NCBI GenBank assembly: GCA_964106915.2
Contig: OZ066929.1
Length of the DNA: 64,000 nucleotides
From: Podarcis gaigeae
Lineage: Eukaryota
Strand: one strand, 5' to 3'
Shown in pieces: positions 1 to 64,000 of this stretch; position 1 is the stretch's first letter, and each line of letters starts with the position of its first letter. Made by a program: the position numbers and the translations under genes. Under the pieces are notes generated by a model that saw nothing but the letters and a program-made list of their open reading frames with translations, ran no database searches and was not told the origin of the DNA.

Positions 1-125
1 CCAACTTGAATAAAATTTGGAGGGGGGGGCGGAAGCAGGTAAGCCCTGCCCTGTATAATCAATCACAAGACACAGGGCACACAAACACCATTTGAATGGC
101 AATGCCCATTAACTTTGGGGCCACT
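1..125. mobile_element. Partial non-autonomous DNA transposon (hAT-like MITE), cut by the window edge
   Basis: CCAACTTGAATAAAAT...TTGAATGGCAATG(C/G)CCAT is shared with the copy at 10343-10487. Confidence 0.55.
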
Positions 126-2929
126 GACCACTCTTCAGCATTGCTAGAACCCATCACAACCCTCTTGATTCTGGGGTTAAAGGACAGTAGTTTGTGGGCT
201 GAGGATGTCTCTGCCGAACCGTTCTCTTGCTTTAGAAATCAAGCACCAAGGCAAGGTTATTCACCAGATCCAGAGATCAGGAGGCAGAATGTCTAAAATG
301 CTGGGACCCAAAGGAGGCAGGAGGGGAAAACTTTGCAAAGACGTAAATGCATAGCTCCCCTCTGAATGACAGCAACCTTGCAGCCTCAGGTGCTGGCTTA
401 CCATTGTTATTCCAAACACTGAGGCATAGTAATTACCCATAATTACTTGTAGGCTTTGGTCCAGTGACTATCTATACCTAACGCCCCTAATGAAATTTCC
501 ATGAAGGAACACAACACCTGTTTCGTAAACAACCCCGTCTTCAGCACCTTCCGGGATTTGTTCACTAAAGGCAACAGTCTTCTCTAATGCCTCAGCCCTG
601 GAGTGACCAAGTGGGGCTCTGCCTATGACATTGCAATCGAGGAGCCTTCCTGTATAGCGTGACATTGCAATGGCAAGGTGCACTTGTCCAGTGAATAGAA
701 GGACACGTCTCTCCATTGCAATGTCATGATGGATGCCTGTCTAGTTGGGACAGGGAGAAAAGGTCCAGATTCGCATACCCAACATGTCTCGTAGTAGAAA
801 CAGAGTCTTGAGATCAAACACAACACCTGAAACCAGGTTCCACATATTGGACATGCTACCTCTGCTTCATCCTCAGGGTCTTGAGGAGCAAGTGGCAGCA
901 CTGAGAGAGACATCTGCTGCCCATCAACAGCCAAGCTTTTCTTTAGTGTACACTTTGGCTGTGTGTGTCACTCAATGGCTAGCTGACCCAACAGAGACCA
1001 GAAAGAGAACCCCTTAGTTTTCCTCAACCCCCAGAATCCTGAATCTTCAGAGGCAATCGAGGAGCCTTCCTGTATAGTGTGCCTTGAAATCTCTGCCACA
1101 GATCCTGTGTTTTTTTTGGTGGCTAATTCCATATTAATCTGTGGCTCCAACAAGCCCAGGGTCAGGCCTCCTGTGCAAAGGTGGGCAAGATTATCTGCTT
1201 ATCCCAGAAACCATCGCACTGCAAAGCTGAGTCGAGTTAGTGCAATGCCATTAGGAATTACATCAAGTGCCACAAACACCCTCCTTGCCTTCCGCCAGCT
1301 CCCATAAATCTCTTAAGCTCGGCTGCCTACGTGGCAGGGTATGGAGAAGCTGTGCCAAACGCTTAAGAGCTTCGAGTTGTACATTTCTTCCCCCTCACCT
1401 TAAAAGCCTGTAATTTTTGCTTCAACTCTAGCTTTCGCACACACAAGCATTATGTTGCTGTGTGCTTGTCAATAACAAATTGTTGATCCAGGGGGAGGGA
1501 GATGGCTTGAGAGGGTAAGAATAGCAGGTTCAAAAACTTACGGCATCTTCCAAATTCATGCTGGAAACATCTTCATCCAGTGAAATACTAGGAAGAAGGA
1601 AAGTGATATTTGGGTACGAGCTACTGGATGGAAATTCACTGGATGTGTAAAAAGGACAAAAAAAAGTAGTGTGGTTTTGAATTCCCTTCCTCCCCCCCAC
1701 TACTATATTTATCATTCAGCCACAACGGCTCCCAAAATGGTTTATGAAAACAAACAAAAGCAAATTAAACACCACTTGTAATTAAAGCCAACCAAGTCTG
1801 ACAAAACAAGTCCCCAAACCAAAAGGCAAGGAGCCTAACCAAATAATGGCAACAGCAGGACAGTCCAAACAGAGAGTGATGGGATTTGCAAGAAACAACC
1901 TGACAGCAAGAACATCTTGCTTAATATGCTGTCTGAAACCTCTTTCTATAAGTCTCTGCTCCTTGCCAAAGTCCATCCCACACCTCATTTGTGGCCCCCA
2001 TGGCTTCTGAAGAGTAAACCCCTTGAAGAACATGTTGTAGGGTGTGGGGAGAGGTCTATCTACTGTTACCAGATTTTTTTCAATGAATCCAGGGACACTT
2101 TTCAACTTCCTACTAAATAGATGGATTTTGTCAGGGGACTGACTTGTAAATCCGTGGACATCTGGTAACCTTAATCTACTATGGAAGGTCTGCTTAGGAG
2201 CCACATGACTCTGAAAAGCATGTTTCTGTCAGTTTGTCCCCTATTTCGGGAGTAGGGAGGTGTAGTGGATTCTCCACACACTCAGGTGTTCTGTATTATA
2301 TAATTACTGCTGTATATCTGGGAGCAAGCCCCATTGAATTCAACAGGAGTTACTTCTGAATATACATAGTTAGCATGTGTGTGCACCGTTTGGTTCAGGA
2401 CTGAACCAGGTATGCAAAGTATGCACAGCTTTAGTAAGATATGTATTGTAGCTAAAACCAAGATACCGTTACCAACTATCTGAATTAGAAGGGAGCTTCG
2501 GGGAGGGTGGGCGGAGGGTCAATGATGATTGGAGAGTGAAGAAATATAAGAAGCAGAAATTTGGAGAATTGCCTAGAGAGGCTCATTCGGATCCTGAAGT
2601 AGTCTGTTGGCCCCTCAAGATGACCTATCTTTTAGGCATTCAACTTGATTTCCCTGCACAAAACTTACAGAGAGGTTAGACTATATCTAGTCCTTATGGA
2701 GTATTTCCTCTGCTTTGTTTATGAGGTGGTTATATGGCAATGAACCCCCCCCTCCCGAATTCATCCTGATTTGCTTAGTTGCACATTCATCCCACACTTT
2801 AAAAATCATTTCCCTATCACTTTCGAAACCACAAGCAGACCGGTTCTTTTAAACATGGATTTGTTGTGCTGGAACAATGGAGCACTTTAATCTACTTTAA
2901 TTGCACAAACCTAATGGTTCTGACACAAA

Positions 2930-3267
2930 GGGACGCAGGTGGCACTGTGGGTTAAACCACAGAGCCTAGGACTTGCCGATCAGAAGGTTGGTGGTTCGAA
3001 TCCCTGCGACGGGGTGAGGTCCCTGCTCCTGCCAACCTAGCAGTTCGAAAGCACATCAAAGTGCAAGTAGATAAATAGGTACCGCTCTGGCGGGAAGGTA
3101 AACGGCATTTCCGTGCACTGCTCTGGTTCGCCGGAAGTGGCTTAGTCATGCTGGCCACATGACCCGGAAGCTGTACGCCGGCTCCCTCAGCCAATAAAGA
3201 GAGATGAGCGCTGCAACCCCAGAGTTGGTCACGACTGGACCTAATGGTCAGGGGTCCCTTTACCTTT
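2930..3267 (+). mobile_element. Sauria SINE (Squam1), near full length
   Basis: tRNA-like head GGGACGCAGGTGGC..., B-box GGTTCGAATCC, (ACCTTT)n tail; 17-bp TSD ACCTAATGGTTCTGACA at 2909-2925 and 3268-3284. Confidence 0.95.
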
Positions 3268-3457
3268 ACCTAATGGTTCTGACATGCGTGTAACTCCCTC
3301 TCACAAAACACTTGCAGTTTGGCGGCACCTTATGAGTATCACCTGTGAACATAAGTGGAGAGTAGCATCCTAAGTGATGAGATGATCACTGGATTAAGAC
3401 ATTACTCCAGACCCTTTTCTAATTATCTTGCTGCTCCATTTGTGGGTTAAACGTGTG

Positions 3458-3672
3458 GGACTAGCCACGATGGCTCTGCTCTGCTCACATGTCTGGAAGA
3501 AATAATTCTTCTTGATACCAGATGCTGGAACCTGCAGGAGGGGAGAGTGCTGTTGGGCTCCTGCTTGTGGGCTTCCCATGGGGCCACCTGGGTGGCCATT
3601 GTGAGAATACAAAGGTGGACTAGATAGACCATTGGACTGTTCCAGCCCTCAGGCTCTTCTTCTATTCTCATA
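3458..3672 (+). mobile_element. CR1 LINE 3' UTR fragment
   Basis: GGCCATTGTGAGA...GGACTAGAT...CCAGC...GCTCTTCTT block recurs at 7177, 12488, 24173 and 34986. Confidence 0.75.
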
Positions 3673-4466
3673 ACCAGCATAGTTAATTTATCCACTCTCG
3701 TCCGTTTTCCAAGTCTTCCATCTGACTACAGGGGGAGCCAAACCACTAACACTGTTCATCTTATTTCTAGCAATATAAAATGAGCCAGGAAGATGTTGTC
3801 ACACAGCTGTAAATGCCATTCGGGCGACTCCAGGATGGCTGCAGGAAGCTGCTTCTCCCCACAGAGCCACTAAGATTTGCTGGCATCCTTTTAATTAGCA
3901 AGGGTTTGCTAAAGTACTTTGAAATGCTCAGAAGAAAGCCAGAGCCATAATTGCCAAATATTATTGTTCCTTCCTTTTGAAATGGTTCCGCTGGAACAAG
4001 CATGCCAGATAGAGTCCAGCTCTCTCTGCCATTGTATGTTGGGACTTAATCTCAACAGGTAGCTCTTTCCATCAGGTCAAGGTCGAGGGCAGAGGTTCAG
4101 CACTAGGAATCATTTGGGCCAGGAGAGGGTCACAGCTCACCTGCGTTTCAGAAGGGTGCTATGATTTATTTATGATTTGAATATATATTTCAACCTGCCC
4201 TTCAGCTGATGATCTCAGGGCAAGATACACTTTCATTAAAATGGCCAGGCTCCCTTCCCAAAACATGACGGTGGTTTCTACTTGAGTGTAAGGAAGAGAT
4301 CTTTATTCCAGCTAATAGCAGTACAGGCTTAGCAAAGTCCTGAAGTCAAGATTCCAAGGTTCAAGAGTAAGGCTAGAGGTGTGTAATAAAACAGAAGCTA
4401 CAAAGACGGCCCAACAGTTGACACAATCCTCCCACCAAGCTTTTAAAGATGAGGAGGGGCGAGTTC

Positions 4467-4965
4467 TGTCATGGGCCAGGAGTTGGCTTCACCTGCTGAA
4501 CAGCAGCCTGAAGGAGCATAAGGCAAAGTGACTCTACCTGCTGCTGATCAGCCCTGATGAACAAACTGTCATAGTCCTATGCTGCCAGCCATGGCAGAGC
4601 TCAAGGTAGCGAGAAGCTAGCCAACCAGCTGAGTCTCAGGGGGGTACTTGCCCGGAGACAGAGTCCATATGCAAGGTTCAGTCCAGTCCTAAGGTCAGGA
4701 GCATCTCAGTTCATGTAGTCAGGTGATCCGGAGGTCAAGAAAGCCGAGGGTTCAAGGTCACGAGAAGCAAGAAGCAGCAAGGTCTAGCCAGGAATGACAA
4801 ATGTTGTTTCCAGCAACTAACTGAGGCTGGAAACCCTGCTTAAGAAACCTGGAGCCAGCTGGTTCTTACCAGGAGCAAGAAGGCTGATTGGCAGGTGGAG
4901 TCACTTCACCTTCTGCTCTTTCAGGCTGCTGCTCAGCATGTGGAGCCCACTCCTAGCCCATGACA
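4467..4965 (-). mobile_element. Solo LTR-like element with ~85-bp terminal inverted repeats
   Basis: TGTCATGGGC...GCCCATGACA ends; 5-bp TSD AGTTC (4462-4466, 4966-4970); arms match 65/75 without gaps. Confidence 0.85.
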
Positions 4966-5096
4966 AGTTCACTCATGAGACTCTCTCGCCCTAGGAGTTT
5001 GCTGCGGGCACACCCATGCGCTCTGTCTAGGTGGGTGCATCTGAACCTGCCTATGAAGTTGGTGCCTGGTTATGGGCGACAGGTCTGTGTCCTGCC

Positions 5097-5426
5097 TGTC
5101 ACGGTCCGGTTCATGGGCAATCAAAGTCCTGGCAGGGGATGTCAGTACCGGGGGCAAGATGGTGGGGTGGGAGCAGGAACGGGGGTCCAGAAGCCAGGAG
5201 TCCGAGGGTCAAGAAGCAAGGCAGGGAATGTGTTGCTTTGGCAAAGAGCCGAAGGGAAAATGCTGACTGTATATTCCTTCCTGGCTCTTGCCACCAGGTG
5301 CTGTGAGTTACCAATTGGCCTCACCTGTGTGGCTGCGCCTTGCCTCTTCAGAACAAACTTAGCAAGGGCCCAGTCCTGCAAAGTCCTATTGGTCACAGGG
5401 CCCGGCTCCTGCATGCACACCTGGCA
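5097..5426 (-). mobile_element. Gypsy-like solo LTR (330 bp)
   Basis: TGTCA...TGGCA ends; 5-bp TSD CTGCC (5092-5096, 5427-5431); removing it restores the frame of the outer element. Confidence 0.75.
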
Positions 5427-7176
5427 CTGCCCCTCGGCCTCCAGCTCTAATACCACATCCTCCTGTTCAGCCCCCCCCTGGGCTGGTTGAAATCCTTCCC
5501 CCTCCCCAATGAGGCTCTGCACTCTGTAGGAGCGGCAGGGGAGTGAACCAGCAGATCTGCTTCCTCTCTCTGAGTTCTAGAGTCACAAGGGGAGAACCTC
5601 TCTCCTCCGTTCCTGGAGGCTCACCTCCCCTGCCCTCAACTGCTTCTCTTTTTTCCTCATCTGCCTGGGGCTGCCGAACCACACCCAATCCTGGCTGAGG
5701 GGCCCATAACAAAAAACCACCATCAATAAAACAGTAGGAGAGCAACTGAAACAACCATAGAATCGACACCAAACCATGGAGAAACCACAAATCGATCTCC
5801 TAGCAGGACTAAAGCCTCTGGAAGTTTCATAAAACAAGTATGTTTTCACTTGGCACTGACATGCTAGCAGCACCCGTGCTAACTGTGCTTCCATGGGGGG
5901 CATGCCACAAATGAGGTGCCACTGCAAAGAAGGCCCTATCTCATGGGGCCACATTATGCAGCTCCCTCAATAGTGGGACCATGAGAAGGGCCACTACCTC
6001 TAGACCTAAGCACCCAGGTGGGCTGATCCCAGGAGAGACGTTACTTCAGATGCCACCATGAATGCAACCACATTAAAAGAGCTAAAGCTGAGTGATGCCA
6101 AAGAATATTCAGAAACATCCCAGCTTCTAAACAGGGGGAAATGATTGCGAAAGGCTGAAAAATCAGTGCAGTTACCCTGAAGGAAGCAGAAAGCTCTTTG
6201 GGGCAAAATGTTGTACATGGCCGAAAGGCAGGGAAGAACTGAGAAGCTGGGTGCATCTGTCACTGATTATGACAGTTTCTGATACTCCAAAGGATGTATG
6301 AGGGAATAGTGTGTGCATGTGCCCCCCTTCCCAATCCACTGGTCTACACCTGAGGCATCAGGAAACATGCCGTTTCTTCCTTCTTTTGCTTTGTATCCGT
6401 TTTACATGAACAACACAGTGCAAAACTGGAGTTAGAGAATGTTGGATCATCGCTCATCAGAGTCTTGCTTTCTCTAGGCAGGGAGTCTTTAATCCACTGA
6501 TTGTATCTAGCTACACTCTGTAGGTGTTGCTTTAAAAAAAAGAATTATATGCCGTCATTTGCGCTTGAATCTGAAGCTTTCAAGAAAACATTTGCCTGCC
6601 ACTTGGCTGTTGCTCGGTGATTGCTAGGCTGCACATGTCTGTATTTCCCGTCCCCCCCCCCTCTCCCTTTGGTGACATCTCTTTGTAAGTCAGTTTCAAA
6701 GACAGGTAGTCCCCCTCCTTCTCTCCTCCACCCCTTTTGAAGGTCTGTATAAAACTTTAATTACAGTGGCACTGTTTTAACAAAAGGAAGGAAGAAAAGG
6801 ATCATTACATCTTGGGGAACAAGCTGCAGTCAAAAAGGAAACAGGAGGGTGGGGTGGTGGTGGCGGCGGCTCCCCTTCTGTAGAGGAGCACCTTAATTTG
6901 AGCCGCACCCTCTGATAAATGAGTGGCTGAGCCCACGGGGAAGGGGCTGGTTTCTTTCGTCCTTTGGCAGGCAAGGCTCCCTCTCTACTGCTGTTTATCT
7001 TTCTCCAGTGAGAATCCAGATCATTGAACCAACTAGCAAAACTCAGTCCAGGTCTTCCCAGCTCTCTTTGATGGCACTGCTGCTTCCAGGGATGAGCAGG
7101 AAGGTCAGGCAATGGGCCAAACCCCGGGCTGAATGCCAAGTCACAAAATCAATGTCTGAACACCAGGTCACAAAGT

Positions 7177-7381
7177 CAATGGCTACTAGTCAATGATGGT
7201 ATGGCTGGAGGCAGTACTGCAACTGAATACCAGTTGCTAGAAACCACAGGAGGGGAGAGTGCTCTTGTGCTTGGGTCCTGCTCACATGTTTTGCACAGGA
7301 ATCTGGTTGGCCACTGTGAGGACAGGATGCTGAACCAAATGGGTCATTGGCCTGATCCATCAAGGATGCTCTTATCATGTT
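7177..7381 (+). mobile_element. CR1 LINE 3' end
   Basis: AATGGCTACTAG (end of ORF2, NGY*) followed by the typical 3' UTR. Confidence 0.75.
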
Positions 7382-7449
7382 TGGGGTGAGGAAGTCACTA
7401 GGAAACAACTTCACATTTTCATATGGTTTTCATGGAATGGTTACTAGTA

Positions 7450-7690
7450 CAGTGGTACCTCGGGTTACAGACGCTTCAGGTTACAGACACTTCAGGTTAC
7501 AGACTCCGCTAACCCAGAAAGAGTGCCTCAGGTTAAGAACTTTGCTTCAGGATAAGAACAGAAATTGTGCTCCGGTGGCACAGTGGCAGCGGAGGTCCCA
7601 TTAGCTAAAGTGGTACCTCAGGTTAAGAACAGTTTCAGGTTAAGAACGGACCTCCAGAACAAATTAGGTTCTTAAACCGAGGTACCACTG
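7450..7690. mobile_element. Tc1/mariner (pogo/Tigger-like) MITE
   Basis: TA|CAGTGGTACCTCGG...CCGAGGTACCACTG|TA; internal CAGGTTA(C/A) repeats; sister copies at 11028 and 34624. Confidence 0.92.
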
Positions 7691-7975
7691 TATGTTGATC
7701 TAAGGATGGCAAGATCTGTGTTCAAATTTTCCACAGCCACAAAGCTCAGTGGCCAGCTGCCCCCTCTCTCCTGCCTCCCTCTTTCCCTCTCCCTAAACTT
7801 CCCTCCAGGGCTATTGTGTGGGTGAAAAGGGATAAATGAGCTACTTAGATGAAGGGTATGTAAACATGTGAAGAATCATTGCTATTTTTGCTCTCATTAT
7901 TATTAGAAAATGAACAAAGTGCTTAATATAAGCAAAGAAGAAGGGGAGGCTCTTGTCCTGAGTGGAGATTGTTAT

Positions 7976-8097
7976 CAGTCTCTGCTAATCTGGTGCCCTC
8001 CAGATATTCCCATCATCCCCCAACAGTCGTATGATGGCAAAGCTGCCATGAATTATAGTCCAAAACATCTGAAGTGTCACTGTGTTGGCATAGGCTG
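7976..8097. mobile_element. Degenerate hAT (Charlie-like) palindromic MITE
   Basis: CCCTCCAGAT...TAGTCCAAAACATCTG; similar to 42510-42645. Confidence 0.6.
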
Positions 8098-9562
8098 GTT
8101 TAAATGAATTGGCCAGAGCAGCAATGTTGGCATAGTAGGAATGGGATAGCAGTTGGCTTTGGGGATCCAAGGAGGCAACAATTTCTTTCCCATTTGGGGT
8201 GTTTATCGCTATCAGTGATGTTTCCGTTTTGCTACAGTTCAGCCTCTGCTAAAACGCTTGTTGTTCATCTTGCTATTCGTTATGGCTAAAAGTATTGAAA
8301 TTAACTACATTATCAACTTCAACACATTTCAGAGCAAAGGAAACATCAAAAACAATGCAAAAAACAGCACAATTATTTGCATGACGTCTGAGGACTGAAA
8401 CCAGCTAATATCCACACATATCTGCTTGGATAATTTCCTTCCCTGACCTCTGATGAAGGTGCAGATTGCAGCAATTTATATGCCCATTTCTGTTTCGGAT
8501 GAAATTATCCAACAACCCTAGCTGGATGCAGGTTAAAACATTAGCTGGGATTGTTGGGGGTGAACTGGGAACAATGCACTGGTGTTTCGTTCTGTTGTTT
8601 TGTTTTGGAAAAGCCATGAGCATCATCATTTGGCTCCAGGACTGAGCTTGCAGATGACCCTTCTGTTTCACAAACACTAAAAGTGCCATTAAATTATTGA
8701 AGGAAAAGAGAGATGTCAGCAGATCTGACCCTCCCCAGCTTTGTCTCCTCCTCCTCCTCTGGTGCATTTGTTGTTTGCTGGTAGCCTGGTGGTTGCTATG
8801 TCATGACTGCCCGCAAGAGAGAAAAAGAAGCCGGAACGCTGGAACAAATGAATGGCACACGCCTTGTATCTTACACCCCAAAGAGCGAGGGAAATAATTA
8901 AGGGCTTGGTGGTTTTGTTGTGTTTCGAACCCAACAGAGACCCAGAGGCACCGGCTGGGAGAATATTGTTTGGAAGCCGGAGTGAGATCGTTGGAGGGGA
9001 AGGAAAGCTGTACTTGAGGAAAGTGTTGGAAGCCCAGCTGCAGCATAGAAAACAGCCATCGGGGGAGGGGAGGGGGAAGAGGAGGCTTGTCATGTTGCAA
9101 ATCCCTCCCTGAAGCCATGTTGGAATCCAACATATCAGAGTAGCATAATGGAGTCAGCTGGAATCATATCCAGAGATACGCTTCACAATGTAGCTTTAAA
9201 AAAACAAATCCAAATTATGAATCAATGGGATCTTAATCTTATGTTCAAAAATTATGATATGAGGCAGACTGATGGCAGGGGTGGGTGGGAAAGGAGAGGT
9301 GCAATAAAGGGATGGATGTCTGGGCAAAATGTGGCAGGTTGGGAAATGGTAACTGTCCTATTCCATTGAAGGAGCCCCCACATGGTATTGAATAGGTACC
9401 CTGAAAGGTTCTGGAAACAGCAGGGGCAGAAAGGGTGGTCAGTGGCAGGTAGGAACAATAACCCAGGGATCTGGTGTAGCTGACCACTGGGACAGCAGCA
9501 GGTAGCACACCTTTTAGAGTAGAGTAGAGAGAAGCAGGCAACCAAGTCTGGATATTTTACAG

Positions 9563-9704
9563 CAGCAGCCCCCAGCCTGGGGCCCTCTAGACGTTTCAGA
9601 CTACAACTCTTGCAAGCCTCATGAGTATGGCCTCATGATGCTGCTGGAGCTTAAATAGAATTTTAGTTCTAAACATCTGGAGGGGATTAGGCTGGGGAAG
9701 GCTG
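9563..9704. mobile_element. Degenerate hAT (Charlie-like) palindromic MITE
   Basis: CCCCAGCCT...GACTACAACTC...AAACATCTGGAGG...AGGCTGGGGAAGGCTG. Confidence 0.65.
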
Positions 9705-10067
9705 TTATATGGGAATTAGGGGTGGTGCCAAGGCAGCAGATGAGTTGATTTCAGAAGGTGCAGAACTGAACAGATATCCCAGTGCTGGGTTTGGAAAACT
9801 CAGTAGTGTAGGTACCCTGAAGCCTAGTTATGAGCCATGCAACTGAGCCACAGAGGACTACCAACGGAGGTTCCCCCAAATATCTCAGGGCAGGGGTATA
9901 AGGAATCAGGTGGTCTTCAAGATATCCTGGGACCAAGTTGTTAAGGGTCTTATAAGTTGATACAAGAACCTTGAATCTGGCCCGGCAACCCATGGACATC
10001 CAGTGCAAGCTTTTATGCATGAGTGTTATGTGCTGCTGGTAGTCTGTCCCCATCAACAGTCTAGCCC

Positions 10068-10330
10068 AGGGGTTGTTAGTCTGGTCCCTACTGCCCACTA
10101 GTGGGCATTTCAGGATTCTAGGTGGGTGGTAGAGGGTTCTACAGTACAAGCTGAATCCTCCTTCCATTGAGCACTGGTGGGCGGTAAGGAAATTTTTCCA
10201 TCAAGAAAGATGCAAATTTCAGTGGCACCCTGTGCAATACTAAAACTCAGCACACACACACACATCCCATTTCTTGCACACCATTCTACAGCATTGCTTT
10301 GCAGCACAGCGCCCAGTGTGACTGCACCAA
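10068..10330. mobile_element. Probable hAT MITE inside the L2
   Basis: Begins CAGGGGTTG exactly where L2 similarity stops; right end uncertain. Confidence 0.45.
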
Positions 10331-10342
10331 TCATGCTACTTG

Positions 10343-10487
10343 GGGTGCCAACTTGAATAAAATATTAGGGAGGCCCAAACTGTGGTGCATGCACACCAAT
10401 TGAATGGCAATGGCCATCAACCTGGGGGTGGTGGTGGCCCCCTCAAATATTTTTTGGCAGGAGGCCCCTAGAAGCTGGCTCCTGTGG
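10343..10487. mobile_element. hAT-like MITE, same family as 1-125
   Basis: GGTGCCAACTTG...AGCTGGCTCC degenerate inverted termini. Confidence 0.55.
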
Positions 10488-10656
10488 CACCATCGTAAAA
10501 CTGCCTCTGACCTCATTGCAACATTTTGCACCAGCTGGAGCTTCTGAACCAGGCACAAGGGTAGCCCCACCCAAAGTGCACTGCAGTAATCAAGTCTTGA
10601 GCTTGCCAATGCATGAATCGCCACAACAAGGCCACCCTTGTCTAAGAATGGACTTA

Positions 10657-10914
10657 CCGTATTTTTTGCTCTATAAGACTCACTTTTCCCTCCTAAAAAG
10701 TAGGGGGAAATGTGTGTGCGTCTTATGGAGCGAATGCAGGCTGCGCAGCTATCCCAGAAGCCAGAACAGCAAGAGGGATTGCTGCTTTCACTGCACAGTG
10801 ATCCCTCTTGCTGTTCTGGCTTCTGAGATTCAGAATATTTTTTTTCTTGTTTTCCTCCTCCAAAAACTAGGTGCGTCTTGTGGTCTGGTGCGTCTTATAG
10901 AGCGAAAAATACAG
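10657..10914. mobile_element. Tc1/mariner (Tc2-like) MITE with long internal hairpin
   Basis: TA|CCGTATTTTTTGCTCTATAAGAC...GTCTTATAGAGCGAAAAATACAG|TA. Confidence 0.9.
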
Positions 10915-11027
10915 TAGCTGGTACAGCAGCCAACCTTTTCTTGACTATCCAGCTTGAGGATGACTTCTGCACACTTACAGAGCTCGTTGTCCTACTTTTA
11001 AAGCACTCATTGGTATGAACGAAAATA

Positions 11028-11285
11028 CAGTGGTCCCTTGGGTTAAGAACTTAATTCGTTCTGGAGGTCTGTTCTTAACCTGAAACTGTTCTTAACCTGA
11101 GGTACCACTTTAGCTAATGGGGCCTCCTGCTGCTGCTGCATTGCCAGAGCATGATTTCTGTTCTCATCCTGAAGCAATCTTCTTAACCCAAGGTACTATT
11201 TCTGGGTTAGCGCGGTCTGTAACCTGAAGCGTCTGTAACCTGAAGTGTCTGTAACCTGAAGCGTCTGTAACCCGACATACCACTG
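11028..11285. mobile_element. pogo/Tigger-like MITE, inverted relative to the 7450 copy
   Basis: TA|CAGTGGT...TACCACTG|TA; (TGTAACCTGAAG) repeats. Confidence 0.9.
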
Positions 11286-11841
11286 TATTGCTTCTTTGGT
11301 ATTTCTGCCCAGGTGTGCACAGCAATGCCCACAAATGATTCTGCTGCAGAAAAAATATTGGGGTGGAGGCTGAGCCAACAGGGAAGAATCAGCAGAAGCA
11401 TCTGGATCCCTGGAAGCCTCATGGCAGAGTTCTGATGGTGCCCCTTTGATGTTGGCATCCAGGCAGACTTCCATCAGCTTGATCTCCCAGGCAGAGCTGA
11501 GTCTGTTGTGACAGGAAACAAGGTTGAAAGGGAGCAAGACCCCCTCGAGGCAGAGCGGCCAGGCCGTCCCCTGGCACTCCTCATCCCACCGAAAACTGCT
11601 TTGCTCTACATCTGAGCACAGTCCAAAGTGCCCGAGAACAGCCTTTCTGATGTTTTCTCTCTCCCTCACCCTCCTTTTCACACAAACATGCACATATCCC
11701 CCAGAGCTGGCAGAGAGCCCGGCTGGTGCAAGTTTGGGTTCTTGTCTTGCACATCAAGGTGTAAAAACGAGTTAGTCCACCAGCCTCTTCTGTTTGGAAT
11801 TGCCTGTCATAAGATGGGGGTGCCTTGCTGGGAAGTCTCAG

Positions 11842-11961
11842 CTCTTAATCTTAGGGTTGTGGATTCAAGCCCCACGTTAGGCAAAAGATTCCTGCACTGC
11901 AAGGGGTTGGACTAGATAACCCTCGTGATCCCTTTCAACTATACAGTTCTATGATTCTATG
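11842..11961 (+). mobile_element. 5'-truncated tRNA-Lys(CTT)-derived SINE with CR1-type tail
   Basis: CTCTTAATCTTAGGGTTGTGGATTCAAGCCCCACGTTAGGC resembles the 3' half of tRNA-Lys; ends GGTTGGACTAGAT...TTCTATGATTCTATG. Confidence 0.85.
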
Positions 11962-12487
11962 GGATTATTCTGGGAGGAAGAGCCTGTGGACTCTTTGTGA
12001 CTAACCTAAAATGTATGAAAATTCTGCCGCCGAATCCTGCAGCCTACAAATACCATAGAAACTTGTTAGCTTTGCAGCATATATTTTGCTTTGGCAAAGG
12101 CCACCTTGCCCACCCCCCGGCTGCCCCTCCCTCTTTTTTTTTTTAGGCAACCTTACCCAGACATGTAATTTAATTCTGTGGATTTGTTTCAAAAACCACT
12201 GGTTTTATTTATATTTTGATAATTTTGTGTCTGCTGCTTTTAATGTCTCCTTCCATTGCTTTCTTAATGAATATTTGATAGCGTTTTATGCAAACTTTGC
12301 TGAAGTTCTTGCAGTAAATAAACCTTGCTAAATAAATAAATATCAATCAATAAATATTTCTCCTGTAAATGCCCTTTTTTTTATCTTGTTTCCCCTCAAA
12401 CTGGGTGCTGGGACTGGAAGTAACTCCAGCTAGTGAAAAGGCAGACCTAGGAGGTGGGGGGGCATAAACACTCTTCCCTCCTATTTA

Positions 12488-13052
12488 CATAAGAAGAGTG
12501 TCCTGGATCAGGCCAGTGGCTCATCTAGTCCAGCATCCTGTTCTCACAGTGGCCAAACAGATGTCTTTGGGATTCTAGCCCAAGAGCGTTCTCCCCTCCT
12601 GTTGATTCTAGCAACTGGTATATGGGTGGAGCCAGGATTTATGGGGGGGGGGGCAGAACACCCACCTGCCACCATCCTCTCTTTGGCTCCACCTAACAGA
12701 TTTGGAACAAAATGTCTCAGCAACGGTTGTTTTAAATTACTTTCTTTTGACCCTAAGCGCTCCGAAAATTCTGTCGAAACATTTCTACAGTTTCTAGTTA
12801 AGTATTTTTTTTATTTATTTACTTGATTTAGTGGGTGGGGGAAGCTGCCTCCCCCCTTGCCCCCCGCCATCTGCCTGGCTATGCACATCATGACTGGTAT
12901 TCAGAAACTTTACTGGCTCTGAGTACGGAGGCTCAGGATAGCCATTGTGGCTGGTAGCTGCCGGTAGCTTTCTCCATGAATTAGGGCAATGCTCTTTTAA
13001 AGCCATCCAGGTCAGTAGCCATCACTGCCTGCTGTAGAAGTGAGTTCCATAG
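12488..13052 (-). mobile_element. CR1 3' end, interrupted by a MITE
   Basis: CATAAGAAGAG...GGATCAGGCCAGTGG...; resumes at 12893 through CTTTTAAAGCCATCCAGG. Confidence 0.8.
12622..12892. mobile_element. hAT-type MITE
   Basis: ATGGGTGGAGCCAGG...CCTGGCTATGC termini; duplication ACTGGTAT at 12614-12621 and 12893-12900. Confidence 0.75.
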
Positions 13053-13058
13053 TTCTTT

Positions 13059-13100
<42 letters not shown>
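13059..13100. repeat. (CAA)n microsatellite
   Basis: Direct observation. Confidence 0.97.
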
Positions 13101-13101
<1 letters not shown>

Positions 13102-13417
13102 CATTTATTCAAAAGTTACAGGGGCTGCTTAAGGCCATTTGCCTCTTAGCTCTCTGCTCTTCTACTTTCACTGCTGGCTGGGTTCTGGGAGAAGGGGGGG
13201 GGTCTGGAATGCTTTCTAGTGATAATGTGTCAGCCAGCTGTTCTGGCTCTGCTTCCCTCTTCCTCATCTCCCATTATCTCCCAACTCTGCCCCTCTTCTG
13301 TCTCAGAGCTGCGACCTTCTGCAAACCACTGTTGTACATCTATACTTCCTTCTTCTTCTCTGGAAGGTTGAGGAGGAGGGGGAGGTGGTCTCCATCATTC
13401 CTCTTCAGTCCCTGACA
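13101..13417 (-). mobile_element. Gypsy-like LTR remnant with decayed internal reading frame; left end uncertain
   Basis: Right end CCTGACA (TGTCAGG on minus); minus-strand AATAAA at 13104-13109; no TSD found. Confidence 0.55.
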
Positions 13418-14204
13418 CTCACTATTATTTAACTAGGCATTTAACTGTGCTAGCCACCCCATACCTTTGTGTTTATAAATGTGAATTTGGGTTTGGGTTA
13501 GAATACAAGCATGTTGGGATCCCATCTCATCCCATCCTCTTTCTCTTTTCCCAACAGATTCTTAAGTGGTGGCCTCAGAAGACTGTGTTCAGGATAGAAC
13601 TAGACAGACCTCTATGTCCTTGGGGGTTGGGCAGCCTGGGCTTTTAAATCTCTTTTGTGCCAATGCAGATGCATTTTGTTGTGCCCCACCCTCCGCTGAA
13701 GTGTATAAAGAGAAGGTTATACAGGATGGCTTCCAGGAAGAAATCCCGAGCAGGAACAAAGCCTTCCCAGCAGCATGGCAGGCTCTGACTTCTGAAAGTC
13801 ATATCCAGGCTCAGCCTGATGCTCTGGGCAACAATCAAAGAGCTTTGCCACTTGGCAATCACCATGGAAACATTGCTTTGTTACCAGGAATGGGGGATCA
13901 AACGGAACAAAAGCAGAAGACAAAACATTCCTTGAGCTGCGGAGGAATGAGAAGGCCAGGCGGTTTCTGTTTCCTTGACCACCATCACCCCTTTCTCTGC
14001 TTCTCCAGTGGTTTATTTTTCTAAACTCATAAAATATATTAAATCCTGCCACCCCACCCTCTACTACAAGAAAGGAATGATGGACAGCTACAAAACAGCC
14101 CACTGCTAGGATTCTGTAATCTGGCACCCGGCAGCAACCCACAGCAACAGGGCTGCGCTTGCTGTTGTACCAGCAACACTGTGCCATTGCCAGGACTTGA
14201 GATG

Positions 14205-14400
14205 TGTCAGCTATACTCTGCAGTCTTAAGACCACATATGGAGTTCTGTGTACCGTTCTGGGGGTCCACACAGCTCAAGTAAGAGGTTGCAAATTGGAAA
14301 CGATTCAGAGGGGAGCTCAGCAGATGAGGAGTCAAGAGGGCAACTTGTATATAAGGAAGGGCTTAAGGAAATGGGGTACGTTTAGCCTAGAGGGAAGACA
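14205..14400 (+). mobile_element. Old CR1 ORF2 fragment
   Basis: LYSAVLRPHMEFCVPFWG...KLETIQRGA...LRKWGTFSLEGR resembles CR1 LYSALVRPHLEYCVQFW...LFSLEKRR. Confidence 0.75.
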
Positions 14401-14559
14401 GTAGCAGCTAGAATCCTCTGAACCAGGTTTGCTCAGAAATCCCATAAATTCCAACTGGGCCAACTTCCAAGATCGTGTGTTTAGGATTGCAGCCTCAGGG
14501 AGATATGCTGGCTCTTTTAAATATATATTTCCAAACAGATGGTTGCAGAAAAGGCAAGG

Positions 14560-15195
14560 GGGATCATCATTCACTCTATCTACAGCCCCTTTTGGATGGA
14601 AATGACTTGACCACTGTACTCCATGCTTTGGTAACTCCCAGACTGGATTATTGCAATGCGCTCTCCATGGTGCTGCCCCTGAAGATGACCTGGAAACTTC
14701 AGCTGCTCTGAAATGCAGCAACCAGATTGCTGGGTGGGGCTCCATTTAGAACTCATAAAATCCCTATATTAAAATAGCTGCATTGGTTGTCAGTTTATTT
14801 CTGGGTGTTTTTTTTGTTTTTTTTTTAAGGTGCTCCTGCTAGTGTTTAAAACTCTAAATGACTTAGGCCCCAGATATGTTTTCCTTCCCTACAGACCCTC
14901 TTAGGTGTTAAGATTGGCAGAGGGAGCTCTGTTGGTTTTTCCACCACATTCAGAAGCTCAGAGAGGGTGGTCCGGGGAAGGGTCTTCTCTGTCGCAGCCC
15001 CTAAGTGGTGGAATTCCTTCCCCATAGAGGTGCATCTGGCAACTTCACTATGCAAATTTCACTTGCATGCTGAAGATGCACCTGTTTACTGGGGCCTTTG
15101 ACACTTGAAGTATTTATTTTGACTATCTTTTGATTGTAATTAGCTTTAAAACTCTCTTTAATGTTGTGACCTTAGGGTTAAGGGCAGGTAATAGA
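14560..15195 (+). mobile_element. L2 LINE 3' fragment
   Basis: LQPLLDGNDLTTVLHALVTPRLDYCNALSMVLPLKMTWKLQLL; later FSVAAPKWWNSFP motif. Confidence 0.85.
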
Positions 15196-16723
15196 TCAAA
15201 ATCATCACCATTATTTCCATATCTACTTTGAATAGTGGAGGAACCAGTCGTTTTAAACACCCAAGGAAGTGAGTGCCTATGATCAGATAATGCATAAGGT
15301 TTGGAAGAGGAATATTGAGCTTGTGTGTGGTGAGAGGGTACAGCTTTGCATCTCTCCTTGAAGATCCTCTTCCATTATCACTGTGAAAGGAAATGAACTG
15401 TCATGGGGTAATCTGTGTGGTGCTTTTCTGAACTTGTTGGACTACAACTCCTTTGAGCCTTAGCCCACATAGCTAATTGCCAATGATATTGGGAGTTGGA
15501 GTTCAGTAACCTCTGGAGGGTATCCTGTTGGCTTTCTGCTATAGTTCTGGTGGTGATGCAGAGCAGATGTGGACCTGAAATCTGCCCCAACAACCCCCTG
15601 TGATCTCCTCTGAACACTCAAGAGGGCAAGAAGGAAATAAAAAGAAGCTCTGAGAGAAATCTGTTGTGGGTCCATTTAGGCAAAGGACACACCCTGTTGG
15701 GAAACAGTGTTGGGTGACAGTACCAGCTGGTTTTGAGATGAATGGGGCCTGGTCACAAACTGGATTCACAAATCCCCAGATTTGCCACACACAAGGAGGT
15801 GGGAAGCCAAGGCAGGAGAGCCCTGTGAGTAGCTCCCCCTCACGTCCAGCCGCCCAACCTCCCATCTACTGCTTTCTAATTAGCAGAGGTTACTTCATCC
15901 ACTCGGTTCATTGGCCCCCTTTAGCCTGGCATCTCTGCCTTTGGCATGTGCCAGACCTTCAGAGGAAGAATCCAAGCCGTTGCCCTTTTCCAAGAGGCCT
16001 GCTGTGCTGTGTCATGATGAGAGGGTTCAAGGCTTGCGCGTCCTTGCTAACCCCCTGCCGATGATCTGGTAGTTTTGCTCCAAAGCATGAAATTTGATTA
16101 CCGTTTCCACAGACTCACCAGCATCTGTTATGTCACAGTTGCTAATAAGACGATGGATTTAAAGCTCGCAGAGACAAACAGACGTCCGTTCCACTTCTGC
16201 CAAGGGGCTTGGGATGAGGCCCAGAAATGAACTCCAGGACAGTTTGATCCTCCAGCTGTAGGAGCCGAGCTCTCTGCATTGATGAAGAGGACTGTCTTTT
16301 TGTTATGGCACCCTCCCCTTTTCACCTGAGTGATAGGAAAATGACCATATCAGGTTACACTTCCAAACCTTTGGACATTTCATAGTAGTAACTGGTGGAC
16401 CGAGCTGTCCTTGCAGCTCTGGGTGGGGAACAAAGAAGTCCAGCAGAGAGTCTCTGCCACACGGGACCCATAGGAATGCTTCCCGCCCCCCAGCTGAGCA
16501 GCTGAATGATGCCCTGATATCCCTTCGGCTCATGTGAGCGGAATCGGGGCTTTGTAGAGTTGGACAATGTATCTTGGCTGCTTCTTCCTCCCCTAAGGTG
16601 TGGAGGAAGAAGCAGCTGAGATGCATTCCAGAATCAGAGGTCATGATATATCAGTACATCATGGTATTTAGCTGCTGATATATCACAATTTTGAAAACCA
16701 GATATTGCTCGGCCTTATACTGC

Positions 16724-17074
16724 AGGATGTGGGTGGCGCTGTGGGTTAAACCAAAGAGCCTAGCACTTGCCGATTGGAAGGTCGGTGGTTCGAATCCCCA
16801 CAATGGGGTGAGCTCCCGTTGCTTGGTCCCTGCTCCTGCCAACCTAGCAGTTCGAAAGCATGTCAAAGTGCAAGTAGATAAATAGGTATTGCTCCAGCGG
16901 GAAAGTAAATGGCGTTTCCATGCACTGCTCTGGCTTGCCAGAAGCGGCTTAGTCATGCTGGCCACATGACCCGGAAGCTGTACGCCGGCTCCCTTGGCCT
17001 ATAAAGCGAGATGAGCGCTGCAACCCCAGAGTCAGCCACGACTGGACCTAATGGTTAGTGGTCCCTTTACCTTT
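16724..17074 (+). mobile_element. Sauria SINE
   Basis: Full head, GGTTCGAATCC B-box, GTCCCTTTACCTTT tail. Confidence 0.95.
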
Positions 17075-17894
17075 TTATATGGTGTGAACACAGCAATCAT
17101 GGTTAGTAGCTACTGATGACTGCATCCTTCATGAATCTGTCTCACACTCTTTTAAAACAATATATAGAGTTGGTAGCCATATATTGTGCAAGCAACTTCT
17201 GTAGTTTAACTGTGCAACTTGTTCCCACAAGATGTGTTCTTGCAAATATTTACTGTCCAGGTTGTGAAATTCACATACAGAAACACAGGCCTGGACGAGA
17301 TCTGGAGGTTGAGCCCTGAGCCTTGTTGCTGCCATCTATCTCTCCAAGCTGTTCAGAATGCTTCTCCTAAACTCTCTGCCTTGAAAACACTCTATTGATG
17401 CCCTGTCAAAGTAACTCAGTTCCAGGGATTGTGTATGGCTTCTGACTGAGCATTGATGCAGACTATTAAGGACCCAGCCTCCTTGTACGTCTCCAGCATC
17501 CCTGCGTCAATGTCAGTGCCGCTTCTCCCTCATTTATATCCTTGTACGTGGTTTGTAGGGAGCTGGAAGCCAGGTTCCTGCAGGAGGGAGGGAGGGAGGG
17601 AGGGAGGATGGCCAGCACGGCTTCCCGGCCGGCAAGTGTTGCTGCATGAAATTACATCATCACGTTTCGGTGGTGGATGCGTTGATGCCAAGCAAACCTT
17701 TCAATCCATTCATCAAAGAGGAAAAAGGTCCTGCTTCAAGGCAGAAAGCTGTTTTTGTTTTTCTCGTTTTAAATGCACAGAGCTGGACAACAGCCAAGAA
17801 GTTTTAACTAAATCAGGGACACAGTAGAGAATGTCAGTCTCAGCAGCTGTGTTAGCCCCACAGAGCAGAGAAACAGCGAGTAAACGAGAGAATC

Positions 17895-17898
<4 letters not shown>

Positions 17899-17941
<43 letters not shown>

Positions 17942-18141
17942 TTATACCCCACCCGGCTCTAGGCGGCTTCCAACAAAAATAAAATACAGTAGTCCATCAA
18001 ACATTAAAAGCTTCCCTAAACAGGGCTGCCTTCAGATGTCTTCTAAAAGTCTGTTGGTTGTTGTTCTCTTTGACATCTGGTGGGCGGGCGTTCTACAGGG
18101 CGGGTGCCACTACCGAGAAGGCCCTCTCCCTGGTTCCCTGT
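17899..18141 (-). mobile_element. Young L2 3' end with (TTA)n tail
   Basis: (TAA)n 17899-17940, then the reverse of the RAFSVVAPAL..FRRHLKAALFRE coding sequence. Confidence 0.9.
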
Positions 18142-18343
18142 CAAGAGTGGCAAGAAGTTTCCAGGAGTGCAGTGCCCATCCAGGTCTCGGTCTCCTTTGG
18201 AAGGAGGTCATAGGAGGGTTTGGACTTTTTCATAAAATTTTCATTTGGTCACAGATATACAAGATGAGCAGAAGTACATCTTCATGCAGCGCATAGTTCA
18301 ACTATGGAACACATGCTCACAGGACCCAGTGATTGCTACCAAC

Positions 18344-18610
18344 TAGGGTTGCCACCTTTGTTCTGGCAAAATGCAGGATAGGGTGAGGCAGGGTGGGTGA
18401 TTTTTATCCTCATCAAGTGCTGGAGTGACTTCAAAGAAATCCATTACAGGTGATTTCAGCCTAATAGGATGGCCCTCTGGAATTTGTCACATACATACAT
18501 GCATAAACACCTGTATTTGTAAATTCGTCTGTGCTTTGCTATCCAGAGCTTAAATTCATGACCTTTCACACACCCTTCCAAACACATGCATTTAGAGAGG
18601 ATTCCTAACT

Positions 18611-18666
<56 letters not shown>

Positions 18667-18746
18667 AAACTGTATCAATACAGGATGTAGCATTTTACCC
18701 TGGAATACAGGACAATTCTGTACTATACAGGACAGGTGGCAACCTA
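18344..18746. mobile_element. hAT (Ac/Blackjack-like) MITE inserted in a CR1 fragment
   Basis: TAGGGTTGCCACC...GGTGGCAACCTA; CTACCAAC at 18336-18343 and 18744-18751. Confidence 0.8.
18614..18661. repeat. (GA)n microsatellite
   Basis: Direct observation. Confidence 0.97.
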
Positions 18747-19574
18747 CCAACCTAGATGGCTTTTAAAAAGGCTTTGGTTTCCTTAGGATGAAGGTCAGTG
18801 GAGACTAAGATGTCTTTAGGATATATTATTATTTTATATACCTATACAGTGCAACCTGAGCATAGGAAAGAGGGGTCACAGCATTAACACCACCATAGCT
18901 CTTGCTTCCTCTTTAGGTTTCCAGAAGCACTCCCCAAATCCAGCTGAGGCTCACCACAGAGCAAAATGTATCTCTCTTCTGTCTTCGGCCCTGAGTCTGT
19001 TTTTCACAGCCTTTTCACACACATCTCTGTCTGTTGTTCTCCTACATAGCAGCTAGGTGAGGGGATGGGGGAAAAGGCCCAACCATTTGTTCTATGCAGC
19101 TTCTTTAGTTATGCTAATTGTGGTACTTAACTAGCCAGCCAAAGCCCTGACCTTGACAGAGGAACTGGTTTGGCAAGCTTGCTCTTAGACATCCTGCACC
19201 ACACAGACAGGATCACAGGTGTGGAAGGCGCACAGGATATCATCCAAACTGACCCCCCCACCTCCCAAACTCATGACACCATATTCCAGCTGGTCTCTAC
19301 TTGACTGTGTCTGCTGCCTTTCAGAATCCAGAAGCAGGCAGTAAATGCAGGCACTCTGTTAATTAGACTATCAATTATGCCTTGATGTAAAGATTGTACA
19401 AGGTACAAAGGTCCCTCCGGGGACATATGAGTAATCGTGCTGGGAGCCAGGCCACTAATATTATCATTTTACAGATGGGGAACTGAGGCAGAAAATGTCT
19501 GATTTGCTCAGGGCCACCCAGGATACTCAGGCTGGAGAAGAGATTTGGCTTCTCTGGTGGTGTGTGTCTTTTAT

Positions 19575-20042
19575 ATCACCTTGCCAACAAAGGTCCGTAT
19601 AGTTAAAGCTATGGTTTTCCCATTAGTGATGTATGGAAGTGAGAGCTGGACCATAAAGAAGGCTGATCGCTGAAGAATTGATGCTTTTGAATTATGGTGC
19701 TGGAGGAGACTCTTGAGAGTCCCATGGACTGCAAGAATATCAAACCTCTCCATTCTGAAGGAAATCAGCCCTGAGTGCTCACTGGAAGGAGAGATCCTGA
19801 AGCTGAGGCTCCAATACTTTGGCCACCTCATGAGAAGAGAAGACTCCCTGGAAAAAACCCTGATGTTGGGAAAGATGGAGGGCACAAGGAGAAGGGGACG
19901 ACTGAGGAAGAGATGGTTGGACAGTGTTCTTGAAGCTACGAACATGAGTCTGACCAAACTGTGGGAGGCAGTGGAAGACAGGAGTGCCTGGCATGCTCTG
20001 GTCCATGGGGTCAGGTATAGTCGGACATGACTAAACAACAAC
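19575..20042 (+). mobile_element. RTE-BovB LINE, 5'-truncated 3' end
   Basis: ITLPTKVRIVKAMVFPLVMYGSESWTIKKADR*RIDAFELWCWRRLLRVPWTAR...LKLRLQYFGHLMRR...LEKTLMLGK; (CAA)n tail. Confidence 0.96.
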
Positions 20043-22608
20043 GTGTGCTTGACAAGAGCAGCTGAGAGAGGGGGATGTCAGGAAAGGGATGGTGCATTTT
20101 GCAATTGTTTTATAAGGAAAGATACAGAGGATGCCAGCCTGGCCCCCTCCTGCTGCACATGCAAATTCATGAAGTGTTCCATATTTCTGGCCAGATGTTG
20201 CTGACCCTGTGGCGGGGGGTATAAGCGGCAGGAGATGGTCACCTCCACCTCAATCTGTGTGTGAGTTTTCAGGGAAATCTGGTTGTTCTCTGTGGGAGAC
20301 TAAGCGGTGGAGGAGATTGAATCTTATTTATTTATTTCAAAATTGTCTTTCCCCCAACCCCCCAAACAAACCTACCAAAGTAACAACATATGAAACCACC
20401 GCTTCACCAATGGGACACAGCACACACACCCGCCACTGTCTTGAGAAAACCCCTTATTCCCAGTTTTATCTTGTGTTATTCTTGGGTAGATTTACAAAAA
20501 GAAAAACACATACCAATAAATAAATTTTAGAAAGGGGCAAGCTTAGGTGCAGACGCGCAAAGCACTTTATTTAAATAAAATCAATACTTCTTCTGCACCA
20601 TTCTGCTTCACCTTCCTTCTTTCCTAGGGCGGCTCTGCTTTTGGTCTGCCCATCAGAACTGGCACATCATGTGGTGCTGGTCCTCAGCGGTGGCACCTTG
20701 CCCTCTCTCCAGCAACTGCTACAAGCTGCCCAAGGGGGCCGGCTGGTAGCAGCAATGGGATGCTCCTTCACTGCTACCACCGCTGGGGAAAATTGCGTCC
20801 TCCTTGAGCTTGGTGGTGGCAGCATTGGCAGGGGAAATGGGAACATTATGGGATCAAATCAGAAACTGGGATGGCTTTTGCGGGACTTTTTCTGGAAAAC
20901 CAGGACACTTGGAGGGCATATTAACCTGGTGAAGGGTTATTGGTATACTATTTTGCAAGCTATTGGTCTAAATCAGCACCCCGAAGCGTGCCCTGGTCTG
21001 GCCACTGGCCTCTGCTGCTCATCTGACTGGCTCAGAGGCTCATGCAGCGTAGTTGTAGGCCTGTCTCCAGAGATCAAACATGCCACCGCAGTAGTCGGAG
21101 GAGATCAGCAGGTGGTAGCGAAGGCCTCCTGCAGTGCTTAAGTGCAGGCGCTGTTCTGCAATGACAGCTGATGAGATCGAGTGTCTCTTGTCAGCTTCAA
21201 CAGCGACATAAGCCAGTCTTAGGCTGGGTCTGCTGAGAGCCCGGGCTGGATAAAAAGGCCTTTTTTTGAGGGCTTGTTTATCTTGCTGCATTCAGGGGCT
21301 TATGGAAAGATCAGAATCGGGAGGGGGGCTTTTAATAAGTCAATGATTTAAAAGCCTCCTCTGCCTTTGAAGGGACAGTCAGAAGTTTATCTTTCTGGAG
21401 GAAAAACAGCAGCAAATGGGAGGTGCCCGAGGACTAGAGGCCTCCCTGGCTTGGCAATGGGAGGCTAGCCAGCCTGTCGAGATGGACAGCACACACACAG
21501 ACACATCACAACCCCCTCCCTCTTCTCCTTTTGGCTCTGTCTGGATCCTGCGAGCCATTTGGGGAGGCCTTGCTGCCATGTGATTAACTGCCCCTTTCAT
21601 CCCGGTACATCCCTCCCCGCCTTATCAAATGCAATTGTTGTTTCCAATGTGCATCTTCTGGCTGCAACATGACCTTACAGGGAAAGGGACAATGATGAGG
21701 AGTTGGCTGGGAGTTATGAAGTGAGCGGCAGGTTCTGGGGAAATAGACAGTGTCCTCTCCCTGATTGCCTCCCTGCCTTCTCTCTCCAACCCCCCGCCCA
21801 GCCCCTGCCTCCAAGTCTCTCTGTATTATCTCTCCATAAATTGTTTATGAAAGCTTTTGTTGCCTTCTCAAGGTGAGACGGGGCGATCCGGAAGGCAAAT
21901 ATATAAATCTAAGCAGCTCTTGGAGCCCGGAGCAGCAGAGGGGCGGGTGGGAAGCTGGCGCTTAGCGTGCCCCCGTGCATATTTTAGAGGCCCCGCAATC
22001 TCCCCTTGGTATCTCTCTCCTGCCTGATGCACTTTGATGGGAGTTTATATTAACTGGTGTGGCCTGTAAGTCTATTTACAGCAGACGACGCCTTCGGTGT
22101 GTTTGTGCGAGATGCTGCAGCCCGAGATTAGTTAAATTGGAAATAAATTGGTTGTTAAATAAAAAACCTCTCCAGATGTGACAGTGATGAATGAGGGAGG
22201 CAAAGGGGATGGAGAGCGGGCTTTGCCTCCCTTTCGCAGATGCCGAAAAAGAAGAAGAAATAGCAGCCATGGCTTGGCTCTCCCTACAGTCAGGAAAGGA
22301 TCAGTTTCCCTTTTGCTCACAGTTCTGAGATGTCTCTGGTTGGGAGGGAATGCAGAGACCCAAATGGTGTGGAGGGAGGGCAGAGTCCTACCATCCTCTG
22401 GAGTGATGACACGCTAGAGCCTGGTCACTTGCCTGGACTACATGACTCTACAGTGCCCTTGGCACCATGGTCAATTCACCCCAAGCCTTTGAGGTGACAT
22501 GATAGAAGTTTTTTGCTTCCCCTCTGCCCATCTTTTTTTTTTTTTTACAAATGTAAATTGGTTACAATACCAAATACATATCCATAAAATGAGATTTCTC
22601 TGAATCTC

Positions 22609-23110
22609 TTTTTTTTAAAAAAGATATTTATTAACATTTCAAAAGTTATACAGAAAAAACAATTAATAAAAAACAAAACACAAACAAAAAAACAACAACA
22701 TATCAAATATTAAAAAGTACAGAACTAAAAACAATTTAAAAACAAGTAAAATTTCATTCCCTTATTTTCTTATAACTTACTTCCCAGACCTCCTCATACC
22801 TCCCCTTTTTGTATTCCAATTCTAATTATTATTTCAGTAAATCCTCACCCTTAATTTTCATTTAATTTTCAACTTTTCTTTTCTTTTTACTTAATCATTA
22901 CAACTGAAAACCACTTAATTTCTAAACCAACATCATTCTAACATTCATTAATTTTGCAGTATTTCCCAAGATAATCCTTAAATTTCTTCCAATCTTCTTC
23001 CGCCGTCTCTCTTCCCTGGTCTCGGATTCTGCCAGTCATTTCTGCCAGTCCCATATAGTCTATCACCTTCATCTGCCATTCTTCCAAAGTGGGTAGATCT
23101 TGTGTCTTCC
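22609..23110 (-). mobile_element. Young L1-like 3' end
   Basis: KTQDLPTLEEWQMKVIDYMGLAEMTGRIRDQGRETAEEDWKKFKDYLGKYCKINEC*; 18-bp TSD GAGATTTCTCTGAATCTC (22591-22608, 23111-23128). Confidence 0.92.
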
Positions 23111-23721
23111 GAGATTTCTCTGAATCTCAATACTTCCCTCCATGGGTCCTATTGTCAGCATTTCCAACTGCATATTATTTCATAGTCTATGTTTTATACC
23201 CATCTAGATTGTCCATAGTATTTGTTACATTACAAGTGAGATTAGAATCCTGCTAATGTTTTCATCTGCTTACAGTGGTCTCTGAAGTAAATTCTAAACT
23301 CCTCCCATTCTTCCTTGAATTTCTTGTCTTCTTGGTCTGAGTTTCCTGGTCAGTTTTCTCATTTCAGCATAGTCTAACAGCTTAGTTTGCCATTCCTCTC
23401 TGGCAGGGACTCTTTCTTCTTGCCGTCTCTGGGCTAGTAGCATCCGTGCTGCTGTTGTTGCATACATAAAGAGTCTTTTCTGTTCCTTTGGAATATCAGT
23501 ATCTATAATTCCTAATAGAAAGGCTTCTATTAAGGTTCCTATTTTCAGGTTGGTTTTTTTTTACAAAGGTTATTTTAAACATTTTTTTCAATTCATCATA
23601 TATCATTTCCCAGAAAGCCTTTATTGCCTTTCATGACCACCACATATGATAAAAGGTACCTTCTTTTTCTTTACATTTCCAGCAGGTATTTGTACTTGTT
23701 TTATACATTTTTGCTAATTTA

Positions 23722-24082
23722 GGTACAGGTAAAGGTACCCCTGCCCGTACGGGCCAGTCTTGCCAGACTCTGGGGTTGTGCGCCCATCTCACTCAAGAGG
23801 CCAGGGGCCAGCGCTGTCCGGAGACACTTCCGGGTCACGTGGCCAGCGTGACATCGCTGCTCTGGCGAGCCAGAGCCGCACACGGAAACGCCGTTTACCT
23901 TCCCGCTGGTAAGCGGTCCCTATTTATCTACTTGCACCCGGAGGTGCTTTCGAACTGCTAGGTTGGCAGGCGCTGGGACCGAGCAGTGGGAGCGCACCCC
24001 GCCGCAGGGATTCGAACCGCCGACCTTTTGATCGGCAAGTCCTAGGCGCTGAGGCTTTAACCCACAGCGCCACCTGCGTCCC
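23722..24082 (-). mobile_element. Sauria SINE, distinct CpG-rich (young) subfamily
   Basis: Full length; 13-bp TSD TTTTGCTAATTTA (23709-23721, 24083-24095). Confidence 0.95.
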
Positions 24083-24172
24083 TTTTGCTAATTTACTAGG
24101 AGTTAAATTCCACCGTCACATCATTTTCATATAATTTTCTTCCAGCGTACAACGTCCCATGAATTTCAGAAG

Positions 24173-24611
24173 TTTATAAAATTATACATGACATGGGGAA
24201 AGTGGACAGAGGAAAGTTTTACTCCCTCTCTCATATCACTAGAACTCAAGTGCACCTAGCGAAGCTGAGCTTGGGGAGATTCAGGACATCAAAGAAAGTC
24301 TTTCTTCACACAGCACAAACTGGAACTCGCTTCCGCAAGAGACAGAGAAGGCCACCAACTTGGAGGTCTGGACATATTCACGGAGTCCAAGGCTATCAAC
24401 AGCTACTGACTATGAAAGAGACTATGCTCTGCCGCCATGGTCAGAGGCAATAATGCGTCTGAACATCAATTGCTGGAAACAGCAGCAGGAGAGAGTGATC
24501 TTATGCTCAAGTCCTGCTTGTGGGTTTCCTGAGGGCATCTGCTTGACCAGTGTGAGAATGCTGGTCTAAATGGGTCACTGGCCTGATCCAGGAGGCTCTT
24601 ATGTTCATCTT
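24173..24611 (+). mobile_element. CR1 LINE 3' end
   Basis: MGKVDRGKFYSLSHITRTQVHLAKL..GRFRT resembles the CR1 ORF2 C-terminus; typical 3' UTR follows. Confidence 0.85.
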
Positions 24612-24766
24612 CCTTGGGTGCATACCACCAAGACAGGTATCAGGCAGCTGTTTCAAAAGAGCCATGGAGCTAGGATGAGAAAGCCACTGCTGCCTGGCTG
24701 GTTCACACCCTATTTTTTCCTGCTCTCATTCCTTGTCAAAGAAGTCCAGCAGGTTTTTTTAAAGTA

Positions 24767-25420
24767 TAGTCATATGCCATGTTACGTTTACTTCATGTTA
24801 TGTTCTTTCAGGTTATGTCCCGCGGCAACCCGGAAGTACTGGAAAGGGTTACTTCTAGATTGGAAGAAATTTAAAGACTATTTACAGAAACATTGTAAAA
24901 TTAAGGAATGTTAGAAGGATGCTGGAATGAAGTTATGTGGTTTTAGCAGTAATGTTACAGAATTAAGTAAAATTGGACTATGAATAGGTGAGAATGTAAA
25001 GATACAATATATTAAGATAAATTATTAAGATAAAAGCAAAAATGGAAAGGATTTGCTGAAACAATTAACTGAATTAGAATACAAAAAAGGGAGGTGTGAG
25101 GAGGTCAGGGAAACAAGCAAATGAAAGATAAGATATGGAAATATTTATTTGTTTTTAACTGTTTTTATTTTTATTTTTCTTTGTATTTTGTATTTTCTGT
25201 TTCCTTTTTATTTATATTTTTGTAATTCTTTGAAACTTTAATAAATATTATTTCAAAAAAAGAGAGGAAAGGGTTACTTCTGGGTTTCACCGCTCGAGCA
25301 TGCGCACAAGTGCCAAATTGCACCGCGCACCTGCGCAGATATGGCACTTCACGTTGCGCTCTTTTCATATTGTGAATGGGCCTCCGGAACGGATCCTGTT
25401 CGCAACCAGACGTACCACTG
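24767..25420. mobile_element. pogo/Tigger-like MITE interrupted by an L1-like 3' end
   Basis: TA-flanked (C)AGTCATA...GTACCACTG; uninterrupted sister copy at 52948-53196. Confidence 0.88.
24857..25265 (+). mobile_element. L1-like 3' end (related subfamily)
   Basis: DWKKFKDYLQKHCKIKEC*, AATAAA, A-tail; 16-bp TSD GGAAAGGGTTACTTCT (24841-24856, 25266-25281). Confidence 0.9.
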
Positions 25421-26823
25421 TACTATCACAACCTTGTTTTCACCTGAGACAACAGTGGGGCATACACAAAAAAAGCACTTGGACACAGCAATTTAAAGCC
25501 TAGAAACATGGCACAAAAGGAAGTCTGGATGAGCCCCCAGTTGTTGTCCTTTTGCCTCTCCTCCATGCTAGTCTTCCCTCCAGTCTGCTCTCCTCTCTCC
25601 TCTCTACCACCAACTCTTCCTTTTCTTTGGCAGGGTAGAGTGCCTTCATTCCTAATTAGGGCTCTTCTTTTATCTGCGAGATCTGCTCTCGGAACCTATT
25701 GGCATTTCCATTGTAAACAGACTTGTTTGCTTCTTGGCTATTCCTCTGACATTGTCCCTGACACAAAAGCTGAGTCAGGCATCTCAGTGGAGAGGAGCAG
25801 GATTATCCCACACTTGCTAAGCACTTGCTAAGTGCTTCCTGGAGATGCTGTGCTGGAAAGGGGAAAGGAAGGCTGAAGTGGATGGATTGTGGCCTCATCT
25901 AGCAGACCAGGGCCTATATCTTCCTTTCCAGCACAGTGTGGATGAAAGGGGCATGTGCTGTTGACTTGGAGTGTGGATCATACTGTAGATCTCCTGTATC
26001 GTGTGGAACCTAACCACTAAGACAGGAAGTTTTGCAATCATCCCATTCCATCTTGCAAGTTGGAACCACCTCTGTCCACAGCTCCTTTTGCACTGGAACA
26101 TCCCAGCAATACTAGACTGAGCCATCTCCACCGATCTCTTTGCCTGCTCTCGCTCCCCTCCCCAGGCTTATTTATATAATATCCTGTAATTATATCGGAA
26201 TAACTGGCTCTTGCTGATTAGTGGGTGATTATGTTTCATAGCAACAAAATGAATATTTCCCAATTAACTCTTTGAGTTTATAATATGGAAGACAAAAGCC
26301 TAGCTTTTCCCTTACGTTTTCCTTTGAAGAATTAAAACCCCCTAATGAACCTGTCATTGTCTCGCACGTAAACAAAACCATTAATTGGTTAATTCTTACT
26401 GTGCAAGTTAAGTGGCTTTCTCCAGAATCCTATTTGCTACACCCTGAGTTTGTCCCACTTAGTATTATCTGGAGGAACATAAGTTCTGAAAGGCTCAAGC
26501 ACTGCCAGCAGTCTGGATCCTGCATGCATGTTGGGAGGGTCATTGATCAGTGGTAGAACACAAACTTTGCAAATTTAGTTTCTGGCGTTGCTAGTTGATG
26601 GACCTCAGAAAGTGGATCTGCCTGGGAAAAGATCCCTCTAGCCCTGAGACTCGACAGTCTAAGGAGACCAGGGGGCAGGTAGACTTCAGGCTTTCAGACT
26701 TAAATTTGTACCCCCTTCTGTTGGTTCACAAAAAAAAAATACAAAATTTAAACACAAAATATATAAAACACACACAAACAAACACATTTAAAAGGCCATA
26801 AAATGTTAATCAGCCCAACACCT

Positions 26824-27081
26824 GGGAAGGACCTACACTCAAGGATTAAGGAATGATTTTCATAACGTAATGGACACATTATGTTTTAATAATGTGTTAT
26901 TAAAATCTGACACCAGAGGACACTGCAGAGCAACCAGGAAGCGGCAGTAAGGGACACTGCATTATTACCGAAGAAACAAGGTAGGAATGTTTCTAATTTA
27001 CCGGTATGTCCTGTGACGTTTTTAGAATGACATATCTAATATTGTTCTAATAACATTTAAAAGGTCAGTGTAGATCCAGCC
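26824..27081. mobile_element. PIF/Harbinger-like MITE (degenerate)
   Basis: GGACCTACACT...AGTGTAGATCCAGCC inverted ends. Confidence 0.55.
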
Positions 27082-28150
27082 TTAGTCAAAGAGAAACATT
27101 TTTGCCAGGCGCTTAAAGATATGCAATGAAGGTACCAAGCGGGCCTCCTTAGAGAGAGCATTCCACAAATGGGGAGTCACTGCAGAAAAGGCCTGTCCCC
27201 CAGACCTCTCATGGGGAACCCACCCAAAGAAGGGCCTCAGATGATGATTGCAGGGTATGGGTCGGTTCATATGGGAAGAAGCGATCCTTGAGGTATTGCA
27301 GTCCCGAGACATTTCTGGCTTTATAGGTCAAAACCAGCACTTTAATTGGGCCTGGAAACTAATTGCCAACCAGGGCAGTTGGGCCAGGATCGGTCTAATA
27401 TGTTTACACCGTCTTGCCCCAGTGAGCAACCTGGCCACTGAATTCTGCACCAGCTGAGGTTTCTGAACTGTATTCAGAGGCAGCCCTACGTATAATGTAG
27501 TAATCTAGGCTCAGGCAAACTCAGCCCTCCAGATGTTTTGGAACTACAACTTCCATCATCCCTAGCTAACAGGTCAGGAATGATGGGAACTGTAGTCTCA
27601 AAACATCTGGAGGGCCAAGTTTGCCTATGCCTGTAGTAATCTAACCTAGAGATTACCAGAGCATAGACAACAGAGGTTAAGCTATCACTGTCCAGATAGG
27701 GGCACAGCTGGGCCACCAGCCGAAGCTGATGGAAGGCACCCTGTGCCACTAAGGCCACTTGAACCTCAAGCGACAACAATTCATCAAGAAGTACCCCCAG
27801 GCTGCATACCCTCTCCTTCAGAGGGAGTGTAACCGCATCAAGAGCTGTTAACCTCCCAACCATCTTGTCTAGGGAATAATCCACTAACAGTGTCTCAGTC
27901 CTATCTGGATTAAGCTTCATGTTGGCTCTCATCCAGTCCATTATTGAGGCAAGACAACAGTCCAGCACATCCACTGCTTCACCTGCAGATGTAAAAAAGA
28001 TGTAAAAAAGAAGCAGAGCTGTCTGTCATCAGCATATTGTTGACAATGAACTCCAAACCTTCAGATCACCCCACTCAATGGGGTAGATGTTAAACAGCAT
28101 AGGGGATAAAACTGAACCCTGAGGAACCCTACATTTCTCTGTGGCTCAGT
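27082..28150 (-). mobile_element. L2 LINE RT / C-terminal fragment
   Basis: CLASIMDWMRANMKLNPDRTETL...SLGVLLD..LSLEVQVALVAQGAFHQLRLVAQLCPYL...SRLDY; AFSAVTPHLWNAL. Confidence 0.92.
27506..27633. mobile_element. hAT (Charlie-like) palindromic MITE inside the L2
   Basis: 8-bp TSD TAGTAATC (27498-27505, 27634-27641); AGGCAAACT...AGTTTGCCT. Confidence 0.92.
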
Positions 28151-28656
28151 TGGGTGGACAGGCACTATAGGCTTATCAAAACTTACCCTTTGCCCTGCTC
28201 TTTTCAGACACAGGCCTGTACTTAAAAACTCTCTGTCCACAAAAAATTGCTCTTTAGTGCTCAATCAGAGCAAACATCAATTTGGGTTTTCTGCGGATTG
28301 CTGTTTGCTCTGATTAAGCTTTAAAGAGCAAATGGCACATGAAGAAGGGCCTCAGATGATGATGACATTGTCCGCGTTGGTTCATATGGGATGGGGTGAC
28401 CCCTGAGGTTGGTTCAAACTGCTTTCCTAGAAGTTTCCCTCCATAATCTTTGATGATAAATATTCACCGCATCTCCTCTGAACCTTTTGGTGAATGTTCA
28501 GTGTGCATTTCATATTCGGGTATTTGATTTGCGATGTCAGTTGACTTCAGAATTTGATATTTTACCTTGACATTGATTTCTGCATTTTCATATCTTACAG
28601 TCCAAGCGGTTAACAGCTGGAGAGTTCCATGTTTGAAATCAAAGCAACTAAGATGT

Positions 28657-29025
28657 GATTTAACTGACCTTAAAGTGGCCATACTGGAGCAAACAGAGTT
28701 CAAAGGGAGATTGCAACATGAAACCAATGAATTATAATTCATCAAGACAGTCATGCCTATCTCTTGTGAATTGAATTGGCACCATGGATTTTTAACACAT
28801 TTGCTAATTGGCTTACCAATGCCAGGATGTCTGTGTTATTGACAATTTCTTGTCTGTGAACGATCACTGTTAACAAAGTAATTATCACTGTTCATAGTAC
28901 TATCTCCAGCTATATATACATATGTATTCCTGCAACTTCATGCATAACACTTCATGCATTTCATGAAGTGGGTTGAAGCCCATGAAAGCTTACTATGCTT
29001 CAAGACTTGTTGCAATTTTTGCTGC
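28657..29025 (+). mobile_element. Penelope-like element remnant (GIY-YIG C-terminus plus terminal repeat)
   Basis: DLTDLKVAILEQTEFKGRLQHETNEL*FIK, followed by ATGAAGTGGG..CCCATGAAAGCTTA. Confidence 0.75.
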
Positions 29026-29072
29026 CCCTATGAAAATTATGGGATGCCAATAAGCTAAGTCACTTAGCAGTA

Positions 29073-29751
29073 CAGTGGTACCTTGGTTCTCAAACTTAAT
29101 CTGTTCTGGAAGTCTGTTCTAAAACCAAAGCGTTCCAAAACCAAGGCACACTTTCCCATAGAAAGTAATGCAAAACAGATTAATCCGTTCCAGACTTTTA
29201 AAAACAACCCCTAAAACAGTGATTTAACATGAATTTTACTATCTAACGAGACCATTGGTCCATAAAATGAAAGCAATAATCAATGTACTGTACTATAAAA
29301 TAAATAAATAAGACAGTATAGTAGAGGATAAATATTAAAACTAATTTTTTTCTTACCTGCACTGATGATAGTCATTGTTTGGATGGGGGCTTTTATCCAT
29401 TTCCACAGTCACACAATCAATCAATAAGTATCTGAACTAGGTTCTCCTGTACATAGTCACAAAAACAAATTAACTAAAAAAAAGCTTTAAAATCAAAAAA
29501 TCAAAATAAATAGCAAAAATATAAGCGCCAAACTTAATCCATTCCAGAAGTCCGTTTTACCTCTGAAATGTTTGAAAACCAAGGCACAGCTTCTGATTGG
29601 TGTAGGCATCCTGGAAACAATAGCCGACAGCCGCATCGGACGTTTGGCTTATGAAAAATGTTCAAAAACCGGAACACTTACTTCTGGGTTTTCAGTGATT
29701 GGGAACCAAGGCCTTTGAGTACCAAGGCATTTGAGAACCAAGGTACCACTG
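29073..29751. mobile_element. pogo/Tigger-like non-autonomous transposon (679 bp)
   Basis: Perfect 22-bp TIRs CAGTGGTACCTTGGTTCTCAAA; TA TSD. Confidence 0.94.
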
Positions 29752-31493
29752 TATACTTGGTCGACAGGTGAAACGTATGTGCTAGTATAACATTGTTGCA
29801 CAAGTAAAATGTGTAAGGAAGTTGCTGGCAACCTAGTTATGCAATAGACCACACAATCTTACATGCAACAGGCTTCTGTTGTGCAACGTTCAAACTAACC
29901 CACCTCCTAGGGCAAGTGCCCTTGTGCTAGCAAGGCAATGTCCAATAAAGACAAAATCTGAATGTTGACACAGGAGCTTTTGACGAATTTCACATTTTTG
30001 TGGATATTCATTTCTGCTCTAGTTCCATAGCTGTGTGACAACTGAATTCACTGCTGCGACCTTAAAAACCCCCCCAAATTTAAAGAGTTGGGGCATGGGG
30101 GGTTGTGGGCATTTTCAGAGAGGAGGAGTTTGAGTGACTGATGCTTTTTGTGACTGTTCATGGGGAACCACTTGACTATTGCCAGAGGTAAAGGTCTACA
30201 ACAGAGTTATTTATATATTACAGCCACCGCCGGAGGGATAGCTGTCATGATCCAGCGAAGTGTGTCAGTTATAAACCAGCTTCTCAGAGCAGGAGCTGTC
30301 AAAAGCGGTGATGAGTCAAGACAAACCTCTTGCTCTGCGTGGCGCTCACCTTTCTCTGGGAAGTGGCTTAATGATGATAAATATAGAGCCAGGAGGGAGT
30401 TAAGCTGTTGCCTGCGATTTCAAATGAAGGAGAAGGCTCCGGGACTCATCATCTGTGCTTGAGTCTGACACACGTGTCTCCATCTTCTTTGATCCATTAT
30501 ACAGATAGGGTGAACAATGAACCTACTCACCCTTGCTTTGCAAGCTCTAGAATTCAAGTGTCCTTGGGTTGAGATGGAAAAGCCTATCAGTCAGTATAAT
30601 CTGGGGTGTGTGTGTGTGTGTGTGGATAATGTTGTAATGTTGCTTAAAAGAAAGGACTTCCGCCCTAGACCTGAGCAACTGCAAGCGCTTAGATAGACAC
30701 CTTATTAAATGCCTCGTATCCATTCTGACAAGAACTTCAGGGTTTGCTGAGAACTGGGGAAGGCCAAGCACAGATTGAAAAGCACAAGTCTGCTCATTTA
30801 ATTAGGAGTGGTATGGACAGGATAGTTTGTCTCAAGTCTTTTATTTCATCTCATTAAAGAGTTGTTGTAAGGGGGTCAACTATACACAGCTGGGGGGCAG
30901 CTCAGGGATGGGGAAGGAGCCTGTTGTCTGCTTTTGCCCAGAGAAAGGAAGGCATAGCATATTCTGACAGGTTCGTTTTAACTAGGGCAGTGTCAAAAGT
31001 TCACCTATTTTGATCTGGGGAGGGCAAAAACAATGTTTTCAGTGGGGCCAAAATGCTCCGAGAAGAAGAAGAAAGCCTCTACCTATTTTTGACTGTTAAC
31101 AGCAGTACACAGTTATAGTTTCTCCTTTCTGCTGCTTCTTCTGTGCAACTTCTTCTGTTCTTTCCTTTCTCAAGGGATCCCGGCCAATCAGGGATCATAT
31201 ACTGAACAAGCTGGTGCCACAGCACTACATGGAGTTATGCGTGTAGCCCACTTAAAGTGTTAACATTAAATATTATGAAAAGAAATGTGAGAGGGACAGT
31301 GGGCATGAGTTGTGTGCTAGTTCTTCTTTGGTTATTTTTCACGTTTGACACTAAATATACAAACAAGAAGCCTTGTCTATTTGTGGTGGCTCCACATGTT
31401 TTAGAACCCAGGAAAATCAGGGTTATAAAATGCACAAGGAGAACACATGAGTGCAAGAAGTTTCCTGCTTCAGACAGCCACTCTCTAAGAGTT

Positions 31494-31831
31494 GTAAAGG
31501 TAAAGGGACCCCTGAGCATTAGGTCCAGTCGTGACCGACTCTGGGGTTGCGGTGCTCATCTCACTTTATTGGCCGAGGGAGCCGGCGTACAGCTTCTAGG
31601 TCATGTGGCCAGCATGACTAAGCTGCTTCTGGTGAACCAGAGCAGCGCATGGAAACGCCATTTACCTTCCCACCGGAGTGGTACCTATTTATCTACTTGC
31701 ACTTTGACATGCTTTCGAACTGCTAGGTTGGCAGGAGCAGGGACTAAGCAATGGGAGCTCACCCCGTTGTGGGGATTCGAACTGTCGACCTTCTGATCGG
31801 CAAGCCCTAGGTTCTGTGGTTTAACCCACAG
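31494..31831 (-). mobile_element. Sauria SINE, slightly 5'-truncated
   Basis: GTAAAGGTAAAGGGACCCC...GGTTTAACCCACAG. Confidence 0.95.
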
Positions 31832-31946
31832 TTGAGGATAGTGCAAATAATGGTGAAGAGGGTATGTATGGAGCTATTGCACCGACCCCTGCTGCCAACT
31901 CCAGTTGTTTTCATAACACTTAATGACAATGACTGAAGCAGGCTCA

Positions 31947-32412
31947 TGTGATGATGTCACTGAGGGCAAATGAAGTACTGAAAATTGAAACTGTGGGCAA
32001 AGCTTCCTGCATCGGGATTTACAGAATGCTGTGTGAGATAGTAAGTCTGCAGGCTTGAGTTTGCTAGCTGATGCAACTGGCTGATGCTATCAGCCTGCAA
32101 TAATTTCTATGGAAGTGCTGGGTCAGAATGAGTCAGCTGTAATGTGCTGACAGTTGATTGGCTGTCATGGGTTTAAAAGGGAAACCTGTCCAGCAGTAAA
32201 GGGGTGGTGTAGAAGAGTGTGGTCAGAGAGAGAGCGATAGAAAGGTCTTCCTATTTGCCTTAAGGTGCGGCCAGGTACTTTGTTTGACTGTATGAACTGC
32301 TCGTGTATTATATCCTGTAGATATTTGTATATATAGCTCATAATAAATATACTTCGCTGAAGAACCTGGAACTCTGAGCATTTCTGCTAAAGCGCTGCGG
32401 AGAATTCACAAC
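31947..32412 (+). mobile_element. Probable solo LTR; boundaries approximate
   Basis: TGTGATG start, GATTGG, TTTAAAA, AATAAA, CAACA end in LTR order; no clean TSD. Confidence 0.45.
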
Positions 32413-33690
32413 ATCCTGCACTGGTGGCAAGCATGTTTCCAGCCGTCGCAAGGAGCTAGGGAGCAGGGGGCAGAGCTGAATGCCCAGCCCCCTGAAAAAA
32501 AATTGGGGGCCCCCAAAAGTGGCTCAGCCCCTAGGAGCTGGCATGTATAATGTCCTTTCTTTCTTCACCAATGCCCAGAAAGTCAGTAATGAAAATGGGA
32601 GCAGAGCTTCAATTTAGCTTTATAAATTTAGATCCATAGATATCTTTTAGCTTAGTGCTAAGCTTAGCACCTTGCTTTTCTTGCCATTTTGAGGTGCTTG
32701 CGTCTATGCCTGTGGATCTCCCAATGGAAGACAGCGGTCTCTGGGGCCACCATGAGAGGCATGATGCAACCCACAAAGCATCTCTGGCTCTGAAGTTGCA
32801 AATCCTCACTTTCCACAACCTGTTCCTGCTTACGCAAGAACAGACCTTGGCCGGCTAATTTTGCTGCCCTTAGTGCTGTTCTAAAAGACCTACAGAGAAC
32901 GATATATCTACAGGCGGAATGGAAGGTAATCACGACTTCAGACACACACTGAGGCAGTATATATTTTGAGAAATCTGCAAAGTCACTGATGCTGAAATGG
33001 TGCTCCCAACTCCTCTTTCCAAAGCTGTCGAGAAGATTTGCGGGAGAGGATTCCTGGTGCGCCTGGCCTCCCTCCAGAGGCCCAACTTTCATTAAAACAC
33101 TGACCACAGAACATTCCTTTTATTTTGGGTCCCAGGCCCACAAGATGAGCTTGATCAAAAGGCTCATTAAAGAGAAACATGACACAATCTGGTGGGTCCC
33201 CAAGCACTTATGGAAAGAAGCGTTTCCCCTGCATTACAAAAAGTGCTGCTGTTGTCTCTTTTTGTTTTGTTGTTTCTTCCTCCAGAGGAACATTGAGGAA
33301 AGGTAGTGATGGTTTACTTAAATGGTTTTCAAGGGAAAAGGAGAGAAAGGAGTGTGTCCATTAATTTCAATAGTCTTCTCCAGGCTTGGCGAACCCTTTT
33401 CAGGCAGAGGGATGCATTCCCTCTCGGGGAACCTTCTGGGGACTGCATTCAAGTAGTGGGTGGGGCCAGAGGCAAAAGTGTGTGGAGTAACAAATGCAAA
33501 ATTTGCCTTTGAACAGTGCAGCCCCCCCATTTCCATCCAGGCAAGCGAGTGTCATTATCGGAGTTCAAGGAAGAATTCTAGCCTGGCAAAAAACACTCAA
33601 AGCAGGGACTGTGTGTGGTGTAGCTTGGGAACTGTGTGGGTGTGGCTGAGGAGGAGCTGTAGCCTGGCAAGAGCACTGAGGGTCACATAG

Positions 33691-33793
33691 ACGGGAGTGG
33701 AGGGCCAGGAGAATGTTAGCCGCTTTGAGACTCCTTCGGGTAGTGATAAAGCGGGATATCAAATCCAAACTCTTCTTCTTCTCTTCTTCTTCT
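33691..33793 (+). mobile_element. 3' end of an L2-tailed SINE with (CTT)n tail
   Basis: AGCCGCTTTGAGACTCCTTCGGGTAGTGATAAAGCGGGATAT stem-loop followed by (CTT)n. Confidence 0.6.
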
Positions 33794-34623
33794 TAAAGCT
33801 GGTTCCAGTGCTAAATAGTGGGAAGTGGCGACTCTGAATTAAGCTCTGGAAGACAGCATTGGTTCAAAGGCCTGCCTTCAAAGATGACCTCCAAGAGAGA
33901 CGCTTGATGGGGTGCTTTGGGGACAGTTAGCTTCTATTCACAGAGCGCCTATTGTTATAAACGCTCGGATGGGCCTGTGCGCTGGGTGGCCTGGCAAGGG
34001 TGCCAAACACATAAATCCTTTTTGCCTGGAAAGGACAGCAACTGGTCCATGTTGATAACACTGTTGCAATTATTGCAAAGTATAACAAAAAAGGAAAATA
34101 AACACAACAGATGCTCCTAAAATACACTGCTTCTCCCGCCCACTTGCCCGCTGCCCCAATTCAACTTGGAATGTATCCAAGTGTTACTGCTTCAGTCTGC
34201 TTCCAAGATCTTTCCCCCATCCCTTTGTGCCTCTGCCCACCACAGAGCGTGTGACCCCTTGGAACCTTGTGGTGGGGATTGTGGTAGGGAGAGAGTATTG
34301 TAAAACATTGTGAATGGAACCAAAATAAAGCACAGCCTTCCTGTATAACCCTGGTGGATTTGGCAGTCCTAAACGCTGCTGCTTCTCTTGTCCTTGCAGG
34401 CTGAATCCTGCGATTCAGAATCCTGCTTCTGAAAGGCATCCCTTTTCTTCCCTAGGGATGAAAGCACCCTGAATCTGGCAAAAAATAAAATAAAAATCTT
34501 GCAGTTCCTTTCCCATCCATCTAGTTTTGCAAAACCCTTCCGCCCCAAATGGATTTCCAGACACTTTGTTGAAGACGGAAATATCTCCATCTCTGTCTCC
34601 ACATGCACACACAGACTTATATA

Positions 34624-34863
34624 CAGTGGTACCTCGGGTTAAGTACTTAATTCGTTCTGGAGGTCCGTACTTAACCTGAAACTGTTCTTAACCTGAAGCA
34701 CCACTTTAGCTAATGGGGCCTCCTGCTGCCGCTGCGCCGCTGGAGCACGGTTTCTGTTCTCATCCTGAAGCAAAGTTTTTGCTGAAGCACTATTTCTGGG
34801 TTAGCGGAGTCTGTAACCTGATGTGTCTGTAACCTGAAGCATCTTTAACCTGAGGTACCACTG
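34624..34863. mobile_element. pogo/Tigger-like MITE
   Basis: TA|CAGTGGTACCTC...GAGGTACCACTG|TA. Confidence 0.93.
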
Positions 34864-34985
34864 TATATTTCTCTAGGTGCTGTAACAACACAACTTACAA
34901 ACGCAAGACATCTACGCTTCAGGATAGAAAATGCACCCCAGCAGGAAATTCAAGAGTTGGAATCAGTGGCAACTTTTGCTTGTGC

Positions 34986-35386
34986 CTAAGAACATAAGAA
35001 TCGCTGTGCTGGATCAGACCAAAGGCCTGTCTGGTGCAGCATCATTTTCCCACAGTAGCCAGTGAGACCCTTCTGGGAAGCCCACAAGTGGGACCCGAGT
35101 GTAGCAGTAGGATTCCTCCCTCTTGTGGTTGCAGCAATCAGTATTCTGAGGTATACTGTCTCCAACAGTGGAGGTATAGCATGACCACGATGACTAGCAG
35201 CCATTGATAGCTTTATCCTCTGAGAATTAGTCTAATTCTCTTTAAAAGCTGTCCTTGCTGGTGGTCAACTCTACATCATGTGGTAGGAAATTCAGTAGCT
35301 GTAACTATGAGCTGCTTGCTTTTGTCTCTCCCAGTTCCTTCTGCATTAAGCGTCATTCATCGGACGGCCCCATTGGGTTATTGTAT
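34986..35386 (-). mobile_element. CR1 3' end
   Basis: TAAGAACATAAGAA tail repeats; ACTAGCAGCCATTGATAGC...CTCTTTAAAAGC. Confidence 0.85.
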
Positions 35387-36213
35387 TGCGTGGACAGGCG
35401 GAGTCCCCAGATCCCGCGCGGTCCCCCCCGTCATGTGGAATAACGACTCAAGACAATGTGCTATGGGATTAAATTGGCCACAACTTTATTAAATTTCAAA
35501 TGTGGGCAGACCTTGGCTCAGGCATTGGGCGTTCTCCCTCCCCAGTCCCCAGCCGGGGACCTAGGGAGCATCAGGCTTATCCAGTGTGTGGGTGGGGGAT
35601 GGGCCGGCTCTGGAGAACATATGTTCAAGCAGAGATAGCCGCCCCCGTAATGCCGCCGCCGCAGGGGAAAGCAATGACGACCTTTTGGCGTACGGTCAAA
35701 GCCTCCCTTCAGAAAACCCCTTTAACGGGGAACCCTGGTATCGCCGCCGCAAAGAGGAAGATGGACTAAAGGATTCCGCCCAAGGCCTGATACCGCCAAA
35801 GTTGTGACGTTTTGCTACGGGAAAGGCGAAACCTGCCAATGCTGGGAAATTCCTTTCCGGCCCTTTAACAGCGACCTTAACGTAGCAGCGCCCCCATACC
35901 TGTGAAGAAAAGTTAACCTGCAAAACCTGTGAAGAAAAGTTAACCTGCAAAATAAGACATTAACTGAGGATGGGTAGGGTGGGAGAAGCTCTGGAGCCAA
36001 GTGAGGATTCCCAGGTAAGATCCTTCCTCCTTTGTGTGGGCAGGTAATCCCTCCCCTACCTGGCCTGGTCTCCTTGGCAACGCTTCCCCCAGGTGGGATT
36101 GGACAACTGACTGAGGTAGGCGGAGACCTCCAGGTATCCCACCTGAGGGAAGGCAAAGCCAAGCCTATGCTGTTGGAGCCGCTCCAGATCTAGGGGCTGC
36201 ACGCGTCCACGCA
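35387..36213 (-). mobile_element. CpG-rich LTR-like element (827 bp)
   Basis: TGCGTGGAC...GTCCACGCA ends; minus-strand AATAAA near 35485; PPT-like TTAAAACGGGGGG just outside the right end; no TSD. Confidence 0.7.
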
Positions 36214-36669
36214 AAGGGCGCCCCCCGTTTTAAGTGGGGAGCGGTCTTTATGCTTGCTTTGCACAGCAGTAGAAACGATAAGAGAGAAATTGGTGCTTCT
36301 GCTGATAACATTTTCTACAAGCTGTCTCCTTTTGTGAATAGAGAGCCACACCGGAATGGGAGACTATGACAGGGGAGGCATTGTGACTTGCTGTGACCCA
36401 CGAGTAGTAGGCCCAAGGGGAATAATAGAAAAATACTTGCCTGTGGGAGAATTTTGAAATGCAAGAGCCTCCCATGATGCACTTGTATGAGGGTTTTCTG
36501 GAAATTCACTAGAGCAAGAGGAAAAAAAATACTCTCTGCCCATGCTCAGAGTTGCTCTCATCTTTATATTTTCACAAAGCCTTGGCACTCCAACTGGTTC
36601 TGAAGCTGGGCCTTGAAGTTGAATGCTGGTATTTGATGAGATTTCAAAAGCAAGAATATATGCCATCCA

Positions 36670-37085
36670 TTATTTGTTTGATTTCTTACCTGTCCTTCAC
36701 CCATAGGTCCCAAGGTGGGTTACAGCAATTTTTAGATACAATACTAAAAGCAGTTTCAAAGAAGTACAAACACAAGAATAAGGTGGGTCCTAAAATATAC
36801 ATTGCAGAGGTCGAAGACCAAGATAAAGAAGCGCATGTTCAGCATACGAAGGAAACTACATGATGAAGATGTCAAGCACACCTCTGGGAAGAGGGAATTT
36901 CACAGCTTAGGGGCTGCTGCAGAGAATGTCTACCCTGAGAAGCCACGCCTGAACTTCTGAGGAAGGTGGGACTACCAAGATGGACCCCTCTGCTGATCTT
37001 AATACAAGAGCGAATCTCATGGGGAGGAGACGGCCTTTCAGATATTTGAGGTATAAATCATTCAGGGCTTTAAACACTAATGTTT
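36670..37085 (-). mobile_element. Old L2 3' fragment
   Basis: GGGAATTTCACAGCTTAGGGGCTGCTGCAGAGAA...GGCTTTAAACACTAA, reverse L2 motifs. Confidence 0.6.
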
Positions 37086-37089
37086 AAAC

Positions 37090-37505
37090 GGTACGTTTCC
37101 GAGCACAATTCAAAGTGTTGGTGCTGACCCTAAATGGCCTTGGCCCAGTATGCCCGAAGGAGTGTCTCCACCCCCATCATTCTCCCCGGACACTGAGGTC
37201 CAGCACCGAGGGCCTTCTGGTGGTTCCCTCACTGTGAGAAGTAAGGTTACAGGGAACCAGGCAAAGGGCCTTCTTGGTAGTGGCGCCCACCCTGTGGAAA
37301 GCCCTCCCACTAGATGTCAAGGAAAGAAACAACTACCTGATTTTTAGAAGACATCTGAAAGCAACCCTGTTTAGGGAAGTTTTATAAGTTTGATATTTTA
37401 TTGTGTTTTTAATATTCGGTTGGGAGCCACCCAGAGTGGCTGGGGAAACCCAGCCAGATGGGCAGGGTATGTATGTATGTATGTATGTATGTATGTATGT
37501 ATGTA

Positions 37506-37548
<43 letters not shown>

Positions 37549-37549
37549 A
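37090..37549 (+). mobile_element. Young L2 3' end with compound (TATG)n(TAAA)n tail
   Basis: VRFRAQFKVLVLT...RAFLVVAPTLWKALP..FRRHLKATLFREV; microsatellite at 37468-37549. Confidence 0.92.
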
Positions 37550-38005
37550 TTATGTGAGCCTCCCCCAAATGACTGCTGGACCACATGAGGAGATGGTTGT
37601 GGGCCTTTCTCCAGCACCAAATCTTTGGCATTAAATGAAGGAAAGGGCTGTAGATGAAGAGCTGCTGTTCTAGCAGAGCACTGTTCCACTCTGCTCCAGC
37701 AATTCAAAGACCCAGGTCTGCAGGTCTGCCCCACAATGGTTCTAAATGGTCTTCTTCTGATGCGCTCCCTTGGGGGCCAATGGAAGCAGCCCTCCCCGTG
37801 CCTTGTTTGCGAGTGATGAATGGAAGCCCGGACTGAGCAGACCTGATTGCATATCTCCACATCCTTGGGGTGTTCCAGATGCACTGCCTGACCATGTTAC
37901 CGCAGAGCTCCCCATCGATCATGTTTAAGTGTGGTGCAGTTATTGGCTGTGGCCCCCTCTGGCAACAGAGCATTTAGCAGGATAAATATATATACTCACA
38001 TGTGT

Positions 38006-38006
<1 letters not shown>

Positions 38007-38048
<42 letters not shown>
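38007..38048. repeat. (CA)n microsatellite
   Basis: Direct observation. Confidence 0.97.
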
Positions 38049-38051
<3 letters not shown>

Positions 38052-38589
38052 TTCTCTGATGGAAAAGAGTGTGGGGAGGGAGGAGAAATGCTGTTAAGAA
38101 GAAGGAGACAGCTTAGTTCTTTTTCAGCAGAGCCTTTTGGGAGGCTGAGAGTGGGGGGCAGCAGGTGGAATTGAAACCGGGGTCACCGTCTCTTTCAGAG
38201 GGTCAAGGAATGTGGCAGTTGCTCATCTACTGGGTTCAAAGTCTTACCCATCTTCACGTTCTAGAATTCACCTGCTAATATTTGAGAAAGTGAATCAGTT
38301 ATGTGCATTGTACATTAAATGCACGCGGCGTTAATATGATAAGGAATAAACCAAGCAAGCAAGCAACTTCTATGAGATACAGGACAAAGGCTTGTTAAGG
38401 AATTTGGAAAAGGCTCCCATTCCAAAAAGACATGTCACTGCAACTCAGATGGAAGGTTTATCACACTTAGATGGCACATTTTGAGTGCCACCATTCTCAC
38501 TACCGAAAGGCTAAAAATAGTCCATGGTTCTAAATTTTATCACAAATTAGCATCTACAGTTTCAAAGCAAGACAGCGACATAATTAGGT

Positions 38590-38681
38590 TTTCCAGAGGG
38601 GTAGCTGTGTTAGTCTGTTGCAGCAAACACAACAGAGTCTTGTGGTACTTTAAAGGCTAACACGTTCTTCTGACATAAGCT
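38590..38681 (-). mobile_element. Penelope-like terminal-repeat fragment
   Basis: GTAGCTGTGTTAGTCTG...TTGTGGTACTTTAAAGGCTAAC; sister copy at 50243. Confidence 0.65.
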
Positions 38682-38978
38682 CCAGAATCAGGAATAAATT
38701 GAGTCCATCCATACTGTGCTAGCAACTCATACACACAGTAAGAACAATTAAAAAGCAAGGACACTTGGAGAGTCTTATAATAACTTGCATGTTATCAGCT
38801 ACATTTCCTCTCATTTGTGTGTCATGATCCGCAGCCAGGGTTCAGTTTGCCTCTGAAGGCCATTTGCTGGAAATCACAAGTGAGTGCTGTGGCACTCAGG
38901 TTCTGCTCAGGAGCTTCCCAGAGGCATCTGATTGGTTAATGTGAAAACAGGATAATGGACTAGATGGGATTATTATTA

Positions 38979-39269
38979 CCGTATTTTCCCATGTATAACA
39001 CGCCCCCATGTATAAGGCGACCCCTATTTTGGGGGACTCCAATTTAAGAAAATGGGGGGAGAACACGACCAATTGCTGCAGCAGCTGCCAATCCTCAACC
39101 GCACTTGTCATAGACACCAATCACCCACCCTATCGCCACTGATGAGCTCCTGCTCGCTGCTGCAACCAATTGCCAGTACCCCCTCAGCACTATCTGTGTG
39201 TAAGGCGACCCCCAATTTTGAACATTGTTATACAGTAAAAAAATCTCTTCTTGTGCACGGAAAAGTATG

Positions 39270-39270
<1 letters not shown>
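38979..39270. mobile_element. Tc2-like MITE inserted in the (TTA)n tail of an L2
   Basis: TA|CCGTATTTTCCCATGTATAA...TTGTGCACGGAAAAGTATGG|TA; TAT repeats on both sides. Confidence 0.8.
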
Positions 39271-39310
<40 letters not shown>

Positions 39311-39552
39311 CCTTGCCCATCTGGCTTGGTTTCCTCAGACAATCTGGGCAGCATCCAGCACATATAAAAAACACAATAAAACATCAAAAATTTAAAAAAC
39401 TTCCCAATACAGGGCTGCCTTCAGATATCTTCTAAAGGTTGTGTAGTTCTTTATCTCCTTGACATCTGATGGTATGGCGTTTCACAGAGAAAGTGCCACT
39501 GCCAAGAAGGCCATTTACCTGGTTCCCTGTAATTTCACTTCTCACAGTGAGG
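39271..39552 (-). mobile_element. L2 3' end with (TAT)n tail
   Basis: GGGCTGCCTTCAGATATCTTCTAAA...GGTTCCCTGTAA. Confidence 0.88.
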
Positions 39553-39889
39553 TAGCAGTGATCCTAATTCTGAAGACTCTTCTTATATTTGGAGATCCTG
39601 CAGTGCCTGGTGGGGAAATTGGAGGTTCAGGCAACTTATTTGGGGAGAGAGATCTGCTAGTACCTTATATAGTGTCCACTTGCTGGAAAGTACTGATATG
39701 CCACCCCTGTCAGAGGATGCATCCCTCGCAGTACTGCTAAATACTGCAAAATTAGGTGAGGGCCCTTTAATTAAGTAGCCAGCTTTTCCAGGGAGGTGTA
39801 GCCTACTACACTCCAGGACTGGTCAGCCTACATAAGGCTTCAGTCTCCCTATAGAGGTAAAGTCTCTTGTAGCTGTCCAAGGTCCTGTC

Positions 39890-40025
39890 CAGGGTTTCCC
39901 AAACTTGGGTCTCCAGTTGTTTTTGGACTACAACTCCCATCATCCCTGACTCGTGGTCCTGCTAGCTAGGGATGAAGGGAGTTGCAGTCCAAAAACAGCT
40001 GGAGACCCAAGTTTAGGAAACTGTG
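39890..40025. mobile_element. hAT (Charlie-like) palindromic MITE
   Basis: TTTCCCAAACTTGGGTCTCCAG...CTGGAGACCCAAGTTTAGGAAA. Confidence 0.88.
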
Positions 40026-42509
40026 ATCTAGACAGTAAGTCTTCTAGTGTTCCTAATCTATCTGGTGTGTTGGCTAGATCTTACAGCTGAATTGACAGCT
40101 GTGCATGTACACTCCTCTAGTCTACGCTAATGGGCTCACATGCAAATAGTTTCTGCTGGGAACCAGGATCATTAATTCTGCAACTTGGCTCATGCATAGA
40201 TCTGGTGTTCCTCGTTTGCATGTCTCAGACTGACACAAACTGCGCAAGGCTTAGTCAAAGCAAGAGAGGATCAACCTTTGGGGTGTTACATAAACAGTCT
40301 GTCAGTGGAGGAGATGCACACCCTTTAATTCCATCCTTGCTCATCTCCCAGATCTATGACTCTGTAACTGGGTGTTTCTGTAGTGAGGCTCAAGAATCAT
40401 CACAGCTGCGATTTGAGAACTACACAGCCAATTTTAGGGAAAATTAGATCTTTCTGAAGAAATTCTCTCCCCAGCTGGCCTCCATTTCCCATCTAAAGAG
40501 CAGGGTCTGAAAAGCTCCTCACAGCAGTCTTGGTGGGCTTTGAACACAGGAGTTGGCTACCTTGAAATGATCTGATCATCCAAAGAAGAAGCAGAATAGG
40601 GCATCTGAGGCCAAGGAAGCACTGAGAGGTCACCCAACTGCCTGAGGGTTGATGCTTGGCCTTCTACCCTGACTCCCTGCTTCCTTCCCTCATCTTTCCA
40701 GAAACAGACCAAAAGGCAGGATATGAGCACCACACTAAACATGAATGCAATTAATGTTTTAATTGAGGGGATGCTTGAGCAGCTTTGGGACCATGGGGAA
40801 GGGGCGTTCCACTCTTTCCCTAAATCTCCTCTCAAAAAGCTGCTCTTCGTGCTTCATTTGAAGCATCCACTGGTGTCAATGGGAACTTCTCATGAAATGC
40901 CAAGAGCAGTTTGGAGAGGTGGCTTTTGTTGTTGTTGTTCTTGTTGGGATGGGGAAAGGGAGAGGGGAAGAACTGAACTCCTTTCCCCCTCTCCCTTGTT
41001 CCCAAGGCTACTCAAGCTTACCCTCTGCTTGCATTTACACCACTAAAAGCATGCCTGTTAATTGCATCCATGTAATTCATTTCACATCTAGTTTGGCCCA
41101 GTGAAAGAAGGAAAAGGAGGAGAGGAAATAGTAAATGTGGTTTTGGTGATGGGGAAGGTGTGGGAAGCAGAGAAGGCTGACTCGTTCGGGCAAATGGGGC
41201 ATTGCCTCCCACTGCAACCTCAGTCTGCCCTCAGCCAGCTCCCACTTTCCCACCTTTTTTTTTAACCCTTACGATCAATCGGGTTACGGCATGGCATCAC
41301 CTGTCAACTTCCTCCTCCTTAGCCTCAGGGTTGCCCCTGTAAAACTCAGCAGGGAGAAGTAGGGAGGTAAAGCAAGAATTAGGTGGTTCTCCCTGTCATT
41401 GGCTCTTGCTCCCTCTATAGTTGGTCCCCGGTGCCTTCTGCCCTACCAGACACCACTGGTGGAAAGACCTCCACAACAGTCTATTAAGGAGATTCTGAGG
41501 GACCCTCCCTCCCTTCTCCAAAATGCCCCAACTCCATTGCAAATCTAGTAGCTGATTAAGTCCTTTTGGTGCTGCCAAGACATATGAAGTCAGTGTTTGC
41601 TGCAGTGACTGGGCCTGGATGTGGTTCCCATGGAAACCAGCCAGAGTTGAGTGTAAGCTCTGATGTTGTATGGACTCAGGGTTATCTCAGGAATGGAGAG
41701 GCAACATGGACTTCAAAGCTTTGTAGGTGGTTGCCTGTGGTCCATAGAGACATGTACTGGATGTGACTCACCTACCATGTGTGTGTGTATGAGAGAGAGA
41801 GAGAGAAATAGTCATCAGACTGAATTCTGGGATTCATGGGGCATTGCTTTTCCCATGGATCCCCAGGAATGGCTTTGCAGGACTTCTAGTTTCATTTGAA
41901 AATCAACAAGGATAGATTGGGTTATTTCCCCAGTGCTTTCCATTAAACAGACATTGAAGGGTTACAGAATCCTGGGCTTCACTGACAGATGATGCCAGTA
42001 GTTCTTTCACAAGGACCACGATGGCCTCATTTTGTGGCACAAAACACGTCCGGCGTCTGTTCCGGAAATGCGTGTGACTGGTCAATTGAAGAAGGCATTT
42101 GCTGAGGCTAACATGACAAGCAATATCCATAACTGCTGGTAATCTTCCTCAGATGTTCAATTGCTCCAATCCAGCTCCATTGAGTATGAAGAGGCTGCTA
42201 TTATCCAGAGATCCGTCTGTCACCAGTATTACAAATGGATGCTGACACGTGGCTCAGGCACACTCAGAGCATCCTGCTTATTAAAACATTTCTTTTGTTG
42301 TCTTCTGCAAAGGCTGGGAAGGGATCGTGGGAAAATGGCTGTTGCTTTTTGGAAACCAGAGTTTCAACGCTGTCCCTCCCCCTCTCCCCCAGTGTAAAAA
42401 CAATAATAAAACAACCCATCAAATGTGAGCCAGGTACACATTTTTCGCTCTCAGTGTCATTCACTGCCAGACAGAATAAAAAGATGGTCTATGAGAGTTT
42501 GGTCTAGGT

Positions 42510-42645
42510 CAGGCTTCCTCAACCTCAGCCCAACAGATGTTTTGAGACTACAATTCCCATCATCCCTGACCACTGGTCCTGCTAGCTAGGGATCACGGGA
42601 GTTGTAGGCCAAAAACATCTGGAGGGCTGAGGTTGAGGAAGCCTG
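42510..42645. mobile_element. hAT (Charlie-like) palindromic MITE, young
   Basis: Perfect 22-bp TIR CAGGCTTCCTCAACCTCAGCCC; 8-bp TSD GTCTAGGT (42502-42509, 42646-42653). Confidence 0.95.
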
Positions 42646-42769
42646 GTCTAGGTAGCACCAGGGAGTGGAGGCACGGGTGATGGATAGCTGAGAAGTCCCT
42701 GTTGCTGATTCAGCATTGAAAGCACCTAGGTAGTAGGTTCTGCTAATATACCTTATGGAAAGGTCCTAG

Positions 42770-42935
42770 TGCAGTGCATAGCTGTACTATGGAACTCACT
42801 CCCACAAGAGGCAGTGATGACGACCAACTTGGATGGCTTTAAAAGAGGATCAGACAAATCCATGGTGGAGAGGGCTATTGAAGGCTACTAGTCCCGATGG
42901 CTTTGCTCTGCTTCCGTTGTTGGAGGAAGCAATGC
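42770..42935 (+). mobile_element. CR1 3' fragment
   Basis: WNSLPQEAVMTTNLDGFKRGSDKSMVE. Confidence 0.85.
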
Positions 42936-42959
42936 TCCTACATACCAGATAGAAGCCTT

Positions 42960-43045
42960 TAGCAGCCCTATCAGATGCCAAGGATTGATTCCTAGGACCT
43001 TTCACATGGAAAGCAGGTGCTCTGTTGCTGAGCTGCAGCCACACC
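42960..43045 (-). mobile_element. Squam3-like SINE head (degenerate)
   Basis: Reverse complement resembles 50049-50120. Confidence 0.6.
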
Positions 43046-44566
43046 AATATTTCTAACTAGGCAATCGGAGATGTTGCAAAGACTTGAAGGAGCACTTCCC
43101 TTGACTCATGCCCAGCCATGTTTATTCCAACTGGGAAAGCCACATAACCAGGATCATAAAGAGATACAAAGAAAAGTCGTGCAAATGCAAGGACTCAAGA
43201 ACAGTGTTCCCCCCCTTAATTTCACTGCGTTATTTTTCTAATGTATTTGCCATTTCAGACATCTTTGTATAACCACCCTGAGATCCATGTTTGGATAGAT
43301 ATGTTAAAAATAAAATTCAATCTGCATCTGATACTCATTGTAGCACCAAGCTGGCTCAATTCAGTTTGAACAAGAAGGCTCCAGTTCGGTCAGCGATGGA
43401 AAGTGGCCAACGTTTCACTCCAAAACGGTTGCCTTTTCTTCTCAGCAGAGCTACAAAAAGATTTCAAGGCTTTGATGCTGGCTTTGAAAGGTGAGGCCTC
43501 CAATGCCTTCCACATAAAATTAATGAGGACAACAGCCGCCGGAGATGAATGGAGAATTCTATCTTCCCCAGTTGAGTTCTGCTCATTGTTCCATCTTGAG
43601 ATGTTTACTCTCTCCCCAGCAGGCCTCCTGCGTCTTGTTTCTTTTGTAAGGCAGTCGTCTTTTGCCAGTTACCTGGAGAATGCAGGCAGAGCTAGCATCT
43701 TAGGCGGTGTACCAAATATTTGCATCCCGGGAGTGGTCAGAAAGTCCGCTGGGGTCATCAACTACACAGCCCCCAGGCAAAGGTGATATCCAGCCAAATA
43801 TACAATTCGCCGCTTGGCAGTTTCCCTGTTCTTTTTCATTTCTTTTGAGGGCATTTCCTGGCAAGAATTCTCTGCATGTTCCTCTCTTTCTCTTCTGTTC
43901 ACTGACGGGCCCCTCAGCATCCCTTTGATTTAACTCCAAAATGTCTCTCTGTGTACTTAAACTCCATTCTGGAGTCTTTGCTCTTCCCCCACCCCAGGAT
44001 ACTTTGCAATTCAAACACTCACAGTTTATCATACCAGAATATCTCTAGGTAGTGGGATATATATATATTTTAAAGAAAGAAAACCCCCAAAATAAAATGC
44101 AAAAAATTAATAATTAACTGCCATATGTTTTTCTCTCTCCTCTTTCATCTCAGAGAAGCTGATGATGACTGGCGTCCCCAAAGATCTCGCACTCTTTCCT
44201 TTGCAAAGGGACGTGGGCTGCCAGAGAGGGAGCCTCTCGCTGATAACAAGAAAAGAAGTCATTTGAATCGGCTGAACAGCTGGAGACTCTGCTGTCCAGA
44301 AGGCACCCTGCGGAGCGCGCAGGCAGGAGGGAGGTTTGGCCAACACTCCCCATGGCTAGATCTGGACTGCTCCATGACAGGCTGAGGCAAGCCTTGAATG
44401 CTTTTTCTTTTCCACTAAGGGCCTGATTCTGTGGGCTGTTATGGCACCGGGAAAACTCTGATGCAGCTGCCTCATTCAGCTTGCTGCAAATGTGTCCCTA
44501 GGCCAGACCAAGGAGGCAGAATGCCTTCATAACCCTGCAGGCTCTGTTGCCATGGGTACCCAAGGC

Positions 44567-45205
44567 CAAACCCTCTGTCATGAATGAGACACCTCCCAGT
44601 AAAGGTTTGCAGCCAACTGAAGAAAGCAGCCAGGTACAAAGAGAGTTAACTGTCATGCAGGAGGAACATCAGCTGGTGACAACTCCCCCACCCCTTGGAA
44701 TGCCAGCTGATAAGGGATTGACTGAGAGCAGGCGGGAACCCAGCCAAAGCTTTCAGGAAGCTCCAACAGGCAGGGACAGAAAAGGAAGTAGTCTGTCAGA
44801 ATGGGAAGAGATTGGGGCTGATCCAATCCCTCCTAAGAGTCGGCTAAGGGGAGGGCTGTTAGACAGGAAGCAAAACAAGAGAAGAAAGATACACAAGTTC
44901 AATATCTTCTGCAAAACCCGGAAGGGGTCTTCAGAAGGGTCATCTTGACTGATGATGCCGGAGGCTGAGTTAGAGCCATCCGGAGCTATCTGTTTGTTTT
45001 GACAATAAATCATCCTTTTTTGTTAACTACGCTTACTATGTGATCAAGTTGGGGACTGGACTCCTGACACCCTTCAACATTTCTCCAATGAAAATAGGGA
45101 TGTCCTAAGGAAAAGTGGGATACTCCGGGATCAAATCAGAAACTGGGGTGGCTTTTCTGTAAATCTGGGACTGTCCCTGGAAAATAGGGACACTTGGAAG
45201 GTCTG
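44567..45205. mobile_element. hAT-like MITE split inside its left TIR by a solo LTR
   Basis: Reconstituted CAAACCCTCCAACATTTC...GGACACTTGGAAGGTCTG; flanked by CAAGGC on both sides. Confidence 0.75.
44576..45069 (+). mobile_element. Gypsy-like solo LTR (494 bp)
   Basis: TGTCA...TGACA; TSD CCCTC/CCCTT; AATAAA at 45004-45009. Confidence 0.8.
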
Positions 45206-45305
45206 CAAGGCATGGGTGGAAACCATGGGAAGAAAGACTGCATGGTTGCCTTAAGGGGGTGATTGGTTTCACCTCTGTTGCCCAACCTTCCAGCCCTAGG
45301 AGCCT

Positions 45306-45394
45306 TAGAATCATAGAATCATAGAGTTGGAAGAGACCACAAGGGCCATCGAGTCCAACCCCCTGCCAAGCAGGAAACACCATCAGAGCACTCC
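45306..45394 (-). mobile_element. CR1 extreme 3' end
   Basis: (CATAGAAT)n tail; GAGTTGGAAGAGACCACAAGGGCCATCGAGTCCAACCCC. Confidence 0.88.
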
Positions 45395-45780
45395 TTCATA
45401 TGCTTAGTTCAATGTTTATACATGTCAAATTAATTTTTAATGGTTGATTATTAATTTTTTAGTGTTACATTGTAGTGACATTATGTGACTCATCGTTTAT
45501 TTTTTCCTGAGAGCTGCTTTGAGCACAAATTTATTTGTGGAAAATAAATGCTATAAATAAAATGGGAATATGTTGGATATAGAGGAGGAAAGGGTGGAGG
45601 AAAGGGAGGAGGCCTGTGGATGTGTGGTAGTGGCCCAAAGGGCCACAATAAATGTGATAATGTGTACTCCTGTAAATCCTTGAGTGTGCTTCTAATAGAG
45701 AAGTTATGGTAGTCTGTTACTTTATGAAACTGATGATTTTGCAAGTTGCTGTTCCCATTGGGGCAGAAATACAGCTAATA

Positions 45781-46059
45781 CAGTGGTACCTCTACTTATG
45801 AATGCGATCCATTTCGGGGTGCCATTCGCATCCCAAAAAGTCTGTAAGTAGACAGCTGCTGCTGTGCATGCACGAAGCATGATAGAGCACTTCTGTGCAT
45901 GCACGAAGCGTGATGCAGAGCTTCTGTGCCTGTGTGAAGCGCACAAATCGCTTCTGCGCATGCGCATGTGGCGAACCCAGAAGTAAACACTTCTGGGTTT
46001 GCCACGTTCGTAACCTGAAAAGCCGCAACGTGAAGCAAACGTAACACGAGGTATGACTG
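45781..46059. mobile_element. pogo/Tigger-like MITE with internal ~30-bp tandem repeats and hairpin
   Basis: TA|CAGTGGTACCTC...GAGGTATGACTG|TA. Confidence 0.9.
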
Positions 46060-47232
46060 TATGTAAATCACAAAGATACAGCTCAAAGTTAGAACCTAAG
46101 TTGCTACATGTTGCAAATAGCTACACGTAACACAGGTTCCCAACATGCACACTAACACAATGTAACAGAACATGGTGGGAATCAGAACTTTATCAGCAGA
46201 AATTGCCAGTGCTTATTGCACATGTGTATTAAACATGAAATGAGGTAATGATGTATATGATTGGTGAACATTGAAATGCTTTGTTTGAAATTTTACAAAT
46301 ACCACGGCCTGGACGGGGTTACAGTTTTGCAGAATGATCCAACTGTAACCTATTGCTTTGCAATAAACAACGTTAGATTCCTAACTCCTCACGTTTCTGA
46401 GTTTTATTGACATAAACTCAGGAGATAAGCTATTTTCTGGCTTACAACAGATAAGCAAGGGAGAAAGCTGGAGGGCTAGGAGAAGGGCTAATTCGGAAAA
46501 GGGTCAGGAGGGGACACAGAGGTTGATGCAAATTGTTTCCCTGCAGAACTACCAGAGGCCGAGAGTGAGAGGCTGGGCGGGGGCTAAGTCTCACCCCTTC
46601 CCCTGATTTTTAACCATCTAATCTGATGAAGAGTTCTGGAAAAATAACAAGCTTTCTGTTTTCTGATATTTTGGATAGCCTGATCAATATATTGCCCTAC
46701 TATGGATTTTGGGGGTTTACCTATGGACCAACCATGATTACCTTTCAAGGAAACCCTGTTGTTAACTCTATGAGCAAGGTGTGGTTGAATGCCCACAGTG
46801 CCAGGCACAAGAAAATGGCTGCCTTGGCATCACCAAGTGAAATTTGGATGGTATCATTCTAATAAACACGGGATTTTTCTCTTTGTTCAGCCCTCAGCAT
46901 ATGGAATGGCACAATATTGACAGAAAGAGCCTCCTGCAGGAAAACAGGCTTAAATTCTGTTTCCCTCATTTACATCTCCCTGCCTCTATGCTGGGGCTGT
47001 GGGAGGCCAAGGCTACTGGGCGTTGCCATAGTGACCAAGAAGGATTATGGCTTTGTTCTAGCAAGGGATGGAGGCCACTTTGAGACCTCATTGACAGGGG
47101 TAAAACAAAAAATTAATTTGAATGTATTTATGGAAGATAAAGAACCAACAATTAATTTCTCAGAAGAGAAGAACTTGAGCACAAGCTGTTCTCCAAATCA
47201 TACCTTTGACCTAGAAGGCCACCCTCTCCCTT

Positions 47233-47233
<1 letters not shown>

Positions 47234-47279
<46 letters not shown>

Positions 47280-47508
47280 TTATACCCCGCCCATCTGGCT
47301 GTGTTTTCCCAACCACTCTGGGCAGCTCCCAATCAAGTGTTAAAAACAATATAGCATTAAATATTAAAAACTTCCCTAAACAGGGCTGCCTTCAAATGTC
47401 TTTTAAAAATAAGATAGTTATTTCCTTATTTCTTGACATTTGCTGGGAGGACATTCCACAGGGCAGGCACCACTACCGAGAAGGCCCTCTGTCTGGTTTT
47501 CTGTAACT
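47234..47508 (-). mobile_element. Young L2 3' end with (TTA)n tail
   Basis: (TAA)n 47234-47278, then the same sequence family as 17899 and 37090. Confidence 0.9.
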
Positions 47509-49822
47509 ATGTATGGGCTGGTTGTAGGGTAAGAGGCCTGATAATTGGGATGAGGGTTGGGAATCCAGTCTGGGTGAAAGCTGTGGGGTGAATCAGGAGG
47601 AACAGTTAGGGAGGGGGATGATGCCACCAAGGCTGTACCCAACACCTGCTACCTAAGGTGGTTGCCTCACTCTGCCTAATGACAGGCAAATTTCCATCCA
47701 TGAAGCAGAGAGGTCACTGTCTGTGTCTGATGAGGACAGGAAGTGCCGTCTGAAAGTTCATGGGAAATGAATCAGGCTTCCAGCCAAGGACACATGGTGC
47801 TTCCTCGAAAGGCCTTGCTTGATGGGCCTGCAGTTGCATGAGAAGCAAATTGGCTTTGTAGAAGACAGAGCAGGAGAGTAACTGGACTTCCCATGAGTTT
47901 GCCATGGCAATCAATCTGCTTGTTTTCTCTCACTGCTCCCGGAGTCCCTTTGTCTGCCTCTCCAGATTCCAGGCATGGCTCTGATTATGGTAGCACAGAT
48001 GGTCCGCACTAACCCCGAGGCATCTCTCACAATCCTGTTAACTATATAGGCATGTGTAAGACCTTGTCTGTCCCTGCGGGGAAAAGCGAAATGGAATGCC
48101 TGGAACTGCCAGCTCCAGATTTTAAGGCTCTTTGCCCTCCTCCCTCCTGGTTTCGCTTTCATTTCGCTTTCCTGATGCTGTAATTGCAATTAAGGTAAAC
48201 TCTGGTTGCTCAGTGGAAGTGAACCACTTTGCAAGACAGCTCCCATGTAACTTAATTAAAATAAATCTTGGGCAACCTGAGCTGCTAGATGAAAAGAAAG
48301 CCCCTTGGGAGGCTAGAGCTCTTTTGCAAATTTTGCTGAACCTGAATCGCTAGAAGTTCAGAAGGAAGGCTCTGTTTGAAAGAGACCTTGCAAGATCTTA
48401 ATATTTGGAATGTGAACTGAATGAATGCAAATACAAAACTACCAAGCCAGGAATTCTTTGTTTTACTTTCAAGACATAGCAAAGCAGCGGTGCCAAAGTC
48501 GGGAGAATGAGCTTGAATCTCCCTCTGGGGGACGTCTAAAAGTTGGCAGCAGGCATTCTCATTGTGGCCTTCATCCCCATCTGTTATTTGTGTATTCCCC
48601 CTTGTACCTGAGGTTTCAGTTCTCTGCACATTTACCTAGGAGTAAGTTCCACTGAATTACTGAACAAAAATGCATTGGAGCTGCCTGGATTTTTTAAAAA
48701 ATTGTATGATATATGAGAAGCAAAAGCTAACGATGGAGGATAAGTCTCTGTTTTCCCAATCCAGTTGTTAACCAAGTTGGCAACATCACCCTTTGATTGG
48801 AGCCTCACTCTATCCTCTGCCATGGATCCTTCCTTCCTTCCCCAGAGACTGTCTTTCATCTCAGGGACAGGCAGAGTGATAGTCCTGTGAATGAGCAGCA
48901 GAGGCAGGATTGCCAATTCTCCCAGAGTATAATGTGCAATTAGAGCATCAAGGCTGTGACCCTGTCAGGGAGGGAAGGTGGATTTACAGTCCTAAAGAGA
49001 AAGGGAGCAGGCCCAACACGGTGCGATGGTTCTCACCAGAGCATGGGTCACCCACTCCGTGCAAATTAAAGGAGACCCTGAAGATCACGATCACCCTGGC
49101 AAACTGGATTTATGGTGGCAAATGTAAAAATTCTGTAATAAGGGAAAGGGTTGAAGGAGCAGGTGGTAAATCACGCCAACATACTGGAATGGAGGTCCCT
49201 GCATGCCAAGGCCTGGAACATCAATGGCAATGAACAAATGAAGAAAACATTCCAGAAAGTAGACAGAGAATCATTTGAGGGACAGAAGGGGCGACACCTC
49301 CTGAGTTTAAACATGGTTTAAAGGATCAAGGTTTGGGGGAAAGAGGAGAAGGCTGAGCAATCTAATGTAGAACGCATATGGCTGGTGGAAAGAAGGAGGT
49401 TTGGAGAAGAAGGAACAGTTTCTTTCCATGCTGATTTTTCTCCTCAAGTCACAGTTTGATATCCTGCACTGTTGATATTATCATACACCTTTAGTACATT
49501 CCAGGCCTCCTATTTCTTGATGGTGGTTATAGGACTCTGAAGATCTACCACTTGCCTGATAAAACACTACCATTATAATGTCTGTTGGTACCACACAGAT
49601 AGAAACACGGAGCAATTGTAATGACGCCTGGAGCAACTTGCTGGGTGAAGCACTGCAGGCTTTTGAACCCCAAATTCCTTGGACCTGATGGCTGTCTGGA
49701 GCCCTTGGTGCTGTAGGCCACCAGGGCAGGACTTTGGAGCAGGACTCACCCAGTACTAAAGGCAAGAAGGCTGGCTTATGACATTATGAAGTAAGCGACG
49801 AAATACGCGTTGCTCTCTAAAG

Positions 49823-49955
49823 CAGTGTTCTTCAGCCTTGGTCCTCCAGATGTTGAAATGCAACTCCCATCATCCCTGACCATTGGTTACACAGGCAGGG
49901 GAGGATTGTAGTTGTAGTCCAATAACTTTTGGGACCCCAATATCAGAGAATACTG
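49823..49955. mobile_element. hAT (Charlie-like) MITE
   Basis: CAGTGTTCT...AGAATACTG; TSD CTCTAAAG/ATCTAAAG. Confidence 0.8.
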
Positions 49956-50048
49956 ATCTAAAGAGCCCTCACATAAAACCATGAGGTCAAGAGTCTAAAG
50001 CTATGTGTTGTAGGAGTCTAAGGTAGGATTTGGCAACTGAGTGACCAA

Positions 50049-50234
50049 AGGGGCATAGCTCAATGTTAGAGCATCTGCTTTGAATGCAGAAGGCCCCAGG
50101 TTCAGTCCCTGGCATCTCCAGGCAGGGCTGGGAGAGACCCTTGCCTGAAATCCTAGATAACTGCTGCCAGTCAGTGTAGACAATGCTGAGCTAAATGGAC
50201 TATTGGTCTGACTCAGTATAAGGCAGTTTCCTAT
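50049..50234 (+). mobile_element. Squam3-like tRNA-derived SINE
   Basis: GGGGCATAGCTCAATGTTAGAGCATCTGCTTTG...CCAGGTTCAGTCCCTGGCATCTCCAGG...GTCTGACTCAGTATAAGGCAG. Confidence 0.88.
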
Positions 50235-50242
50235 AATTAAGC

Positions 50243-50360
50243 AATTTGCAGAAGGGTAGCTCTGTTGTTCTGCTGCAGAAAAACACTGAAGAGTCTGGTG
50301 GTACCTTAAAGACTAACAAATGGATTACAGCAGAAGCTTAGGTGGACTTTATCAGATGAT
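50243..50360 (-). mobile_element. Penelope-like terminal-repeat fragment
   Basis: GGTAGCTCTGTT...GGTACCTTAAAGACTAACAAAT...AAGCTT. Confidence 0.65.
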
Positions 50361-52947
50361 CTGATAATTAAGCTTCGTTCATACAAATGACTGAGGAAGA
50401 GAAAAATTATGGTATATTTATGTTGTATTTTATTGATTCAGTAACTTATCTCCCACCTTGAGGGTTTTTGACAAAAATAATAAAATGCAAATGAGGATAA
50501 ATAACCAGTAAAAATAATTGACAAGCTGAAAGTTGATTATCATTGGCCGGAAGCCTTGAGTTATTTCTGTAGCCCTCTTCAAGGTGTTCCAGTTTACATT
50601 GAGGGCCAAACTCTTGAAACAAGAGCATGACCATTTCTCCTGCCCCTATGGCAAATGTCAGACCACCCCCAGCTGTACCACCTTCATGTCTGCACACTAA
50701 AGTGGACCTCTGCAAAGAAAAAGCCTTTCCATGTGCAAAGTCTTCCACACAAAGACTTCCTCATTTTTTGCAGACATCCATGTCAAGTTGCAGCTGTCCA
50801 GATGGCAGGGATGAGAGACGTGCAACATCGGAGGTGGGGCCAGGATACACAGCCTCACTACTCATCCATGTCTTCCATGAATGGATTGCAATGTTCAAAG
50901 AGGGTCTTTGCTGGTCTTGCTTCAGATGAATGCCTTATCTCTTACCATGTTGCTGCTATTGTCACCTGCAGAAGTGCTCTGGTGGAAAATGTTCTCTGGT
51001 GACATTCTCTTGAAAGGATATTTATTTAATCTGGTGAGTCTGGATTTCTTTTCCTGGGTGGAGAGGGGGAGAGGTTCTTAGCACCCAGAATTCCCCTTCC
51101 ATCCAGCAGAGGGAGGCAGTGTTACACTCCTGCTCTGCCACTCAAACTGATTGGCAGTTTCCTCTTGGAACTGCAACGTCTGCACTTTTGGAAGAGGAGG
51201 GGGGGGGTTAGCTTTAGTTCATGGCTCCTAGTGCAAAGGTAATTTTCAATGAGGCCACAGCCTTGTAGGTACATGCCGTGGTCGTGCCACATGTGCTATT
51301 TCCGCTCTGCAAATATTTGCTCTTAGCAATCACTGTTGCTTACAGACACCAAGCACCTTCCCTTCTCTCCAAGTCACAACAGATGAAGACCTTGCCAAGG
51401 AAATGAAATAAATGATTTACAATGGCCTTATATATTAAATCTCAGAGTCAATATTGCTGGTGACTCTCACTTTTTATGAGATCAAAGCAAATGCAGAGAG
51501 GGCTGAGTAAAGCTAGTAGCAGAGGCCTTGATACAATAAGCACCACGTGGTTGCAACCACGGCTTCCTGCTGCGGGAAGTGCAAAGAAGCAAGGAGGTGA
51601 GGCCTGTATCCAGGGAGGAGGGCAGAGATGGATGTGACTGTATCTCCTAGGACAGGGTGGCACTTTTGGTACAGTACACACCTGGGTCTGTGCCACTGCA
51701 TGGTGAAGAACTGATCAATGGGCAGAGGCTGCCTGAATCAGGGTCATGATGTTGGAGCTGACAATTTAAACTCACCAGTGAACCTTTTATCAACCACCCT
51801 TCCAATTGCACATCTTCTACTCTCATTTATGCTCAGAATCATTCATAACTAAGACATTTAGGACCTGCCTAAACGGAAGGCCTTCAAAGCCCTAAACAAG
51901 AGTAATTCTTTCAGTTTCTGCAACTTTCTGTGTAACTCTAATATGCATCTTCTGAATGTAACTCAGAACCTTTAATTAAGCGGAAGCCTCACTAGATAGG
52001 CGGGCCTTGATCCTGTGCACTTTGAGATAACCATGGAAAAATGATTAAACCAAAATTGACAGATTCATTCATCCCCATTTCCAGGCCAGAAGATTCAGCA
52101 GATGGAACACATGAGATGTAAGGGGAAAGTTGCCCCATCCTAATAATGTCAATGTATTTTATTTCATTTTAAATAAGTTGTAAATAATCTCCATAACTTG
52201 AAAGAACAGGTGTGATATGCTAGACAGCTCAACAAGCAAGCAAAGCTCTATTTTGGATAAAGCTCTTTCTGACTAGGTTTTTAAGAAGGATCACTTACTC
52301 AAATTCTGGGTGGGTGGTGGTTGTGGCACAGCTCCCCTGGGGCACAGAAAAAAACATTTTATCCCCCATAGCCAGCCATTGGGGTTCTCCTTGGCCAGCC
52401 ACGGGGTGTGTGGCATGATTGCATGCCAAAAATTGGAATCTAAAATGGCCAGTGATGGCCCTTGTGGGGGTGGGGCCTGGGTGGCGGACCAGAGCGAACA
52501 AGGCTTCACTTTAGTCCACTGCTGGAGTATTGAAGCCAGCCATGCCTGGAGTCACCTGGAGTCATGGGCACAGTTGGTGGAAGACCTTGCTGTGGTTCAA
52601 AATGGTTGCCATGTTCAGGGCTGCAAAGGAATTTGCCTGCAAACAAACTGGGCCCGTTTGTGGGTTTTGCCTTCCTCAGGGTAATTGTCATAACTAAGGC
52701 ATTGGGTAGAATCATTAGTCCAATTCTGGGTGTCAGGTGATTTGGTGCATCGCCCTGACCTCATGCAGGTGTGATATCTCAGAGTACAACAGCAAAAGGG
52801 TCTGGGTGGAAGTTTATATCCTGAAGCCAAGCGGAGGGCAGATGAACCATACAACTTTCAATAGTGGTCTGGGAAAGGCCAGCATAGTGGATCTGTATCT
52901 TGAGGTGATCCAGAACCCTGTTCAGATTTTAGCCTTCATCCAGAAGG

Positions 52948-53196
52948 AAGTCATACCTCATGTTACATTTGCTTCATGTTATGTTATTTCAGGTTATGTC
53001 CCCCAGCCACCCAGAAGTACCGGAAAGGGTTACTTCCATGTTTCGCCGCTGGTGCATGTGCACAAGTGCTAAACCGCACTTTGAGCATAAGCACAAGCAC
53101 CAAATCACGCTGCGATATGGCGCTTCAGGTTGCGCTCTTTTCATGTTGCAAAGGGGCCTCCGGAATGGATCCTGTTCGCAACCAGAGGTACCACTG
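52948..53196. mobile_element. pogo/Tigger-like MITE, uninterrupted relative of 24767-25420
   Basis: AGTCATACCTCATGTTAC...AGAGGTACCACTG|TA. Confidence 0.88.
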
Positions 53197-55054
53197 TACC
53201 GGATACATGCCCAATGCCTGAGCCAAAGCCTACCTACACCTGTAATCAATAAAGCAGTGGTCAATTTTTGCTTCCCATTTTTTGTGTCAATTTGTTCAAC
53301 CTGTCAACACCTCAACCTTCTGTCCATGGAGAGAATGCTGTGCATGGGCCTGCAATGTAAGAAGAGCCTGCAGGATCAGGCCAATGGCCCATTGGGTGTA
53401 GCATCTTGCAACATCTCACACTGGCCAAGAGATGTCAATGAGATACTTGCATTTTGGCACTTGGTAATGGACAACAGGGTCCCAGTTAACAGACTTTGAT
53501 TACTGGTGGCTACTACAGCCCATTGGAATTTATGTAACTCCCCAACCAACCTTGTTGTGGGCTGAAGGCAACAGCTCTGAATCTCGTTAGTGAAAAAGAA
53601 GCATTATGCGTTTGGGAACTGGGTGGCAAGGGACTACAGGGGTGTGGTTTTGCTTCTTGGGGATGATGCATTGAAGACCACTTCCACCTATTAAGCAGGT
53701 GCCTCCCTAATTCCCCCAGGCATACCTGTGTTTTTGTAAATAGTTTACTTCAAAATACATTGTACAAACCTGGTGCTCTCTTCACATAAGGAGACTAAAA
53801 GGGCTTTGCCTTCTGCTTGGGACAAAACAACCCATTAGGTGCACACAAATGAAGCCTGGTTAGTCTTGCCAAAGCCTGGGGATTATTGGTCTCTAGAGAT
53901 GCAGAGTTGGACTTTCTGTTGCTATTGTTTTTTAATAGTGGCACCAGTGTTTGGGAATGCACTCCCTGCTGAAATATGAGAGACCCCATTTATATAGGCA
54001 TTCCACTGACTTCTGAAGGCACACCTGTTACACAGACAATCCCTTGACCCCTTGACCTGAGCCTCCTCATGTAATGGCTGTTTTGCTTTAAATGGGATTT
54101 GCTTTATTGCATATTTTAATCATGGATGTTTATATTTCAATGTTTTAATGGGATTATTTTATTGACTATTTTAATTACAGGTGTTTTTAATTTAATGTTT
54201 GTGATGCTGGTTTTTAGACTTTCTAAATGGATTAGAAGCCAGTTTGGCATTAGGTGGTATATAAAATAAAAGAATAAGAATAAGAATAGTGTGACATTTG
54301 GGTGAGACGCACAGGCAACTATATTCTTTAAAGGCCACACATTTCACCTTATTACACAAGTACAAAATTTATTTTTATTCCATTTTGTGTTATTCTGGAA
54401 AATGTAAGGGCTTTTTTTTAATGATGAAAGGAAACTAATTAATTGAAGGAGTGACACATTTCTTACTAATGATATATAATTGCTCTCCTGCTGAGTTTCT
54501 CCATTGGGGATGCAACCCTGTGAAACTATGACTTTGCGGAAGTGAGCGAGAGAATTAAGCAGACAAAAAGAAAGGGGGGGGGGGAGTGGTGGTGCTCCTT
54601 TCTCTACACTTGGTCAGTCTCTGGTGCAAAGATCAACACCCATACCACATGCTTGTTTTGCTTTAGGTGTGCTACTTCTGCCCTTCCCTGAAGCTCAGCT
54701 GTCCAGCAAAAACAGCACACTCTCTGCTCCAGGTCAAGTTAAACCCTGAGTCTCTTCTAATGGATTAATAGATAATAGCGACCTGAACCTATTCTAATTG
54801 ATGATAGTGAGTGGCATCAACTTAGGAGTTCAGGAGTCCTGTTCTCAGTCACCAAGGATTTGTGATAAAGCTGCATGAATGTCCAAGCTGCATTAATAGA
54901 AACATGGTGACCAGATCCACAATAGGCACAGTAATGGCGCCATTCTGTTGTGCTTTGACTGGAGGATTGTGTCTAGTTTTGGATTCGGCAGTTTGGTAGT
55001 GATGGTGGTGGGGCTGGAGACCAAGCTCCATGAGGAGGAAAGGAGCTAAACCAA

Positions 55055-55240
55055 ATCAGCCTGGAGAAGAGGTGGTTAAGCATTTGCAGGGCTGTCTGTC
55101 ACACAGATCACAGAGCAAATAGTTTTCTGTTGCTCCAGAAAACTGGAAGCAAACCAGAAGCTCCATACTACAAGAAAGGGGATTTCAACTAAACATTAGG
55201 AAGAACTTCTGTTTGACAGTAGAAGCTGCTGCCTTGGAAG
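55055..55240 (+). mobile_element. Old CR1 fragment; its probable 3' tail is at ~56010-56096
   Basis: CAGCCTGGAGAAGAG...CTAAACATTAGGAAGAACTTC; later CCTTCCCACTCTAAGGTTCTATGATT. Confidence 0.65.
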
Positions 55241-57142
55241 TCAGGACATAAGAAGTCCTATATTTGTCACAATCAGCACTGTTTCCATTCCACTGCAGTT
55301 CAGTTTCACCAAATACTATGTTATTTGTCTCACTGTCCACTAGTTGATGTAATGATGTAAGTTACAAATTTAACATAATTAATGGCATAGCTATTTCTAC
55401 ACCTTTCATTTCAATGCAAAGGAAACACAATATAATTGGGGTGTGTGGAAGTAATCAGTTAGGTATCATTTGTGGAATGAAAACAACAACATAACACAAC
55501 AACCATGAATACCACTTAGTATACAGTGGAATGGAAACTTCGCTGAATACCACTCAGTATTCACTGGATTTATTTGTGTTCCAGACCCAGGAGGAGTAAG
55601 TAAACCTGGTTTCTGCTTGTTTCAATTTTTGTTGGAATTCTTTAACACCCCAATGTAGAAGGCAATAGATTATCTTTGTTAGAAGTTTTTTTTTATTACA
55701 ATTTTCTATTAACATAAAACTGAAAACAAAAACAAACAAAAGAAATAATAAAATTTACACAACACAGGAGCAGGTAATGTAGATGTAGAAGAATAAAAAC
55801 AACTCATAAATTACACATTTCTAAGGGTAAGGAAGACCCAGAACATTTCTGCACCATTTAATTTAATTTCTTATGTGTCAAATTCAGATATGCAAAACTC
55901 TATTCCCCCACCAAATCATAAAATTTGACTTTCATGGTGTGTTTTGCTGCTTTCATTCTCCTTTTTCAGAGATTTTAAAGCAGAATTTTGATGCCCACCC
56001 CTGCTCTTGGGGTGCTGTAGCAGTGGATTTTTGGCACCAACAGAGGCTTGGTGTTGATGACTTTTGAGGTACCTTCCCACTCTAAGGTTCTATGATTTTC
56101 TGTTGTCTCAGCAACAAGGATGCTCTTATGCCAAAGGATTTGATTAGCTAAGCAGACAAAGGTAGCTATACCTTCTGAAAAAGAGAGGGGATTCAGCAGC
56201 CCATTAAAAGTACCCCCAGGTGATTATTACTGCAGCCCAAGCCTACCCCTGTTTACTCTGGAGCTTACTCTCAGGTAAGTCCACATACCTGTAGTATTGC
56301 TGGCATAGTGAATTACAGTTTCCAAAGCTTGTCTAGTCTTTTGTTTCCTTCCCCTGTCCCCAAAACTGGCATTCTCCTCTTTGCTTGTCTGTTGGCTTCT
56401 ATGCTGTGGCAGTGACAGCCTGAAGGATCCTACAGGAGGGAAGCAGCAAATGAAGGAGATAATAACTCACCAAGGGGAAGTTTGCTTCTCCACTTGTTCT
56501 CCGAAGCCCATTCCATTTCCTGGGGCAGAGATGGTGGCACTTGCTTGATGCATCTGGTCTCCCTATGCCACCTTTTGCATGGCTGTTCTTACCACCCTTC
56601 TGCTACACAGAGTTTACTAAGGGCTGGTTCCAGCACCGTGTTTGCCAGTCTGGCCTCATGCCCACCAGACAGGAAACCAAACTGGGAGGAGGGACAGATA
56701 AGTTTCTCTTATCCCACCCGCCCCATCATAAGCTTGGTGCTCCACAGTTCCACATCCATTTGTGATCTATTTATTTATTTAAAAGGTCCTCATGAAAATT
56801 CACCAGCATTTCTGAGCAAATTTCTCCTACTATACACATCTTTGAGTATGCTATTCTCTAACATACACATTGCAAAGTATCTCTCCCAATGGAATGCATT
56901 TTTGTACACTTGACAGGAGAATTGCAAAACTCAGAGAACTGCAACTTACCAAGGGTTGCTGGGTTCCAGCAAGTGTGCATGAGATATTATTCACCTTTCA
57001 ATGCAAACTGAATGCAAACTCCCCTAATTGGGATACATGTACTTCAGCGAAATTTACAAAGTTCCTGTCTCTTTGAGGCAGGTAAGTTTTCACCACTAAA
57101 CAGATAATTCCAGTATGACTTATAGTAGCCAGACCCTATGAT

Positions 57143-57333
57143 GGGGGCGGCCCTCATTCAGTGTCAGGTGGGCATATACTTTGCATGCTGAAGGTCCCAG
57201 GTTCAATTTCCAGTCAAAAGGATCTTGGGGTGGGGGTGGGGTGCCAGGAGAAGACCTCTCTGTGACCAAGACCTTGGAGAGTTGCTGGTGCCAAGCTGGG
57301 ATTCAGAGATTCAGGAGAAGGCATCTTCCTATG
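57143..57333 (+). mobile_element. Degenerate Squam3-like SINE
   Basis: TTTGCATGCTGAAGGTCCCAGGTTCAAT...AAGGCATCTTCCTATG. Confidence 0.65.
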
Positions 57334-60300
57334 CTCATGGGGAGGTAAAATTTCCACCAAACAGCCTTTTGGATCAGTCTGATCAAGATATTCTTTTAAG
57401 CTATTTCAAAAGCACTCATTGGCAGAATCAGCATTCAGTTGATTTCTACAATGAGAGCAGCTGGGGGTCAACCCGTTTTGGAAGACAGGCATTGTGATCC
57501 CAAAAGGATTCGGGGTTTGGTTGCTAGTGGTGTTTCAGGAAAAGCAAACATCAGCTGCCTTCAGACAGGCTCTGGAAGGCAAAGTCCAAAGAAGCCCAAC
57601 TTAATCAGACAATCATTTGGAAGCAAGCGGGACAGTTTTTCCATTAAGATAGGCATTTGAAACACAATGTTCTGTTACAAGTTGCCGGACGTTTGCTGTT
57701 CTTTAGGACATCTTTTTTTCCTTTGAAAAATAATCATATCAGTTAGTTTTTTATTTCTTTGGTTTTTGGGGCATGTTCTACAAACCAGCAGTATGATGGA
57801 TGTATTCAAGCCATCAGGGAGGTGATGATAATGATGATCAAGAAGATGACAATAATTTCTCCATATTAAGTGTGTTTTCCAACCACCAACACAGGGAAGA
57901 AGCAGAACTCAGGATGGAACTGATACCAAAGAGGCAGGATGGCTCTGTTAACAAGAGCTGAGCAAGATGGATGGATGTTTGATGGGCTGGCTCACTGTGA
58001 GCAGACAACAGGTTTAGAGTAGCCTGTGTCAGTGATATGATATTTATTTATCCTATTTGAGGAAGTGGTTGCTAGCCAGTACAAAATCTCTCTCCCTCTC
58101 TCAGAAAGCATGACACTTAAAAATATTGTTGCATTTTGCAGTAAACCCCCTACCCCCTTTCCTGATCCTGCGTGATCCTCTCCTCTCCATCAGATACCAC
58201 AGAAGGGGGTGGTATTGGCACTGGCAGTAGCTGTGTTTCAGCTTTCAGAGCACGGGTCGTATGACAGTCCTGGGGGGGGGGGTGTCCCTGCAATTTACGA
58301 GTCAGTCCTCTCTCCAAACACAACCCACCCATCATAATGATAGACATTTTGCTAATAATCATAATCATAATTTTACATTTTTGGCAGAGTTCTCTTTGGC
58401 CCGAGGACATAAACTTATGACACTTCCATTCCTCCATACGGGCAGGTAATATTCCACAGCTACCCTGATGATCAAGGGTGCTTACAATCCATCCTTGCGG
58501 CATTTCCTTTTCTCATTATTTTCTCCGTAATTTTGACTCTCGGTGCCTTTCCCTGCCTCTCCACACCACCCGACAATCAGACCTTTGCTAAATCAGTCCA
58601 CAGCAATCAATGCCTTTGTAATGAAATCTGAATTCCTAATGTCAGGACATTTCTCTGCCTAGGCTCCCACCCCTTTCTGCCCTTGTCTCAACCCTGCGTG
58701 TGATTCCTCCAAGCGGCTGCCTCAGATACTGGGGGCAGAAAGTGAGGGGTCTCCTCCCAATGGCATATCTTATTGGGAAAGTTAATGGTCTGTGAGTGGA
58801 ATAATTGGAATGATTTAAGTGACCTACTAACCAAGTTCTTCAGAGGAGAGGTCACCTCTCTTGTGCTCCATGTCTGCCATCTTTGGGAGAGGAATGGACA
58901 GAGACAATAATGCTGGGGAACCGACCCCCAGTGACAATATCTTCTTCAAGGAGCTTGAATAGGAATTAATTTTTCATATCCAGCATTTCTGCAGGATGTC
59001 CTGGTTCGACACCACAGAAATAAATGATGGAGAGGAGTGTGTGTCTGATAGCAAAGGAATCACAAACAGCAGCTCTCATCACAAATGGATGACCTTGGTG
59101 ACCATCCGTTTGGGGGCTTTGAAAGAGGATCGGGCAAACTTACGCTGTGTAGACAGTGGAAGCTGATAAAAGAAGTTCTAGAATAGAAATGAACAAGTTC
59201 CCTTGAATTTTCCTGTACACATTTTAAAGATTTCCTCCCAAATGCATGAATATTTCATATTTGCCAGTTGGGATATTTTGCCACCTTGAACTTCCCAGTG
59301 AAAGGAAAAAAGTAGGATGTAAATAATGAAATGGATAAATGCATAATATTCGATTTCCAATATTTGATAGCTGGTGGGACAGTATTTGATGGCTGAAATG
59401 CAATGGCATTTATGACATGGGTGAGGCAGTGAACATATGAGATCCCCTCCCCAAAGAGGTTCACCTGGTGGCCTCTTTAACATATTCCTGGTTCCAGGCA
59501 AAGACCAACCTTGGAATAATTTTAACACCTTCCATTTGTTAGTGCCATTGGAATTATTTAGCCTTTCTGATTAATTTTAAGGATGATGGAGATTATGTGG
59601 GCTGTGTGTTGCTATTGTTTAGATTAGTGGTTGCTTCATTGTGTCATGTTTTAATGCACTTATGTTATACACTGCCTTGAGAGTTTGACATAAGGCGACA
59701 AAAAAAAAAAAAAAAAAGAATTAATGGCAGTTTTAGTAGCAATAAGTAATAACATTTAGGGCCTGACAGCATATGAAAGATGAGATGCAGCAGAATTTAC
59801 TAAATATGTTTATTTAATACATTCTGTTCCTCTTCTATTTTAGCAATATGCAAAGGGGCTTAAAAACCAACCACTAACAACAATTTGGACAATATAAAGC
59901 AAAACACTGGACAGAAACACAAGATAAGTCAGGTCATAAAACTTTTGAAACCGAGGAGATCAATAATACTCATCTAAAATTAATATGTGCAGAAACAATA
60001 ATTGTAAAAGCTATCCAAAGCTACCACAAACTACTGAGAGGCTTCAAAGGACAAGAAAGTCATTGTTGGTTCCTGGAATGGTAAGGGTGTTGTTGTTGGT
60101 GCCTTCCTGGGCTGCAAAGGAATAGGCATTGCTCAAGCAGGGTGCCACCCCTGAGAAGGCTTGTTGTGTGCCAGCCCCACATGCCTGTCCTCTCCTGCTG
60201 TGAAGATTAGGAGAAGAGCTTGTGATGAAGATCTTAATGTTCATATGGGACAAGGTGGTCCAAAGCCAAGACCAGCATCTTTAAACCCTTTCCAGTCATT

Positions 60301-60387
60301 TTCTCTGTCCCACCCATGAGACTAACTCCATGTGAGAGGCAGAGAGGGGACCAGTCCATTGGCCCTGCCACCCCTCCCATCATATCT

Positions 60388-60851
60388 TTTTTTTTTAAAG
60401 ATTTTTATTAAAGTTTCAAAAATTTAATAATAACAAAACAACACAGTAATACAAACAAACAAAAATAAAAACAGGTATAATTTCAATCCCTTATTTTCTT
60501 ATAACTTACTTCCCCGACTTCCTCATATCTCCCCTTTCTGTATTCCAATTTCGAATTTATTAATTCAGCAAATCCTTTCCCTTATTTTCCATTTAATTTT
60601 TAGTCTCTCTTTTTCTTTTTTACTTATCCATTGCAGCTGGAAACCACATACTTTCTAAACCAACGTCATTCTAACATTCATTAATTTTGCAGTATTTCCT
60701 AAGATAGTCCTTGAATTTCTTCCAATCTTCTTCCGCTGTCTCTCTTCCCTGGTCTCGGATTCTGCCAGTCATTTCTGCCAGTCCCATATAGTCAATCACC
60801 TTCATCTGCCATTCTTCCAAGGTGGGTAGGTCTTGTGTCTTCCAATACTTT
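60388..60851 (-). mobile_element. Young L1-like 3' end, sister of 22609-23110
   Basis: Same C-terminal peptide; 16-bp TSD CCCTCCCATCATATCT (60372-60387, 60852-60867). Confidence 0.93.
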
Positions 60852-61026
60852 CCCTCCCATCATATCTCAGTTTCCTCCTCTACCACCTGTTGGGAAGGGA
60901 GCTTCTGCAGCAAAGAGTTTACTGGTAGCTACTTAGCCTCCCTGTGTAATGTAACATCTCAAGCTTCTACGACATAAGTGGAGAAGCCTCCCTTCTGTGA
61001 AAGGTCCCTTCCTAACACATGGAAAG

Positions 61027-61389
61027 GGGACACAGGTGGTGCTGTGGGTTAAACCACAGAGCCTAGGACTTGCCGATCAGAAGGTTGGCGGTTTGAATCC
61101 CCACGACAGGGTGAGCTCCCATTGCTCAGTCCCTGCTCCTGCCCACCTAGCAGTTCGAAAGCACATCAAAGTGCAAGTAGATAAATAGGTACCGCTCCAG
61201 CGGGAAGGTAAATGGCGTTTCCGTGCTGTCAGAGCTGCTCTGGTTCTCCAGAAGCGGCTTAGTCATGCTGGCCACATGACCCGGAAGCTGTATGCCGGCT
61301 CCCTCGGCTAATAAAGCGAGATGAGCTCCGCAACCCCAGAGTCGGCCACGACTGGACCTAATGGTCAGGGGTCCCTTTACCTTTACCTT
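61027..61389 (+). mobile_element. Sauria SINE
   Basis: Full length; TSD TAACACATG(G)AAAGG at 61013-61027 and 61390-61403. Confidence 0.95.
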
Positions 61390-61489
61390 TAACACATGAA
61401 AGGCAATGAAGCTGTCAACAAGGAAGCTGAACCAAGAGGCTCGGCACTCCACTCCTTTTTGTCATGTAAGGCTTGAACAACTAAAAAGG

Positions 61490-61760
61490 GCTTAAGTAGG
61501 ATCTGAAAATGCATAGGAAGCCAATGTAGGTCTTTTAGGATCAGTGTTACATTTCAGGACTCCAGCTAATAGCCAGGCTGCTATGTTCTGAACCGATGGT
61601 TTTTTTCTGATCAGTCTTCAAGGCCAGCCCCACACACCACACACCAAAGTAGTCCAACCTAGAGTGCAGATAACTGTAGCAAAGCTCTCTCAGTCTAAGG
61701 AGACAATTAGCAGCCGGTATGCATGACCTGTCAAACCTGGTGAGAGGCATCTCATCTGTC
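61490..61760 (-). mobile_element. Old L2 fragment
   Basis: SRLDYFGVWCVGLALKT motif. Confidence 0.6.
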
Positions 61761-62708
61761 CCTTAAGGGGAGTGCAACCCTGTCCAGTGTATTTGACAGC
61801 TGTCAGACATCCTTTGAGGTTTCGCATTTGATGCCTGCCAAAAACAATCGGGAGATGCCGACCGGCTCAAAGAGCCCAGATATCAAAATTGGAGGTTAAA
61901 TGTCACCTTTCGTTTTGGCATTTGGCATTTGGTGTTCAATATCTGAGTGGCAAAATGTGAAATTGCATCAAATGAATGTTTGTGAATACACACCCTAGCT
62001 TTAGATGCAAACTTAGATGCACAGAGTGCGAGCTAAACAGTCCCACCCTCCCCTCTCTGGGGGTGAAGAGTATAGGAGGGCTGGTGCCATGGCCCTTGTG
62101 AGGCGATCTTGCCCAAGAGTGCAATGAAACAAAACATCAAGCAGCTTGTATGAATGGAGAACCATTTGCTCCACCTGTGTCCATATCCAAACCCCAAGCC
62201 AGGGAACAGCTTGAAACAGCACTTCAGCTGCCACTTAACTCTCTCCATCGCCCTTCCCAAGCACACCACTGCTGCTGCACCCAAAAAATCTGCCTGTGTT
62301 TTGGCCCTGATCATTGAACTTGCCATGATAACTGCTTCTACTGCCCTGACAATGGCCTGTAAGTGCTCTGACAGTCTGACAGGCAGAACTGGGGTAGAGT
62401 TTCACCCAGGTCTTGAACAGCACCACCACACCGCAAGGGCAAAATAGCAGATTCCCCCTCCCCGTGTTCAGACAGTTGTGACAAAGATTCATTCCAGCTT
62501 CCTCTTCATCCATACACCAGGACCTCCCAGGGGGATTCCCCTGTTGGCTTCTGCCATCCCTAGAATCTGACAGCATCTCATAATCACTGAGTTGTCTTTT
62601 TGCACATATTGTTAACTGAAGATACATCTGTAATTCTTCAGTTTCCTTCTAATGCAAACTGGAAACGCTACAGGGAAATTGTTGTTAGGGACCTATTAAA
62701 ATCCATGG

Positions 62709-63616
62709 CATACGTCCCCAACATTTCTCCCATGAAAATAGAGACATACTATTTCATAATAATAATAAAAATGGTATTATTTATTCCCTGCCAATGTGAA
62801 TGAGTGGCTCCAGCCACTCTGGCCAGCTTCCAACATATATAAAAAACATTAAATAAGATTAAACATAAAAAAATATCCCTGTACAGGGCTGCCTTCAGAT
62901 GTCTTCTAAAGCTGTACAGTTACTTATCTCCTTGGTTTGGGGGTCACATAACTCCATACCTTCCAACATTGATGAAAATAGGGACATCCTATTTAATAAT
63001 AATAATAATAACAATAATATTCATACCCTGCCCACCTGACTGGGTTGCCCCACGCAATCTAAGTGCCTTTCAACATATATTAAACATAATAAAACATTTT
63101 TTAAAATCCCTATACAGGACTGCCTTCAGGAATGTCTTCTAAAGGTTGTAGTTACTTACCTCATTGGCTCAGGGGTAACATAACTGCATACCCGCCAACA
63201 TTTCTTCAATGAAAACAGGGATGTCCTACAATGCCCTCCAACATTTCTACAATGTAAATAGGGACGTTTTAAGGGAAAGCAGAAGGACAGATCATGAAGC
63301 TGAGGCTCCAGTACTTTGGCCACCTCATGAGAAGAGAAGACTCCCTGGAAAAGACCCTGATGTTGGGAAAGATGGAGGGCACAAGGAGAAGGGGACGACA
63401 GAGGATGAGATGGTTGGAAGCTACCAGCATGAGTTTGACCAAACTGCGGGAGGCAGTGCAAGACAGGAGTGACTGGTATGCTCTGGTCCATGGGGTCACG
63501 AAGAGTCGGACAAGACTAAACAACAACAAGGAAAAGCAGATTATTCCAGGATCAAATCAGAAACCCGGATGGCTTCTAAAAATCTGTGACTGTCACTGGA
63601 AAATAGGGACACTGGT
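62709..63616. mobile_element. Composite hAT-like MITE: tandem [TIR head + captured L2 3' end] units, with nested BovB
   Basis: Heads CATACC..CCAACATT..TGAAAATAGGGAC at 62709, 62955, 63187 and ~63230; right half matches 45105-45205. Confidence 0.8.
63284..63527 (+). mobile_element. RTE-BovB 3' end
   Basis: KLRLQYFGHLMRREDSLEKTLMLGKMEGTRRRGRQRMRWL; (CAA)n tail; 13-bp TSD AAGG(G/A)AAAGCAGA (63271-63283, 63528-63540). Confidence 0.95.
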
Positions 63617-64000
63617 GTGAGTGTGTGTCTGATGTTCTTATGCCCTGAGAAAGAGGCAGAAAAATAGATACCTCTTTCTCAGGGAAAGAAAACGTTTGAG
63701 AAATTGGAGGAGCATAATTAGTGATGGAGCATGAAGGGAGCAAGGAGCAGTTTTTGGGTTTCTCAAGGGAGGGTGTCAACAGCAACAGGATGAGGAAGGC
63801 AGCACTCATCCTTTTCAGAATATTTTGCTCTCTGGGATGGCTTCTGGGGAGGTGGGAGGTGGGTATCTCTTGAGGGCCCTGCGTCTCCATCCTCCACATC
63901 CCTTCATCTGTGGAGATGCTTATGGGTCGCCCGAAATGGTGCCCTTGCCATATGTTTCTTCCTCTCCTGCTTCCTAGCGAGCCTGCGAAATTAAGAATCA

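Follow-up and report, generated by a model that had tools for sequence, protein, structure and literature searches.

The locus analysed here raises the question of whether the U3 part of a long terminal repeat (LTR) can hold the remnant of a protein-coding frame, and which protein such a frame would have served. It lies in a 64,000-nucleotide stretch of DNA (the window) from Podarcis gaigeae (assembly GCA_964106915.2, contig OZ066929.1), in which a first-pass annotation had described an LTR-encoded acidic, Ser-Pro and basic peptide with an HMGN-like RRSAR motif and had proposed that it was either a U3 accessory peptide or the read-through tail of pol. In our view, the best explanation, to which we give a probability of about 0.6, is that the locus represents a solo LTR, now dead, in which U3 likely coded for the tail of a chromovirus integrase with an arginine-rich end predicted to have acted as a nucleosome tether. 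Here, we will describe the window element and its family, then the intact relatives in which pol can be followed into the 3' LTR, and finally the possible function of the tail and its relation to known systems.

The window element and its family

The features on which the argument rests are as follows.

4242-5711, minus strand: outer solo LTR of family F1, TG...CA, about 630 bp once the two nested insertions are removed, decayed
5427-5710, minus strand: acidic part of the U3 coding remnant, beginning at LTR base 2, in the phase used by other copies
5097-5426, minus strand: nested solo LTR of a short-tail chromovirus family, TG...CA, perfect 5-bp target-site duplication (TSD) CTGCC
4969-5094, minus strand: Ser-Pro/basic end of the remnant, 41 codons and a stop (4971-4969)
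5011-5028, minus strand: RQSAWV by translation, site of the putative HMGN-like motif
4467-4965, strand not given: second nested TG...CA insertion, TSD AGTTC, 75-nt terminal inverted repeats
4441-4447, minus strand: TATA-like TTTAAAA box of the F1 LTR, about 20 nt beyond the stop with the insertion discounted, function presumed
4302-4307, minus strand: AATAAA poly(A) signal of the F1 LTR, from the sequence
44576-45069, plus strand: solo LTR of family F2, with 123 open codons from base 2 (frame 44577-44948)
13101-13417, minus strand: solo LTR of family F3, 3'-truncated, with a base-2 frame that is broken in this copy

The outer LTR, flanked by the 5-bp sequences AAAAA and TAAAA with one mismatch, had been taken to end at 4969; it reaches 4242 and is split by the 4467-4965 insertion with its AGTTC duplication. 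Both nested elements are younger than the LTR that holds them. Excision of 5097-5426 together with one TSD copy (5092-5096 or 5427-5431) joins the two minus-strand frames in phase, as had been proposed, because both frames, the one ending in ...EAEGQ at 5427 and the one running QDTDL... from 5094, use the TSD codon, and RQSAWV is found by translation where it had been placed. The restored frame passes from acidic to basic and stops just ahead of the TATA-like box. Its acidic part contains three frame changes relative to other copies (near 5690, 5565 and 5480), rather than the single frameshift first described. Since it carries two nested LTR insertions and these three frame changes, the window copy makes no protein; it is dead, and its candidacy as a protein-coding element is excluded.

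The inverted repeats of the 4467-4965 insertion are 87% identical, and its base-2 frame opens much like that of another family, F4, and closes immediately; it may be an LTR turned hairpin-like. Nesting of LTR in LTR is frequent, occurring in the window (4242-5711) and at L019, L095, L155, L157 and L158.

A genome search returned at least 45 distinct other F1 loci, 67-85% identical to the window copy over the matched parts, of which 31 of 45 could be anchored and 21 aligned well over the basic part. The other copies read in a single phase from LTR base 2 through an acidic run, a Ser-Pro part and a basic stretch to a stop. The annotation had recovered arginines in the window copy by reverting CpG transitions only. 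Among the 21 aligned copies, the codons at 5064, 5061, 5055, 5025 and 5016 show a near-even mix of TGN and CAN, which therefore points to methyl-CpG decay of arginine codons at five of the proposed sites, and the same mix is seen at 5010, 5004 and 4977. At 5037, which had also been reverted, CAN occurs in 15 of 21 copies and TGN in none, so that an ancestral arginine is unsupported there; the residues at 5019 and 5013 are variable, and 8 of the 16 mixed dinucleotide columns sit on codon positions 1-2. The aligned copies thus support arginine at the five places, and the decay pattern is compatible with an ancestral RRSARL; the window copy itself has RQSAWV and not RRSxR[LI].

No internal region came to light for F1: a search for a polypurine tract (PPT) followed by the LTR gave 0 matches, tblastn of pol against the fetched F1 loci found no pol alongside, and the sole flank piece shared between loci is a common mini-transposon. 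An 11-row F1 profile found none among longer proteins, and comparison of the F1 and F4 tails gave no alignment and no detectable homology (hhalign 0.1%).

The two other window LTRs had been credited with a similar architecture, which holds for their frames and fails for the motif. The F2 frame is acidic and then basic, without RRSxR, and 21 of 25 scored copies have a 5-bp TSD. F3, with thousands of candidate copies in the genome, has a base-2 frame that starts without ATG and is open for 107 codons in one copy (L109) and open in others too. Stops are rarest in the base-2 frame in both F2 (27/3493 versus 155/3399 and 283/3489) and F3 (33/3108 versus 208/3072 and 192/3074). RR[ST]xR occurs in 0/30 F2 copies and 1/31 F3 copies, which refutes the notion that RRSAR is common to all three window LTRs. 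Searches of loci, patterns and proteins found no pol linked to F2 or F3; for the F3 internal region, the pattern search gave 0 matches and the protein search none. A candidate F3 LTR pair on C16 was rejected, as it encloses no pol-like frame.

Read-through of pol into the 3' LTR

Family F4 was recognized from a young LTR inside a copy of F3, and led to 3' LTRs. In L270, whose LTRs are 99% identical, a 1451-codon open frame enters the 3' LTR in phase, in the order integrase, chromodomain and tail, and ends just after RRSARL; in two further F4 elements (L123 and L085), the chromodomain frame likewise crosses the PPT into the LTR in phase. F4 has the order PR-RT-RH-IN-chromodomain with a PPT next to the 3' LTR, and the LTRs of F4 and F6 have TG...CA ends, AATAAA and 5-bp TSDs. 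The same build as in L270 is found in a UniRef protein of Podarcis muralis (P0003, 1240 aa, cluster of 15), in which Pfam recognizes PR-RT-RH-IN-SH3-Chromo (Chromo at 1054-1101, E 6.5e-15) ahead of the tail. One element of the genome is 98% identical to a Podarcis muralis protein. The tail-bearing protein is already present in UniRef, unremarked.

Read-through extends beyond F4. An F6 element with 100% identical LTRs has a 1331-codon pol that ends 96 codons into the 3' LTR, F5 adds 207 LTR-coded residues, and four further lineages, from a family search, add 70-109. Pol of the tailed families has no stop after the chromodomain and continues through the PPT for 70-210 codons into the 3' LTR, where the frame stops ahead of a TATA-like box after an acidic, Ser/Pro-rich part and a basic end. 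The base-2 phase is used by all families examined, and a basic cluster stands at the end of every tailed one. The tails of F3 and F4 matched no Pfam family, and an ESM Atlas search gave no usable match. Of the two roles first suggested for the frame, that of a pol read-through tail, open and continuous with the upstream frame in full-length elements, is therefore borne out in F4, F5, F6, their relatives and P0003; for F1-F3, no such junction was found. That pol of F1 was also read into its LTR appears probable, and we infer read-through for F1-F3 from the shared phase, LTR build and TSD length, together with selection on the frame. The tail presumably stays on the mature integrase.

The family of the nested 5097-5426 element represents a short-tail state: in 18 of 19 copies a stop ends the base-2 frame after 10 codons, and a chromodomain and PPT lie upstream in L204 and L239-L241. 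In an unrooted integrase tree of 19 rows, restricted to elements of the Podarcis gaigeae genome and P0003, long tails fall on two deep branches.

In four stranded RNA runs from a related organism, the F4 internal region is covered 1-4x in 25 and 26 of 30 bins, almost all in one direction, and most LTR reads continue into unrelated sequence, as from solo copies. A DNA contig of that organism spans the PPT-LTR junction.

Several further observations concern the elements themselves. L269 (G000:C19:12587566-12593050) belongs to a very young chromovirus family, with LTRs 100% identical in the element examined and about 98 of 150 scored matches (hand count) within the 1331-codon open pol frame. The F5/F6 branch (L158, L242-L268) has a degenerate chromodomain, without a Pfam Chromo match in L158 (aromatic-cage positions assessed visually), and ahead of the PPT it carries a second acidic stretch; the F4 chromodomain is canonical. 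G000:C32 is rich in nested elements and in elements with an internal region, which might fit a W chromosome. Predicted lizard proteins P0002, P0004, P0005, P0006 and P0008 run from an LTR ATG into gag or unrelated sequence, and lizard gene models that start at an LTR ATG are probably gene-prediction artefacts.

Possible function of the tail and competing explanations

After removal of one duplicate from the 59 F4 copies examined, 58 reach the motif, of which 43 read RRSARL, 5 RRSAHL and 3 RRSACL; these variants provide a positive control for F1 decay. The motif is retained in a related protein that is 53% identical (P0009). Shuffling of the basic end produces the strict form RRS[AS]R[LI] in about 0.15% of cases and the loose form RR[ST]xR in 6-8%, and with several families examined the F4 motif may still be due to chance. 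RRSARL is absent from F2, F3, F5, F6 and the four related lineages, whose ends are basic, so the trait common to the tailed families is an acidic linker with a basic end. The HMGN likeness first claimed for the window peptide thus stands as an exact match in F4 and a compatible decay pattern in F1, and lapses in the other families.

In HMGN, Dsup and Dot5, the motif arginines act on the H2A-H2B acidic patch (PMC12487698, PMC13347269), and phosphorylation of serine within the HMGN motif has been proposed to weaken binding (PMC12487698). By analogy, the RRSARL arginines of the acidic and basic tail, which pol gains by running through the PPT into the 3' LTR, would insert in the acidic patch in the manner of HMGN2, Dsup and Dot5. 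The chromodomain would read histone tails, a long flexible acidic linker would join the two contacts, and serine phosphorylation within RRSARL could switch binding. Families without RRSARL would rely on another basic segment, be it for chromatin or for import, and solo LTRs would carry the tail frame only passively. For F4, and probably F1, we put forward such binding of an RRSARL-type end, in a two-point grip with the chromodomain, as a tentative proposal at slightly less than even odds. Still more tentative is its general form, namely that lizard chromoviruses have an LTR-borne tethering tail, in which a convergent HMGN-type arginine anchor and the chromodomain dock the integration complex on nucleosomes. 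Complex prediction for the F4 basic segment with Podarcis gaigeae H2A/H2B gave a median of 0.02 (runs of 0.75, 0.02 and 0.02), values that speak neither for nor against binding.

The main rival to nucleosome tethering accepts the tail as real and takes its basic end as a nuclear localization signal (NLS) or a general nucleic-acid-binding segment, the HMGN likeness being incidental. This would fit the basic cluster that ends every tailed family, as opposed to RRSARL, which only F4 has, and the C-terminal end of Ty1 integrase is a bipartite NLS with an acidic linker. We nevertheless regard it as rather unlikely, though as a serious competitor: F4 matches all three key arginines of HMGN, Dsup and Dot5 as well as the serine and leucine, the motif is retained at 53-71% tail identity, and classical NLSs usually need lysines.

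A separate U3 accessory peptide, with its own ATG and made from a spliced or internal transcript like nef or MMTV sag, was the other role first suggested, and appears very improbable. ATG is indeed the second codon in F1, F4 and part of F2, and UniRef models P0002 and P0004-P0006 begin at an LTR ATG. Against this, the frame opens without ATG in F3, F5, F6 and F2's VRN subfamily, it forms a continuation of pol at every 3' LTR seen, the four RNA runs of the related organism hold no splice joint over F4 at a depth of only 1-4x, and the UniRef models fuse the LTR to gag in the manner of artefacts.

Selection on the frame bears on whether the tail mattered at all. Replacement and silent variants were compared between those shared by at least three copies and private ones, with CpG columns excluded; the copies were the best search matches, p-values are uncorrected, and the comparison left out the truncated window copy and three F3 loci that carry nested insertions. 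For F2-F4 pooled, the shared-versus-private N/S ratio is 0.47 in the base-2 frame (p=0.0003) and 1.09 and 1.19 in the other two; by family, replacement depletion gives p=0.027 in F2, p=0.0004 in F3 and p=1 in F4. The F1 signal is weak: the pooled ratio is 0.52 (p=0.098), and of the two parts the basic one gives p=0.038, the acidic one p=0.79. Between lineages, dN/dS of the LTR-coded part is 0.25, 0.29, 0.37 and 0.41 for four distant pairs, with intervals below 1; these pairs are not independent, as two share L259 and two share L258, and have dS up to 1.7 on a protein-guided alignment. The value of about 1 that had been named as telling against coding is thus excluded for distant pairs, but not for close ones (0.54-0.56, intervals including 1). 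Integrase itself gives 0.06-0.27 where dS is unsaturated, and the last 45 codons of one tail pair give 0.18. All 4 indel calls made at the level of lineages in F2 and F4 have lengths divisible by 3; of the shared calls in the F3 frame, 3 of 9 do not. Between F4 subfamilies, net omega is 0.68 (CI 0.20-2.75).

These results indicate purifying selection on the tails of active lineages. The least probable of the explanations considered, that the tail is a tolerated and functionless by-product of stop loss in a purine-rich U3 and the coding look of F1 compositional, could draw on divergent, low-complexity tails, on the lack of significant selection in F4 or the F1 acidic part and on a short-tail sister family that still reached many copies, but appears largely refuted for F2, F3 and the F6 group by the frame-specific shortage of shared replacement changes, the low dN/dS of distant lineages and of those last 45 codons, in-frame lineage indels and the position of long tails on two deep branches. 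Comparison of F4 subfamilies (L121-L150 with L159-L188) gave about 0.03 per site in the U3 coding part and about 0.25 after the stop, which reflects either strong constraint or a recombined LTR.

Relation to known systems

A nucleosome-tethering integrase tail, if real, would be the first case of an HMGN motif on a retrotransposon integrase and possibly a new independent origin of that motif, following Dsup and Dot5; it would also be the vertebrate equivalent of the LTR-encoded targeting domain of plant CRM elements. It would offer a short candidate for the means by which chromoviruses of vertebrates reach chromatin or select it, in which swaps of the basic end between families may alter the target, and the 10-codon tail, the RRSARL tail and the other basic tails would form a natural contrast series. 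LTRs are treated as non-coding, and the thousands of solo LTRs here would be fossils of a selected integrase tail; read-through would also account for spurious lizard gene models that start at an LTR ATG. Among the freely available full-text papers searched, we found none that describes an LTR-coded tail for chromoviruses of vertebrates, and none that describes an HMGN motif on a retrotransposon integrase.

With HMGN, F4 shares RRSARL, the first six residues of RRSARLSA including three key arginines (PMC12487698, PMC13347269), and, as in HMGN, Dsup and Dot5, the motif stands in a disordered, charged context. In contrast to HMGN, the F4 motif is followed by KA and not SA, has no HMGN family match, lies on an integrase, and its binding is predicted. 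Foamy virus Gag, MLV p12, KSHV LANA and CMV IE1 are acidic-patch tethers, in which a short arginine motif holds the viral genome or integration complex on nucleosomes (PMC9040877). These motifs lie in Gag or latency proteins, whereas the lizard candidate is LTR-encoded and on the integrase; the words retrotransposon and HMGN are absent from that review. The U3 accessory genes nef, sag and tas combine their own start with a frame separate from pol, a combination not found in the lizard tails.

Among chromoviruses, the V-clade or Sushi elements have in common with the lizard elements the order PR-RT-RH-IN-chromodomain, TG...CA ends, AATAAA and a 5-bp TSD (PMC6317226, PMC3601003). In the papers searched, we found no description for them of a selected U3 tail of 70-210 codons like that of the lizard families, and the 5097-5426 family represents the short-tail state. 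The closest precedent is group A of the plant CRM elements, with an LTR-encoded targeting domain (PMC3059260, PMC6317226); as in that group, the integrase frame runs into the 3' LTR in F4, F5, F6 and the four further lineages. In CRM group A, as described there, the CR motif replaces the chromodomain, whereas the lizard tail follows a retained one, intact in F4 and degenerate in F5/F6, and the host is a vertebrate. Because the chromodomain is kept, the lizard tail system is not a member of CRM group A; its arrangement is a variation on the known LTR-encoded integrase extension.
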